From a virus: a stretch of 64,000 nt of DNA. The notes beneath the pieces are model-generated. The model saw only the letters and a list, made by a program, of their open reading frames with translations, was not told where the DNA came from and ran no database searches. Both the position numbers and the translations under genes were made by a program. Shown in pieces: positions 1-64,000 of the stretch. The stretch covers positions 1 through 64,000 of the IMG/VR virus record IMGVR_UViG_3300032053_000019; one strand, given 5' to 3'. Every line of letters starts with the position of its first letter. Within the stretch, counting starts at the first letter, position 1.

Positions 1-678
1 ATTGCTAACAGGGTGCAGGTACCCATTGTTAGTGTTTGTAACAGGCAGTGCCCCGAATGCTGTGCTAGGGAACGATTGACCTGGTATAACAAACAGATTA
101 AGGAATTGGAAATTCCAATAGAGGAACTTCGACGAGTGGGTAATTTGATCGGTAAGATTGGTAGGATTGAGATTACTGGAGGGGAACCCACCCTTCACTC
201 AAAGTTTGAGGAATTGACCAACAACTTGGAAACAATCTTTCAGTGCAACGACTTCATGTTAGTTACTAATGGATGGTTGTTTGGAAAAGATCCCTCAAAA
301 CTTCCGTTGTTGCTGAAGTACCAGCGTGTTTGGGTGTCCCATTATACCGAGCAATTTGTTGCCCGGCATGGAGGAGTATCAAACACGTTTGAGTATATGT
401 TGGTAACACAGTTTTTACAAGCCCATCATCATCTCAATGTTATGAAAGTTCAGATAGATGGGCATGTGCCTTATGGAGAACCCCCCTACGAAGGAACTCC
501 TTGTGCTCATTATTGGTCTGACATGATTGCCTACCATGAAGGACAGTTGTTTGGTTGTTGTGTGGCATGGAGTCTCCCCCTACAGGGGAAGGGGATTCCG
601 TTGACCTCGGAGTGGAGAGATCATGTGAAGGAGATTGAACTCCCTTGTGAGACTTGTTTTCGATCGGGAGGTAGATAA
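1..678 (+). CDS. Radical SAM protein (5' end probably outside window)
   Basis: CxxxCxxC (CNRQCPEC), ITGGEP, VTNG and C-terminal Cys cluster; frame is open from base 1. Confidence 0.85.
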   Translation: MANRVQVPIVSVCNRQCPECCARERLTWYNKQIKELEIPIEELRRVGNLIGKIGRIEITGGEPTLHSKFEELTNNLETIFQCNDFMLVTNGWLFGKDPSKLPLLLKYQRVWVSHYTEQFVARHGGVSNTFEYMLVTQFLQAHHHLNVMKVQIDGHVPYGEPPYEGTPCAHYWSDMIAYHEGQLFGCCVAWSLPLQGKGIPLTSEWRDHVKEIELPCETCFRSGGR

Positions 679-679
679 C

Positions 680-1450
680 ATGAGAGTTACTGTAGGAATG
701 ATTGCTTACAATGCCTCTCCTGTTATCGGTGCGGCCATTCGGAGCACCTATCCCTATGTCGATGACATCATCGTTGTTGATGGTTCGGCACATGGCCCTT
801 CGACTGATGATACTGTTACGATGGCGAAGTCAATTGGATCTCGTGTTAGTGTGGTATCGGGAGTTTTTGCAAAACCAGATGGTAGCTGGGATGAACGAAG
901 GCAACGTCAAACCTATTTGGACTTGATGGGACGAAGTGAGGAACGGTGGGGTTTGTCTCAGGATGCCGATGAGGTCTATGATAAGGAAAATATTCTAAAA
1001 CTGATTGAATCTATGGATAACGCAAAGTCAGATATAGATATCATAAGTCATAGGTTTATCCATTTCTGGAGAAACCTAAATCAAATTGTAACTGGTAGTC
1101 AATGGTCAATGGCACGAATGGAGAGTTGTGCATTCCGATTGACTGAAGGTATAAAAATAGTTAACAATAATACAATGGCTGGTTTTCGCCATGGGTGGCC
1201 AGGATGCTGGTCTCACCGGGATGATATCTTTGTCTATCATTATGGGCATGCTTTATCTTATGAGAGATGCTTGTTCAGAGTACGGGAATACTTTCTAGCG
1301 GGATATGTTGGTGATCAAAGTCGGTACTCACTTGAGGAGCACCTAAAAGAATGGAATCGTATTTATAATTTAAAGTTACCAGGTGTGGTTCCCTATATCG
1401 GTCGCCAACCTGAGACTATCCTGCCTTTGATAGGGAGTTACTTCAAATGA
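680..1450 (+). CDS. Glycosyltransferase family 2
   Basis: N-terminal IAYN, IIVVDG-STD, DADE (DxD) motif, HYGH; ATG at 680 after GGAGG. Confidence 0.85.
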   Translation: MRVTVGMIAYNASPVIGAAIRSTYPYVDDIIVVDGSAHGPSTDDTVTMAKSIGSRVSVVSGVFAKPDGSWDERRQRQTYLDLMGRSEERWGLSQDADEVYDKENILKLIESMDNAKSDIDIISHRFIHFWRNLNQIVTGSQWSMARMESCAFRLTEGIKIVNNNTMAGFRHGWPGCWSHRDDIFVYHYGHALSYERCLFRVREYFLAGYVGDQSRYSLEEHLKEWNRIYNLKLPGVVPYIGRQPETILPLIGSYFK

Positions 1451-1968
1451 CCGAAGCACAGTTCCTAGAGGGATTTGTAGAAGATGTCTTCTCGTATAAG
1501 ACAGTCTTGTATGTAGGAGCCTCCCCAGCTAGGCAAATCTTGACGAAGGAGTTCAAGGACCACGGGGCAGTGATTGACCTCGTGGAGGTTTGGCCGCCCA
1601 ATTTGGACTCTTTGATCAAGACACACATTGGAGTGTTTGATAACTTCATCCTTGGAGATGTACGAAAGTTGAACGAAGTCATCAACCGGACCTATGACGT
1701 GGTCTGCTGGTGGCATGGTCCTGAACATGTGACCAAGGAGGAGTTTGAATCGACACTTCAAGGATTAACAAAATATGCCAACCATCTTGTGGTGGTGGCT
1801 TGCCCCTACGGGAACTATCCACAAGGGGCACTTGAAGGTAACCAGTTTGAGATTCATCACCAGGCACTCACCCCAGAAGACTTCCATCGAATAGGATGGT
1901 ACGCGATTAGCTTTGGTAAGAAGCATAATCCATGGTCTTGGGTGATGGCTTGGTATCGTAAATCATAA
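1447..1968 (+). CDS. SAM-dependent methyltransferase-like protein
   Basis: VLYVGA, LVEV, GDV, YDVV-W-HGPEH Rossmann-like pattern. Confidence 0.6.
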   Translation: MTEAQFLEGFVEDVFSYKTVLYVGASPARQILTKEFKDHGAVIDLVEVWPPNLDSLIKTHIGVFDNFILGDVRKLNEVINRTYDVVCWWHGPEHVTKEEFESTLQGLTKYANHLVVVACPYGNYPQGALEGNQFEIHHQALTPEDFHRIGWYAISFGKKHNPWSWVMAWYRKS

Positions 1969-1978
1969 GGAGGAAGTT

Positions 1979-2158
1979 ATGAAAAACTTTTTTAGTGGGA
2001 TCGTTACTTTCCTTAAGGCGATCAAACTGCGGTGGTGGTTCGTATACGTGGCCTATGCGCTATTCGTATACATCCATCTCTTTGGGATTCTCGGCACGAT
2101 CGGCATGACCGTGGCGATTATCCTATTCCACAACAAGATCGACGCACTCGGAAAATAG
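1979..2158 (+). CDS. Small membrane protein (59 aa, not in ORF track)
   Basis: AGGAGG RBS; MKNFFSGIVTFLKAIKLRWWFVYVAYALFVYIHLFGILGTIGMTVAIILF is hydrophobic. Confidence 0.65.
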   Translation: MKNFFSGIVTFLKAIKLRWWFVYVAYALFVYIHLFGILGTIGMTVAIILFHNKIDALGK

Positions 2159-2175
2159 TGTGTGAGGAGTCTGTA

Positions 2176-2430
2176 ATGGAAACGCCAGGCAGTCTGATAG
2201 ACAAACTCTTTACGGTTGACCATAAACTTTGGAACCAGGAAGATATTGCCCAGACGCCTGGGGCCGACGACAAGACAGTGGCTAGTGCCAAGAGAAAGAT
2301 CAGTATGCTGAATCTTCAGAGAAACGCACTCATTCAGGAATTCGATGAATTAATTTGTGATATCCTTTCAGGAAAGAAGACAGCGGTTGTCTTTCCTCAG
2401 TTGAAGGATTATGCCAAGAGTGGTGGTTAA
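2176..2430 (+). CDS. DUF4254-like protein
   Basis: METPGSLIDKL...LWNQED...LNLQRNALI resembles DUF4254; GAGGAG RBS. Confidence 0.6.
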   Translation: METPGSLIDKLFTVDHKLWNQEDIAQTPGADDKTVASAKRKISMLNLQRNALIQEFDELICDILSGKKTAVVFPQLKDYAKSGG

Positions 2431-2432
2431 TA

Positions 2433-2597
2433 ATGTTAGAAGCAGAGCGTAGTCGGATTGAAGTAAAACCGACCAAGATTACTAACCACAGAGACGTCGA
2501 TGTAGTGGTTAGAGATTTTTACGGACACGAGCATGTTCTTTTTCCTATGATGGAAAAGGAGCTATTGATGGTTTCGACGAAGGGGAATAAGAAATGA
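2433..2597 (+). CDS. Small hypothetical protein (54 aa)
   Basis: Fills the intergenic gap; ATGA overlap with the next gene. Confidence 0.45.
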   Translation: MLEAERSRIEVKPTKITNHRDVDVVVRDFYGHEHVLFPMMEKELLMVSTKGNKK

Positions 2598-3523
2598 ACG
2601 GTAACTTTGTAACGTTTACATGTGCAGGAAATCTTTTCGCTACTAAACTTGCCGACAACGCTGTTGCCAATGGTTGGGTCAGGAGTGAGGCAGGATATGA
2701 CTGGATTAAGCCCGTCAACTCAAACAATGTTTGTCTAGGAAGACTGGCCTACCTTGCGGCTATCAGAATCTATACTGAGTTAAGTGTCACAGGCTTCCAG
2801 TATACTATCTTTGAGCCGGCGGTAAGGGAATCCTATGACGCTGGTTCACATGCTGGAATAGGTTTGGGATGGGTAGGATGGGGGAATCCTATCTATTGGG
2901 CCGGACGAACTGAGAATGATCTTGCTAGAGATTTTACCTTTGAAGGTTGGATGGATGCTAACTGTATCATTGGTAATGTGAAGCCAGATCCCTCTATTAC
3001 TGGGGCTACCACTTTCCCAATTTTCTTCTGTGTGACCAAGGGTTTTGACGGAGTTAATCGCTTGGTTGGATTGGATATGATGCCTGCCGCATCTGCGTAT
3101 CGTTGTAATGCAAGACTTATCTATGCCGCTGATGCACTGGCCTACTTTAAGGGATTGCAATCTGGTGGTCTTGGAGTGTGGGGCTTCGATAACAAAGCCA
3201 GACTTTCTAGATTATACCTTTTCAGAGGTGGGGTGGCAATAGCGGATGTGATCAACTCGGCGGCAATCTTGGGATCGTTTGAAGATCCGGTAACCGGCAT
3301 ACCTTATCTTCTTTGTAGTAAGAGTCAGGGTGTTGAAGTTTACAATGACGAGTGCATTCTGAACATTGGTGGGACAGATTATTATTACAGATGTCTTTAT
3401 CCCACGTTGACCCCTCCCCATACAATTATGATGACAAACAAATCTTCGAACTTCAACGCCATTGTGGCTCCCTCTGCGAAGGGGGTTGATGAAATACTTA
3501 CTTACTGGGTAAGGAGATTGTAA
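2594..3523 (+). CDS. Hypothetical protein, possibly virion-associated
   Basis: 309-aa ORF, Gly/aromatic-rich, at the start of the structural region. Confidence 0.6.
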   Translation: MNGNFVTFTCAGNLFATKLADNAVANGWVRSEAGYDWIKPVNSNNVCLGRLAYLAAIRIYTELSVTGFQYTIFEPAVRESYDAGSHAGIGLGWVGWGNPIYWAGRTENDLARDFTFEGWMDANCIIGNVKPDPSITGATTFPIFFCVTKGFDGVNRLVGLDMMPAASAYRCNARLIYAADALAYFKGLQSGGLGVWGFDNKARLSRLYLFRGGVAIADVINSAAILGSFEDPVTGIPYLLCSKSQGVEVYNDECILNIGGTDYYYRCLYPTLTPPHTIMMTNKSSNFNAIVAPSAKGVDEILTYWVRRL

Positions 3524-3524
3524 G

Positions 3525-3677
3525 ATGGAAGAGAACTGTAGTGCCTGTGGAAAGAAACTTGAAGCTCAGGAAAAAATCTATTACGATATTCCTGCTGGTT
3601 CGAAAAAGGTTCTTTGCCAGACGTGCTATGATCAATATATGATGTCACTATCTGAAACTGGAACACAACCGGAGTAA
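3525..3677 (+). CDS. Small zinc-finger protein (50 aa)
   Basis: CSACGK...LCQTCY; AGGAG RBS. Confidence 0.55.
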   Translation: MEENCSACGKKLEAQEKIYYDIPAGSKKVLCQTCYDQYMMSLSETGTQPE

Positions 3678-3682
3678 CTAAA

Positions 3683-5815
3683 ATGGGTTGGGTAACGGGT
3701 TGGACATACAGAAAGAGTCACACCATTACTCCCTCTGCTGGTGCTGGGCAGAATTACCAGAAAAGAATAGTGGTGCACTTTAGTGCGGGAACTGATAGTG
3801 GTGAAGATATTTATCTCTCTGGTAAATGTAAAGCAAATTTCGGAGACATAAGATTTACAAATAGTAGTGGAGCTTTTCTGCTTGATCATTGGTTGGATAA
3901 GAAGGTCGATGGGAACTATGCTATTTTCTGGGTTAAAGTATCCGATGATTTAAGCACGTATGATAAGAAGATTTATATCTACTACGGAAATGCGAGTGCC
4001 CTATCGGCGTCCAACGGAGATGCTACTTTCATTTTCTTTGACGACTTTGAGACTAATCTAAATAGATGGTCTTGTTTCGGACTAACTGGCCTGCGTTTCT
4101 CAGGTTCTAATAATTTAGGTTCCCCTTTAGGGTTTGGAACGATCGCTGACTTCGATGGTCTCAGTCCCTTTACATTAGAGTGCTGGTTCAGAACTTCCGG
4201 TACGGGCGAACAACCACTAATAACGAGGATGAACTTGGATGGAAATGGGCGTGGTTACTGCTTGTTTGTCATAAACAATCACATTGGATATGAATTGAGA
4301 AGTAATCGTACTCCCTCAAGTGATATACAGATTGAAACGAATGTTCGAACCATCAACGATGGGAATTGGCATCATCTGGTTGCCTCCTATGATGGTTCAC
4401 GACAGGCGTCTGGCATCCACATTTACTTGGATGGAACAGAAGAGCCCTTCACCACTTTAGTGAATACTCTAAACGACACAATCAGCAATCCTTCAAGGTT
4501 CAATGTGGCCACGTATGGTGGATTCTATTACTTTACTGGAGATATAGATGAGATTGTAGTTTATACTTCGGTCTTGACACTGGTAGACATCGTTGCTCGT
4601 TATAATAATGGAGAGGGCACCGAAGACATACTAGGTGGTACAGTCTACGCCCACTGGCCTCTTGATGAAGGTTCCGGAGGTGATGTGGTTGATGTCTCTG
4701 GACATCCTGAACGAAACTTGTGGCTAGTCACAGCCGGTGGACCTATGCCGGCTTGGATTACTGGAATAATTGGAGCGCCTGTGCCTTCTTTCGATCATGC
4801 TTATTCTGGTACTAAAGGTGCGAAGATACCTATAGCAACCCTTATGTCTCATAACCAACTTCCTTATGATAACATCGCCGTTCATGTTCATCTTTATGAT
4901 GAAATGTTACCAGTACCTGAGTATACTGTTTTTAGTATTGATGCTGGGGAGGCCGAGGTATCTTTTATTGGATTAATTACTGATGGTGACCAGTACGAAT
5001 ACCAATTGCTGGGTATCAATTATAACAGCGGTGTTCCTAGAACGATTGGATGGCATGAGTTTATAACAAGAAGCTCGTTGGGTCTTAAACAATTCATTAT
5101 TGATGGAAACATCATGCCAGTTACGGGTGTGGGAGTTTGGAATCCTGTAACTTTTCTTATTGTGGCGGGCACCTCCCAGGCGGTGGCTTACTGGGACTCG
5201 ATTTTTTATACAAAGTTTGTTTCTCCTGAACCTGCTCACGGCGAGTGGGGTGCAGAGGAGACTGGTAGTGGAGTAACAACGTTTATTGCTGAGGATATTG
5301 AAAGTTCCGTTCCTGAGAAGGCACGGACGTTGGACGATGTTATTTATCTTCTAGCACAACATCCTTTGAATGTTGAAGATGCGTTAGTGACTCTACTTGG
5401 TTCTCTACATCTTCCCACTTCTTCTGAAGATTTACTTGTGGTTCTATCTAAATACTTTCACATTCCAATTTCGTCTGAGGAGTTACTTGAAGTCTTAACA
5501 AAGAAATTCCGGTCGGTTGAAGAGTTGGTACTTGCTTTATCAGAAACTCTCCACATTCCAATTTCGTCTGAGGATTTGATAACTTCTTTAGCAAGTTTTC
5601 TTCACATTCCAATTTTATCAGAGGATATGCTTCTGGTATTACTGGCAAAGAGAATATTGTCAACCGAGGAGGTTATTCTGTCATTGCTGGCACAGAGAAT
5701 ACTACAAGGACAAGATACTATTTATGAACGATCTCTGCTATATCGGTCTCGTTTGATGGCATTTCCTATATTTGGAGGAAGTCATGTTATTCAAGTCAAG
5801 GGTGAGGAAGGGTAA
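3683..5815 (+). CDS. DUF2341-like protein with LamG/ConA domain and C-terminal repeats (putative virion or adhesion protein)
   Basis: W-YRK..I, DIRFT, WVKV, IYIYYGN, FIFFDDFE (DUF2341); FTLECWF, DGNWHHLV, IYLDG, GDIDE (LamG); HIPISSED repeats. Confidence 0.75.
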   Translation: MGWVTGWTYRKSHTITPSAGAGQNYQKRIVVHFSAGTDSGEDIYLSGKCKANFGDIRFTNSSGAFLLDHWLDKKVDGNYAIFWVKVSDDLSTYDKKIYIYYGNASALSASNGDATFIFFDDFETNLNRWSCFGLTGLRFSGSNNLGSPLGFGTIADFDGLSPFTLECWFRTSGTGEQPLITRMNLDGNGRGYCLFVINNHIGYELRSNRTPSSDIQIETNVRTINDGNWHHLVASYDGSRQASGIHIYLDGTEEPFTTLVNTLNDTISNPSRFNVATYGGFYYFTGDIDEIVVYTSVLTLVDIVARYNNGEGTEDILGGTVYAHWPLDEGSGGDVVDVSGHPERNLWLVTAGGPMPAWITGIIGAPVPSFDHAYSGTKGAKIPIATLMSHNQLPYDNIAVHVHLYDEMLPVPEYTVFSIDAGEAEVSFIGLITDGDQYEYQLLGINYNSGVPRTIGWHEFITRSSLGLKQFIIDGNIMPVTGVGVWNPVTFLIVAGTSQAVAYWDSIFYTKFVSPEPAHGEWGAEETGSGVTTFIAEDIESSVPEKARTLDDVIYLLAQHPLNVEDALVTLLGSLHLPTSSEDLLVVLSKYFHIPISSEELLEVLTKKFRSVEELVLALSETLHIPISSEDLITSLASFLHIPILSEDMLLVLLAKRILSTEEVILSLLAQRILQGQDTIYERSLLYRSRLMAFPIFGGSHVIQVKGEEG

Positions 5816-7044
5816 TGAGAAAACTTGGAGATATGATCACACTTGATTTTACGACACACAATCCATCTACCGGGATGGTTCAAGATGCGGATCTCCTACC
5901 TATCTGTGAGGTTTTTGATAACAACATTGACATTCCCATCCTTACACCAGTTGTAATAAAGAGAACTGGACAAACCGGGGACTACAGAGTCAGTATAGAG
6001 GCAACTATTGGTAATGGGTTTGGAGTAGGAAGAACTTACAATGTTATTGCGTCTGCAACTGTAAACTCCGTTTCGGCAAAGGCAAGGATAGGCATATTTG
6101 TTTTGGATTCAAAAAGCAACCAGGATGTCGTTGATGAAGTTGGTCTTATGAGGACCGAGACGGATAAGATTCAAGATATCGTTGAGGATGTTAGTCTTGT
6201 AAAGATTGAGACGGACAAAGTTCAGGATCTCGTCAATGAAGTTAATCTTGTGAAGGACAAAGTCACAGATGTTACTAGTGATGTTGTTCTGATCAAATCT
6301 GAAACGGATAAGATTCAAGAAGTTGCCGATGAGATTGATCTTGTAAAGATTGAGACAGATAAGATATCAGGTCTTGTCAATACTGTTGACCTTGTAAAGA
6401 CCGAAGTAGATAAAATCCAGATTATTAAGCCTGAGACGGATAAGATTCAAGATATCGTTGAAATTGCCGGTCTGATCAAGCCTGAGACAAATAAGATTCA
6501 GGGTATTGCTAATAAGGTTGTTGCACTTCAGGGAATTGTTGCTTATGAAACAGACAAGATTCAGCACAGTATTGCTGATGAGGTGGGCAAGATTCAGGAA
6601 CTTACTGGTGAGATTGATCTTGTAAAGATTGAGACAGATAAGATTCAGGATCTTGCTGAGGAAGTTATTCTGATCAAGGCCGAGACGGATAAGATTGTAG
6701 ACGTTGAGTCCGAGACAGATAAGATTCAGGACCTTTCTAATAAAGTTGTCATACTTCAGGGAGTTGTTGCTTATGAAACAGACAAGATTCAGCACAGTAT
6801 TGCTGATGAGGTTGGCAAGATTCAGGAACTTACTGGTGAGATTGGTCTTGTAAAGAACGAGACAGATAAGATTCAAAGCATCGCAGTTGATGCGAAGTTT
6901 ATTAGAGAAGTTGAAAGTGGAAGATGGGAGATTAGAGGTTCACAGATGATTTTTTATTCTGGGGAAGATTCCGTCGAACTTATGAGATTCGATATTACAA
7001 AAGATGCTAGTGGTAATGCTATAATGAGGACGAGGGTGTTATGA
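5815..7044 (+). CDS. Repeat-rich coiled-coil protein (ETDKIQ repeats), putative virion fibre
   Basis: More than 12 ETDKIQ/ETDKV-type repeats between non-repetitive N- and C-terminal domains. Confidence 0.7.
   Translation: MRKLGDMITLDFTTHNPSTGMVQDADLLPICEVFDNNIDIPILTPVVIKRTGQTGDYRVSIEATIGNGFGVGRTYNVIASATVNSVSAKARIGIFVLDSKSNQDVVDEVGLMRTETDKIQDIVEDVSLVKIETDKVQDLVNEVNLVKDKVTDVTSDVVLIKSETDKIQEVADEIDLVKIETDKISGLVNTVDLVKTEVDKIQIIKPETDKIQDIVEIAGLIKPETNKIQGIANKVVALQGIVAYETDKIQHSIADEVGKIQELTGEIDLVKIETDKIQDLAEEVILIKAETDKIVDVESETDKIQDLSNKVVILQGVVAYETDKIQHSIADEVGKIQELTGEIGLVKNETDKIQSIAVDAKFIREVESGRWEIRGSQMIFYSGEDSVELMRFDITKDASGNAIMRTRVL
6538..6844 (+). repeat. Near-identical ~79-bp direct repeat, period 228 bp, inside the CDS
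   Basis: gttgcttatgaaacagacaagattcagcacagtattgctgatgagg...gagattg at 6538 and 6766. Confidence 0.9.
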
Positions 7045-7211
7045 ACGATTTAATTTTAAGGGGTTATGGTCATCTTAATCTAGTTGTGACCCGAGGACTC
7101 ATGTTTGGAAAGATAGCATCTATTCGTACTGAACTACTTCAATTTGTTTCGAAGTTTACAGGGACTCTGCCGTTCCAATCTAAGTTTAGGAGATTCGTCG
7201 ATGGGATATAA
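7041..7211 (+). CDS. Small hypothetical protein (56 aa)
   Basis: ATGA overlap with the upstream gene; LQFVSK...FQSKFRR motif. Confidence 0.55.
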   Translation: MNDLILRGYGHLNLVVTRGLMFGKIASIRTELLQFVSKFTGTLPFQSKFRRFVDGI

Positions 7212-7368
7212 ATTGCACTTCAAACCGATGCTACAGTTTGTGTCCAAACTGCGGTGGAGAGAATTGTTTCAGTCAAGATTTCGTAGAGAATCTATACAAC
7301 GAATTTCCAAACTCCGACCTGTTGCTCACTTTCAATCTAAGTGGGAAACGGAAGAATCTGAGGTGTAA
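7201..7368 (+). CDS. Small hypothetical protein (55 aa), paralog of 7041-7211
   Basis: AGGAG RBS; LQFVSK...FQSRFRR motif. Confidence 0.55.
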   Translation: MGYKLHFKPMLQFVSKLRWRELFQSRFRRESIQRISKLRPVAHFQSKWETEESEV

Positions 7369-7370
7369 TT

Positions 7371-7694
7371 ATGGCTAACGAGAAGATTTATATTGGTGAT
7401 GTTGGAACTACCATTGAGGTTGACATGCAGGAGAGCTTGGTAGGATTCTCTGGATTCAAGTTCCTTGTGAAGAAACCTAAGGCGGATGGTTCTGGAGATG
7501 AGCTAAAGACTTGGACTGCCGTTACTAAGTCTGGTGTTGGAAATGAAAAGTTGCTAGTCCACGTCACTGTAGCAGGAGAGGTTGATGCTCCTGGTCACTA
7601 TTACATCCAACCTTACGGAGAGGTTACTGGATGGAAAGGACGCGGTGATACCTTCATTCTGAAAGTACTACCGGTATTTGGGATAGATGCATAG
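7371..7694 (+). CDS. Putative virion structural protein
   Basis: GDVGT...KKP...W...G.YYIQ pattern seen in small beta-rich phage structural ORFs. Confidence 0.5.
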   Translation: MANEKIYIGDVGTTIEVDMQESLVGFSGFKFLVKKPKADGSGDELKTWTAVTKSGVGNEKLLVHVTVAGEVDAPGHYYIQPYGEVTGWKGRGDTFILKVLPVFGIDA

Positions 7695-7705
7695 GAGATA
7701 GTGCC

Positions 7706-8389
7706 ATGGACGAAACTTCGTTAGTTTCTGCAGTACGTACAGAGTTAGGAAAAGTCAGTAATACCACAGATATTACTGACCCTGATATCCTTCGTGAAGC
7801 CGGCTACATCTTGCAGAAAATCTCCGCCGCACTTCCTAAAAAGATTCCTCGGAAGATTACTTCAGTTGCTAATCAAAGGGACTACGATGTAAACGCCTCC
7901 ACCATTCGGGTACAGGCATTGATCTCTAATGAGGAGGTCTCGGCCGACGATCGCATGAAGTTGGGCAGTTATTTGATCGACGAAACTCAGGCTAATGAAG
8001 ACTATCTCTTCCCCTCGTTGTGGATGATCAAGATGATGCGAAGACGCCGGGCCCTTCCCAACCTCCGGTTTGACTTCAATCCTATTGAACGAAAACTCAA
8101 GATTGATCCGGTACCTGAGCAAGCTGGAGAGATCTATTGGTATATTAGTATCGAATCCGCCGGCTGGACGGTCTCTGCAACTCCAACGGAGTTTGAGGAA
8201 CTCTTGGTCACGGGCACGGTTTGGAAATGCCTGCAGATCGTTTTCCTGAGACGTAGTACGGAAGGTGGCATCATGCGTGATGGTGGGCGAGTGGATTACC
8301 CAGCCAGTGCTCTGAAAGGTTATGCTGACTCGGTGAAGGAAGAGTTTTTTGAAACGCTCAAATTGAAGCAAATGCTATACGGACTATAA
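7706..8389 (+). CDS. Putative head-tail adaptor/neck protein
   Basis: Size and position before the HK97 gp10-like gene. Confidence 0.5.
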   Translation: MDETSLVSAVRTELGKVSNTTDITDPDILREAGYILQKISAALPKKIPRKITSVANQRDYDVNASTIRVQALISNEEVSADDRMKLGSYLIDETQANEDYLFPSLWMIKMMRRRRALPNLRFDFNPIERKLKIDPVPEQAGEIYWYISIESAGWTVSATPTEFEELLVTGTVWKCLQIVFLRRSTEGGIMRDGGRVDYPASALKGYADSVKEEFFETLKLKQMLYGL

Positions 8390-8397
8390 GGTAAACT

Positions 8398-8898
8398 ATG
8401 ACGCAAACTGACTTCGTTAACTTCACAATTGATTGGGAGATGCTGGGCAAGCGGTTCGGCATCCTCAAGAATGAGGTCCTGCCTTATATGAAACGGACCT
8501 GGTTCGCAATTGCGGAGTATGGTCTCATGCGTATCCGTCAGTTGACTCCAGAGACGCATACGGGTACGGATCTCGCCGGCATGTGGGGCCTGGACTATTC
8601 AGTACGGGCGACAGTGACCTCGTTCATCATTCGTAACACCTATAAGAATAAGGATGTGCTAGTTTGGTTTGAAGAGGGCACCAGACCCCACAGGATACCG
8701 GTGGGCAAGTTTGGGTTCCTGCACTTCACTACGTATGAGGGGGATGAAGTGTATACAAAGAAGACAGTCATGCACCCAGGTACTCCCGCCTATTGGATGG
8801 CGACCAAGACGAAGGCCGATCTTCAGAGCAAACTTGACTCTTACATTCAGCAGACCTTTGTTCAGATTGACAAACTCATGGGCGAGGGGAGGAAGTAA
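8398..8898 (+). CDS. HK97 gp10-like neck/tail-completion protein
   Basis: FEEGTRPHRI...VMHPGT motif. Confidence 0.7.
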   Translation: MTQTDFVNFTIDWEMLGKRFGILKNEVLPYMKRTWFAIAEYGLMRIRQLTPETHTGTDLAGMWGLDYSVRATVTSFIIRNTYKNKDVLVWFEEGTRPHRIPVGKFGFLHFTTYEGDEVYTKKTVMHPGTPAYWMATKTKADLQSKLDSYIQQTFVQIDKLMGEGRK

Positions 8899-9332
8899 TG
8901 GCAAACTATTATGGATTCGGAGTCAAGGCAACAATTATTGCCAACATCGCCGCCTTGATCAAGCCGGGAATTGCCGGAGTGGTTTTTGTCGACTATCAAA
9001 GGGCATACGATACTGGGATCGGACCTGAGAAAATGCCTGGAGCTTTTGTGAACGATGTCGTTGAGGAAAAGGAAAAGATCCTTTCCAACGTCTTTAAGAA
9101 TAAAGTCCAGATTGGTGTGGTTGTGTGGACGAGGGCGGAAGCGGCCGAGAATCTCTGGACAAAGATGAATACTTTTGCCCAGGCGATCATCGCAAAGATT
9201 GATGCGGATCCTTCCATCGGCAACCAGGCATACTCGGCCACTTGCTCTAGAATCACTACGGACTCGGGAGCTAGACATCCGGTTGGGGTCTTTGTCATCA
9301 TTATTGAAGTTATTTACTTTTCGGCAACGTAA
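8898..9332 (+). CDS. Putative tail terminator/completion protein
   Basis: Size and synteny; AIIAKIDADPSIG pattern. Confidence 0.55.
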   Translation: MANYYGFGVKATIIANIAALIKPGIAGVVFVDYQRAYDTGIGPEKMPGAFVNDVVEEKEKILSNVFKNKVQIGVVVWTRAEAAENLWTKMNTFAQAIIAKIDADPSIGNQAYSATCSRITTDSGARHPVGVFVIIIEVIYFSAT

Positions 9333-9342
9333 GGAGAAGACA

Positions 9343-9771
9343 ATGTCTTTGAATAGGCGAAGTGTTTTAAGCAACCTTGCGTCCATCCTTGCTACCACCT
9401 CTGGGATTGCCACAGTGGTTCGAACCTACAGGGATATTGACATAACGAAGTATGCCTCTGCTGGACTTCCTTTGCTTGAACTTCAGGAACCAGAGGAGGC
9501 GCCTGATGAGGAGATGACTTCCATGATGCAGATCGCCTTCCTCGATATGAAGGCCAGGGTTTGGTTCATCACTTGGGGTGAGACCCCGACTTCAACCTAT
9601 GAGGCTCTGGTGCAGGCAATTCGGAATAAGATCGGAGCAAACTTTCGCCTCAATGAAACCGCTACCGGTTGTTGGGTGATCAATGTTACTAAGGTGGAGG
9701 GCGAAATGCCGCTCTTTCACTTTGATATATCGTTACGTCTTAAGTATTATCTGGATTTGAAAAATGCGTAA
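9343..9771 (+). CDS. Second putative tail terminator-like protein
   Basis: ATG at 9343 after AAGGAG; layout similar to the preceding gene. Confidence 0.5.
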   Translation: MSLNRRSVLSNLASILATTSGIATVVRTYRDIDITKYASAGLPLLELQEPEEAPDEEMTSMMQIAFLDMKARVWFITWGETPTSTYEALVQAIRNKIGANFRLNETATGCWVINVTKVEGEMPLFHFDISLRLKYYLDLKNA

Positions 9772-9825
9772 GACAGAAATCTTTGAGGCAAGAACCTCCG
9801 AGATGATTAACTAAGGAGATAGACT

Positions 9826-10989
9826 ATGAATTGTGCAAGTGATTTAGCTTATGCGAATCAGGAAGAGGCCTATGCCATCCTTGAGACTAGTTGCGGAACG
9901 CTCAAGAAACCCACTACCGCCGATCGGATCTACACAGTTGGTCCGGTTGACTTTGGCCAGGAGCGAGAACTCTTGGAAGATATGCAGATCCGAGCCTCGG
10001 CATCACAGCTTCCTTCCATCCGGGCGAGACTTCTTACCGGAGACTTTAGCTTCACTACCTACGTGAAGCCTTCTGGTGTATTGGGTACTGCTCCTGAGCA
10101 CGCCAAGTTGTTTCGGTGCCTTATGGGCCTTGAAACACCCGATCCGGGAGTCAAGGTTGAGTACACTTTGCAGGATCAGTTGGACTCACTTTCCTTCTGG
10201 TGCAAGAAGGGACACACCGTCTTTGCCATGCGTGGTGCGACGATCGAGAGTGCGGAGTTCACGATTGCAGGCGATGCCATTGCTTCGATCCGGTGGTCGG
10301 GCAAGTTTATGGAACGCCTGTGGGCTGGCGAGACGCCTGCCTCGGATACCTGCGGAATTGGTAAGACGACTATCCAACTTCCTTCAAAGGGAGCCCAGAG
10401 ATACGTCGTTGGTATGTATGTGACGGTAGGCACTGATCACAATACCCAGGCTGGATATCTGTTGACCGGAGTCAACTACACAAACGACACCATTACGATC
10501 AGCCCCTCGCTGGTCACCAACCAGGGTGTCAATCCTACCATCTATCCGTTCTGGCCCGTCTCGACTGCTGAGGTGGGTGTCCCGGAGCATGGTAAACTGG
10601 GCATCGTCACAATCACGGGGCAGAATGCCATCGTGACGCAGGCTGTCTTGACGTTGACCAACAACATCAAGTACTATGACAATGAGAAGAACGATGCCTG
10701 GACGGCCGAGCGTTTCGGTCGGCCTGGGAAGAGACTTGCGGAAGGAACTCTCACAGTTTTCTTCCTCAAGCAGGGACCTAGCTATTTCTATCGGTCCGAC
10801 TATCGGATCACGGACGCCTTGATTATCCCTGTCGGCAATGTTGCTGGCAAGATCATGGAGATCAGCATTCCGTACGCCGAGTACAAAGCCCCGAAGATCA
10901 CTGGGACGGAAGAGTTCCAGCAGGAGATCGGGTTCAAGGCGGTCGCCTCGGCCACTTTGAATGACGAGATGAAGGTGACGTTTAAGTAA
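9826..10989 (+). CDS. Major tail tube protein
   Basis: 387 aa, beta-rich, strong RBS, directly upstream of the chaperone and tape measure genes. Confidence 0.7.
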   Translation: MNCASDLAYANQEEAYAILETSCGTLKKPTTADRIYTVGPVDFGQERELLEDMQIRASASQLPSIRARLLTGDFSFTTYVKPSGVLGTAPEHAKLFRCLMGLETPDPGVKVEYTLQDQLDSLSFWCKKGHTVFAMRGATIESAEFTIAGDAIASIRWSGKFMERLWAGETPASDTCGIGKTTIQLPSKGAQRYVVGMYVTVGTDHNTQAGYLLTGVNYTNDTITISPSLVTNQGVNPTIYPFWPVSTAEVGVPEHGKLGIVTITGQNAIVTQAVLTLTNNIKYYDNEKNDAWTAERFGRPGKRLAEGTLTVFFLKQGPSYFYRSDYRITDALIIPVGNVAGKIMEISIPYAEYKAPKITGTEEFQQEIGFKAVASATLNDEMKVTFK

Positions 10990-11003
10990 GGAGAAAAAGG
11001 ATG

Positions 11004-11037
11004 GGAGGGGTCTGTGCGCTTTCCGACGGACCTCTCC
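11004..11037 (+). terminator. Stem-loop after the tail tube gene
   Basis: ggaggggtctgt ... acggacctctcc inverted repeat with G-U pairs. Confidence 0.5.
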
Positions 11038-11068
11038 TCTCCTATCAATTTTACAAAGGAGTTTGATC

Positions 11069-11551
11069 ATGTCAGATGAAAAAAGAGCAACGGTTCAGGA
11101 GCTGATCTCAGCTATCCAGAAAGCCGGTAAGGCAGAGAAGGTAGTTGAGTTTCAGTACCCTTATGTCCCCAACGTGTTCCTCAGGATTTCCTATGCGTCA
11201 AAGCAACTCTTGAAGATGATCACCGAAGAGGCAAAGGAAAGTTTTTACAATGTTCAGACCAGACAGCAGGAAGATCGCCTCAACGATGAGAAGTTCAATC
11301 GTGCCGCCGCCCGAGAGTTACTCAAGGGATGGCGAGGCCTTACGATCAATGGGCTCAAGACTATCCTGGCTGGGCGTGGGGAGATCGTGGGTGATCCTGA
11401 GCAGGAAGTTACGTTCGACGAAGAGTTGGCCTTTACGATCATGGATGCGTCTCTGGAACTCCAGGCGTGGGTGATCAATGTGGCAACTAACGTAACCAAC
11501 TTTGCCAAGGTTGCCGAACGAAAAGCGGACGAACTAAAAAACTTGGCGTAG
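11069..11551 (+). CDS. Tail assembly chaperone (gpG-like)
   Basis: Between tube and tape measure; LLKGWRGL motif; ends at a slippery site. Confidence 0.75.
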   Translation: MSDEKRATVQELISAIQKAGKAEKVVEFQYPYVPNVFLRISYASKQLLKMITEEAKESFYNVQTRQQEDRLNDEKFNRAAARELLKGWRGLTINGLKTILAGRGEIVGDPEQEVTFDEELAFTIMDASLELQAWVINVATNVTNFAKVAERKADELKNLA

Positions 11552-11916
11552 TTGCGGAGTGGCTGGCCAGAGATGCGAAAACTAAAAAAGATTGTAAGAC
11601 CTGCAGGCAATTGCGGGATGCTAGTTCATTTCTGGCCGGCGCACAAGTCCACATTGAAGGACTTGGTGATTGCACCACTTGTGAGATTACTCTCGCGCAA
11701 CCGAACGCCGACAATGAGATCATCCTTGAACTTTGGGATAGTCTACCAAAGAATTATGATGGATGGTCTGGCAACCTGGTAATTGGTGTGGATGATGTGA
11801 TGAAGATGTTTGAACTCTTGGATATACCGAAACGGTACTGGGATGACTACTATCTTCGTCTCGTCCACTTTCAAGAGGAACTGCTCCGCAACCGGAGAGA
11901 GAACGTGAAGAAGTAG
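11536..11916 (+). CDS. Tail assembly chaperone -1 frameshift extension (gpGT-like)
   Basis: A AAA AAC heptamer at 11536-11542; -1 frame is open to the stop at 11916. Confidence 0.75.
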   Translation, partial: KKLGVVAEWLARDAKTKKDCKTCRQLRDASSFLAGAQVHIEGLGDCTTCEITLAQPNADNEIILELWDSLPKNYDGWSGNLVIGVDDVMKMFELLDIPKRYWDDYYLRLVHFQEELLRNRRENVKK

Positions 11917-11986
11917 AGCATCGGGCAACCGCCTCCTCTAGAAAGAGGTGGGCTGATCAAGTGCACGCCCGCAGTTGAGGTAGACA

Positions 11987-14900
11987 GTGGCCGCCAAAAA
12001 GGATATCTTGGTCGTTCTGGAGTTCGACGATAAGGGCTCTTACAAGATCAAGAAAACGATCGGTGATGTCAGCACCATTCTGGCGAAGGCTGGAACCGAG
12101 GCAGGCAAGGCCGGTCAGGGATTTACCAAACTTAAGACGGATGCGACCGCCGCCGCCGGAGGTATGGATAAGCTAAAAGGCTCCTTCAAGTCCGGCATGC
12201 TTCAGATGGCCGCCGGTCTTGGATTGTGGACCGGTATGTCAAGTGTCCTTAGGGCACTCACCACCAACCTTAAAGATGTCGTTACTAAGGGACGCGAGTT
12301 TGACACTTCCTTTTCAAAAGTTTCGATCATGTTGAAGGGAACTGCCGAGGAGTCTGAGAAAGTCAAGATGTCTCTACTTCGTATGTCCCCTGCTTTAGGT
12401 TCTTCAGCTGAGAATGCCAGGACCTTGGGAATGTCCCTTCGAGAGTTTGCTGAGATACCTATTGCTGAGCACTTCAAGATGGTTGAGCAGGCGGCTATAC
12501 TTGCTACTTCTGCCTATACCACAAATGAGATCGCCATGGAGGCCTTAACCAGTGTGATCAAAGGTTTCCATTTGGAAACATCTCAGGCGTCCCAGGTTAG
12601 TGATGTCATGACTAAGGCCACGCAGTTGGAAAATGTCTCGTTTGAGGAGATCACCAAGACGATCCTCAAGTTGAGTTCAACCGCTTATCAAGCCGGTGTT
12701 GGTTTGGATGAACTCGTGGCGACCTTCCTTACCTTGACTCACACAGGAGTTGACTCTCAGACAGCCATGATGCAATTGAGGATGCTACTTCAAGGGATAA
12801 TGAAACCATCGGCCGGAGCAACCGCTGAAGCCAGGAAACTTGGACTCGAGTGGGGAGTTGCCGGAGTCAAGGCCCAGGGGTTCAGCAAGTGGCTATCCGA
12901 ACTCGGTCGGGTTACTCAGGGCAACTCGGCGATCCTTGACAATTTGTTTCAAGGTGGGCGTACTCTGGTTGGCGTGATCAACCTTGCCTCCACCGCCTCT
13001 AAGGAACTGACTAGTAACATTGGTGATCTCAGTACAGCCTTCAATGGTGGTAATGATGCTCAACGAGTCTTCCTTGAGCGCATGAAGACAGTCAACTTCT
13101 GGTTGAAAATGGCTGGTGAGTTATTCAATAAATTGAAAGTGGCAATCTGGGAAGGATTCACTGGTTCAATTACCAAGGGTGCTGGGTCTGCTGAGGAGAT
13201 GAAGAAGCGAATTGACGCATTGACTCAGAGTGTAATTACCACTGGACTTAGCATCGGTAAGGCAATTGGTGATGCGATCAAGTTCATAGTCAAGTTCAAG
13301 GATGAGTTGGTTCTGTTGTTTAAGGTCTGGTTGGCCTTTACTGTTGCCTCCAAGGCGGTCTCTTTCGGAAGACTATTGATGGCCGGGATAGAAACTGGAC
13401 TCACTACCATGCCCCGCCTTGCCGGAGCGATGAGTGGCATCACTGCCGCCTTGGGCACAGCAGTCGCCGCGTTAGCCGCCTTCGCCGCAGGTTGGAAGAT
13501 TGGTGAATGGCTTAGTGATGTGACCGGTCTGAAGAAAAAGATTCTCGAGATCGGTGACTGGGGAGCCGGAGCCGAGAATACGAAGCAACTAAAAGCCATG
13601 ACTGATCTAAAAGCCGCACTCCGGGATACTGGTGAGAGTGCTATTCAACTAAAGATCAAGTACGGTTCCTATAGTGCGGCACTAGAGGCAGTTAACAACG
13701 GGACTGAGAAATTGATCAAGGCAAAGGTGGAGGAGAAGAAGGCCTTAAGTGAGTCTTCCCAGGCGGCGGCAACTGCGGCAGAAGCCGAAACCAATCGCCT
13801 AGCTGGTTTGCGTGAGATGCTGAAGGGTTATGGTTACACTCTGAAGACAGAAGTTCAGGATCGTTATGACACACTAAAGCAGGGTCTTGCGGACTTCGGC
13901 GACCAGATGACCAAGATTGACTACGATCGTATGAAGAAAGAACTAAGGGAACTGGGCGCTGTATTAGGAAAGAATAGTCAAGCTCTCCTGAATCTCGGCA
14001 TACTGACCAAGACGGAAGTCTCCGTCGAAGTCATCAAGATTACAAAGGACTTCTGGGATCTGAAAAAGGAAATGGAAGCCGGCAACATCACTTGGGCAAA
14101 CTATCAAGCAGGAATTGATGCGATCAATGAGGCGTTGAAGAAATTAGATCCTACTCTTACTGCCACGCTAAACAATATGACCAAGGTGGCCGAAACTCCG
14201 CTTCCTTCGCCAAAGAAATGGAATCTTGAGGCCCCAGGACTTATGACTGAGGAACAGATGATGGGTCCTGCGGTTCAGTATCCCACTCCTCCTCCTCGAT
14301 ACTTTTCAGGATTTATGGACGAGAAGGCCGCTCTACTTGGAATACAAAGGGCAACTCAGTATAAATACAAACTCGTTGAAGTTGAGGAAGCCTATCGTTC
14401 ACTAAAGGCAACTGCCGACATCACTCACCAGGATGAAGTTACGGCGGTGACCATGATCGCCGATCTTTATCATCAGTTGGGTTTGACGGTTCCTAAGGAG
14501 TATCAGAAGATCATTGACAAGGCCGCAGAAGCCGCAAAGGGAATGAGTAGTGATATGATCAAAGGTTTCTCAGCTTTAGGCACTGCCTTGCAGGTCTTTG
14601 GTGACACTGCTGGCGAAAAGTTGAAACCACTAGTGACAGCGGCCGCCTCTGTTGCCGGACAGATAGCTTCCAGTTTGACCAGACAGTTTAATGAGATGGG
14701 TGGTAAAGGAAAGATGGACTTCAAGAATTTGAAGAAAGCCTTTAAGGAATTGAGTGGTGAACTGGCCGGTGCGTTGGGCGCCGCCTTGGGTGGATTGATT
14801 GGTGGAGGTGGAGCGAATACTTACGGAGGCATCGGAGCCGCGTTAGGTGGTGCTCTCGGTTCCATCCTCCCTGGTGTTGGTAATGTGATCGGATCGCTTG

Positions 14901-16459
14901 TTGGTGGACTCTTTGGTGGGTTGTTCAAGAAAAAGAAAACTGCCGAACAAAAGGCCGCCGAGGAACTGAAGAAGCAAGTTGACTCCGTGACCAAGTCGTA
15001 TAAGAGTTTGGGAGACATTACTGAGGCCACAGCGAAAAAGATTATTGATCTAACCAAGCAGTATAACAAACAAACCGCTACGATCATGACATTGACTGAT
15101 GTGATGAACGACGCCGGAATCTCAATGAAGAACCTTCAGGGTTATGTTACGAAGATGACTCAGGCACTCCGGGATATGGCAAGCGGAACAGTTGATGTAC
15201 AGAAGGGGATGGATGCAATAGGTTCAGCTTTCAACGCCTTGATCACCTGGGCACAAAAGTTTGATAAGGAGGGATCTAAGGCATTGGTCTCTTTCATGCA
15301 GTATCTCAGGAAGATCGGAGTAAGTATTGCTGAAGTGGATGACTATGTCTTTGGAGCCCTTGAGAAAGGTGCTGGTGGACTGAAGTCTATGGTTGAGTCG
15401 GTCGGCGGTTCAGGTTATAAGCAGTTGATCACCTATCGTGATGAGATAAAGACTTTGGGCGAAGAAGTTGATAAGTTGTCCATGTCTAAGATCTCTGAGC
15501 GGGCCGCCCAGCGTGAGTACCTCCAGAAAAAGGCCCAGTTGGAAGAGTTGCGGAAAAAGTATGACGATCTGAAAACTTCTCTGGCTTCTGGACTTGCTCC
15601 AGAGTTGGAGAGAGTTGGGCGCCTGACTGTGGCGATGTTTAGTTCGTTTATTCAGCAAGGTAAAAGTATGTCTGAAACCTTTGCTCTGATGGGGGACTCA
15701 CTGGTTGCACTTCGTGACAAATATACTGAGTTAGGTCTTACTGGTGGAGCCGCCATTGAGGATCTTTTCAAATTGGTTGATATACAAAAAGCGAATGAGG
15801 GATTGTTTGAGGGGCTTGAAGGAACAAGACAACTACTTAAGGCACTTGGTGATACTGGCTTCCTGACCGCCGAATCTCTGGCTGATCTTTCTACACAGGC
15901 TACCGGATATTATGACAAACTGATCTCGGCCGGATTAGATCCTAAACAAGCAATGGCGATGGTCTCTCCGACCCTATCTGATCTAGCTTATTATGCTGAA
16001 CAATATGGACTAAAACTTGATGCCGGAACGGAGATGTTAATTGCACAAGCAAAGTTGGCCGGTACTTGGAAAGATAGAGGCAAGGATATTAATGTAATAC
16101 TTGAGGAAGGGTTTAGTGATCTTATTGGTCGTGCTGATCGCCTCATCAAACTTGGTGAAGAGTCTCATGAGGATCGAAGGGGTAGAGAGACCTATGCTCA
16201 GCATGGGTTTGAGGGTACGGTGACAGGACCAAGAACATTCTATGTTGAACCTGGAGTGACCGAGGCGGTGAGGATCGGAAGACCGGGCAAGGTAGAGAGT
16301 GATGGATCCCAAGTTACCGTGATTGAAAAGAATGTGACCTTTGAACCGGTGATCATTCCTTTCAAGCATCTTCAGTCGTTAGTGATTGAGTGGGTTCAAA
16401 AGGCCAGTGCTGATGAACGAATCTTGGTACGGCCTCGGGCGGTTAGAGGGAGAGGATAA
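11987..16459 (+). CDS. Tail tape measure protein
   Basis: 1490 aa, Ala/Gly-rich and helical, TP901-type core, follows the chaperone. Confidence 0.9.
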   Translation: MAAKKDILVVLEFDDKGSYKIKKTIGDVSTILAKAGTEAGKAGQGFTKLKTDATAAAGGMDKLKGSFKSGMLQMAAGLGLWTGMSSVLRALTTNLKDVVTKGREFDTSFSKVSIMLKGTAEESEKVKMSLLRMSPALGSSAENARTLGMSLREFAEIPIAEHFKMVEQAAILATSAYTTNEIAMEALTSVIKGFHLETSQASQVSDVMTKATQLENVSFEEITKTILKLSSTAYQAGVGLDELVATFLTLTHTGVDSQTAMMQLRMLLQGIMKPSAGATAEARKLGLEWGVAGVKAQGFSKWLSELGRVTQGNSAILDNLFQGGRTLVGVINLASTASKELTSNIGDLSTAFNGGNDAQRVFLERMKTVNFWLKMAGELFNKLKVAIWEGFTGSITKGAGSAEEMKKRIDALTQSVITTGLSIGKAIGDAIKFIVKFKDELVLLFKVWLAFTVASKAVSFGRLLMAGIETGLTTMPRLAGAMSGITAALGTAVAALAAFAAGWKIGEWLSDVTGLKKKILEIGDWGAGAENTKQLKAMTDLKAALRDTGESAIQLKIKYGSYSAALEAVNNGTEKLIKAKVEEKKALSESSQAAATAAEAETNRLAGLREMLKGYGYTLKTEVQDRYDTLKQGLADFGDQMTKIDYDRMKKELRELGAVLGKNSQALLNLGILTKTEVSVEVIKITKDFWDLKKEMEAGNITWANYQAGIDAINEALKKLDPTLTATLNNMTKVAETPLPSPKKWNLEAPGLMTEEQMMGPAVQYPTPPPRYFSGFMDEKAALLGIQRATQYKYKLVEVEEAYRSLKATADITHQDEVTAVTMIADLYHQLGLTVPKEYQKIIDKAAEAAKGMSSDMIKGFSALGTALQVFGDTAGEKLKPLVTAAASVAGQIASSLTRQFNEMGGKGKMDFKNLKKAFKELSGELAGALGAALGGLIGGGGANTYGGIGAALGGALGSILPGVGNVIGSLVGGLFGGLFKKKKTAEQKAAEELKKQVDSVTKSYKSLGDITEATAKKIIDLTKQYNKQTATIMTLTDVMNDAGISMKNLQGYVTKMTQALRDMASGTVDVQKGMDAIGSAFNALITWAQKFDKEGSKALVSFMQYLRKIGVSIAEVDDYVFGALEKGAGGLKSMVESVGGSGYKQLITYRDEIKTLGEEVDKLSMSKISERAAQREYLQKKAQLEELRKKYDDLKTSLASGLAPELERVGRLTVAMFSSFIQQGKSMSETFALMGDSLVALRDKYTELGLTGGAAIEDLFKLVDIQKANEGLFEGLEGTRQLLKALGDTGFLTAESLADLSTQATGYYDKLISAGLDPKQAMAMVSPTLSDLAYYAEQYGLKLDAGTEMLIAQAKLAGTWKDRGKDINVILEEGFSDLIGRADRLIKLGEESHEDRRGRETYAQHGFEGTVTGPRTFYVEPGVTEAVRIGRPGKVESDGSQVTVIEKNVTFEPVIIPFKHLQSLVIEWVQKASADERILVRPRAVRGRG

Positions 16460-17223
16460 TGACCAACTGCACATTTATGTATAGTAACAAGTGGGATCTC
16501 GCCACGCTGACTCCTAGTACGGAGAACCCCCTCTTCCCAGCGATCAATACCCAGCATCGGTGGCACACTAGAACCTGGAGAAGTATTGACAACACCGGTA
16601 CGTTGACGGAGTCCATTGTAGCCGACTTTGGCACCTCTCCTCCAGCGATACAAGCCTTCGCTATAAAAAAGCATAACTTCTCACCTTCGGCGGTGGTTAG
16701 CATTCAAGCCGATGATGATCCTGCTTTCGGGAGCCTGTCCATTGATGTTATCGTTCCAGTTGCCGAACTCATGGCTTACTTTTGGTCGGCACCACAAACT
16801 CCCTATCAATACTGGCGGGTGCTGATCGTTGATATCGCACCGGTAGCGGCCTACTTGGAGATCGGACGGATCTTCCTTGGTCCCTACCTCAGTCCGTCAA
16901 TTAATATGTCCATTGATTATAAAAAGTCGACCGAGGATCCGTCGGACGTGATGTTTTCCTCTGGTGGGCAGATCGTTACCAATCAGAAAACTCGCTACCG
17001 CACTATGGACATGAAGTTCGAAAATCTGCCCGCGGTCGATGCTGACAACTTTGATGCGATGTTTCTAGATCGTGGTATCGGACGAGAATTCTTTTTCACT
17101 CGAGACCGGGATCTCCCTTCCACCACGACCTGGTATGTCCGGTTTTCATCCAAACCCACCATTGAGCATGTCTTCGGAGAGGTATACTTCAATGCTTCCT
17201 GTTCGATTGAGGAGTTAAGATAG
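16459..17223 (+). CDS. Putative distal tail protein
   Basis: Immediately after the tape measure; YQYWRV, LEIGRIFLG motifs. Confidence 0.6.
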   Translation: MTNCTFMYSNKWDLATLTPSTENPLFPAINTQHRWHTRTWRSIDNTGTLTESIVADFGTSPPAIQAFAIKKHNFSPSAVVSIQADDDPAFGSLSIDVIVPVAELMAYFWSAPQTPYQYWRVLIVDIAPVAAYLEIGRIFLGPYLSPSINMSIDYKKSTEDPSDVMFSSGGQIVTNQKTRYRTMDMKFENLPAVDADNFDAMFLDRGIGREFFFTRDRDLPSTTTWYVRFSSKPTIEHVFGEVYFNASCSIEELR

Positions 17224-19769
17224 TGAACTTCGAGCAACTGATTGCCAAGACCGATTCATGGAAGGTCTTTCTCGCTGAGATTGAACCGTGCCACGAAGTT
17301 GAGTCTTTGACATGGACACCGGACGGTGTCTACACAAACCTCTGGTGGGCCGCCTATTCATATGGTGTTGTCTCTCGAGTAACTCAAGATGGAGTTGAAT
17401 ATACGGAAGCCTACTCCCTTCAAGAGGCAGACGACAACGCCGAGTATTTTTATTATGACTTGGCTAATCAAAAACTTTATCTGCATACGACTGACACTGA
17501 CGACCCCGGAACTCAAACAGCCCCTCCATTGTATGACTACGTGATCCTAGCCTTTTTCTGGAGATACTTCTCCAACACTCAGTATGGTGATAGTGAGATA
17601 GTCCTTCCTCGTATTACCCAAGCATTGAAAGACGGAGGGTTTGAGCAGTGGACTTCAGCAACCGTACCAGTAGAATGGACAAAGACAGAGACAGGAACCT
17701 CAACAGTCAATAGGGAGCAGACAGAAGCCTACGATGGTGCGTTCTGCTTGAGGCTAGACGTTGATGCGGGCAACTCAGTAGTTGATGTCCACCAACATAT
17801 TCGTTTGGTCCCTGGAACCGTTTGCAAGATTAAGTTCCGGTTTAAACAAACTGGAGCGGCAACATCCGCAGTTCAGATTAAGGATGCAGGCGGAAATGTT
17901 TATCTGCAATCGGATGGTACCTGGGATGCGGGAGTGTCAACGATTGCTATGGTACACCAGGATGAGTGGACGGAATATGAACTATCCTTTACTGCCCATG
18001 CTTCATATAGTGACTATATCATTGACTTTGTTAGTGACGCCTCAGCATCCGAGTCCCTGTACTTCGATAAAGCAAGTTTGATTATTGAACGAGAGGCAAA
18101 CCCGTATCTTCCTTATATCACTACAGCAGGAATGCCCGAACTCCACCAGTCGGTTTCACCCTTCCATGAGAGCGCGATGACAATGGAGTTTGGTTCACTG
18201 CAGTTCTTGAATGATGGTTGGTGGTATGGACAGATGCAAAGTTACTACTGGAATCTCAAGGATGTGGTAATTCGATTCGGTGCCAAGGACTTCACTTATG
18301 ATCAATACGAGGATGTCTTCCATGGTTTGGCAAGATATCCGAAAGCGAGTGATGTCATTGTCTCCGTTGATGTGATTGATCATAAGGCGTTTACCTATAA
18401 GAACGTTCCCCTCACGACCTATGAAGTAACTACCTATCCCAATCTTGAGGATGGTGCTGAGGGCTCGTCCATTCCGATCATCTATGGTGAGTTTGAGGAA
18501 GTGGTGGCAACCCTGGTTGATGCCACAACCTATCGGTTCAAGTTAGCCTGCCATGCACTAGAGGCAATCGTTGACGTTTGGAAAAATGGTCAATTGCTGG
18601 CCACTCCGGCTGACTACTCAGTTGACCTTCCCAATGGGGAGTTCACTCTAGTTGCCAATCCTGGACTAGCTTTTGTTACTGCCCATGTCAAGGGCAGGAA
18701 GTGCGGTATTCTTGATGGTGCCTATTCCGAGAACGTTGCCGATATCTTATATGATTTATTGACCACCTATGCTGGAGTAGCGGTGGAGGATGTTGATCTG
18801 AAGTCGTTTCTTGATCTAAAAAATGGCCGTTCACAAAAGCATCAACTCTATCTAGATACCTCTCTTCCTGCTCTCGAAAGCGTTCGTACTCTACAGGTGT
18901 CTGCACTGTTCCATCTATCCCCTCTACTTAATGGACAACTAGGCGCGTTCCGATATTACGAAGGAACGGATAGTGATACTCCAGTGGTGGTAGATGAGGA
19001 TATTGAGGACTTCGGTTTGGAGTTTGATACCGAGGGTGTTTACAAAACCATTCAGATTAATTATGGTTTCTTACCCAGTGAGAATCATTACTCTAGTATT
19101 GAGATCGTTTCGGAAAAAACTGATTGGAAGCATAAGAATAAGTTAACTCTTCCTTTAACAACTTCACTCCGCCTCCAGGCAGATGCCGGAGAGTTGGGGG
19201 CTTATTACGTCGGCGTTTTACAAGATCCTTTGAAAAAGGTTACTGGTATACTTCCCTCTAAAATGTTTTCTTCTTTCCCCGGGAGTAAGGTGATCATCAC
19301 AAAGACACGATTGCTTTCCGATGGGACAGTTTACTCCGTTCTGGCTTCCGAACCGTACAGATTGCTAGACCTTAAAAAGTCCATGCAGTCAGGAAAGGTT
19401 GGAGTCATTGCTTGGGAAGATTTACAATCGTCGGGCGGTGGGTTTTGTGAGGTGTGTTATCACTGCCAAGTTTGTAATACGGTGCAGTCTGGTGCTTGTA
19501 CAAGTTGTTATGCCTGCCAACTTTGTGTCTCTGGTCAATGTGCGACTTGTCAAACCTGCTATTACTGCCAGGCGTGTGTCTCGGGACAATGTACCACTTG
19601 TCAGATTTGTAACACATGTCAGTCATGTGATGCTTGTCAAGGTGGTCAGTGTGGAATTTGTGTAACTTGTCAACAGTGTGTCACTGGTGAGTGTACTACT
19701 TGTATGCATTGTGATAGCTGTCAAAAATGTGATAGCTGTCAAAAATGCTACGGAGGAATTTTACCATAA
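17223..19769 (+). CDS. Tail tip/hub protein with a carbohydrate-binding-like insert and a C-terminal 30-Cys repeat
   Basis: IPIIYG hub-like motif; DGGFE...YFD CBM-like segment; CxxCxxC repeats in the last ~105 aa. Confidence 0.7.
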   Translation: MNFEQLIAKTDSWKVFLAEIEPCHEVESLTWTPDGVYTNLWWAAYSYGVVSRVTQDGVEYTEAYSLQEADDNAEYFYYDLANQKLYLHTTDTDDPGTQTAPPLYDYVILAFFWRYFSNTQYGDSEIVLPRITQALKDGGFEQWTSATVPVEWTKTETGTSTVNREQTEAYDGAFCLRLDVDAGNSVVDVHQHIRLVPGTVCKIKFRFKQTGAATSAVQIKDAGGNVYLQSDGTWDAGVSTIAMVHQDEWTEYELSFTAHASYSDYIIDFVSDASASESLYFDKASLIIEREANPYLPYITTAGMPELHQSVSPFHESAMTMEFGSLQFLNDGWWYGQMQSYYWNLKDVVIRFGAKDFTYDQYEDVFHGLARYPKASDVIVSVDVIDHKAFTYKNVPLTTYEVTTYPNLEDGAEGSSIPIIYGEFEEVVATLVDATTYRFKLACHALEAIVDVWKNGQLLATPADYSVDLPNGEFTLVANPGLAFVTAHVKGRKCGILDGAYSENVADILYDLLTTYAGVAVEDVDLKSFLDLKNGRSQKHQLYLDTSLPALESVRTLQVSALFHLSPLLNGQLGAFRYYEGTDSDTPVVVDEDIEDFGLEFDTEGVYKTIQINYGFLPSENHYSSIEIVSEKTDWKHKNKLTLPLTTSLRLQADAGELGAYYVGVLQDPLKKVTGILPSKMFSSFPGSKVIITKTRLLSDGTVYSVLASEPYRLLDLKKSMQSGKVGVIAWEDLQSSGGGFCEVCYHCQVCNTVQSGACTSCYACQLCVSGQCATCQTCYYCQACVSGQCTTCQICNTCQSCDACQGGQCGICVTCQQCVTGECTTCMHCDSCQKCDSCQKCYGGILP

Positions 19770-20092
19770 TGGCTTGCCCAACATGTCAGAGTTGTGATGC
19801 CTGTCAGGCATGTTTTGCCGCCGTATGCGGAAGTTGTCAGGTTTGTGTGGCATGTCAAGCCGCCTGCTATATAGGACAGTGTGGTACTTGTGAACTTTGT
19901 AATACCTGTCAAGCCGCCTGCTATACAGGGCAGTGTCCCACTTGTCAGTTATGCGATTCGTGTCAAAGTTGTTATACGGCTCAGTGTTCGACGTGTCAGA
20001 TTTGTAATACATGCCAGTCGGCGTGTTATTCAGGGGAGTGTCCCACTTGTCAGATTTGTAATAATTGTCAGTTATGTGTTACGTACCAATAG
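19769..20092 (+). CDS. Cys-rich repeat peptide (107 aa, 6 x 5 Cys), putative radical SAM substrate
   Basis: GGAGG RBS and TAATG coupling; C-x2-C-x2-C-x2-C-x2/3-C-x4 repeated six times. Confidence 0.8.
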   Translation: MACPTCQSCDACQACFAAVCGSCQVCVACQAACYIGQCGTCELCNTCQAACYTGQCPTCQLCDSCQSCYTAQCSTCQICNTCQSACYSGECPTCQICNNCQLCVTYQ

Positions 20093-20101
20093 GAGTAAAC
20101 T

Positions 20102-21442
20102 ATGAATGATAAAGCATGTCTTAACTGTTACCATTGCGAGAAAGGGGTAGCAAAACATGTGAACGCAGAAATGTTTCTTCAGGCTCAAGCCGATGGGAAG
20201 ATTCCTGAGGAGTGGTTCGTGAAGGATGATTCCATTGACTGTGCCGATTGTTACCACTGCCAAAAGTGCTATGCTGATCAAAAAGACAAAGGTACTAGTG
20301 GGCAGAACGAAGCAAACTATTTCGTTTTTCTAACGAACGAATGTAACCTTCGTTGTACCTATTGTTACGCAACGAAGAAACCGATCTCCGCAACTAAGGA
20401 AATGCTTGATCGGCTGAAAGTCTTTCTCACCGAGGAGGAAGACAAACGGTTGGGCGCTCATGACATCAGTATTCAATTCTTCGGAGGAGAGCCAACGGTT
20501 GAGTGGAATAGCCTCACTCAATTTGTAGAGGAGTTCTCTGACTATTACAATAAGTTGTATGGACGAAAGGTTCGTTGGGGTATGACCACCAACGCAACTC
20601 TTCTCAATCGGGAGCGTTTGGAGTTCATGAAGAAGTGGGAGATGATTCCTCTCTTCAGTATTGACGGACGACCAGAGACTCATGATCATCATAGGAAGAC
20701 AGTTGGTGGGGGAAACTCCCATCATCTTATTCCATTGGATTTGATCTTGGAGTATTACCCAACTCCGGAAATACGTCCGACCATTACCCCTGATACGGTA
20801 GCAGACTGGTTGGCTGATCTTCGCTGGTTCCATAGCAAGGGGTTGTATATTGTAGCTACTGAAGTAGCGTACGAGGCGGATTGGACAGAAGAGAGCCTTT
20901 TGTCGGCCCGCCAAATGTACGAGAGTCTTGCCGAGATTTACGTTGAACGAAGGCGGGCGGGACTACCAGTCTGGATGAAGTTCATTGAGGATGGTCTTGG
21001 GTTCCTTGGATCACAAGAACAAACCGGCCACGTTTGCGGAATTGCACGTGGTGTGGTGGGCGTTGATTCCGAAGGGAAGTTGTTTGCTTGCCAACGGTAT
21101 GCCTCGTTCTCGGATCCATCACTGGCGATCGGTGACATTTGGAAAGGGTTTGATGAGCATAAACTGGCTGAGGTTCAGGATCTCAAGCGGGAGTATATGT
21201 ATCCTGATCCTACCTCGGGGTTCAAGTGTGACGATTGTGTGGCTAAATGGAGATGCCGAGGTGGGTGTAATGCGATGAACTTTCAATGCACGGGTGATCG
21301 TAAGATGATTCTCACCAACCATTGTAAGTTTCAAAGGATGTGGGCTGAGATTTCCCTCACTGCCCTTGCACGAACGGGGGAGCTTTGGGGAAAGAAATAT
21401 AAAAAACCTGGTACGTGTGAAGATCAACCTAGCGAGAGATAA
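20102..21442 (+). CDS. Radical SAM/SPASM-domain peptide maturase
   Basis: CNLRCTYC, FFGGEP, SIDG; SPASM motif CG...G.LFAC...CDDC...CRGGC...C. Confidence 0.9.
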   Translation: MNDKACLNCYHCEKGVAKHVNAEMFLQAQADGKIPEEWFVKDDSIDCADCYHCQKCYADQKDKGTSGQNEANYFVFLTNECNLRCTYCYATKKPISATKEMLDRLKVFLTEEEDKRLGAHDISIQFFGGEPTVEWNSLTQFVEEFSDYYNKLYGRKVRWGMTTNATLLNRERLEFMKKWEMIPLFSIDGRPETHDHHRKTVGGGNSHHLIPLDLILEYYPTPEIRPTITPDTVADWLADLRWFHSKGLYIVATEVAYEADWTEESLLSARQMYESLAEIYVERRRAGLPVWMKFIEDGLGFLGSQEQTGHVCGIARGVVGVDSEGKLFACQRYASFSDPSLAIGDIWKGFDEHKLAEVQDLKREYMYPDPTSGFKCDDCVAKWRCRGGCNAMNFQCTGDRKMILTNHCKFQRMWAEISLTALARTGELWGKKYKKPGTCEDQPSER

Positions 21443-21444
21443 CA

Positions 21445-22692
21445 ATGCCTGGAAGCAGAGAACGGTTCATTACTGAGGCGGAACTAGACCGCATTCTACA
21501 GAACTATCTCAAAAGAATAAAAGCAATAGTAAGTGGGGCGTCCGTCTTTACGGACTTAACGGATGTTCCAAATAGTTATGCTGGAGAAGGTGGAAAGGTT
21601 GTCGTGGTGAAGGCAACTGTAGATGGTCTTGAGTTTGCCGCCGCTGGTGCAGGCGACATGATGAAGGCCATCTACGATACCAACGACGATGGTGTGGTGG
21701 ATGCGTCTGACTATGCCACTGAGGCGGGGGATGCTGATACGGTCGATGGAGACCATGCCGCTGACTTTGCTCCTGTCTCCCATCAGCATGGCGGTGGAGA
21801 CATTATCTCTCAGGTAGGTGATTCAGACAAGGTTGATGGAGAGCATGCCTCAGCGTTTGCCGACGCGTTACATAAGGCACAACACGAAAGTGGTGGGGGT
21901 GCTGATGCGATCAAGCTGGACGATTTAGCCGCTCCGGACGATAACACAGACCTTGATGTTTCGCCGACACTCCATGGCCTTGCTCCGAAGCGAGACGGAG
22001 ATGCTAAGAGTTTCTTGAGTGGATTAGGAACATGGCTAAAGCCGGGAATATATACTCTTCTCAATGAACCCTTCGATGGACTCAATACTGCCAATATTAA
22101 TGCGCAAGGATCATATACTAACTTTGGCGCATGGGCAGTAACTCTGATTGGGGACACCACGGCGAAGGTTGTTGTTAATGCGGGCGCGGATAAGATGGGA
22201 CAACTTGACGGCGATACCGTGATAGAAGGGACGTCACGATGCTACATAATAACCGGGGCGACGTGGCCCTGGGGCTTATGTTGGGGGACTCGTTTCCATT
22301 GTAAAATTAGAACGTCAGATAAAACTGTGGGAACAAAGGGGGTTCAGATCGGAGGGGCGGCGAACGCCGATTGCTATCAGGTTTATTTTAATACTGTAAG
22401 CGGAGGGAGCCTAGCCTATTGGAATGGGTCATCTATTACCTCGTTAGTGAATCCCGTCGTCAATAATCAGTGGTACGAAGTCGACATTTTCATCTGCGGA
22501 TATTCAACGCCTTCCGCACTCGTCTTCATTGACGGAGTTCAGATGGGAGCACCGAAGGCGTGCCGCGCGAACTCTGAAAACTGGAATCAGGTGTCCTTTT
22601 ATTGTAATACCGCAGGTACGGCGGCCCGTATCAATCTTGATTTCGACGATCTTCAGATAGCAACCAATTGGTTCTGGAGTTTGCAGGATTAA
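21445..22692 (+). CDS. Tail fibre/receptor-binding-like protein
   Basis: FTDLTDVP, D-D.VDG.HA..FA repeats, C-terminal ConA-like domain. Confidence 0.65.
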   Translation: MPGSRERFITEAELDRILQNYLKRIKAIVSGASVFTDLTDVPNSYAGEGGKVVVVKATVDGLEFAAAGAGDMMKAIYDTNDDGVVDASDYATEAGDADTVDGDHAADFAPVSHQHGGGDIISQVGDSDKVDGEHASAFADALHKAQHESGGGADAIKLDDLAAPDDNTDLDVSPTLHGLAPKRDGDAKSFLSGLGTWLKPGIYTLLNEPFDGLNTANINAQGSYTNFGAWAVTLIGDTTAKVVVNAGADKMGQLDGDTVIEGTSRCYIITGATWPWGLCWGTRFHCKIRTSDKTVGTKGVQIGGAANADCYQVYFNTVSGGSLAYWNGSSITSLVNPVVNNQWYEVDIFICGYSTPSALVFIDGVQMGAPKACRANSENWNQVSFYCNTAGTAARINLDFDDLQIATNWFWSLQD

Positions 22693-22730
22693 CTTAATGA
22701 TACAGAAAACAAATGTTGAAGGAGGGTCAG

Positions 22731-22985
22731 ATGATCCTTGGCCTGTACTTCTTGATCGGAGTCGTTCAGGACTTTTTGATCGCAAAGTACTATCTAGCCC
22801 TATCACGTCACTCGGTCTGGTTGGCCTCTATCTTGGCCATGGTCATTACGTATGGAACTATGAAAGTATTCAATCTTACATTCGGATCAGATTCCCTCTT
22901 CCTCGCGTATGCGTTGGGAACTGGGGCTGGAACCTTTCTTGGATGTAGAAAAAGGAGAGTTAAACATGGCACCAGAAGAATTTGA
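22731..22985 (+). CDS. Small three-helix membrane protein (DUF5698-like; holin candidate)
   Basis: Three hydrophobic segments, AYALGTGAG, basic C-terminus. Confidence 0.5.
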   Translation: MILGLYFLIGVVQDFLIAKYYLALSRHSVWLASILAMVITYGTMKVFNLTFGSDSLFLAYALGTGAGTFLGCRKRRVKHGTRRI

Positions 22986-23268
22986 ACGTTACCTGCGGGA
23001 AGTCGCTGAATTTAAAGGACGAGCTGAGGAAGCACTAAGGGTAGCGAATGAAAACATTACCGCTATTATTGGTTCACTAAAAAGCAATCACGAATGTATT
23101 TGTGAAGTAAAGCAAGCGGTTGAAGATATACAACAAGAAATTGCTATCCAAAAAGCAGTACAGAAGGTCAAGAATGGTATGTATGGAGCAGTGGGTGGGT
23201 TCGCATCAGCCATACTTCTATTTCTTGTTTCGGCGTTGTTGAAGTTAAAACTATTCGGAGGGAACTAA
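22966..23268 (+). CDS. Coiled-coil protein with C-terminal TM helix (holin/XhlA-like)
   Basis: Heptad region followed by GMYGAVGGFASAILLFLV. Confidence 0.5.
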   Translation: MAPEEFERYLREVAEFKGRAEEALRVANENITAIIGSLKSNHECICEVKQAVEDIQQEIAIQKAVQKVKNGMYGAVGGFASAILLFLVSALLKLKLFGGN

Positions 23269-23269
23269 T

Positions 23270-23575
23270 ATGAATTGCTCAATCGAAGAGGCGGAACGAA
23301 GCGCACTTAGTCAGGTCAAGTTTATCAATGCCGTACTTGAGGAGTGCCGAAAAAGGAACCAGGATTTAACTACAAAGTTCGGTCCCTCCTATGGTAAGTT
23401 TGTGGGCATCGGCACTGTCTATGAGGAGGCTATTCATTCACTACGAAAGGTCAAGTCCGAACTCGATGGGTTCCTTGATGTTATCCGAGAAAATCTGAGG
23501 CGAGAGGTGATCAGGCGACCAAAGGTACGGTATCCTGAGCCCATGGGTAACTCCCCTGAACTACCTATTTTTTAG
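23270..23575 (+). CDS. Hypothetical protein
   Basis: ORF with GGAGG RBS. Confidence 0.55.
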   Translation: MNCSIEEAERSALSQVKFINAVLEECRKRNQDLTTKFGPSYGKFVGIGTVYEEAIHSLRKVKSELDGFLDVIRENLRREVIRRPKVRYPEPMGNSPELPIF

Positions 23576-23668
23576 GGGACTCTGGGGACATGATCAAAGG
23601 AAATTGAAAATATTTTCTATTCTCTTTCTTATCAATAGTTTATAGTACCCATTTTAGGAAAGTAATGC

Positions 23669-23697
23669 TTGACACTTAGAAAACCATCATATATAAT
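23669..23697 (+). promoter_or_regulatory. Sigma70-type early promoter P1
   Basis: TTGACA-17 bp-TATAAT, perfect consensus. Confidence 0.9.
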
Positions 23698-23728
23698 AAT
23701 AGTGAGGATGAAAATGAGAAAGGCAAAG

Positions 23729-24205
23729 ATGGTAAAAGAAATCCTTCAGGTCCTGAGCCTAAGCCTTTTCCTTTTTGGATTTGCAAAGCATCCTTTGATC
23801 ATTGGAGCCGATTCAGTTTCGGAACAAACCATCCGGCAAAGTATCAATAAATTGAGTGGGTGGGATCGGCGGTGCATCTGGGAAATTCGGATCATTACTT
23901 CAGAAGATGAGTGGGCAACTGAACTCTCCGGATATCGGCCGAAGAGTGCTTTGGGGATGTGTGAGAGTGATGGTGGTCGGATCCTCCTTCGTGCAACTCC
24001 TGGTGTGGTGGTGACCGAGTATAACATCCTTCATGAGATTGGTCATGCAGTTTGGTTCCTTCGGTTGACGCAGAGTGAACGTAAGGACGTTGAGGAACTT
24101 TTTGATCAGGCCAAGAAGGGGTTGGTTTCCTTCCCCACGAAGTATAGTGAGAAGAACGTTGAGGAGTTCTTCGCCGAATCGTTTGCGCTTGCGAAGGGAG
24201 TCTGA
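23729..24205 (+). CDS. Zinc metallopeptidase (ATLF/MPTase-like) with hydrophobic N-terminus
   Basis: LHEIGH and EFFAESF motifs. Confidence 0.7.
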   Translation: MVKEILQVLSLSLFLFGFAKHPLIIGADSVSEQTIRQSINKLSGWDRRCIWEIRIITSEDEWATELSGYRPKSALGMCESDGGRILLRATPGVVVTEYNILHEIGHAVWFLRLTQSERKDVEELFDQAKKGLVSFPTKYSEKNVEEFFAESFALAKGV

Positions 24206-24207
24206 CC

Positions 24208-24768
24208 ATGGATAATTTCGTGACTTACGATCCATCGCGGACTATCGGAGATAACTTGATCAACAAGATCAATCATGGCGACCATGTGGTCATCATTGAA
24301 ACCAACGAACTAGCAGTAGTTGAGCGCGTTTTCAAAACCAGCGCCTTTGGTCCTGCACTCCTGGTCGTTCGCCTTCAGACCCGCCGAGCCGATGGTGACC
24401 CAGTGGTCGTCGTTGAGGAGCGGGAAGTAAGAGTCAATCATGGCTCCTCCTCTCAGGATCAGTCGGCGCTCGAATCCTCGCGCCCAACTGGATTGATTGG
24501 TCCTGAGAGCAGGGGTCGTGAGGGGCTGGTACCCGGGGCGGAGAATTCCGCCTCTGCCGATGAACAATTGGCACCAGCTTCCTCCCCCCTCATTGATGCC
24601 AAGGCCGAACGCGCCTATCAGTTCTCCGCCCAATGGTTGTGCAGGGCCAACGAGGCCAGTGAGAAGGGCCTGAAGGCGAAGGCAGAGAGGTACTATCAGA
24701 TATCTGCCCGGTGGCTCATGCGCTATAATGACCTGGTTGAGAAGCACGGAGCCAAGGGGATTAAGTGA
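24208..24768 (+). CDS. Hypothetical protein with internal repeat
   Basis: AKAERAYQFSAQWL and AKAERYYQISARWL. Confidence 0.55.
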   Translation: MDNFVTYDPSRTIGDNLINKINHGDHVVIIETNELAVVERVFKTSAFGPALLVVRLQTRRADGDPVVVVEEREVRVNHGSSSQDQSALESSRPTGLIGPESRGREGLVPGAENSASADEQLAPASSPLIDAKAERAYQFSAQWLCRANEASEKGLKAKAERYYQISARWLMRYNDLVEKHGAKGIK

Positions 24769-26111
24769 TGAACGACCAGCCGATCAAAGAGGAACGAATC
24801 TTCGAGATCCCGGATTGTAATTGGCGCCTCTTTGAGGAACGATTCCTCAAGATCCTGAAGCGCTCTAAAAAGTTGAACTGCGGAGAGGTCGGCTATGAGA
24901 TCGTTAAGGAGACGATCAAGCAAGCCCCTTCCATCATTATTAAGGGCGACTATGATCAGGGCGGCGTTGATGAGATCAAGGAAGACAAGCGTCTGATCAA
25001 GTGGCGCACGATTCGGGTCTGGGGCGACTCGCCCAAGATTGCTGGTTGGACCTTCATCGCAAAACTCGAGCATGATGAAAAGATCGGTACCTGCGTCAAG
25101 ACACTTCCTGGATATGAGATTCCGATTGAATATCGGGACGCCGATCGTTACACTTGCGATCACTGCCGGAAGCACCTCTGGCGCCGAGATACCTTCATCG
25201 TTCGGAATGATGAAGGCGTGCACAAGCAAGTCGGTCGTCAGTGCCTTCGGGATTTCTTGGGGCATGAGAATCCTGAGCACGCCGCCCAATATGCGGAATA
25301 CTTCCTAGCGGTCTTCCGCATGGCGGACGATGCTGAGGAATATGGTTGGGGCAGTGGACACTATGAAGAGGAATACTTCGAACTCAAGCAGGTCCTGGCT
25401 CACACCATCGCGGCCATTGCGACCTACGGATGGTTGTCCCGATCAAAGGCAGATACGGGATTGGGTCAGGCTACTGCCTCAAGAGTGGGAGAGTACTTCG
25501 CTACTGACCCCTCAGGGCATGATGAGACATTAAACTTCACTTCAGAAATGCTGGTGGAGGCGGATAGAATTATTGAATGGGCCTCCTCCCTTCCTCAGGA
25601 AGAGATAGACAAGGACGATTACATTTACAATCTTAGCATCATTGCGAAGGCAGGCGTTACCACTCCTCGGCGGTTTGGGTTTGCGTGCTCCATGGTCGCC
25701 GCCTATAATTATCGCATGGGCAAGGCGGCTGAGCAGTCGGCAAAGATGGTTGAGGCGGAGAAGTCAAAACACTTCGGGGAGGTGGGCACACGACTCCTGA
25801 TAGGCGAAGCCATCCTAGTTGGGGAGTATGGGCCCTTCGACACTCAGTGGGGCCTCTCCCGCCTTTATAAGTTCAAAAAGGACAACTTCGTTTTCACATG
25901 GTTCACCGGATCGGTCCTCAATCACGAAACCAAGGTCTATAGCAAAGAAGGTTACCAGACCAATTATAAAAAGGTTGAGATCGGTGAGATCGTGATGATC
26001 AAAAAGGCCACAGTTAGAGAGCATAAGGAGTGGCACGGATGGAAGGAGACTTCAATCACCCACCTAACCTTTGAGGGACTCAAGCATGAGCAACCCTATC
26101 AGGGAGAATGA
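24765..26111 (+). CDS. Conserved phage protein (Zn finger, possible C-terminal OB fold)
   Basis: CDHC...RR...VG..CL.DF motif. Confidence 0.6.
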   Translation: MMNDQPIKEERIFEIPDCNWRLFEERFLKILKRSKKLNCGEVGYEIVKETIKQAPSIIIKGDYDQGGVDEIKEDKRLIKWRTIRVWGDSPKIAGWTFIAKLEHDEKIGTCVKTLPGYEIPIEYRDADRYTCDHCRKHLWRRDTFIVRNDEGVHKQVGRQCLRDFLGHENPEHAAQYAEYFLAVFRMADDAEEYGWGSGHYEEEYFELKQVLAHTIAAIATYGWLSRSKADTGLGQATASRVGEYFATDPSGHDETLNFTSEMLVEADRIIEWASSLPQEEIDKDDYIYNLSIIAKAGVTTPRRFGFACSMVAAYNYRMGKAAEQSAKMVEAEKSKHFGEVGTRLLIGEAILVGEYGPFDTQWGLSRLYKFKKDNFVFTWFTGSVLNHETKVYSKEGYQTNYKKVEIGEIVMIKKATVREHKEWHGWKETSITHLTFEGLKHEQPYQGE

Positions 26112-26362
26112 AGATGATCAATAAGTCGGAACTTTTAGCAAACATCGGAAAGAGAGCGTTTCATCTTGCCCCCAGATACTTTACCAAGTCGAACTATGAA
26201 GTCAACAAGCATGGAACTGGGATCATAAAGGCGGTCACCGATCTGGCCGGTGTACTTTATTACCGAGTTGACATTCCTACTAACCGGCCTGGGTATCGGA
26301 GTTCCTACTGGCTTCCTGAAGATACCACCATCCTTGACACCGTTGAAACCAATCTTATATAA
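26108..26362 (+). CDS. Hypothetical protein
   Basis: Translationally coupled ORF. Confidence 0.5.
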   Translation: MKMINKSELLANIGKRAFHLAPRYFTKSNYEVNKHGTGIIKAVTDLAGVLYYRVDIPTNRPGYRSSYWLPEDTTILDTVETNLI

Positions 26363-26383
26363 TATGAGCATGAGGAGATATCA

Positions 26384-26707
26384 ATGAGTAACGAACTCAG
26401 AATAGGAGATAAGGTTCTCCTACCCGGTGGAGAGGCGGGCACCGTCTATCGGATCATTAATGATCACGACCTGCCCGAACCCCTTTGTATAGTTGCCCTT
26501 TCCCAACCTCGTTCCAATGGGGTGAAGGTGGACACTGCCCTCGTCTCGGAACTGGAGTTGGTGGTGGACAAGCCGAAGATTGAGTGGGTCGTTTCCGTCT
26601 GCCCGATCTGCGGCACGACGTATCCCCACCGTTCCAATTACCAGCCCAAGACATGCTCAAAGATGGACTGCCTTCAGAAGGGTATGATCAAGGGACTTTT
26701 TAGCTAG
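26384..26707 (+). CDS. Hypothetical protein (KOW-like plus Zn ribbon)
   Basis: IGDKV...G.V; CPICG...CSKMDC. Confidence 0.55.
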   Translation: MSNELRIGDKVLLPGGEAGTVYRIINDHDLPEPLCIVALSQPRSNGVKVDTALVSELELVVDKPKIEWVVSVCPICGTTYPHRSNYQPKTCSKMDCLQKGMIKGLFS

Positions 26708-26716
26708 GAGGCAAAG

Positions 26717-26950
26717 ATGACCATCTATGAAGTCGGTTACAAAGTCACAGTTAGGCAGTTCGGAGAGTCCCGGGGAAAGTTTCATCTCTGCTTTTCCACA
26801 CTCTCAGGTGCGAAGGGGGAGGCGTATTGGATATTCAATAGCTGGTCCGGAGTAGAAGAGGTTCGTGTCTACTCAAAGAATTCTCCCAACTACCGGTACG
26901 GTATGTCAATCGTCTTCTCCCTCAGCCGAAAGGACCTGGAGAAAAGATGA
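26717..26950 (+). CDS. Hypothetical protein
   Basis: AGGAGG RBS. Confidence 0.55.
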   Translation: MTIYEVGYKVTVRQFGESRGKFHLCFSTLSGAKGEAYWIFNSWSGVEEVRVYSKNSPNYRYGMSIVFSLSRKDLEKR

Positions 26951-27144
26951 AACGATTCCATCAGATCCATAACTTCACCTATGACATCGTAGACAAGTTT
27001 TTCCTTCCTTGTGATCCCAAGTGTCCGATCAATACATTAATGGGTTCCAGTCGCCTCTGGGATCATACTGGTGTCTTTGATAAAATGAACGTGGGAGAGA
27101 GGGTAGCCTTCTCCGGTACGACCCATCTTATACGAGTTTCATAA
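26947..27144 (+). CDS. Hypothetical protein
   Basis: ATGA coupling. Confidence 0.45.
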   Translation: MKRFHQIHNFTYDIVDKFFLPCDPKCPINTLMGSSRLWDHTGVFDKMNVGERVAFSGTTHLIRVS

Positions 27145-27154
27145 GGAGACGATC

Positions 27155-27415
27155 ATGGACGAGACAAAAATCACGAGAGGCAAGGACGGCAGGAAAAAGT
27201 ATACGTGGGTGGTCAAGTTGGGAGTTTCGGAAACCTGGGTCGAAGATGGCTTTGAACTGACCGACGAACGGGCTCTCGAAATGCTGTCGAAGTATATCGG
27301 CTATGCGTTCATCGGTCTTGAGCTATCTGCCCGAGTTATCGCCAGACCAAACCAGAACTTGGTTGCTAAGGCCCAGGGATACAAGTCGTTCAAGGATAAG
27401 GAATCCAAAAAGTGA
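27155..27415 (+). CDS. Hypothetical protein
   Basis: AAGGAG RBS. Confidence 0.55.
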   Translation: MDETKITRGKDGRKKYTWVVKLGVSETWVEDGFELTDERALEMLSKYIGYAFIGLELSARVIARPNQNLVAKAQGYKSFKDKESKK

Positions 27416-27442
27416 TTATGCTCAATCCATCGGAGCGAACTA

Positions 27443-27739
27443 ATGTCCTACCACAGTTATTGGTCCTATAACTCTCGCGAGGCTCACGAGCAAGGCCACC
27501 AGGATGAGTTCTATAGTCGACTAGTATCTTATGACTTTGATCGTTACTCCTCCGACGAGAGAGATCGAGCCTACTTCGAGGGTCGAGAGGACGAACGACG
27601 CGAAGAGGAGCACCGATGTGAGGAACGAGAAGAGGAACGGTGTGAGGAGAGGCGTCACCATCAGGCCATGCTTGATAAGGCACAGGAAGATGCCTACTAT
27701 GAGTCCATTCCTGAACCAGTAGAGGAGCCTGAACCATGA
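27443..27739 (+). CDS. Highly charged hypothetical protein
   Basis: Glu/Arg-rich ORF. Confidence 0.5.
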   Translation: MSYHSYWSYNSREAHEQGHQDEFYSRLVSYDFDRYSSDERDRAYFEGREDERREEEHRCEEREEERCEERRHHQAMLDKAQEDAYYESIPEPVEEPEP

Positions 27740-27981
27740 TCAGAGAATATCCGACACTTACCAAACTCCGTCGTGGTGAGGTAGTTGAGTTGGGCGGTAT
27801 GCTATTCAAGAAAGACGAAGGTGATCTGAAGCCAGGCGACCTATACATCGCCGAACGTAACGGATCACCAAAGCTTCTAGAAGTGAAGCGAGTCGATCTT
27901 GATTACGGAACAGTCGTTCCTACCACTCCAGAGTATTGCTTCGACTTAGGCGAATGTATAAAGATAAAGGAGACAAAGTGA
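27736..27981 (+). CDS. Hypothetical protein
   Basis: Coupled ORF with RBS. Confidence 0.5.
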   Translation: MIREYPTLTKLRRGEVVELGGMLFKKDEGDLKPGDLYIAERNGSPKLLEVKRVDLDYGTVVPTTPEYCFDLGECIKIKETK

Positions 27982-28157
27982 AAACTATCATGACTCAGGT
28001 CGGTGCGGCAGAGAGGAAAGTCAAGATCCTACGGGTTAGCGATCAAGAGGGGCGTGCCCGAGTGGCCTCTGGTGAGGCCATCTTTGTCCCGAAGTCAGAG
28101 TTCAAAAAGGCCCATCCTGAGAAGAAGGGGCCGGCCGAGACCAAAGGGAAAAGATGA
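27978..28157 (+). CDS. Hypothetical protein
   Basis: AAGGAG RBS and GTGA coupling. Confidence 0.5.
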   Translation: MKTIMTQVGAAERKVKILRVSDQEGRARVASGEAIFVPKSEFKKAHPEKKGPAETKGKR

Positions 28158-28357
28158 GTTGCAAGTTCGAAAAGGTCTGTGTTGATCAGGTGCCTATGCC
28201 TTTCGGTCCAGGTACCTGTTCCATGAGGACGTCGGAGTGTGAGCATCCGGACGCGACCGACGAAGACATGGATAACTGCGGTCTCGAGTGTCGGCTCTAT
28301 GAACTTGATGAAGATGAGGATGACCCCTTGTTTGATGAACCCGAGGAGGAACCATGA
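28154..28357 (+). CDS. Small Cys-rich acidic protein
   Basis: Coupled ORF with six Cys. Confidence 0.45.
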   Translation: MSCKFEKVCVDQVPMPFGPGTCSMRTSECEHPDATDEDMDNCGLECRLYELDEDEDDPLFDEPEEEP

Positions 28358-28545
28358 TCACTCAACCGATCCTGAAAATAATCGGTGAGGACGGCAACGC
28401 CTTCGCCATCCTGGGCAAGGCTCAACGAGTTGCCAGACAGGCTGGTTGGCCTCAGGAAAAAATTGACCAGATGATGAATGAGGCCCGATCAGGTGACTAT
28501 GACCATCTCCTTCAAACGATGATGGAATACTTTGATGTTAGATAG
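28354..28545 (+). CDS. Conserved small phage protein
   Basis: GEDGNAFAILG...SGDYDHLL motif. Confidence 0.65.
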   Translation: MITQPILKIIGEDGNAFAILGKAQRVARQAGWPQEKIDQMMNEARSGDYDHLLQTMMEYFDVR

Positions 28546-28807
28546 TGAAGTGAAGGTCGCTACCACCGATGCTTTGAAGTATACCGCCCAGGATTGTTAT
28601 GAGGCTATACAAGCAAACCCTGACAATCCGAAAGTCCCGGAATACTTCAGACTGCGAAAGGCTTGTCTAGGCGAACTGGGTCGTAGAGGGGGGCATACTG
28701 ACCTCCCAGCCCATCATGCCTCTCCTGATCCATCCGCCTCGCAAATGGGCGTAGAGCCTCCTGCTACAGTATCAGAAGGGCCTCTGTCTACCCATATAAA
28801 GCCGTAA
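28535..28807 (+). CDS. Hypothetical protein
   Basis: Overlapping ORF. Confidence 0.4.
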   Translation: MLDSEVKVATTDALKYTAQDCYEAIQANPDNPKVPEYFRLRKACLGELGRRGGHTDLPAHHASPDPSASQMGVEPPATVSEGPLSTHIKP

Positions 28808-28839
28808 TGAAAGTTTTTACGAAAAAACGAAAATAATGC

Positions 28840-28868
28840 TTGACACTCAGAAACCTCTACTATATAAT
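28840..28868 (+). promoter_or_regulatory. Sigma70-type early promoter P2
   Basis: TTGACA-17 bp-TATAAT; spacer similar to P1. Confidence 0.9.
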
Positions 28869-28905
28869 AAAGATGAGAATGAAAATTGATCATAAGGAGG
28901 CAAAG

Positions 28906-29961
28906 ATGATCAACGAAGAGAAAAAAGTCGAAGGGCAGACAGTGCAACTTAGCACAGTCAAGGCAGTGGCGGTCAATGAGATCGAGCGCACCAAGTCGCC
29001 TGGTCGATTTGGCCAGAAGGACGAATGGGGCTCTGAGTTCGAAGCCAGAGTTTCCATCAAGGTCGCTAACCTGGTGCAGGAGATCAGACTCCGATGGGAG
29101 ACGGACTTCAGCCAGCAAAGCGACAAGACTCTGATCAGTGGGCATGAACGCCCCAGGAAGGTTGTGATCAAGGGCGACGAAGGCCTCGTGAAGAATGCCG
29201 AGGCGTTCGGAATCTTGATCGACTGGTCCGATCTTTTCAATGCCTACCTCATCTTGGTGAACAAGTGGTTCGATGCAGATGAGATGGCGGCGAAGGTTGC
29301 CCGGGCGAAGGCGTTTGACTCCTCGTGGGTTCAGACGATGCTCCCCGCGTTCCAGGCCGTGAAGATCGAAGGCGTCAGTGTCGTGATCAGCATGACCAAG
29401 GATGAGTTCGTGAATACCAAGGAGCGGTATCGTGGCCTCGGCATCAAGGTCACCTACGGCAACCAGTCCATGCTGATCGAGAAGGACAACAAGGGCTTTA
29501 GCACGGACATCGACTGCAAGTGCTATCGTGCGTCGAAGCCGGAGACGTTCCTCAAGAAGCTAAAAGAGGTCGTCGATGGTAACCTCCGGCATAAGACGCA
29601 GGAGAAGGAGTTGAAGGATCAACAGGCAACCCGCCTCAAGATCCTGCAGGCCCGCTTCGCACCGGCCGAGGTCAAGGAGACCTGGAGCAAAGACTATCAC
29701 AATACCTTCAGCCTTCAGCTCCCGGGCTCGTATAACTTCCTCAAGTTCCGTTACTGGGGTCCGGACAAGCAAGACAGCATCGTCCGGGAAGGATTCGCTC
29801 TGGACGGGCAGTCGGATGTCTCCTTGACCTTCGATGAGTTCAGCGCCATCCTTAACACCTTCGTCGGCGCCGCACTGAGGGAAGTGGCCGAGGAGAAGAA
29901 AAGCAAGGCGGAGCGGTTGGCCGAGAGTCAGGTTGCTCAGGCCGTTACCGAAAGCAAGTAA
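28906..29961 (+). CDS. Hypothetical early protein
   Basis: AGGAGG RBS directly downstream of P2. Confidence 0.7.
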   Translation: MINEEKKVEGQTVQLSTVKAVAVNEIERTKSPGRFGQKDEWGSEFEARVSIKVANLVQEIRLRWETDFSQQSDKTLISGHERPRKVVIKGDEGLVKNAEAFGILIDWSDLFNAYLILVNKWFDADEMAAKVARAKAFDSSWVQTMLPAFQAVKIEGVSVVISMTKDEFVNTKERYRGLGIKVTYGNQSMLIEKDNKGFSTDIDCKCYRASKPETFLKKLKEVVDGNLRHKTQEKELKDQQATRLKILQARFAPAEVKETWSKDYHNTFSLQLPGSYNFLKFRYWGPDKQDSIVREGFALDGQSDVSLTFDEFSAILNTFVGAALREVAEEKKSKAERLAESQVAQAVTESK

Positions 29962-29962
29962 C

Positions 29963-30199
29963 ATGACCACAAAAAAGCTTCTCGTGGATTTAGATGGTGC
30001 CGGCGGTTATACCTATGATGTAGCCTCCGAGATCGCCGATCGGATACTTACGGAGGTGGGTGGTAGACCTGCCGAGGGGGAAGAGGGGGTCGGGGTAGTG
30101 GTGGAGGTAGATGAGGAGATTGAGCAAGAGGTTCGTTCGGCGATCTCTTCAATCCTTCATTCTTACAAAGTCAGAACTAAAGTTAGGAGGATCTCATGA
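29963..30199 (+). CDS. Hypothetical protein
   Basis: ORF in operon. Confidence 0.45.
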   Translation: MTTKKLLVDLDGAGGYTYDVASEIADRILTEVGGRPAEGEEGVGVVVEVDEEIEQEVRSAISSILHSYKVRTKVRRIS

Positions 30200-30393
30200 G
30201 GACCTACTTCCTGTTCTACGTGCAGAAACAGAACGGTAACATCCGTCCTCAGATGGTTGACTGCGCCGAGACCACGAAGGCCGGACTTAGCGACTATCTT
30301 GAGCCAGGCGACACCATCGCAGAGGACCTGGGCACGATCAAAGTCGAAGGCAACAACGAGGGCATGCTAGGGACCTCGATGGTAGGAGACTGA
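30196..30393 (+). CDS. Hypothetical protein
   Basis: AGGAGG RBS. Confidence 0.5.
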   Translation: MRTYFLFYVQKQNGNIRPQMVDCAETTKAGLSDYLEPGDTIAEDLGTIKVEGNNEGMLGTSMVGD

Positions 30394-30395
30394 CC

Positions 30396-30581
30396 ATGAA
30401 CGAACTCATCAAGGCGGTCGAGATGCTCGGTGCTAAGGTCTTCAAGATGGAGTTCCCGTGCGGTGAGGGCCCGCAGTTCCGTGATCCGCAGTGCCAAGGA
30501 TGCCTGGACTTTTCCCAGTGCAAGGAACTCGTTGATCAGCAGAGGGACTTTGCCGATCTGATCAGCAAAGCGAAAGGATAA
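30396..30581 (+). CDS. Small Cys-containing protein
   Basis: C...CQGC...C; RBS. Confidence 0.45.
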   Translation: MNELIKAVEMLGAKVFKMEFPCGEGPQFRDPQCQGCLDFSQCKELVDQQRDFADLISKAKG

Positions 30582-30586
30582 CAATC

Positions 30587-30883
30587 ATGGACCCCATCAA
30601 CGACCTCATCTATGATGCCTCACTCAAGGAGGCATTCGTCAAGCAGTATCCGACGGCAAAGGTCGGAGACGACTTTGACGAAGTGCACGGGGCAAGGTTT
30701 ACAATAACTTTGCCTTCCGAGGTTACCCAACTCGAGTATTACAAGTTCCTGTTCTTAACTCCCGGAGCCTCTGGGTCGTCTCTTCATCTTGGTCTGGCTT
30801 TCGGTCTGAAGAAGAGGGAGGATGTTGAGATCATTAAGCAGGCCTTTGCCGAAGCGAAGGTCACTTTAAGGAAGGCGTCATGA
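30587..30883 (+). CDS. Hypothetical protein
   Basis: ORF in operon. Confidence 0.5.
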   Translation: MDPINDLIYDASLKEAFVKQYPTAKVGDDFDEVHGARFTITLPSEVTQLEYYKFLFLTPGASGSSLHLGLAFGLKKREDVEIIKQAFAEAKVTLRKAS

Positions 30884-31323
30884 TCATTGGTTTCACTGGA
30901 ACTCGCCAAGGCTTGAGTGCCTGGCAACGAATCCTACTTTTTAGTGAACTCAGGGCATATGCACGAGCGGACTTTGAGATCACCACTGGGTTCACTGCGG
31001 TGGGTGCTACTCCAGAGTTTCACCATGGTGGGTGTGTAGGTGCCGATGCTGAGGCACACCAGATGGCCAGGACCCTTGGTTATAGGATCGTGGTGCACTG
31101 GCCTGAGAACCGAAAGCATGAGGCCAACTTATCAGGCCCCTTTGTGTCGGCGGGACGCAAGCCCTACCTGATTCGTAATGAAGATATAGTTAAGGCTTGT
31201 GATCTATTGATCGCAACTCCTCTTACTGATAAGGAGCAGTTGAGATCAGGCACCTGGTCGACCATTCGTATGGCTCGTCGCCTTGGTAAAAGATGCTTGA
31301 TCATCAATAGGAATCAGTCATGA
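30880..31323 (+). CDS. SLOG/DprA-like Rossmannoid protein
   Basis: IGFTGTR, HGGCVGAD, RNEDIV..D.LIA, SGTW.T. Confidence 0.75.
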   Translation: MIIGFTGTRQGLSAWQRILLFSELRAYARADFEITTGFTAVGATPEFHHGGCVGADAEAHQMARTLGYRIVVHWPENRKHEANLSGPFVSAGRKPYLIRNEDIVKACDLLIATPLTDKEQLRSGTWSTIRMARRLGKRCLIINRNQS

Positions 31324-32168
31324 ATTTTTCAGAGATGGATAGCAAGGAGAGGAAAGAAAAACTTCAGGAGAAGTTAACAGAACTCTCCTCACAATTGATC
31401 CTCAATCCTAAAAAGATTAAGGAACTATCCCAGCGGTGGCAGGCGGGATTCCATCGGTACTCGTGGAATAATATCATTCTTATTTGGATGCAGAAACCTA
31501 GCGCAACTTTGTGTGCTGGTTTTAAGACATGGCGCACTCATAAACGTTACGTCCGAAAAGGTGAGCATGCGATTTGGATCTTAGGCCCCTATATTAAAAC
31601 GGGAGAGTTCAAGACTCGCAATCCCATCACTGGTCAGACCACGATGGAAGAGGATACTCGTATCGTCGGATACTTCCCGGTGGCAACCTTTGATGTTTCC
31701 CAAACGGATGGTGAACCTCTGGACATCGGGGCGAACAAAGCCAAGTTTGTTGGTGAGTCACTTACACTTCAAGAGATCGCCTCCAAGTTTCCTGAGTTCC
31801 CTATGACGATCGTCGAGAGGCGAGAAGATGGTCGTGCATACGAGAACACGATCGAGGTCGCTAGGCGAGCGAATCCGGTTCAGATGATCTTCACCTACCT
31901 GCATGAGTTGGCACATATCCTCCTTGAGCACACGGATAAGGCTAAGGCATCCAAGATCCCACATGACATAGCCGAACTCGAGGCGGAGGCGACTGCGTAT
32001 GTGGTGGGCTCCTGCTTCGGCATTGAGTCAGAGGATGCAGTCCATTACATCATGAGTTGGAACGGTAACAAGGAAAAGTTGGCGAACTCTGCGTTCGCTG
32101 TTTTCAAGACCGCCGACAAGATCCTTAGACGGTTCACTAAAAAGAAAGAGGAGGAAGAAAGTGAGTGA
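31320..32168 (+). CDS. ArdC-like ssDNA-binding domain plus zincin (MPTase)
   Basis: FHRYSWNN..LI..Q, GF..W, V.KGE, FDVSQT.G, HELAH, ELEAE. Confidence 0.8.
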   Translation: MNFSEMDSKERKEKLQEKLTELSSQLILNPKKIKELSQRWQAGFHRYSWNNIILIWMQKPSATLCAGFKTWRTHKRYVRKGEHAIWILGPYIKTGEFKTRNPITGQTTMEEDTRIVGYFPVATFDVSQTDGEPLDIGANKAKFVGESLTLQEIASKFPEFPMTIVERREDGRAYENTIEVARRANPVQMIFTYLHELAHILLEHTDKAKASKIPHDIAELEAEATAYVVGSCFGIESEDAVHYIMSWNGNKEKLANSAFAVFKTADKILRRFTKKKEEEESE

Positions 32169-32358
32169 CGAAGGCATCAAGATTTTTGCTTCGGTCCTTA
32201 CCATCGCCCAGCAGGCTAGATATGAATTGATCAAGATGGGAACGGAAGATCCCATTGACAAGGAAGATATCCGACTGGGTCATCTCCTCGACGAGATGAA
32301 GGATTCGATCAAGGAGAAGTTTTACAAGATCACACTCGAGAGGAGTCACCATGGATAG
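32161..32358 (+). CDS. Hypothetical protein
   Basis: Overlapping ORF with RBS. Confidence 0.45.
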   Translation: MSDEGIKIFASVLTIAQQARYELIKMGTEDPIDKEDIRLGHLLDEMKDSIKEKFYKITLERSHHG

Positions 32359-32998
32359 GTTCACCGGTGCTATGAGCAAGATTATTCCTACGGGGACGAA
32401 GGGTGACTGGGTGATCAATCACTTCACCATGACCAAGGAGGAGGTTGAGCATGCGAAGATAATGGGAGCCATGCGACCCGGTGGTTGGGGAGAGGTTTGT
32501 GATCTCGAGCCAGGAAACTACTGCCGCCTGGTTTGGAAGGGCTACGAGTGTGTCATGTCAGATACGCCCATGGAACTACGTACTCAAGCCTCTCCAGTGA
32601 GGTATGCGACCGGGGACTGCCTGATTGGTGGCCTTGGTCTGGGTATCTTCATTCTTCAACTACAGGATAAGTCAGAGGTCAATAGCATACTGGTGCTAGA
32701 GAAAGAACAGGACGTTATTGATCTAGTAGCTACTCATCTCCCACTCACCTCTAAGGTGACGATAATCAAGGGGGACATCTTCGACAAGAAAGCCATTGAT
32801 CGGGCACGGCGCTTCGACTTCATCTACTTCGACATCTGGGCGAATGTCTGCAGTGACAATGCCTATGAGGTCGGGCGGCTGAAGCGGAGTTACCGGCCCT
32901 TACTTCGCAAAGACAATCCAGCGTCCTGGATCGGTGCCTGGCGTGAAGATGACTTCGCCTACCAGCGGCGCCAGGATCGAAGCCGGAGCTGGTACTAA
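32351..32998 (+). CDS. Spermidine synthase-like SAM methyltransferase fold
   Basis: LIGGLGLG, VLEKE.DV, GDI, FDFIYFDIW. Confidence 0.7.
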   Translation: MDRFTGAMSKIIPTGTKGDWVINHFTMTKEEVEHAKIMGAMRPGGWGEVCDLEPGNYCRLVWKGYECVMSDTPMELRTQASPVRYATGDCLIGGLGLGIFILQLQDKSEVNSILVLEKEQDVIDLVATHLPLTSKVTIIKGDIFDKKAIDRARRFDFIYFDIWANVCSDNAYEVGRLKRSYRPLLRKDNPASWIGAWREDDFAYQRRQDRSRSWY

Positions 32999-33007
32999 GG
33001 AGCACAG

Positions 33008-33472
33008 ATGAAACGAATCAAGTATCGTATCTTCGCCGCAGGTAGGTTCAGTTACTGGGGGTTTACCTACCTACCAGTGGACTCACCGTTCCTGTCCTTC
33101 GCCTCGGTCGCCTCACATGGTGGTGAGCCTCTCACGATGGAAGAAGCGCAGGAGCGCAGTGAGAGGTTCCTATTCCTGGACAAGAACGGCACCGAGGTCT
33201 ACGAGGGAGACATCGTTGAAAAGATCCGACCGAACGGGCTCTGGTGTGTCTACGAGAAGTGGCGTGGAGTAGTTGCCTTTCGTCATGGTGAGCACCTTCT
33301 CCGTGCCTTCTACATTGAGTGGGCTACAAAGGAGGGGGAGAAGAATAAGGGGGAGACTAATCTTGATCTTAACCTTGATCAGGAGTCAATCTACACCTAT
33401 GAAGTCATAGGCAACATTCACGAAAACTCAGAAATGATGAAGGAGGCAATTGATCATGGTTGGACTTATTAA
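33008..33472 (+). CDS. YopX family protein
   Basis: IKYR...DKNGTEVYEGDIV...EVIGNIHEN. Confidence 0.85.
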   Translation: MKRIKYRIFAAGRFSYWGFTYLPVDSPFLSFASVASHGGEPLTMEEAQERSERFLFLDKNGTEVYEGDIVEKIRPNGLWCVYEKWRGVVAFRHGEHLLRAFYIEWATKEGEKNKGETNLDLNLDQESIYTYEVIGNIHENSEMMKEAIDHGWTY

Positions 33473-33755
33473 GATCATCTGCCTACTCATCTTTCTCCTA
33501 GGGAGTCTTGGTGACTCAATCAGTACCTACATCTGTGCAAAACGTTTTGGCATTCAGGGAGAACGTAATCCCATCATCCGAGGCTTGATGGACACGATAG
33601 GAATACTGCCTTCAATGATCATCAAGTTCCTCCTACTCGGCATCCTTGGAGTAGCAGTCTACACAAAACCTTTCGCGTGGGTTAACCTTCTACTTGGGGT
33701 GGCCTACATGATCGCGACAGTCCACAATCTTCATCAGGTAAAGGAGAAAACATGA
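33456..33755 (+). CDS. Membrane protein (DUF5658-like)
   Basis: D..STY...ERNPI motif, three TM segments. Confidence 0.6.
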   Translation: MVGLIKIICLLIFLLGSLGDSISTYICAKRFGIQGERNPIIRGLMDTIGILPSMIIKFLLLGILGVAVYTKPFAWVNLLLGVAYMIATVHNLHQVKEKT

Positions 33756-34102
33756 AAACACAAAACGAGGCCCTAGTGGCAGGCAAAAAACTCGTCAAGA
33801 TTCTTGGCCCCGGTTGGGGTTATCGAGTCTGGGAAAATCTCGGCTGGTGGTTTGAGGCCAGGTACGGAAAAGGAGAACTCTCCGTCCATGAGAGTGAGGG
33901 AAAATTTTACTGCATGCTTAGCGAAATTCCTGGAGTTGGGAACCCAGGATGGTATTGCGATAAATCTTTCAGAGACCCAAGGAAGGCCGTCCGAGAGACC
34001 GTGCGCGTAGCCAGGGAAAGACTCGAAAAGAAAATCGAACTTGTTCGTATCGCCCAAAAGGGCATGTATGCCCTGACCATCACGAAAAAGGATAAGGAAT
34101 AA
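33752..34102 (+). CDS. Hypothetical protein
   Basis: Coupled ORF; VWENLGW. Confidence 0.5.
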   Translation: MKTQNEALVAGKKLVKILGPGWGYRVWENLGWWFEARYGKGELSVHESEGKFYCMLSEIPGVGNPGWYCDKSFRDPRKAVRETVRVARERLEKKIELVRIAQKGMYALTITKKDKE

Positions 34103-34312
34103 ATGGCTACCAAGTACCGTAGAAAAAGGATGTGGGCGGTTCGTAATCCTTATAATAGGATCCTTGTTATTGCTCCAGACTCCACTCGTGCATGGTGGCA
34201 TGCCGCTGAGGAGACTGGCTACTTTGGTCGATGCAATTATATAGACGTAATGAAGCGGGATGGATTCAAACTCACCGCAATTTATATTCGAGTTAAGGAG
34301 AAAAGAATATGA
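34103..34312 (+). CDS. Hypothetical protein
   Basis: AAGGA RBS. Confidence 0.45.
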   Translation: MATKYRRKRMWAVRNPYNRILVIAPDSTRAWWHAAEETGYFGRCNYIDVMKRDGFKLTAIYIRVKEKRI

Positions 34313-35289
34313 AAAAAGCATTAGTTTGTGGAGCCGGTGGTTTCATCGGCAGTCATCTGGTCAAGAGATTGAAGGACGAAGGATACTCGGTCCGGGGAGT
34401 TGATCTGAAGCATCCGGAGTTCTCTCCGACGAAGGCGGACCACTTCGTAGTCGGTGATCTTCGCAGTCCAGCGATCTGCGAGAAGGTCACGAAGTATACG
34501 GAGTTCGACGAAGTGTATCAGTTGGCCGCTGACATGGGCGGTGCAGGATTCGTCTTCACCGGGGCAAACGACGCAGACATTCTGCACAACAACGCGTTGA
34601 TCAATCTCAACATGCTAGAGATCACGAGGAAGGCAGGCATTGGGAAGATTTTCTTTTCCTCGTCCGCCTGCATCTACCCCGAGTATAACCAGACAGATCC
34701 GGACAATCCGAAGTGCAACGAAGAGTCTGCTTATCCTGCGGCACCGGACAGTGACTATGGATTCGAGAAACTCTTCTCCGAGCGCCTCTACCTGGCCTAC
34801 CACAGGAACCACAAGATGGAGGTTCGGATCGCTCGCTACCATAATATATTCGGACCCGAAGGAACATGGCAGGGCGGGCGGGAGAAGGCGCCTGCGGCAT
34901 TCTGTAGGAAGATTGCAATGGCTGATGAAGTCGGGACGATCGAGATGTGGGGGTCTGGCAAGCAGACCAGGTCCTTCCTCTACATTGATGACTGCATTGA
35001 TGCCACTCGTCGCCTCATGGAATCCGACTTCATGGGTCCCGTCAACATCGGCTCGGAGGAGATGGTTACGATCAGCCAACTCGCTGGCATGATCGCCGAG
35101 ATCGCAAACAAGTCAGGCATCAATCTCAAGAGTATTCCTGGTCCACTTGGAGTGAACGGACGAAACTCTGACAATGAACTGATCGAGGAGAAGTTGAACT
35201 GGCATCCCTTGTATACTTTGTATGCCGGGTTGGTTCCGACCTACCGTTGGATAGCGGAGCAGGTTCGGCAAGAGGCACTAAAAAAATAG
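34309..35289 (+). CDS. NAD-dependent epimerase (GDP-mannose 3',5'-epimerase-like)
   Basis: GAGGFIG, LAADMGG.GF, SSACIYP, YGFEK, GGREKAPAAFCRK, GRNSDN. Confidence 0.9.
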   Translation: MKKALVCGAGGFIGSHLVKRLKDEGYSVRGVDLKHPEFSPTKADHFVVGDLRSPAICEKVTKYTEFDEVYQLAADMGGAGFVFTGANDADILHNNALINLNMLEITRKAGIGKIFFSSSACIYPEYNQTDPDNPKCNEESAYPAAPDSDYGFEKLFSERLYLAYHRNHKMEVRIARYHNIFGPEGTWQGGREKAPAAFCRKIAMADEVGTIEMWGSGKQTRSFLYIDDCIDATRRLMESDFMGPVNIGSEEMVTISQLAGMIAEIANKSGINLKSIPGPLGVNGRNSDNELIEEKLNWHPLYTLYAGLVPTYRWIAEQVRQEALKK

Positions 35290-35297
35290 GAGGCAAT

Positions 35298-35489
35298 ATG
35301 CTTTATGAGATCACGGACGGTAAGAAAAAGAAGTGGATTGAGGAGGTGCCCATGCACCTTCTCCGCCTCTCCCGTTGGAAAAAGATCGGTATCTTTTTCA
35401 GATTCATTATCGGACTAAAGGGGTACGTTGCAGTGCAGACGACCAAGGGCCTGCGCTGGTTCCGCCCCATCCGAAGGAAGAAGAAATGA
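35298..35489 (+). CDS. Hypothetical protein
   Basis: AGGAGG RBS. Confidence 0.45.
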   Translation: MLYEITDGKKKKWIEEVPMHLLRLSRWKKIGIFFRFIIGLKGYVAVQTTKGLRWFRPIRRKKK

Positions 35490-35740
35490 AACTTACCAAG
35501 ACCTGGGCACTCCGAACTTTGATCACCTATGCCGCAAAGTGGGCGGCGGGGTGTGGAGTTGGACTTCGTGAAACCCTCACTGAGGAAGATAGGAAAAAGA
35601 TAGCGGTTGCAGTATTGCTTCTATACAAGGACGCTTATCGAAGGGATCCATGCCCCAGTGATCTATTCAATCTTGGCCTTTCTTCATGTGAGGAGTTTCT
35701 AGTTGGGGCAATAAAGGAACTGCGGGAAAAGGAGAAATGA
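35486..35740 (+). CDS. Hypothetical protein
   Basis: Coupled ORF. Confidence 0.45.
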   Translation: MKLTKTWALRTLITYAAKWAAGCGVGLRETLTEEDRKKIAVAVLLLYKDAYRRDPCPSDLFNLGLSSCEEFLVGAIKELREKEK

Positions 35741-36225
35741 TCATGGGACGTAAAAGAAAGTGGGGCGTTCAGGAAGTAACTGAGACAGTTGCGGTTGCAA
35801 CAACTAGTGCCTTTAGTTGGATAGATAAACTTCGTCAAGAGATGAAGGAGTGGCGAGACCGTATGACCAAAAAGTTTCCTGTCGATGATCCTCGTTATCA
35901 TAATGTGAAGTGGATTCATCAGGTTTTGGAACACGAGTATGACAATCTTCGCATGCTATCCTTTGACCATCTATCCCGGAGACTCAAAGAAAAGGAAATA
36001 ACTTTTTCTGAAAATCGAAAGGCGGCACCGTCAAGACGGCAACAAGTACTTTATGCTGTTACTCGTTTGCAGAATGTCTTGCTGATGATCAAAAAGGACC
36101 GACAGGAAAAGCCAGTTAACTTTGAGGGACTTGATCGAGCGACAGAATGGATATTGAATGAACTCCCAAAAAGCATTCGTGCCTTGGATTCCATCGACTT
36201 TCCTAGGCGCTTTGAGGGAATATGA
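35737..36225 (+). CDS. Hypothetical protein
   Basis: Coupled ORF with RBS. Confidence 0.5.
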   Translation: MIMGRKRKWGVQEVTETVAVATTSAFSWIDKLRQEMKEWRDRMTKKFPVDDPRYHNVKWIHQVLEHEYDNLRMLSFDHLSRRLKEKEITFSENRKAAPSRRQQVLYAVTRLQNVLLMIKKDRQEKPVNFEGLDRATEWILNELPKSIRALDSIDFPRRFEGI

Positions 36226-36315
36226 GATTCATCGAAAAAAAATATTTTCAGATTTTCTATTCGTTTGGTATTAATAAGATAGAAAATGAAAAACCTCGTT
36301 TTTGAGTATACGGTA

Positions 36316-36344
36316 TTGACACTTAGAAAACAATGCTATATAAT
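36316..36344 (+). promoter_or_regulatory. Sigma70-type early promoter P3
   Basis: TTGACA-17 bp-TATAAT; TTGACACTTAGAAAAC is identical to P1. Confidence 0.9.
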
Positions 36345-36382
36345 AATGATGAGAATGAATGATTGCTCAGAGGAGGCAAAGT

Positions 36383-36823
36383 ATGAGCATCGTAGACAAT
36401 GAGTTCGAAGCGGTACTTGATGAGTACCTCTTCAAAAACTCAGGCGATCATTGGATCGCATCATTCGGATCGGATCTCCATCTCATCGTCAAAGTCGATG
36501 AGGTGAAGAAGGCAGTCATCCTTTTGAATGAGCGGTTCCAACTAACTGAGGTGATCAAGCACCCTCGGAGTAAGGACTTCGAGCGGCGCTTCTCCAACAA
36601 ACTCAACCGAATGAAGAACAAGATCACCAAACTTCTTCGGGCGGAAAAGAAAGCGAAGCACATTGAGGCCAGACAGATCGTGTTGAGTACGAAGTATCAA
36701 AGCAACACTGAACGTTGTTCCCGGTGCAACCATACCTTCCCGTACGATGAGTTGACGATTGATCATAGTCGTACAGCGCAGTTGATCTGCGAACCATGTT
36801 ATGCCAAGGAGTATAAGAAGTGA
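36383..36823 (+). CDS. Hypothetical protein with C-terminal Zn finger
   Basis: CSRC...CEPC; AGGAGG RBS. Confidence 0.55.
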   Translation: MSIVDNEFEAVLDEYLFKNSGDHWIASFGSDLHLIVKVDEVKKAVILLNERFQLTEVIKHPRSKDFERRFSNKLNRMKNKITKLLRAEKKAKHIEARQIVLSTKYQSNTERCSRCNHTFPYDELTIDHSRTAQLICEPCYAKEYKK

Positions 36824-37329
36824 TCGTCCACAACGCTACCAGGATTCCCACCAAGATCCTATTGCCTGTCCTCCGAGCCGCCAAGACGGCAGTGGGATCA
36901 GTACCTACCAAAGTGGCCGTACTGATCAAGTGGGGCGCTCACGTTCACGGACTTGCCAATGACTATTCCATGGTGCGTGAGAACGTGATGGGCAAAAAGT
37001 GGGACGAGACAAAGCCACACAAGTATATTCCGTGTCAGGGCTTCATCACTCTCTACCTTCCTTATGACTGGGATCCATTGTTTACAGCACGCAGTTTCTT
37101 TTCTACAGCGTCTCATGAGTTCAAGCATGTTAAGGACTTCAAGGAGCATAAGTACTTTGGTAAATACAATCGTAACTGGAGGAACCGCCCTCATGAGAAA
37201 CGAGCGATCCGAACTGCCAAGGGGGTCATGGCCAAGTTTGATCAAGGCCGCCGGCCTGACTGGCAAGATGCGGTGATCAATTTGGGAATAGCATTAGAAG
37301 AGTTGCAAAAAATAAGGAGGCAACCATGA
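36820..37329 (+). CDS. Putative zincin-like protein
   Basis: HEFKH...PHE motif. Confidence 0.5.
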   Translation: MIVHNATRIPTKILLPVLRAAKTAVGSVPTKVAVLIKWGAHVHGLANDYSMVRENVMGKKWDETKPHKYIPCQGFITLYLPYDWDPLFTARSFFSTASHEFKHVKDFKEHKYFGKYNRNWRNRPHEKRAIRTAKGVMAKFDQGRRPDWQDAVINLGIALEELQKIRRQP

Positions 37330-37613
37330 TCATTGAACTTCGTAAGACGTACAGGATCAAAGGAAACTCGTCGTACTTCAAGGAGAAGTACGCGACTTCC
37401 AATCCTTTGATCATCATTGAGGGACCAGCCGAAACCGTCTTCGGCAGTGGTATACATCTGGCCTCAATGAGTGGCAACTGGGCCGCCCGCCTCTTCCTGG
37501 AGCGGGTGGTGGCCGAAGATCCCCCAGGCAAGACAGCCTACTACGGTCACGAGGTGGTTACGGGCCTGGGGGAGTGCGTGTTCGATGAGGAACTAGAGGA
37601 GGTGACTCAGTGA
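37326..37613 (+). CDS. Hypothetical protein
   Basis: AGGAGG RBS. Confidence 0.5.
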   Translation: MIIELRKTYRIKGNSSYFKEKYATSNPLIIIEGPAETVFGSGIHLASMSGNWAARLFLERVVAEDPPGKTAYYGHEVVTGLGECVFDEELEEVTQ

Positions 37614-37912
37614 GAACCTGGAAGAAAAAGTTTCAGCAGTATTGCTGGGATCTGATCATCTATCGGATCTATCGGGAGGGACTCAAGTTCAAAGCAGACA
37701 ATGTAAAGAAGGTAGCATCGAAGGTTAGTCTGACCACCGGCTACCTGCACATGATCATTCGTTCCGGACGAGATGGATTCAAGCCAGATTGCTCTACTAT
37801 CCATCAGATTCTGGAGAAGTATGATCCTGTCGAAGATACAAGGTTCATGTTCCATCCGAAAAACATCTGGTCCCGAACCAGAGCACGGAAGGAAGGAGCT
37901 GGGCTCAGATGA
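37610..37912 (+). CDS. Hypothetical protein
   Basis: Coupled ORF with RBS. Confidence 0.45.
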   Translation: MRTWKKKFQQYCWDLIIYRIYREGLKFKADNVKKVASKVSLTTGYLHMIIRSGRDGFKPDCSTIHQILEKYDPVEDTRFMFHPKNIWSRTRARKEGAGLR

Positions 37913-38301
37913 AAACCATCCCGATCAGTAAGTTCGGAAAGGACCACTGGTCACTCCTGGCCTACATCGGGTGCCGGTGCGTGGACAATGAAGGCACCTT
38001 GAACAAGGAGCATCTTCGGGTCAATATCAAGACCCATCCTCAGCACAGTCACCGGGGAACCCAGAATTTCCTTGATGTGTTTCCCTATCCCACACGTCTT
38101 GCTGAAGGAAAGATCGCCGCTAAGGGGCATGACGATTGGGATTGCTTGGACGATCTCGAGAAGGCTGGCTTGATCAAGCTACATGGTACGGGACTCAATC
38201 CCGTTTATGCCATGACAGTCAAGGGGTGGGAGGTGGATAGTCAGATCCGCCAATTCAAAGCCACCGGTGGTACCTTCGCGACCTTCAAGTATGAGGAGTG
38301 A
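37909..38301 (+). CDS. Hypothetical protein
   Basis: FGKDHWS...HDDWDCL. Confidence 0.55.
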   Translation: MKTIPISKFGKDHWSLLAYIGCRCVDNEGTLNKEHLRVNIKTHPQHSHRGTQNFLDVFPYPTRLAEGKIAAKGHDDWDCLDDLEKAGLIKLHGTGLNPVYAMTVKGWEVDSQIRQFKATGGTFATFKYEE

Positions 38302-38507
38302 TCATGCTCCCCGTTGATCAATTAGGCGGACTGGCCGGGATCCCACAAGGGTCACGATGGGAGTTCCTGGGCGATCTCAAGACTCGGCAGATGAGCTATC
38401 CTATACATCCTCTCTGCCGCGCCTGCGCCAGCGACTGCAAGGTTCACGACGCCAAGGGGCTGATCGTGTTCGTCTGCCATGCCTTTAAGAAACCTAACCA
38501 TAGATAA
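38298..38507 (+). CDS. Small Cys-containing protein
   Basis: CRAC..DCK...C. Confidence 0.4.
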   Translation: MIMLPVDQLGGLAGIPQGSRWEFLGDLKTRQMSYPIHPLCRACASDCKVHDAKGLIVFVCHAFKKPNHR

Positions 38508-38510
38508 AGG

Positions 38511-38584
38511 GGAATGGTGGAGAAGTGACAAAGGCAAAGACATCCGAAAGGATAATCAACTCATCATCACCAATCCACCATTCC
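38511..38584 (+). ncRNA. Guide-like stem-loop unit 0 (orphan)
   Basis: ggaatggtgga/tccaccattcc stem; CA aaggcaaaga CA tccgaaagga TA atcaactcat CA; followed by a T tract. Confidence 0.75.
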
Positions 38585-38603
38585 TATTTTTTAAAGAAAT
38601 CTC

Positions 38604-46697: not shown

Positions 46698-47651
46698 ATG
46701 CAGAAAGAAATATTGACCACTGAGCAGGTTTGGAGAATGGCCAAAGGTATCGTTGAAGATAATGTTTGCTTTCCTCCTGACATGATCATCGGCATCTCGC
46801 GGGGAGGAATCTACCCAGCCATGCTGGTTCAACGAATGCTATCGGAACGAACCTCTCAGAAATTTGACTTTCGTATTGTTGACCCATTCACTTCGGGCTG
46901 GATGGATGAGTTCATGGGAAAAAGAATTCTCCTCGTTGATGACATTTGGGATACAGGCGCCACGATGCGATACTTTATAGATGAGGCAAAGAAGAAGGGA
47001 CTTGCTGTTATACCAGCGGCCCTTGTTGTTAAGACGGAGGGGGAGAGAAAGCAGGAAGTTTGGTTTACCTTTCCCTGGGAAACGGAATCCGACGAACCCG
47101 GTGGACGGAAGCAGGCGACCATCACCTTACTCCGATCAATCGGGGAGGACCCTCTGCGTGAGGGGCTTCGTGACACTCCTCGACGTGTTGCTAAAATGTG
47201 GGACGAACTGACCTGTGGTTATACCCAGGATCCGAAGACCCTGTTAGATACCTCCTTCTCTTCTGAGTTGTATGATGAGATGGTCGTTCTGAAAGACATC
47301 AAGTTCTACTCAACTTGTGAGCATCACATGCTTCCCTTTTATGGTAAGGTTCACTTCGCCTACCTGCCCGATAAAAAAGTCGTGGGAGTTTCAAAGATTG
47401 CCCGTCTGGTCGAATGTTTCTCTAGGCGCCTTCAGATTCAGGAACGGATGACCGTGCAGATCGGGAAGGCGTTTGAGGCGGCGGTTGCTCCACTGGGGGT
47501 TGGTGTCTTGGTGGAGGGCGTGCACTTGTGCATGATGATCAGGGGGGTGGAAAAGGAAAATGCCAAGATGGTCACCAACTATCTTAGTGGTAGTTTCCGT
47601 GATCGTCCGGAGGCTCGGGCGGAGTTCCTGAAGATCGTGGAGGCGACGTGA
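46698..47651 (+). CDS. folE: Fusion of a Gpt-like phosphoribosyltransferase and GTP cyclohydrolase I
   Basis: N-terminal ISRGG, LVDDIWDTGAT, FPWE; C-terminal REGL..TP.RV, CEHH, G.SK, RLQ.QE, H.CM..RG. Confidence 0.9.
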   Translation: MQKEILTTEQVWRMAKGIVEDNVCFPPDMIIGISRGGIYPAMLVQRMLSERTSQKFDFRIVDPFTSGWMDEFMGKRILLVDDIWDTGATMRYFIDEAKKKGLAVIPAALVVKTEGERKQEVWFTFPWETESDEPGGRKQATITLLRSIGEDPLREGLRDTPRRVAKMWDELTCGYTQDPKTLLDTSFSSELYDEMVVLKDIKFYSTCEHHMLPFYGKVHFAYLPDKKVVGVSKIARLVECFSRRLQIQERMTVQIGKAFEAAVAPLGVGVLVEGVHLCMMIRGVEKENAKMVTNYLSGSFRDRPEARAEFLKIVEAT

Positions 47652-48655
47652 AAAACCAGTACCTGATGTCCAGCGTCTTTCTCACCAGACGGTGTCCCAT
47701 GCACTGTGCCTACTGCAGTCTGCGGGACTCAAAGTTGGTCGACAAAGAATTGACTGCCAAGCAATGGGCCACCGCGTTTGAGGAACTTGACAAGGTGGGT
47801 TGTTCCTTTCATCTGATCCTGGGGAACGAACCCCTCCTTCTGAAAGGTCTGGTTGATCTGGTATGGTGGATGCGTGGACGAACCCCTTACGCAATCTATA
47901 CAAGTGGCTATCCCTTGCTGATTGATAAGCACCTTCCGGCTCTGGTCGAAGCTGGTCTCCCGAATCTTAGTGGTGGGTGTGATAAGTTGATTACTGACCG
48001 CTCGCCTGCAACGGATATCGAGAGGAAGTCCAACTATGTCTTTAACGCACTTCAAAGGGCACGGGGTCTGGGGGTGAAGGATCTTCAGGGAACCATCACC
48101 CTATCAAAGTTGAATCTTGATAGTGTGGTTGATACTATCACTACCCTCCATGAGGCGGGAATCTGGAGTGGGTTCAATATTATCCATTACAATACGGATG
48201 GGCAGTTCGATTTCTTCCCTGAGAAAGAGGCGATCAAGGATCTCCTCTTTACTGAGGAGGACTGGCCGAAACTTCGTGAGGTGATGGGTCAGATTGTTTC
48301 AATGATAAAGTCAGGTGACTATATGATTCACCCACCTGCCGAATACTTCCAAGGGATTCTTGATCAGGGAGTTAATCTATCCTGGCACTGCACTCATCCT
48401 CTGGTCCTGTCGGTTGACTCGGATGGGAAGATGCGGTGTTGTGGTTATAGGCGCGGCACACGGTCACCTAACTATAGTGTCTTGAAGTTGAGCAAAAACT
48501 ATGAGAAGTTTTTGGCGGACAATGCCCAGGATCGGAAGGAGTGCCCAGGATGCTATTGGTCATGCTACTGGATGGCTGAGTATTATTTTGCTAAGGATCC
48601 TGACTTCGGTATAAAAGTTTTCCAGTCTCACGCGACTAGGAGGAATGATGAGTAA
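47648..48655 (+). CDS. Radical SAM protein with a C-terminal Twitch-like Cys cluster
   Basis: CPMHCAYC, GNEPLL, C...DSDG...CC...CPGCYWSC. Confidence 0.8.
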   Translation: MKNQYLMSSVFLTRRCPMHCAYCSLRDSKLVDKELTAKQWATAFEELDKVGCSFHLILGNEPLLLKGLVDLVWWMRGRTPYAIYTSGYPLLIDKHLPALVEAGLPNLSGGCDKLITDRSPATDIERKSNYVFNALQRARGLGVKDLQGTITLSKLNLDSVVDTITTLHEAGIWSGFNIIHYNTDGQFDFFPEKEAIKDLLFTEEDWPKLREVMGQIVSMIKSGDYMIHPPAEYFQGILDQGVNLSWHCTHPLVLSVDSDGKMRCCGYRRGTRSPNYSVLKLSKNYEKFLADNAQDRKECPGCYWSCYWMAEYYFAKDPDFGIKVFQSHATRRNDE

Positions 48656-49367
48656 AGAAACAATCGTCATCACTGGTGCATCCACTGGTATCGGGCGGGC
48701 GGTCCTACTTCATTTGTTCGAGAAGTTTCCGGACGCCCGGTTCATAACAGCAAACCGGAAAATAATTTCTAAGGAGGAGTTGCCTGGGGATATCAAACTT
48801 ATACAGTTTCCGATTGACCTGGGGGAGTGGGATAAGCTGTCTACATTGTGTAGATGGTTAGATGGATTGATTATTGATATTCTGGTGAACAATGCAGGGA
48901 CGATGCCTTTTGCCGCTATAGGTTCAGTGGGTGTGGATGATTATAACCAGACTCTGGATGTTAATCTACGAGCTCCCTTCTTCCTATCTCAGGCGTGCAT
49001 TAGGCACATGCCGGGTGGTGGTCGAATCATCAATGTTGCTTCAATCGCCGGCGGGCCTTGGGTAGATCCGGATAGTTCAATCATACCTTATAGCATCAGT
49101 AAGGCCGGTGTGATCATGTTGACGAGACAGTTGGCAAAGGCCTTTCCCACACTGCGGATCAACTCAGTTTCACCTGGGTTGGTGGCAGGTACTAACATTG
49201 TTGGAGGTGAGCCCACACCGCAGTCCCTGATTGACACGGTCCCGATAAAGCGGGAGGTGACCACACAGGAGGTTGCCCGTCTGATCGGATTCCTATGCTC
49301 AAAGGATGCCGATTACATCACGGGTCAAGATATTGTCATAGATGGTGGTAAGACTCTTTGGGGATGA
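48648..49367 (+). CDS. Short-chain dehydrogenase/reductase 1
   Basis: TGASTGIG, NNAG, YSISK, SPG, ITGQ...DGG. Confidence 0.9.
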   Translation: MSKETIVITGASTGIGRAVLLHLFEKFPDARFITANRKIISKEELPGDIKLIQFPIDLGEWDKLSTLCRWLDGLIIDILVNNAGTMPFAAIGSVGVDDYNQTLDVNLRAPFFLSQACIRHMPGGGRIINVASIAGGPWVDPDSSIIPYSISKAGVIMLTRQLAKAFPTLRINSVSPGLVAGTNIVGGEPTPQSLIDTVPIKREVTTQEVARLIGFLCSKDADYITGQDIVIDGGKTLWG

Positions 49368-50095
49368 AGATGCTAAAACTAACACGAAACCTTATTGTTA
49401 TCACCGGAGCGACTAGTGGTATTGGGTATGCTATCTTGAGAAGATTATATCATCAGTTTCCAGTTGCCCACTTTGTCAATATTGACAAGATACCCCTAGA
49501 TATCCATGACCTTCCTATCGGATGTAATCTTTTACAATTAACTGCTGATCTCCGACTTGCCGGCGATCTGGTTTGGGCGTGTGATCAGATAGGCCTTGTC
49601 TCCCGACCGGTGGACCTCTTGGTGAATAATGCAGGGATATGTCCCTTCCGAAGATTTGAGGAACTGAGTCCTAAGGAGTATGCGGAAACCATGGATGTTA
49701 ATCTTCGCGCACCATTCTTCCTTTCACAAGTGTGTATTGCTCAGATGCCCGATGATGGACGGATCATTAACATAGCGTCAACCTCTGGGCATCGTCCGGA
49801 GACGGAACCCGAGTTGGTTGACTATAGTCTAAGTAAGGCCGGTGTGATCATGTTGACAAAGTCCCTGGCGAAACTTTATCCTCGACTTCGTATTAACTCT
49901 ATCTCTCCGGGGTTTGTGGCGGGAACTGGACTATCTGGTGTTGCTGGTCTCCCTCCAGAATTGGCAAGTTTGGTTCCACTGAAAAGGTTTTGTCGTCCGG
50001 AGGAGGTTGCTGAAGTAGTTGCGTTTTTATGCTCTGACCAGGCTGATTATATCACTGGACATGACCTGGTGATTGATGGTGGGAAGATCCTTTAG
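49364..50095 (+). CDS. Short-chain dehydrogenase/reductase 2
   Basis: TGATSGIG, NNAG, YSLSK, SPG, ITGH...DGG. Confidence 0.9.
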   Translation: MKMLKLTRNLIVITGATSGIGYAILRRLYHQFPVAHFVNIDKIPLDIHDLPIGCNLLQLTADLRLAGDLVWACDQIGLVSRPVDLLVNNAGICPFRRFEELSPKEYAETMDVNLRAPFFLSQVCIAQMPDDGRIINIASTSGHRPETEPELVDYSLSKAGVIMLTKSLAKLYPRLRINSISPGFVAGTGLSGVAGLPPELASLVPLKRFCRPEEVAEVVAFLCSDQADYITGHDLVIDGGKIL

Positions 50096-50104
50096 GAGGA
50101 AACC

Positions 50105-50299
50105 ATGATACAACTTATTTATCTTGAGCAGGCACCCCAAACAAAACGACACTATCCCTGTTTTTATTATGTAGACGGGAAGGGAACTTATCATGCAGTT
50201 GCTCATGTTATAAAGGCACGGGGAGCTGACAAAGCAATGCGAGGGGCATTCGAATCGTTAGTGGGTTCTTTGTCAAAGTTAATACCAGAGGGGAAGTAG
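50105..50299 (+). CDS. Hypothetical protein
   Basis: AGGAGG RBS. Confidence 0.5.
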   Translation: MIQLIYLEQAPQTKRHYPCFYYVDGKGTYHAVAHVIKARGADKAMRGAFESLVGSLSKLIPEGK

Positions 50300-50300
50300 G

Positions 50301-51923
50301 ATGTGCGGCATAGTGGGTGTTTGGAATCGGGATGGAGCCTTTGATTGGGATACATACGATGAGTTGTTCTCTGCGGCGGAGAACCGAGGACAGGATGGAT
50401 TTGGGATCACTTTGGTTCCTGATATCCGAAAGAAGGAGATACTGACCTTCAAGTCCACTAAGACATACTCTGTCGACAAGTGGGCTGTCAAGAATTGGTT
50501 AATGGATCCTGCCCCGGTAAAGGGCAGTTTGATCATTGCGAACTTCCGCGCCCAACCAGAGACGGAAGTTGAAAGTTCCGAGAAGAATCTTCAGCCGATT
50601 GTATGTACAAAGGAGGGACTGATCCTTTCCCATAATGGTTCAGTGGCAAATTTCGTGGTGAACAAATACTCCGACTATCAAACAAAGATTGATAGTGAAG
50701 TCATTCTCAAGTCCTATCAAACGAGTCGTAATATGGGGAAAGTTATGGAGGAGATGGTGGGTGGGTTTGCTTTTCTTCTCTATGATCAAGAAGTCAATCG
50801 TCTGTTCTGTGTCAATGACTTTAAGCCGCTGGCGATCTGTTGTATCAGAGGAAAGGGAGTTATACTCCACTCATGTCTTGATGTAATTGAATCAGTAACC
50901 AGGAAGATCACTGATGCTCCCCGGTGCGGCATGAACGTGTGGGAGGACTGGTATTATCATTGGCAGGATGGCAACACCATTCGGGAGATTGATCTTGATA
51001 GTGGAATGGAAAGAATCACGACCTTCCAACCCAACCGATACCATCCGGTGTGGAAGCCTTCGCCGAAGATCAATAGCGAGTCCGTCCTGGTCTCTTCATC
51101 GGGTGGGATTGACAGCGGCCTGTCTGCGTTCGTCATGAGGCGTCTGGGATACCGAGTGACTCTGGTGAACTTCAACTATGGTCAGCGGGGCTGGGAGGCA
51201 GAGAGTTTGGCCTCCAGGCGCCTTGCTGATTACATGGGTTCGGAGTGGGTTGGCATTGATCTACAGAACATCTTCAAGGGAGATCCTTCGTCATTGATTA
51301 GACCGACCATTCCTATCGAGACAGGGACGGAGAGTTACATCAAGACAACGACTGCGTGGGTTAGCAATCGCAACGCAATTTTCCTATCCATCCTTGCCTC
51401 GTTGGCGGAACAGCAGATCCTGAGTAACAAGTCGGATCGAGTTCACCTCGTTACCGGAATGAGTAATCTCACCGAGGAGGGCTTCTATCCTGACAACTCA
51501 GAGTACTTCGTTCGTGCCTTCCTGGAGATGACTAAATACTCAACACTAGTCGGTGATCGTATCACTTACGTTTCGGTTATGCAACAGATTATGAAGTCCG
51601 AGGAGTGGATCCTCGGTAAGGAGCTAGACTTTCCCTTTGGGATGACAGTGAGTTGTGACCAGCCCTACGTGAACGAGAAAAAGGAAATACTTTTGTGTCG
51701 GCAGTGCGGTTCAACTCTTCTTAGCATCTGGGCCGCCGAGATGGCTGGTGTTGAGGATCCCAGACAGTTTTATGACTTAGAGGGACTACCCGTCATGGAA
51801 AAGAGGATTACTAAAGGAAGTAAAAATAAGGTTGACTATGCGGACCTGGTCCGGCGAATCAAACTGCCTAGTAAAAAGGACTATGATAGACTGGCTGATC
51901 TTTTGATGGGTCCGAGGAATTGA
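50301..51923 (+). CDS. Gat-QueC fusion (Ntn glutamine amidotransferase plus QueC)
   Basis: MCGI, RG.DG.G, HNG, DSE; SGGIDS, YGQR, NRNAIFL, YPD, SC...C..C. Confidence 0.85.
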   Translation: MCGIVGVWNRDGAFDWDTYDELFSAAENRGQDGFGITLVPDIRKKEILTFKSTKTYSVDKWAVKNWLMDPAPVKGSLIIANFRAQPETEVESSEKNLQPIVCTKEGLILSHNGSVANFVVNKYSDYQTKIDSEVILKSYQTSRNMGKVMEEMVGGFAFLLYDQEVNRLFCVNDFKPLAICCIRGKGVILHSCLDVIESVTRKITDAPRCGMNVWEDWYYHWQDGNTIREIDLDSGMERITTFQPNRYHPVWKPSPKINSESVLVSSSGGIDSGLSAFVMRRLGYRVTLVNFNYGQRGWEAESLASRRLADYMGSEWVGIDLQNIFKGDPSSLIRPTIPIETGTESYIKTTTAWVSNRNAIFLSILASLAEQQILSNKSDRVHLVTGMSNLTEEGFYPDNSEYFVRAFLEMTKYSTLVGDRITYVSVMQQIMKSEEWILGKELDFPFGMTVSCDQPYVNEKKEILLCRQCGSTLLSIWAAEMAGVEDPRQFYDLEGLPVMEKRITKGSKNKVDYADLVRRIKLPSKKDYDRLADLLMGPRN

Positions 51924-51925
51924 TC

Positions 51926-52639
51926 ATGGTAAAAAGTAGACGTCCCGTCCTGATGTTCAGTGGGGGGCTTGACTCATTGATTGCCTGGTTTGCTTTGGGC
52001 AAGCCAAAGGCAGTTCATGTTCACTTGGGTCATCGCTACGGAGCATCGGAATACTTTACGTCTATGAGCATTGCGAAGCGATTAGGCATGGACTTGATCA
52101 TTGAGAAACGATTGTACCTCGGTGATCAGGAAGCACCTGATGCCTATATCCCAATGCGTAATCTTTTTCTTGCCATGATTGGTGCACTTTACGGGGACGA
52201 TATTTACTTGGTATTCCAAAAAGGTGAGCAGTCCATTCCTGATCGTTCGCCTGAGTTCCTGGATAAGGCGTCAGAGATGCTATCGTTCCTTAATGAACGA
52301 AGGATCGTGGTGGACAGTCCCTTTCATAATATGACGAAGTCAGGCATGATCAGGTGGTACCTTGATCAAGGCAACGAAAAGTGTCCGGTTGATGTTCTCT
52401 ATAAGTCATTCTCCTGCTTTGGATCGGACTCAACAAAGGTTCCTTGCGGAGAGTGTGCCGCCTGTTTCAGGCGATGGGTAGCCTTTGAGAATAATGGACT
52501 GAGTCTTGCCCTTCGTGCAGATATCAAAGAGTGGGCAGGAATTCCTGGTTACATTAAACGGGTGAAGGCCGGAGAGTATGATCTTGATCGTGCTAGGGAA
52601 ATTGAGGGGGTCTTAAGGAGGCATGGATTATGGAAGTAA
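51926..52639 (+). CDS. queC: Second QueC-like PP-loop protein
   Basis: SGGLDS, IPMRN, PDRS.EF, SPF...K, SC...CGECAAC.RR. Confidence 0.8.
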   Translation: MVKSRRPVLMFSGGLDSLIAWFALGKPKAVHVHLGHRYGASEYFTSMSIAKRLGMDLIIEKRLYLGDQEAPDAYIPMRNLFLAMIGALYGDDIYLVFQKGEQSIPDRSPEFLDKASEMLSFLNERRIVVDSPFHNMTKSGMIRWYLDQGNEKCPVDVLYKSFSCFGSDSTKVPCGECAACFRRWVAFENNGLSLALRADIKEWAGIPGYIKRVKAGEYDLDRAREIEGVLRRHGLWK

Positions 52640-53721
52640 AAGTTTCCGGAGTGGAAGTTGAACGAGTCTTGAGTGCGGTATTGAGGTTTACTGAACCAAA
52701 CAATTTTCTTCCAGCAAGTGATTTGGTAATTTTTGATCGTATATACATAATTACCACCATGGTTTGGGGGGGATGCGTTCACCTCAGTAGTTTCTTCAAA
52801 ACGGAGAAGCCGCTAGGTCTTCCTGTCGACTTGCTAAAGAGGGTTCGTGCGGGTCTTGAGGGTAGGTTAGACAAGGAGGTAACTATCATTCTGGACGAGG
52901 TAGCGGAAGACATTTCCTTTAGGGTGGGACGTGATCGTAGTGTGGTTCGTGCCCAAACAGCACTGAAGTATACAACCCCCGATCGTATAAAGTCGGATGA
53001 TGTCGTCTTGTATGAGGCCACTGGTGATGTAGTTGGTGATCTTCAGAAGTTGTTGTTTTCCTGTTCTGACAATCCCTATGATGTGAAGTTTAATGGTGTC
53101 TGGTGGTCGGAGAATGATCATGCCTGGTATGCGTCGGATAACTTTAGGATAACTCGTTTTCCATCGAAATGTAAGTTGGGTCTTGAGGGGAACTTTTTTG
53201 TGCCCTCAACCTTTATTGAAAAGTCCGGTGGTTCAACGGATAAACTTGAGTTTGTGGGACTTGATGAAAACTCTTGTTTGTTTTTCTTCAAGGACTATAT
53301 TACATCGTTCCTGGTGATGGAACACAAGATGCCTCCCTTTGCCTCAGCCTTTGCGGGTGCAAGGGAGGAGGCATTATCCTCAGAACAAAGATTTACAATT
53401 AACATGCCGAAAGAGGATGTTGCACGATATCGAAAAACATTCCGAGAGGCAGGATCTGCTCCGGATATCAACATATACAAACGAGACGATGGGGTCTATA
53501 TGCTGGACGCCCAGTATAAGCATACCCAAACGGGTAGTTTTGAGACGGAGGTTGATCTAGTCGATGTTTCGGGGGAGATCGCCTTTACGATTGATGGTAC
53601 CTTCCTGTTGGATGCTCTTGAGCGGTTTAGTACTTTTTACCTGGTGGAGAAAAAGCACATCTACGCAAAGAACGAGGAGTCAGGAATGGAGCAACTTATT
53701 GCATGGAAGATAAGAGGATAA
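52630..53721 (+). CDS. DNA polymerase beta-clamp-like protein
   Basis: LF..SD.....FNGV...ASDNFRI and F.I...FLLDAL resemble DnaN motifs; 363 aa. Confidence 0.6.
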   Translation: MEVKVSGVEVERVLSAVLRFTEPNNFLPASDLVIFDRIYIITTMVWGGCVHLSSFFKTEKPLGLPVDLLKRVRAGLEGRLDKEVTIILDEVAEDISFRVGRDRSVVRAQTALKYTTPDRIKSDDVVLYEATGDVVGDLQKLLFSCSDNPYDVKFNGVWWSENDHAWYASDNFRITRFPSKCKLGLEGNFFVPSTFIEKSGGSTDKLEFVGLDENSCLFFFKDYITSFLVMEHKMPPFASAFAGAREEALSSEQRFTINMPKEDVARYRKTFREAGSAPDINIYKRDDGVYMLDAQYKHTQTGSFETEVDLVDVSGEIAFTIDGTFLLDALERFSTFYLVEKKHIYAKNEESGMEQLIAWKIRG

Positions 53722-53723
53722 CT

Positions 53724-54752
53724 ATGGAAGAGATCCGAGACTTCAAGGTCTTCTTCGTTATGACTTCGGGGGCACTGGAGCGCATGACCCGATTTGTTCA
53801 GCAGGGAATACTTCGTCGTATCCTATCCAGTTTTGTATACAAGGATCTCATTGATAAGTTGGCGAAGAATCTTGGTCCAGAGCACACAAAGAAAATGGAC
53901 ATCTTGATTGACTCCGGTGCCTTTACTGTTATGACTCAAGGGAAGGTAATAAACATTAGTGAGTATGTAGATTATCTGCGGGCCTTTACTGCGGAGGATC
54001 GGTGGGCCAGTGTCTATGCCTTCAACCTTGACGTAATTCCGGAGTTGGATAAGTTTGGCCATCTTAGTCACGAGACAGAGGAGAAAGCCGCCGAGGCGTC
54101 ATTCAAGAATTATCTTTACTTAACTGAACAAGCAAAGTTGGACTTCATCATTCCCGTTTATCATTATCGAGAAAATCTTAAGTGGTTGAAGAAAATAGTG
54201 GAGTCAGGTTGTCAGTACTTTGCTTTCGGTGGAATGTCCGGGAAGGTCAAGAGTTCGGCGGTAAAGAAAAAGGCCTTTTCAGAATTGTTCCTCCGTCTTG
54301 AGGAGTATGGATATAAGGGCAAGGTTCACATGTTGGGCCTTTGTATGCCGGAGGTCCTTTGTTCAAATGCCTGGTATTCAGTGGATGCCACTATTACGAA
54401 GTCGGCTGGGTATGGTCATATCTATTTGTTTGACGAAAAGTCAAAGAACAAAGTTTCAGTATGCCCGGTTTCGCCGATTAGGGGAAGGCATGAGTCAGTC
54501 ATGGGCGCTCACTCCTCAGACTCCTATCTTGCTGATCAACTAAAAGTGATTGGTATGGGTGATATCACTATTGAGGAAATGACCACAAGTTTCTGGGCAA
54601 GAGTTGAGGCCTGTTTCCGATCATGGTCAATGTTTGAAGATTTCGTAAATCGTCGACGAAAGGAACTTGGACGGAACTGCGTTTATGATATCGGGATACA
54701 ACGTGATGTTCATAGTTTTTGGAATGGGTTTGGTCATGACGATAAAGCGTAG
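53724..54752 (+). CDS. TGT-fold DNA-guanine transglycosylase (DpdA-like)
   Basis: DSGAF, NLDVIP, PVYH, FGG, HMLG, SVD; lies in the que gene cluster. Confidence 0.75.
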   Translation: MEEIRDFKVFFVMTSGALERMTRFVQQGILRRILSSFVYKDLIDKLAKNLGPEHTKKMDILIDSGAFTVMTQGKVINISEYVDYLRAFTAEDRWASVYAFNLDVIPELDKFGHLSHETEEKAAEASFKNYLYLTEQAKLDFIIPVYHYRENLKWLKKIVESGCQYFAFGGMSGKVKSSAVKKKAFSELFLRLEEYGYKGKVHMLGLCMPEVLCSNAWYSVDATITKSAGYGHIYLFDEKSKNKVSVCPVSPIRGRHESVMGAHSSDSYLADQLKVIGMGDITIEEMTTSFWARVEACFRSWSMFEDFVNRRRKELGRNCVYDIGIQRDVHSFWNGFGHDDKA

Positions 54753-57336
54753 TAATACCAACGTCTTTTTCGATTCCGAGGAGATGCTGAGTCCTCGTGA
54801 GATAAAGGACGAGTTTGGACTTGCTATCTCTAGAAATCGGAAGTACGAGTATAGGTTGTATTCCCTGGAGGAAGTCAAACAAATGCTGACTGAGCAGGCG
54901 TTGCATCCGGTCCAGAAAACGTCGCGCACTCGGTCGGCGACCAATGGGATGGATCCCTGTTTGAAGTGTCCTCTGTACCAAGGCCCTGAGAAGATGGTAA
55001 AGGCAACTGCCAACATTGAAACTGCAAGTGTTTTGTTTGTCGGTGAGGCGCCTGGTGAGGAGGAGGTCAAGCAGGGCACTCCGTTTGTTGGTCCGGCTGG
55101 TCGGCGTCTTCGTTGGTTCATTACTGAGGCGGGGTTGATTGAGGAGGAGTGTGCCTTTGTCAATACCTGTCGGTGCCGGCCTCCAGTCAAGGATCGGCCC
55201 TACGAGGCAGTGGAGTCGAACCGTCGGCCAGAACCTATTGAAGTTGCCCATTGCTCCCGGTATCTTGAGGATGATCTACAGCGGTTCAAGGGAAAGTTGA
55301 TCGTGTTGCTTGGTAATACTCCACTTGATGCTATACTGGGAAGGTGGAGAGTGGGCACCGCCCACGGTTATGGTTTCTTAAAGGAAGGTCGTCGTTATTA
55401 TGTTATGTATCATCCTTCCTATATCATGCGTGCTAAGCCACCGTTTGCTTTAGATCCCATGTATCATGAGGAGATGCGGAAGATAAAAGTATTCCTTGAA
55501 TCTGATCACAAGATCCCTTATAATATAGTTGATAATTGTGATAAGACAGAAACGATGGTCCAGTCAATTCTGTACGAGGCGGAGCAACGAGATGAGGGAG
55601 CAGTTGTGAATTTCGATATTGAGTCATCGGGATTCGACCCACTTGCTGAAGGGGCTCAGGTGGTGTCGATGTCCTTTACTCTTCGTGATGGTCCGACTTG
55701 GTGGGTGCCAATGAATCATCGCGAGAGTCCCAATCTTGATCATCATGTCGAGATTGCGGAGATAGTTAAGCCACTATTCACTGATCCTAGAGTCAAGATG
55801 GTGGCTCAGAACGCTAAGTTCGACTTAAAGTTCATGCAGGCCATCTATGGGGTTAGATCAACAAACCTTTGGTTGGATACTCAACTAGCTGTCTTCCTGT
55901 TAGAGGGAAAGTATAGTCCTCAGGGCTTGCACCAGTGCGCGTGGAAGTTCACGGACTATGGTGGATGGGATATTGATGCTAGTAACTTTGTTGAGGAAAG
56001 TTTGGCGAAGATTGCTGACTATAATACGATGGATACTTTTGTCGGCGATGCTTTGGCGAAGGTATATGAGGCGAAGTTATCCCCCACTGCCTTTGAGTTC
56101 CTCATTACAATCCTGACGAAGGCGGTCTATACTCTCATTGAGATGGAGTTGGAGGGAGTGACCCTGGATCTCAAGGTACTTGAGGAAACCTATAAGAAAT
56201 ACAACGAAGAGGCGTGCACCCTATTTAATAAGTTAGCCTCCTACGAAGAGGTGAAGGTGGTTGCCCAGAAACTTCAGAGGGATGTAAACTTTAATTCAAG
56301 TCCCCATCTTCGTGCCATCCTGGAGGAGTTGAAACTTGTTCCAGAAAAGAAAACCAAAAAGACACACGCAGTGTCAGTGGATGAGGAGGCGTTGGAAACA
56401 ATCAAGGGGAAGCACCCCTTCGTAACCGACCTGTTAAAGTACCGAACGACAGCAAAGATCCTTGGTACCTATCTCATGCCTTATACCGAACGTAATACTG
56501 CTGGTGTGGTTCGTGGTGAGTATATGCTGACCAGGACGGCAACCGGTCGTCCCGCCTGCCAAAAGCCAAACTTCCAGAACATACCGAAAGAGATCCGTCC
56601 GGTGTTTCGATCAAAGAGGGGATTGTTTGTTGAGGTTGACTATTCCCAAATGGAACTTCGAGTGTTGGCCATGTACTCGCATGATCAGGCCTTGATTGAT
56701 GCCTTTCATACGGGGGAGGATATTCACGAGGTGACTCGGATGGCGATCTTCGGTCCGAATGATCATCTGTCTGAGTTGGCGCAAGCAAAGCAGAGGGTTG
56801 AGGCAAAGAGTGTAAACTTCGGAATAGTTTATGGTGAGTCTGCACATGGTCTGTCTAAGCAGTTAAAGATATCAATGCGGGAAGCGGACAAAAAGATTGA
56901 GGCCTTCTATACCAAGTATACCGGAGTCAAGGGATACGTTGACACGATACGGAAGCAGATTCGTAACCGGGGATATGTTGAAACCTTTTTCGGAAGGCGT
57001 AGATACTTTGCCATTGAGAATGCCCGTGAGCAGTCTGATTGGGAAGCACTTTTTCGTGAGGGGGTTAATGCACCCATTCAAGGCACCGCCAGTGATCTGG
57101 TATTAGATGCGGCGAGTCGTGTATGGATGCTCATGAGAAAGCGGGATATGGAGTCTCGTATGGTCATGAATGTTCATGACATGATTCTTTTTGACTGCCC
57201 AGAGAATGAAGTTCCTGAGATGCTACTTATGATCTATGATCAGATGGAGAAGTTTGACTATTCATGGATCAATGTTCCGATCAAAGTTGACGTAGCCATC
57301 GGGACAAACTGGGGAGCATTGGCGGTAATTGAATAG
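54736..57336 (+). CDS. polA: Family A DNA polymerase with N-terminal family-4 uracil-DNA glycosylase and 3'-5' exonuclease domains
   Basis: C..C, GEAPG, PFVG.AG, CRPP, HPS (UDG); DIES, NAKFD (exonuclease); DYSQMELR, K..NFG..YG, HD (polymerase). Confidence 0.92.
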   Translation: MTIKRSNTNVFFDSEEMLSPREIKDEFGLAISRNRKYEYRLYSLEEVKQMLTEQALHPVQKTSRTRSATNGMDPCLKCPLYQGPEKMVKATANIETASVLFVGEAPGEEEVKQGTPFVGPAGRRLRWFITEAGLIEEECAFVNTCRCRPPVKDRPYEAVESNRRPEPIEVAHCSRYLEDDLQRFKGKLIVLLGNTPLDAILGRWRVGTAHGYGFLKEGRRYYVMYHPSYIMRAKPPFALDPMYHEEMRKIKVFLESDHKIPYNIVDNCDKTETMVQSILYEAEQRDEGAVVNFDIESSGFDPLAEGAQVVSMSFTLRDGPTWWVPMNHRESPNLDHHVEIAEIVKPLFTDPRVKMVAQNAKFDLKFMQAIYGVRSTNLWLDTQLAVFLLEGKYSPQGLHQCAWKFTDYGGWDIDASNFVEESLAKIADYNTMDTFVGDALAKVYEAKLSPTAFEFLITILTKAVYTLIEMELEGVTLDLKVLEETYKKYNEEACTLFNKLASYEEVKVVAQKLQRDVNFNSSPHLRAILEELKLVPEKKTKKTHAVSVDEEALETIKGKHPFVTDLLKYRTTAKILGTYLMPYTERNTAGVVRGEYMLTRTATGRPACQKPNFQNIPKEIRPVFRSKRGLFVEVDYSQMELRVLAMYSHDQALIDAFHTGEDIHEVTRMAIFGPNDHLSELAQAKQRVEAKSVNFGIVYGESAHGLSKQLKISMREADKKIEAFYTKYTGVKGYVDTIRKQIRNRGYVETFFGRRRYFAIENAREQSDWEALFREGVNAPIQGTASDLVLDAASRVWMLMRKRDMESRMVMNVHDMILFDCPENEVPEMLLMIYDQMEKFDYSWINVPIKVDVAIGTNWGALAVIE

Positions 57337-57345
57337 GAGGAAAGT

Positions 57346-57648
57346 ATGCACATCAAGGCAAGTCAGATCAGGCAACTGGCGGTCTCACTGGACAAGGAGA
57401 TCTCGATGAAGGTGATCTTCCCTGCGGCCTACCGGTGGGAGAAGTTGACGGAAGAGCGGGTGCGCTTCAAGGCACACTCGTTCGCTGGTAACGAGTTCGG
57501 TATTGATGTCTACGACGGCAACGATCTCGTCGGAGTCTGGAGGCCGGGCAAAGGTGATGAGCAAGAGTTCATTGGCGGTGACTTTATGTACCAAGTCATC
57601 GGTAATACGAAGACAGCATCGCTATCCGTTTATCGGTGCAAGGAGTAA
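57346..57648 (+). CDS. Hypothetical protein
   Basis: AGGAGG RBS. Confidence 0.55.
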   Translation: MHIKASQIRQLAVSLDKEISMKVIFPAAYRWEKLTEERVRFKAHSFAGNEFGIDVYDGNDLVGVWRPGKGDEQEFIGGDFMYQVIGNTKTASLSVYRCKE

Positions 57649-57651
57649 AGC

Positions 57652-58119
57652 ATGGATAAAGAATTTTTCCCGGTTGAGTTGGTAATCGGAGGCAAGGTTC
57701 ATGTACTCGACTATCGTAAGGAACTCAAGTGTAGTGAGGAAACAATTAATGATGATCTCAAAGACCAGCCAAGTTACTTCGCTTGGTATGCCGTCCTTTC
57801 TGAGGTCGCCCAGGCCGAGCTTGCTGAGGCTAAAACTACGCTTGAACTTGCTGAGGCATCGTTGGATGAGCAGATCCGCACCGAAGGCAAGGATGGAAAG
57901 ATGACCGAGACGATGGTCAAGAACAGGATTCGATTGGATCCTACCTATCAAGCGGCCCAGGACAACTATAGCATCCTTCGGAAGAACGTGGGCATCTTGG
58001 GTGCAATCAAGGAATCCTTTTATCATCGTAAGGACGTCCTTATCTCGTTGGCTTCAAATATGCGGGTGCAGGCAGACCCGTCTATTTATATAAAGAAGCA
58101 AGAATTAGCCAAACCTTAA
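57652..58119 (+). CDS. UvsY-like recombination mediator
   Basis: Helical coiled-coil protein upstream of SSB and RecA. Confidence 0.55.
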   Translation: MDKEFFPVELVIGGKVHVLDYRKELKCSEETINDDLKDQPSYFAWYAVLSEVAQAELAEAKTTLELAEASLDEQIRTEGKDGKMTETMVKNRIRLDPTYQAAQDNYSILRKNVGILGAIKESFYHRKDVLISLASNMRVQADPSIYIKKQELAKP

Positions 58120-58133
58120 AGGAGGTACAAACA

Positions 58134-59264
58134 ATGGCAAAACTTTTTGGTGAGACTGAGACCGAATCAGCTCAACGCGTGGTTGACCAGGAGAAAAAGC
58201 GCTCTCAGGGCTTTGACTGGTCAGAGAAGCACTGGAGACCCAAGAGTGGGCCCGATGGAAACCAGATCCGACTCCTCCCCGCCCGGGCAGGAGCGAAGGT
58301 TTCCTATCACCTGTACGCGGCTGTGCACTTCATCAAGCACGCCGAGGATGACAAGACCGAGCGGTTCGTCTGTAACCGGGAGACCTACGGGACAAAGTGT
58401 CCTGCCTGCGAAGAAATGTTCCGTCTGATCAAACTGAAACAGCCGGACGAGGCCAACAAGTTCCGGCCGAAGAGGTTTGGTGTCTTCAACATGATTGACC
58501 GGGCGAAGCCGGAGGATGGTGTCAAGTTATACGAGGCACCGGTGCAGGGCATCTATCAAAAGATTATGCAGATCATCTCGTCCAAGGGTCGCATGTCAAA
58601 CCTGTTCGATAAGTTTGACAAGTCGGGCAAACTTGAAACCCCTGGTCGGGATCTTGTGCTGACCTTCGACAAGACCGCCCAACCGCAGGCCATGTACAAC
58701 ATTTATCCTACCGACCCCATTCCGTTGGGCACTGAGGAAGAGATGACCGCCTGGGCTGAGCAGATCGTCGACCTGGATGTGAAGGCATTATATCCGGAGG
58801 CGGACTTCGATCTGGCGGCGATCAAGACATTCGGTAATGCGGAGGAGAGAGATCTTCTTCGTGATGAGATGAGGAAGCAACGCGAGGCTGAGGCACCTGC
58901 CGAAGAGGCGGTTGCTGAGGAACAAGCGGTTGCCGAAGAGACTCCTGCTGAAGAGACTCCTGTTGAGGTTGAGGTTGAGGATACGGACGACACCATGGCC
59001 AAACTTGAGGCCCAGATGAAGGAACTTCAAGAACGAAAGGCCACCGCCGCCAAGCAGGCAAAGGAAGAGGCGGAGAAAAAGGCGAAGGTTGAGAAGCCCA
59101 AGGAAGAGGCACCCAAGCCTAAACCTGCGGCTCCCAAACCCGCCCCGGTAGCCACCACGAAGGCTCCTACGGAGAAGGCAACTAGTGCCCCTCCGCCGCA
59201 GGAAAAGCTGGACGATATCCGAAAGAAGATCGAGGCCGCCAAGGCTCGATTGGGCAAGAAGTAA
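58134..59264 (+). CDS. gp32-like single-stranded DNA-binding protein
   Basis: IRLLP, H...C...CPAC, GRD; acidic and Pro/Lys-rich tail. Confidence 0.75.
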   Translation: MAKLFGETETESAQRVVDQEKKRSQGFDWSEKHWRPKSGPDGNQIRLLPARAGAKVSYHLYAAVHFIKHAEDDKTERFVCNRETYGTKCPACEEMFRLIKLKQPDEANKFRPKRFGVFNMIDRAKPEDGVKLYEAPVQGIYQKIMQIISSKGRMSNLFDKFDKSGKLETPGRDLVLTFDKTAQPQAMYNIYPTDPIPLGTEEEMTAWAEQIVDLDVKALYPEADFDLAAIKTFGNAEERDLLRDEMRKQREAEAPAEEAVAEEQAVAEETPAEETPVEVEVEDTDDTMAKLEAQMKELQERKATAAKQAKEEAEKKAKVEKPKEEAPKPKPAAPKPAPVATTKAPTEKATSAPPPQEKLDDIRKKIEAAKARLGKK

Positions 59265-59377
59265 TGTATAAGGGTCGTGGTGTAGAGTCGTCCCGAACAC
59301 GGCTGTTGTGCCCCTCCACTGGCCTTCAGCAGACGCAGGCGAGCGCCCCTGCCGACCCTTTCTTTTAAGGAGAAAGT

Positions 59378-60331
59378 ATGACTAAGACAGGCGACCTTCA
59401 TAACAAACTGGGGACGATTAATCTGGCCGATCGCATAAGTGAGTTGGTAAAGTTTAGAGTGCCCACCGGCATTCTGGCAATCGACCGCGTTATCGGAGGC
59501 GGTATCCCCGCAGGAAAGTTGACTGAACTTTTCGGCGACTTCAATACTGGGAAGAGTCGAGTTGCCTGTCATGTCATGGCTGAAACCCAGCGACTAGGTG
59601 GTCGAGCTATGTTTGTTGATACAGAGAGATCGCTTGATCAAGGACTGGTCAATCTAACTGGACTGAAGTTGGACGATACCTTCTTTTACCCAGATCCTGA
59701 TACCGAACTAAAGTCAATTGAGGATGTCTTTAAGGTCATTGAGAATGGTATAAAACTTTTTCGTGCGGATAGTCCTGATCAACTCTTGACCATTGTTTGG
59801 GATTCAGTTGCCGCCACTCCAGGTATGGAGGATCTTGAAAATGAACTGGGCGCTCCTGTAGCCGCCATGCGTCGAGCGAAAGTTATCTCCGATGGACTTA
59901 AGAAGATTATGTCGCAAGTTTATACAAGTAAGATTTGTCTAATCTTCATTAACCAGATCCGAGATAAGATGAATGTAATGTATGGTGAGAAGTATGAGAC
60001 GGTGGGGGGTAAATCCATAAAGTTTACTGCAACCATGCGTTTACATGTTCATCTTTCTGGAGCGATTCCAAATGCTACAACAAAGGAAATTGATGGATAC
60101 AAAGGACGATTCGTGGTTGAGAAGTCCAAAGTCTGCCGACCCTTCGGGGTGGTGAACTTTGAGATGCTAACTGACAAACCGATTGACACCTACTCAGGAT
60201 TGCTTGATTACATGGTCAGACATGGTGAGTTGGAAAGTATTGCCGGCTGGTACAAGTTTCCTGAACAGACTAAGAAGTTTCGGAGTGAGGACTTTCCTAA
60301 GAATTACGAAGAGTTCGTGGGCAAGAAATGA
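59378..60331 (+). CDS. recA: RecA/UvsX recombinase
   Basis: PTG...D..IGGGIP.G, GDFNTGKS, DTE, WDSVA, FINQ.R, GG. Confidence 0.9.
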   Translation: MTKTGDLHNKLGTINLADRISELVKFRVPTGILAIDRVIGGGIPAGKLTELFGDFNTGKSRVACHVMAETQRLGGRAMFVDTERSLDQGLVNLTGLKLDDTFFYPDPDTELKSIEDVFKVIENGIKLFRADSPDQLLTIVWDSVAATPGMEDLENELGAPVAAMRRAKVISDGLKKIMSQVYTSKICLIFINQIRDKMNVMYGEKYETVGGKSIKFTATMRLHVHLSGAIPNATTKEIDGYKGRFVVEKSKVCRPFGVVNFEMLTDKPIDTYSGLLDYMVRHGELESIAGWYKFPEQTKKFRSEDFPKNYEEFVGKK

Positions 60332-60594
60332 ATAAGTGCATACTCTTGAAAATGTATCTGCGTCGTAGTGATCGTACTTTGGTCAGTCAGCTTGTCTATC
60401 AACTCTCAGGTCAGCGGCCGAAAGGTTTTGTGGTGGCAGGGGATAGTGCATTTCTCAGAACTCATGTGGTTCGGATGAAGGCACATAGTGGTGATGAGTT
60501 TGCGGTGACTGATGCCGATATCGGAGAGTCCTATAAAGGCGTGCCTGTCTTTTCCTCCTCCGACTTGAGGAAGGTAGGAGAGTTATGCCAATAA
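60328..60594 (+). CDS. Hypothetical protein
   Basis: Coupled ORF. Confidence 0.45.
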   Translation: MNKCILLKMYLRRSDRTLVSQLVYQLSGQRPKGFVVAGDSAFLRTHVVRMKAHSGDEFAVTDADIGESYKGVPVFSSSDLRKVGELCQ

Positions 60595-60716
60595 TGATCT
60601 GTGACGAGTGCGGAAAAAAGACTCGTAAACCAAAACTCCGAAAGGGCCGTGTTTACTGTCCAAGATGCTTTAGGGCTTTTCTAAAAAGATTTGTCGAGAT
60701 GATTCGGAGAGCATGA
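60585..60716 (+). CDS. Small zinc-finger protein (43 aa)
   Basis: CDECG...YCPRC; AGGAG RBS. Confidence 0.5.
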   Translation: MPIMICDECGKKTRKPKLRKGRVYCPRCFRAFLKRFVEMIRRA

Positions 60717-61630
60717 TGGATACCATTACTTCACTGCTATTGATTGACGGAAACAATCTAGGCTGGATGGCATACGGGCGGTCCCCTCTATCCTATAAGG
60801 ATCAGCGAACTGAGGTGATCAAGATAGGTCTGATGATGTTACGGAACTACCTTGAACTTTTCAGTCCTGACCGACTAGTGGTGGTATGGGATGGTGGGCA
60901 TGATCAATCCCGTACTTCCATATATCCTGAGTATAAGAAGCGGGATAAGGAATTGACAGAGGCGGAGAAAAAGGAACGCGACCTTTTCTTTGATCAGTTG
61001 AACCGACTTAAGGATAGCATTACCAAGTTGGGAATTGATCAAGTTCGTGTACGAAGGCGGGAGGCAGATGATGTTATCTTTAGTCTACTGAATCCCGCAC
61101 TACGAAGTGAGGAGCAGGCCTTCATCATCTCGACGGACGAGGATATGTTTCAGTTGGTTGCTCACTATCCTGAGGTAGCTATCTACTCACCGATCAAGCA
61201 GATACTCTATACCAAGGAGGAGATCGAAACAAAACTAGGCTTCCCGGTTGGGTACTACCTTTATTATAAAGCCTTAGTTGGGGACTCCAGTGATAACCTT
61301 CCTGGAGTTTATGGTATTGGACCGAAGAAGGCAAAGGTTGTCATTGAGTATTTACAAAGCGGAGCCCCCACTGCCTGGGATGAGAAGCATAAAAAACTAA
61401 AGGAAACTTTGGATAGTCAATACGAAACTTATAAAAAGATGATTGATCTTATTGAGTTTCGTTCTATTCCGAAGGAGGAGATCGCTGAGGGAGTTACCCC
61501 TGGAACGGATGAGGATATCCTGACAAACATTTACGAGATCGCCAACCAGTATGGCTTTGATCGTGTGCTTGAAAATGTTGGAGGATTCATGGGTCCCTTC
61601 CTGGCCTTTCAGAATCGGAGAAAAGCATGA
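60713..61630 (+). CDS. 5'-3' exonuclease/flap endonuclease (T4 RNase H-like)
   Basis: LIDGNN, VWD, YPEYK, EADD, TDED, GDSSDNLPGV.GIG.K. Confidence 0.9.
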   Translation: MMDTITSLLLIDGNNLGWMAYGRSPLSYKDQRTEVIKIGLMMLRNYLELFSPDRLVVVWDGGHDQSRTSIYPEYKKRDKELTEAEKKERDLFFDQLNRLKDSITKLGIDQVRVRRREADDVIFSLLNPALRSEEQAFIISTDEDMFQLVAHYPEVAIYSPIKQILYTKEEIETKLGFPVGYYLYYKALVGDSSDNLPGVYGIGPKKAKVVIEYLQSGAPTAWDEKHKKLKETLDSQYETYKKMIDLIEFRSIPKEEIAEGVTPGTDEDILTNIYEIANQYGFDRVLENVGGFMGPFLAFQNRRKA

Positions 61631-62271
61631 AAGTCATCAAGCAAAGTTATGCCTTTATTGCTCCCCCCTGGGCCACCACTATTCTGAGACAGTTGGAAAC
61701 GATTGGTCGTACCTGCTATAAGTCAGAGGATAAGATTACTAATACCTCAGCAGAATTCTTCGTGACCAAGTTGATCAAGAATGGGCACACTTCCGTACTT
61801 GAGCACATTACGATCACGGTTCGGATCATCACCAATCGTGGCGTAACTCACGAGTTGGTGCGCCATCGCATCGCTTCCTACTCTCAGGAGTCCACTCGTT
61901 GGTGTGACTATGGTAAGGAAGGGGAAATTACCGTTATACTTCCTGTGTGGCTTGATGAAGATAAGGTTGGGACTGAAAGGTTGGCATGGGGAAGGGCAAT
62001 GTTGAACGCTGAGGCGGCATACTTTGAGATGAGGCGTTTGGGTTGGGGACCAGAGAAGGCTCGTGGTGTCCTTCCTAATGATCTCAAGACAGAGATTGTT
62101 ATGACTGCCAATCTGCGGGAGTGGCGATTGGTATTTGGTCAGAGATGCAGTGACCGAGCCCACCCTCAGATGAGAGCACTCATGCGAGATATGCTAACTG
62201 ACTTCAAGGCGATGTTTCCTATTGTCTTTGACGATCTCAATGAGAAAGGGGAAGTGGTATGCGAACCTTGA
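61627..62271 (+). CDS. thyX: Flavin-dependent thymidylate synthase
   Basis: GH.SVLEH, RHR.ASYSQESTR, AR.VLP, N.REW. Confidence 0.95.
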   Translation: MKVIKQSYAFIAPPWATTILRQLETIGRTCYKSEDKITNTSAEFFVTKLIKNGHTSVLEHITITVRIITNRGVTHELVRHRIASYSQESTRWCDYGKEGEITVILPVWLDEDKVGTERLAWGRAMLNAEAAYFEMRRLGWGPEKARGVLPNDLKTEIVMTANLREWRLVFGQRCSDRAHPQMRALMRDMLTDFKAMFPIVFDDLNEKGEVVCEP

Positions 62272-63278
62272 TCTTCTCCGATCTTCACGATCACAACTAC
62301 CAAGAGTTTTCGACAATCAACGAGGGGGTCAACTCCCGGTTGTTGGAGCATCTGCTATGCCTTGATCTGATTGCCGAGGATGCTTTGAAACTCAAGGTAG
62401 ACGTAATTGTTTTTGGTGGTGATATCTTTCATCTGAAAAACTTTGTGGACTCTCAAGTGATCAAACTTACCATGAAGAAGATGGAGGAACTTTCGGAGAT
62501 AGCCCCAATCGTGATCTGTCCAGGCAACCATGACTATCGTGGGTGGGGAAGTGATCCTATTCTTTTGGAAATACTGTCGGAGTTTTCAGGAAACATTTAT
62601 CTGCCTACTATCGGATGTCACAATGAGGTTACTGTGGCGGGTTGGACGATTAAGATTTTTCCCTTTACTCGGGACATTGATTCACTCAATGATCAATTGA
62701 AAACTCATGCCAGAACCTCAAAAACAATTGCCATCCTTCATCAAGATATGATAGGATCAATGTATGGAAAGTTCCTGGTGGAGAAGGGATTGTTTACAGA
62801 GTTACTGGCGGATAGATTTCCATTCTCTTTCGTAGGTCATTTCCACGATCAGAAGGCTATGCAACCCACTGTCTGGTCGATCGGATCGCCGCTAATGCTT
62901 TCGTATGGGGAGCAGGATCAAACCAAGGGCTGGTTATTTCTAGACACGGATGAAGGAGTGGTAAAGCCACTGGTAAATAATGTTTCACCAAGGTTCCGAA
63001 CGATTACCACCAGTGATGGTAGTGAGGTGGTCGCCTTAACTGATGAAGAGGCCTCCCGGGATTTCTTTCGGTTCATCATTCAGGGGTCAGTTGTGCCTGA
63101 TTTATCGCGAGTTCGATGGAAGAGAGTGAAGGTTGACTCAGTTTCGGACAAGAAAAAACGGACCTCAATAAGTTTTTCGGATTCAACTCTGGACTTGATA
63201 ACTAAATATGTCAAGTCACGGAATGTTGATCTTGATGAAGGTTTGCTAATTGAAACAGGAAGGCGGTACCTGGTATGA
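62259..63278 (+). CDS. Mre11/SbcD-like nuclease (gp47-like)
   Basis: SDLH, GGDIF, GNHD, GHFH, GSP. Confidence 0.85.
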   Translation: MRTLIFSDLHDHNYQEFSTINEGVNSRLLEHLLCLDLIAEDALKLKVDVIVFGGDIFHLKNFVDSQVIKLTMKKMEELSEIAPIVICPGNHDYRGWGSDPILLEILSEFSGNIYLPTIGCHNEVTVAGWTIKIFPFTRDIDSLNDQLKTHARTSKTIAILHQDMIGSMYGKFLVEKGLFTELLADRFPFSFVGHFHDQKAMQPTVWSIGSPLMLSYGEQDQTKGWLFLDTDEGVVKPLVNNVSPRFRTITTSDGSEVVALTDEEASRDFFRFIIQGSVVPDLSRVRWKRVKVDSVSDKKKRTSISFSDSTLDLITKYVKSRNVDLDEGLLIETGRRYLV

Positions 63279-64000
63279 GATTCCTTCAACTTCAAGCAAA
63301 AAACTTTATGAGTTTCAAGGCGTTTACGCTTAGTTTTCCTTCCAACGGTTTGGTATTTGTTGGAGGGGAGATTGAAGATGGGAAGATCAGTTCAAGCAAT
63401 GGAGCGGGCAAGTCGGCAGTCTTCGAGGCTCTGTGTTGGGGCCTTTATGGACAGACCCTTCGCAATACCGGTAAGGGGGATGTGGTCAATCGTTCAGTGG
63501 GAAAGGATTGTATGGTGGAGATCATCTTCGAGGATGATCATGGTGAGGCGTGCATGATCGCCCGTTATCGAAATGACAAGAAACTCCAGCACTCCCTTTT
63601 GTTTTATAAGGGGGACAAGGAACTTACATCGTCTGAGGCGAAGGAAACTCAGGTGATCATTGACTCCATACTCGGGATGAACTGGTTGGTGTTCTCAACG
63701 GCGGTCGTCTTTGGTGAGAAGGCCCAGCGGTTTACTGAGGCACGAGACTCCGAGAAGAAGCAAATCTTTGATGAGATCCTGATGCTTCAAAAGTATCAGG
63801 ATGCTCAAAAGCAAGTGCGTGAGGATCTTAGAAAATTGAAGGAGTCTTCCTCTGGCTATGATACCCAGCACAAGGCCGCTGAGGAAGGCTTGAAGGCGGT
63901 TAGTGAAACTCTGGCTAAACGTGAGGAAGAGTTAACTCAGTTGGATCTTCAAAAGGCAGAGGCGGAAGAGCACATCGGCTGGTTGAGGTCTGGTCTTGGT
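63275..64000 (+). CDS. Rad50/SbcC-like ATPase (gp46-like), truncated by the window end
   Basis: MRFLQLQAKNFMSF...SNGAGKSAVFEALCWGLYG, then a coiled coil. Confidence 0.85.
   Translation, partial: MRFLQLQAKNFMSFKAFTLSFPSNGLVFVGGEIEDGKISSSNGAGKSAVFEALCWGLYGQTLRNTGKGDVVNRSVGKDCMVEIIFEDDHGEACMIARYRNDKKLQHSLLFYKGDKELTSSEAKETQVIIDSILGMNWLVFSTAVVFGEKAQRFTEARDSEKKQIFDEILMLQKYQDAQKQVREDLRKLKESSSGYDTQHKAAEEGLKAVSETLAKREEELTQLDLQKAEAEEHIGWLRSGLG

Follow-up and report, generated by a model that had tools for sequence, protein, structure and literature searches.

SPASM-domain radical SAM maturases of ranthipeptides and sactipeptides make Cys-to-carbon thioethers on Cys-rich peptides. QhpD, also a SPASM radical SAM enzyme, places Cys-to-Asp/Glu thioethers inside a structural subunit, QhpC, with no cleavage of a leader. 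To our knowledge, the CXXX-repeat modification system is known only bioinformatically. In the usual view, phage particles owe their cohesion to folding, metal ions, disulfides or autocatalytic isopeptide bonds. The large Cys-repeat protein CrpA of Methanococcus voltae receives ranthionine crosslinks, demonstrated by MS, from the SPASM radical SAM enzyme CrpC (Dieter et al. 2026, PMC13692751). Neither 'phage' nor 'tail' occurs in the text of that paper, and 'virus' appears in it only in tobacco etch virus protease. Full-text literature searches yielded no paper on phage tail proteins modified by radical SAM enzymes, and the two phage papers found to name radical SAM genes (PMC12801897 and PMC10773633) concern unrelated genes.

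The window analyzed here is the whole 64,000-nucleotide stretch of IMG/VR record IMGVR_UViG_3300032053_000019 (positions 1 to 64,000), a complete sediment phage genome with a siphovirus-type tail module. Its late operon is ordered as follows: tape measure, a 254-aa tail protein, a hub protein (A), a free Cys-repeat protein (B), a radical SAM/SPASM enzyme and a variable fibre (Table 1). We consider it probable that the enzyme staples the Cys arrays of A and B by RiPP-type thioether chemistry, giving a tail-tip needle. The four ORFs listed in the first-pass annotation, made from the letters of the sequence, are all present on the + strand at the coordinates it gave, and the anatomy it described (a Cys-rich hub end, a translationally coupled B, then the enzyme) agrees exactly with ORF coordinates and Cys counts. 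The gene order it reported, with a tail-fibre-like gene after the enzyme, also stood, but 'fibre-like' is a weak call; conservation of that product across related phages is limited to its N-terminus (residues 7-70, about the first 65). The TAA stop of the hub gene overlaps the ATG of B (TAATG), with GGAGG 13 nt upstream, and the TAG stop of B is followed after 9 nt by the ATG of the enzyme. In related loci, too, homologues of the 254-aa protein are encoded directly 5' of the hub gene. Neighbouring genes are tail genes and unassigned small ORFs. A sub-threshold HExxH protein is encoded 2.2 kb downstream. Five sequencing runs from five studies, all sediment metagenomes and one of them possibly the source sample, contained at least half of the sampled words; no RNA run was listed among the matching runs.

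Table 1. Features of the hub, Cys-repeat and maturase region, in window coordinates
Feature	Position	Strand	Basis
Conserved 254-aa tail protein, between tape measure and hub, in a distal-tail-like position	16459..17223	+	phrog_8610, E = 1.3e-20
Tail-tip hub / central-fibre protein A, 848 aa	17223..19769	+	AF2 and Foldseek; gene after tape measure
CBM4/9-like carbohydrate-binding insertion in A, residues 135-271	17625..18035	+	Pfam PF02018, 28 bits (cut-off 25.9)
Cys-every-third extension of A, residues 742-842, 30 Cys	19446..19748	+	Cys count, homologue alignment
Free Cys-repeat protein B, 107 aa, 30 Cys, six 18-residue units	19769..20092	+	Cys count, alignment; coupled to hub gene
Radical SAM/SPASM maturase, PapB/CteB-like, 446 aa	20102..21442	+	Pfam, NCBIfam, profile, Foldseek
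Substrate-like N-terminal motifs of the enzyme (CLNCYHCE, CADCYHCQ)	20117..20269	+	Cys conservation, match to first block of A
CxxxCxxC radical SAM cluster motif (C81, C85, C88)	20342..20365	+	Invariant in 35 sequences
SPASM auxiliary-cluster Cys (C312, C330, C376, C379, C385, C389, C408)	21035..21325	+	Invariant in 35 homologues
Variable fibre-like protein with conserved N-terminal anchor	21445..22692	+	PHROG tail protein, E = 1.5e-6 over residues 27-82 (weak)

By its predicted structure, A is a siphophage tail-tip hub of the T5 pb3 / lambda gpJ type. The AF2 model is confident over residues 300-735 and matches T5 pb3 and the DT57C hub (Foldseek E = 3e-17) as well as lambda gpJ (E = 2e-13), all with probability 1.00; the gene directly follows those for the tape measure and the distal-tail-like protein, as expected of a hub. 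CBM4 structures are also among its Foldseek matches. The Cys extension opens with a conserved junction, DLQSxGxxF-CEVCYHCQ, its Cys are spaced by 3 (24 times), 5 (4 times) or 8 residues (once), and AF2 predicts no fold for it (pLDDT about 27). The neighbouring tape measure protein has no Cys in 1490 aa, and the Cys columns are invariant at 28 of 30 positions in A and 27 of 30 in B among homologues that are only 52-73% identical overall; the Cys arrays are therefore not a product of chance.

The Cys region of B likewise obtains no fold from AF2, and both regions contain 28.4% Cys. The residue directly after Cys is Q, D, E or N in 66-69% of cases in A and B, which gives a C-X3-(D/E/N/Q) pattern that we take to be the PapB-type motif; Asp and Glu, the preferred acceptors of PapB, are a minority in the B of the window. 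Only two residues precede the first Cys of B, so that it has no leader of the kind found in classical RiPP clusters, as the first-pass annotation had remarked. Across 23 loci, in which the Cys regions span 52-301 aa, the lengths of A and B are tightly matched (r = 0.994, slope 1.04): the mean absolute difference is 6.6 aa against 81.5 aa after shuffling, and none of 100,000 shuffles gave a value as low. Identity at non-Cys positions is 0.43-0.44 within the A regions and within the B proteins and 0.25 between A and B; by these values the two are separate orthologous lineages. We rejected B as a recent duplicate of the tail of A, since the A-B identity is below that of the orthologues, and recent duplication therefore does not explain the equal lengths. 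Matched lengths in separate lineages suggest that A and B co-assemble in register.

The arrangement is strictly conserved. In all 31 loci with enzymes 34-97% identical to that of the window (about 20 lineages, from IMG/VR and JGI metagenomes), Cys-every-third ORFs are found immediately upstream on the same strand, and both Cys-repeat ORFs are present in every such locus with enough upstream sequence. Two paralogous substrate-like forms, A and B, lie directly upstream of the enzyme in all related loci. More distant enzymes, 27-31% identical, are also accompanied by the Cys-ORF pair (L013, L014, L178-L180, L186, L189-L192, L194). The gene contexts of the 73 protein-database homologues were checked through viral and metagenome locus scans. 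In a tree obtained by a quick search, Cys-repeat-associated enzymes cluster, none of 500 shuffles of the labels giving clustering as strong, and the 20 enzymes with N-terminal motifs form a single clade (SH-aLRT 94). All homologues come from uncultured phages; the best match among isolated phages (Phass-1) is 28% identical and has a different gene context, and among 185,579 species of bacteria and archaea, with one genome for each, no match exceeded 30% identity. The first-pass annotation had suggested looking for the trio in other phages, and had named enzyme homologues devoid of repeats as evidence against its proposal that the tail tip is modified by RiPP chemistry. No such homologue was found at 34% identity or above. 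That proposal is supported by the conserved trio, the hub fold, the kinship of the enzyme and the co-variation of repeats and enzymes described below.

The enzyme belongs to the radical SAM superfamily (Pfam PF04055, 40.4 bits, cut-off 29.5). The Pfam SPASM model finds no match on it, and its seven SPASM Cys align Cys for Cys with those of CteB. Among NCBIfam families it scores highest with the PapB ranthipeptide maturase (NF047865, 192.3 bits, E = 1.3e-56, 321 of 330 profile positions), still under the cut-off of 340; nif11, SCIFF and QhpD come next. Scores remain under the cut-offs for the SCIFF maturase (TIGR03974, 122 bits, cut-off 425), the QhpD family (118 bits, cut-off 453) and the CXXX-repeat maturase (TIGR04115, 77 bits, cut-off 350). 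The closest solved relative, both by profile (204 bits) and by fold (top Foldseek match, E = 1e-21), is CteB (5WGG). Sequence and modelled fold thus place the enzyme nearest to the thioether-forming SPASM maturases PapB and CteB; judged by its scores it is a relative, not a member, of the PapB family. As it scores under the curated cut-off of every named family, its reaction is not transferable by equivalog logic. Residues 1-74 give no family match in Pfam or NCBIfam, and the alignment to CteB begins at residue 75. AF2 models this N-terminus with low confidence, as unstructured apart from one helix. Its motif, present in one to five copies across the family with Cys that are invariant or nearly so, is the same as the first block of the Cys repeats of A, in agreement with an earlier remark that the N-terminus resembles the substrate. 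The enzyme N-terminus mimics the first motif of A and stands in the place of a leader-binding RRE domain.

A radical chemistry on Cys other than ranthionine formation, i.e. formylglycine as made by anSME-like enzymes, S-C(alpha) sactionines, epimerisation or inter-chain links only, is an unlikely outcome. It would account for anSME being the second-best relative by structure and sequence, for an enzyme that falls under all family cut-offs, and for a Gln-rich acceptor context unlike that of the characterized substrates of PapB, CteB and CrpC. However, the PapB and CteB scores are clearly above those of anSME (about 112 bits) and of the sactisynthase SkfB (36 bits), and the C-X3-(D/E/N/Q) pattern fits ranthisynthases.

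Repeats of other types are carried by the same hub scaffold. Homologous hubs in three loci (L173-L175) terminate in CxxxC repeats, with a radical SAM enzyme of a sister clade encoded right after them, and in two others (L241, L242) they end in (V/T)AH(S/E)(D/N) His/Asp pentapeptide repeats directly followed by a different radical SAM/SPASM enzyme, whose best families are anSME, DynA and cyclophane-forming maturases. Repeat type and enzyme type co-vary on this one scaffold, the enzymes being by sequence ranthisynthase-like for Cys and cyclophane-like for His. No B partner was found in the related CxxxC and His/Asp hub loci, so that the general principle does not depend on B. In bacteria, CXXX-repeat peptides also occur as free-standing products with signal sequences (L177, L181).

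The sister hubs bear on the reading that the Cys repeats are metal or Fe-S ligands of a metal-laddered needle, the enzyme either doing something other than cross-linking or serving only to keep the Cys reduced or loaded. We regard this as improbable. CxxC arrays have the classic spacing of Zn or Fe-S ligands, the His/Asp-rich repeats of sister hubs are ligand-like and in the same position, the inability of AF2 to fold the region is expected if cofactors are missing, and the A/B length match would fit shared metal sites equally. His-Fe sites are known from the fibre tips of other phages. Against this, the repeats come with an enzyme of a SPASM peptide-maturase clade in every locus without exception, and the enzyme class switches with the chemistry of the repeats, as expected of a modifying enzyme and not of a metal loader; we know of no SPASM enzyme acting as a metal loader. 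Neither a metallochaperone nor a leader protease or exporter was found near the trio. It is very improbable that B is an ordinary secreted RiPP (bacteriocin or signal) carried as a phage moron, with the hub Cys tail unrelated or a decoy: B is small and directly 5' of a RiPP-type maturase, and signal-bearing CXXX-repeat peptides exist in bacteria (L177, L181), but B has no leader, the enzyme no RRE and the neighbourhood no protease or exporter, B is translationally coupled within the tail operon and tracks the hub Cys region in length over the 23 loci, and the 185,579 bacterial and archaeal species contain no close homologue in their one genome each.

We therefore retain the stapled tail-tip needle, whose formation may be pictured as follows. 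In the anoxic cytoplasm of the host, the enzyme, with three [4Fe-4S] clusters, would cleave SAM and take a hydrogen off a carbon in the side chain of a residue between Cys; in two thirds of cases the next residue after Cys is Gln, Asp, Glu or Asn. Cys sulfur would then be joined to that carbon, and many ranthionine-type thioether staples could arise along the hub extension and B. The hub is presumably a trimer, with B as a partner of equal length; side by side and in register, A and B would make up a thin central needle or fibre, held by covalent staples and projecting from the tail-tip cone, so that B would be part of the virion. With B leaderless and the enzyme devoid of RRE, the N-terminal copies of the first motif of A (CxxCYxC[E/Q]) probably dock the enzyme on the repeats. 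Such a needle would outlast reducing sediment, unlike a structure held by disulfides. More tentatively, we propose that an uncultured siphophage lineage finishes its hubs by radical RiPP chemistry with interchangeable repeat cassettes (CxxC or CxxxC with ranthisynthase-like enzymes, His-x-Asp with cyclophane-type ones), that A and B form a heteromeric needle stapled residue for residue, and that the maturase recognizes its substrates via a built-in first repeat.

If this is true, radical SAM stapling of a virion protein would be a new class of virion maturation, and RiPP chemistry would extend from secreted peptides to structural proteins. The needle would be the first enzymatically cross-linked virion fibre, and the docking a novel mode of enzyme-substrate recognition. 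With three genes and substrates of about 100 residues, the system is small and gives a handle on the processing of dozens of sites by a SPASM enzyme without leader or RRE, and the A/B length match provides a concrete structural hypothesis. Thioethers, unlike disulfides, withstand reduction and would be apt for anoxic sediment. Hyper-cross-linked rods might also serve as stable protein materials.

CrpC/CrpA is the nearest experimental precedent. In both cases a SPASM enzyme adjoins a large protein with a C-terminal Cys-repeat array, the substrate is a protein and not a cleaved peptide, and there is a second paralogous substrate-like protein (CrpB, compared with B). The C-X-X-Q/D motif of CrpA is similar to the C-X3-(D/E/N/Q) pattern of A and B (PMC13692751). 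The archaeal system is however cellular and not viral. An RRE is present in CrpC, and a leader-like N-terminus of 47 residues is common to CrpA and CrpB, whereas the phage enzyme has no RRE and B no leader. The repeats of CrpA have a length of 17 residues and contain far fewer Cys, and the CrpC family (TIGR04463) is absent from the best 25 of the 70 NCBIfam matches of the phage enzyme. PapB/PapA (freyrasin) and CteB/CteA (SCIFF) provide the best relatives of the enzyme by sequence and fold, with the full SPASM Cys set, and their substrates have repeated Cys-X3-acceptor motifs as in A and B; PapA and CteA are however short peptides that carry a leader, and CteB begins with an RRE, whereas the proposed phage substrates are a virion hub protein and a leaderless B of 107 aa and 30 Cys. 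The NCBIfam CXXX-repeat system (TIGR04115) also pairs a periodic-Cys target with a dedicated SPASM maturase, and a version of it in phages, with the repeats on a homologous hub, forms the sister clade (L173-L175), but its period is 4 (C[E/Q]xxC) instead of 3, with neither a B partner nor N-terminal Cys motifs in the enzyme. QhpD/QhpC resembles the proposed system in having SPASM thioethers in a structural subunit without leader cleavage; it differs in having three crosslinks in a small enzyme subunit (quinohemoprotein amine dehydrogenase), with no repeat array, and in not being viral. Finally, the T5 pb3 and lambda gpJ hubs have in common with A the fold of about residues 300-735 and the place of the gene after the tape measure, but the known hubs run on into fibronectin-like or receptor-binding domains, whereas A runs on into a Cys array accompanied by a maturase.

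The first-pass annotation had described a tail protein ending in a Cys array, a translationally coupled Cys peptide without leader and a radical SAM gene, and the ORF listing and residue counts confirmed each of these. The 848-aa tail protein ends in 30 Cys (array A), spaced by 3 residues in 24 cases, by 5 in four and by 8 in one. The free protein that follows (B, 107 aa) contains 30 Cys in six 18-residue units; its ATG overlaps the TAA stop of the upstream gene (TAATG), with GGAGG 13 nt upstream, and only Met-Ala precedes its first Cys. The radical SAM gene (446 aa) begins 9 nt past the B stop. The tape measure protein of the adjoining gene (1490 aa) contains no Cys at all. Among homologues that are just 52-73% identical, 28 of the 30 Cys columns of A and 27 of the 30 of B stay invariant as the intervening positions drift, so the reading frame and the Cys pattern are under selection. 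The source virus record (98,439 bp) is 100% complete according to CheckV, and near-identical DNA is contained in several sediment metagenome runs; no tRNA gene was found.

Location of the features discussed, in the window and in other loci
Feature	Location	Strand	Placement	Basis
Tape measure protein			Upstream of 254-aa tail protein	phrog_991 and others, well supported
254-aa conserved tail protein			Between tape measure and hub genes	phrog_8610
Hub gene	17223-19769			
Cys array A	Hub residues 742-842			
CBM4/9-like insertion	17625-18035 (hub residues 135-271)	+		
Free Cys protein B	19769-20092			
Radical SAM/SPASM maturase	20102-21442			
415-aa ORF			3 nt downstream of maturase gene	ORF listing
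178-aa ORF	23669-24205	+	2.2 kb downstream of maturase	
Long maturase-containing ORF	L005:6735-9059			
Period-4 hub and sister-clade enzyme	L173:1420-5185; L175:1093-4772			
His/Asp-repeat hub homologues	P0135-P0143		Without genomic context	Protein database
Complete His/Asp loci	L241:5968-9967; L242:5803-10026			IMG/VR
Third His/Asp phage locus	L245:3772-8102		Unrelated viral contig	
Distant CxxC systems	L180:3404-4572; L192:803-1863; L186:3604-4076			

An AF2 model of the 848-aa protein, built from 16 homologues, is confident over residues ~300-735. Foldseek matches it best to the baseplate hub pb3 of T5 and DT57C (E = 3e-17) and to lambda gpJ (E = 2e-13); the Chi, JBD30 and gene transfer agent hubs come next. 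The modelled protein is therefore the tail-tip hub or central-fibre protein. A is attached at its C-terminal end, where a pLDDT of ~27 amounts to no prediction. The CBM4/9-like carbohydrate-binding insertion suggests that the hub itself touches glycans. The protein downstream of the maturase, a variable fibre-like protein conserved across loci only in its first ~65 residues, probably carries host specificity. The 178-aa ORF further downstream has a hydrophobic N-terminus, a HEIGH motif and a sub-threshold match to the Pfam zinc metallopeptidase ATLF (23.5 bits, cut-off 27.4).

The enzyme carries the CxxxCxxC motif together with all seven SPASM cysteines, which are invariant; these align one-to-one with the cysteines of the ranthipeptide maturase CteB. 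CteB is also the nearest solved structure (204 bits by profile, E = 1e-21 by fold), anSME being second. Among curated families, the PapB ranthipeptide maturases score highest (192 bits, E = 1e-56, below the cut-off of 340), ahead of nif11, SCIFF and QhpD maturases at ~120 bits. These best but sub-cut-off scores point to a relative of the thioether-forming SPASM maturases that belongs to no named family. In the proposed mechanism, an anoxic host would express enzyme, A and B together from a late operon with translational coupling, and the enzyme would install many thioethers from Cys to side-chain carbons along both arrays. Two thirds of the Cys are followed by Q, D, E or N, giving a C-X3-(D/E/N/Q) pattern, which is that of PapB substrates; that the enzyme instead performs a different radical modification of Cys is unlikely.

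No leader-binding domain (RRE) was found in residues 1-74 of the enzyme, which hold two CxxCYHC(E/Q) copies with one short helix between them. The motif C..C[YF].C[EQ] opens A in 11 of 12 clade members examined, right after a conserved DLQSxGxxF junction, and often recurs there at 17-residue intervals; one to five copies occur in the enzyme N-terminus, and most loci lack it in B. The C-termini of the His/Asp-type enzymes described below carry HGD repeats, likewise resembling their substrate. Such a substrate-like segment may serve as a docking device in place of a leader-RRE pair. In one locus the maturase-containing ORF is 774 aa long and starts ~420 residues ahead of the conserved core, by fusion or through an early in-frame start codon.

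Searching 5.8 billion proteins delimited the enzyme family to ~73 cluster representatives, 34-99% identical over their full length and all metagenomic; beyond these, scores fall to generic PapB-like proteins and the family is sharply bounded. IMG/VR, JGI metagenomes and 185,579 species, each represented by a single genome, were scanned; the 234 loci obtained were screened by script. Co-occurrence was seen in all 31 loci whose enzyme is at least 34% identical (~20 distinct lineages): immediately upstream on the same strand lies a homologue of the hub whose C-terminus is a Cys-every-third array, with a free Cys-every-third protein after it wherever that DNA is present. There was no close homologue of the enzyme in the species-representative genomes (best 30%) or among isolated phages (best 28%). 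Among enzymes at 27-31% identity, several further groups are again preceded by two CxxC proteins (L013, L014, L178-L180, L186, L189-L192 and L194). Enzymes associated with repeats group together in a quick maximum-likelihood tree (equally strong label clustering in 0 of 500 shuffles), and the 20 with N-terminal motifs form a single clade (SH-aLRT 94). Given the 31 close loci, the distant groups and this clustering, enzyme homologues without the repeats, named as a refutation in the first-pass annotation, did not turn up in this family.

Other repeats occur on the same hub scaffold. The hub homologues of L173-L175 (blastp E down to 4e-22) end in period-4 C(E/Q)xxC arrays, directly followed by a radical SAM enzyme of a sister clade; L173 and L175 have no free partner protein. 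Other homologues, 31-39% identical in the protein database, are almost devoid of Cys and end in 140-200 residues of (V/T)AH(S/E)(D/N)-type repeats, with aromatic-x-Asp/Asn every 4-5 residues. In the two complete His/Asp loci the next gene encodes a different radical SAM/SPASM enzyme, closest to anSME, DynA and the cyclophane-forming maturases YhhB, AmcB, GrrM, FxsB and XyeB. Maturases of this group form His-to-carbon links (for example PMC11499958). The His/Asp-type hub is a candidate His-crosslinked tail tip. The third His/Asp locus encodes a 389-aa repeat protein, then two tandem radical SAM genes, flanked by tail-fibre-like genes. One scaffold carries three kinds of repeat, each paired with an enzyme of its own, and enzyme class shifts together with repeat chemistry, as it should if the hub extension is the enzyme's substrate. 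This is hard to square with repeats that only bind metal or Fe-S clusters, without enzymatic cross-links, an explanation we consider unlikely.

Over 23 loci, the Cys regions of A and B (52-301 residues) are matched in span (r = 0.994, slope 1.04) and in Cys count (r = 0.99, slope 1.03). Spans differ by 6.6 residues on average, compared to 81.5 with shuffled partners (0 of 100,000 shuffles as low), and the length correlation persists with a single representative per length class (r = 0.993). Over 17 loci A and B total 3145 and 3147 residues, each 28.4% Cys. A and B are nevertheless two separate orthologous lineages: outside the Cys positions, identity is 0.43-0.44 within either and 0.25 between them, and their block structure differs too, with CxxCYxCQ blocks and VSGQ-type linkers in A and CYTGQ linkers in B. 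The simplest explanation for lengths that stay equal over many independent expansions is that A and B pair side by side from end to end. Once stapled, A and B would form a thin rigid central needle below the tail-tip cone, resistant to reduction and proteolysis. A conventional secreted RiPP fits poorly with these matched lengths, with genes located within a tail operon and with the lack of leader, RRE, protease and exporter.

Both the class of chemistry and the notion of targets with Cys repeats have precedents in ranthipeptides, CXXX-repeat families and Crp; our literature searches found no paper placing them on a virion protein. The experimental precedent is CrpC/CrpA of Methanococcus voltae, in which a SPASM enzyme cross-links a large Cys-repeat protein (PMC13692751); the words "phage" and "tail" do not occur in that paper, and "virus" does so solely in tobacco etch virus protease. 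In the distant systems L180, L192 and L186, the two Cys proteins are each free-standing, have a short tag (MDIR.. or MSFNVN..) in common at the N-terminus and accompany enzymes without N-terminal Cys motifs; the tag recalls the leader-like region common to CrpA and CrpB. The C-X3-(D/E/N/Q) pattern of A and B is similar to a C-X-X-Q/D motif described for CrpA (PMC13692751). What sets the system of the window apart is that its period-3 array sits on the tail-tip hub itself, that the partner B matches this array in length, that the N-terminus of the enzyme resembles the substrate and that a His/Asp system exists in parallel on the same scaffold.
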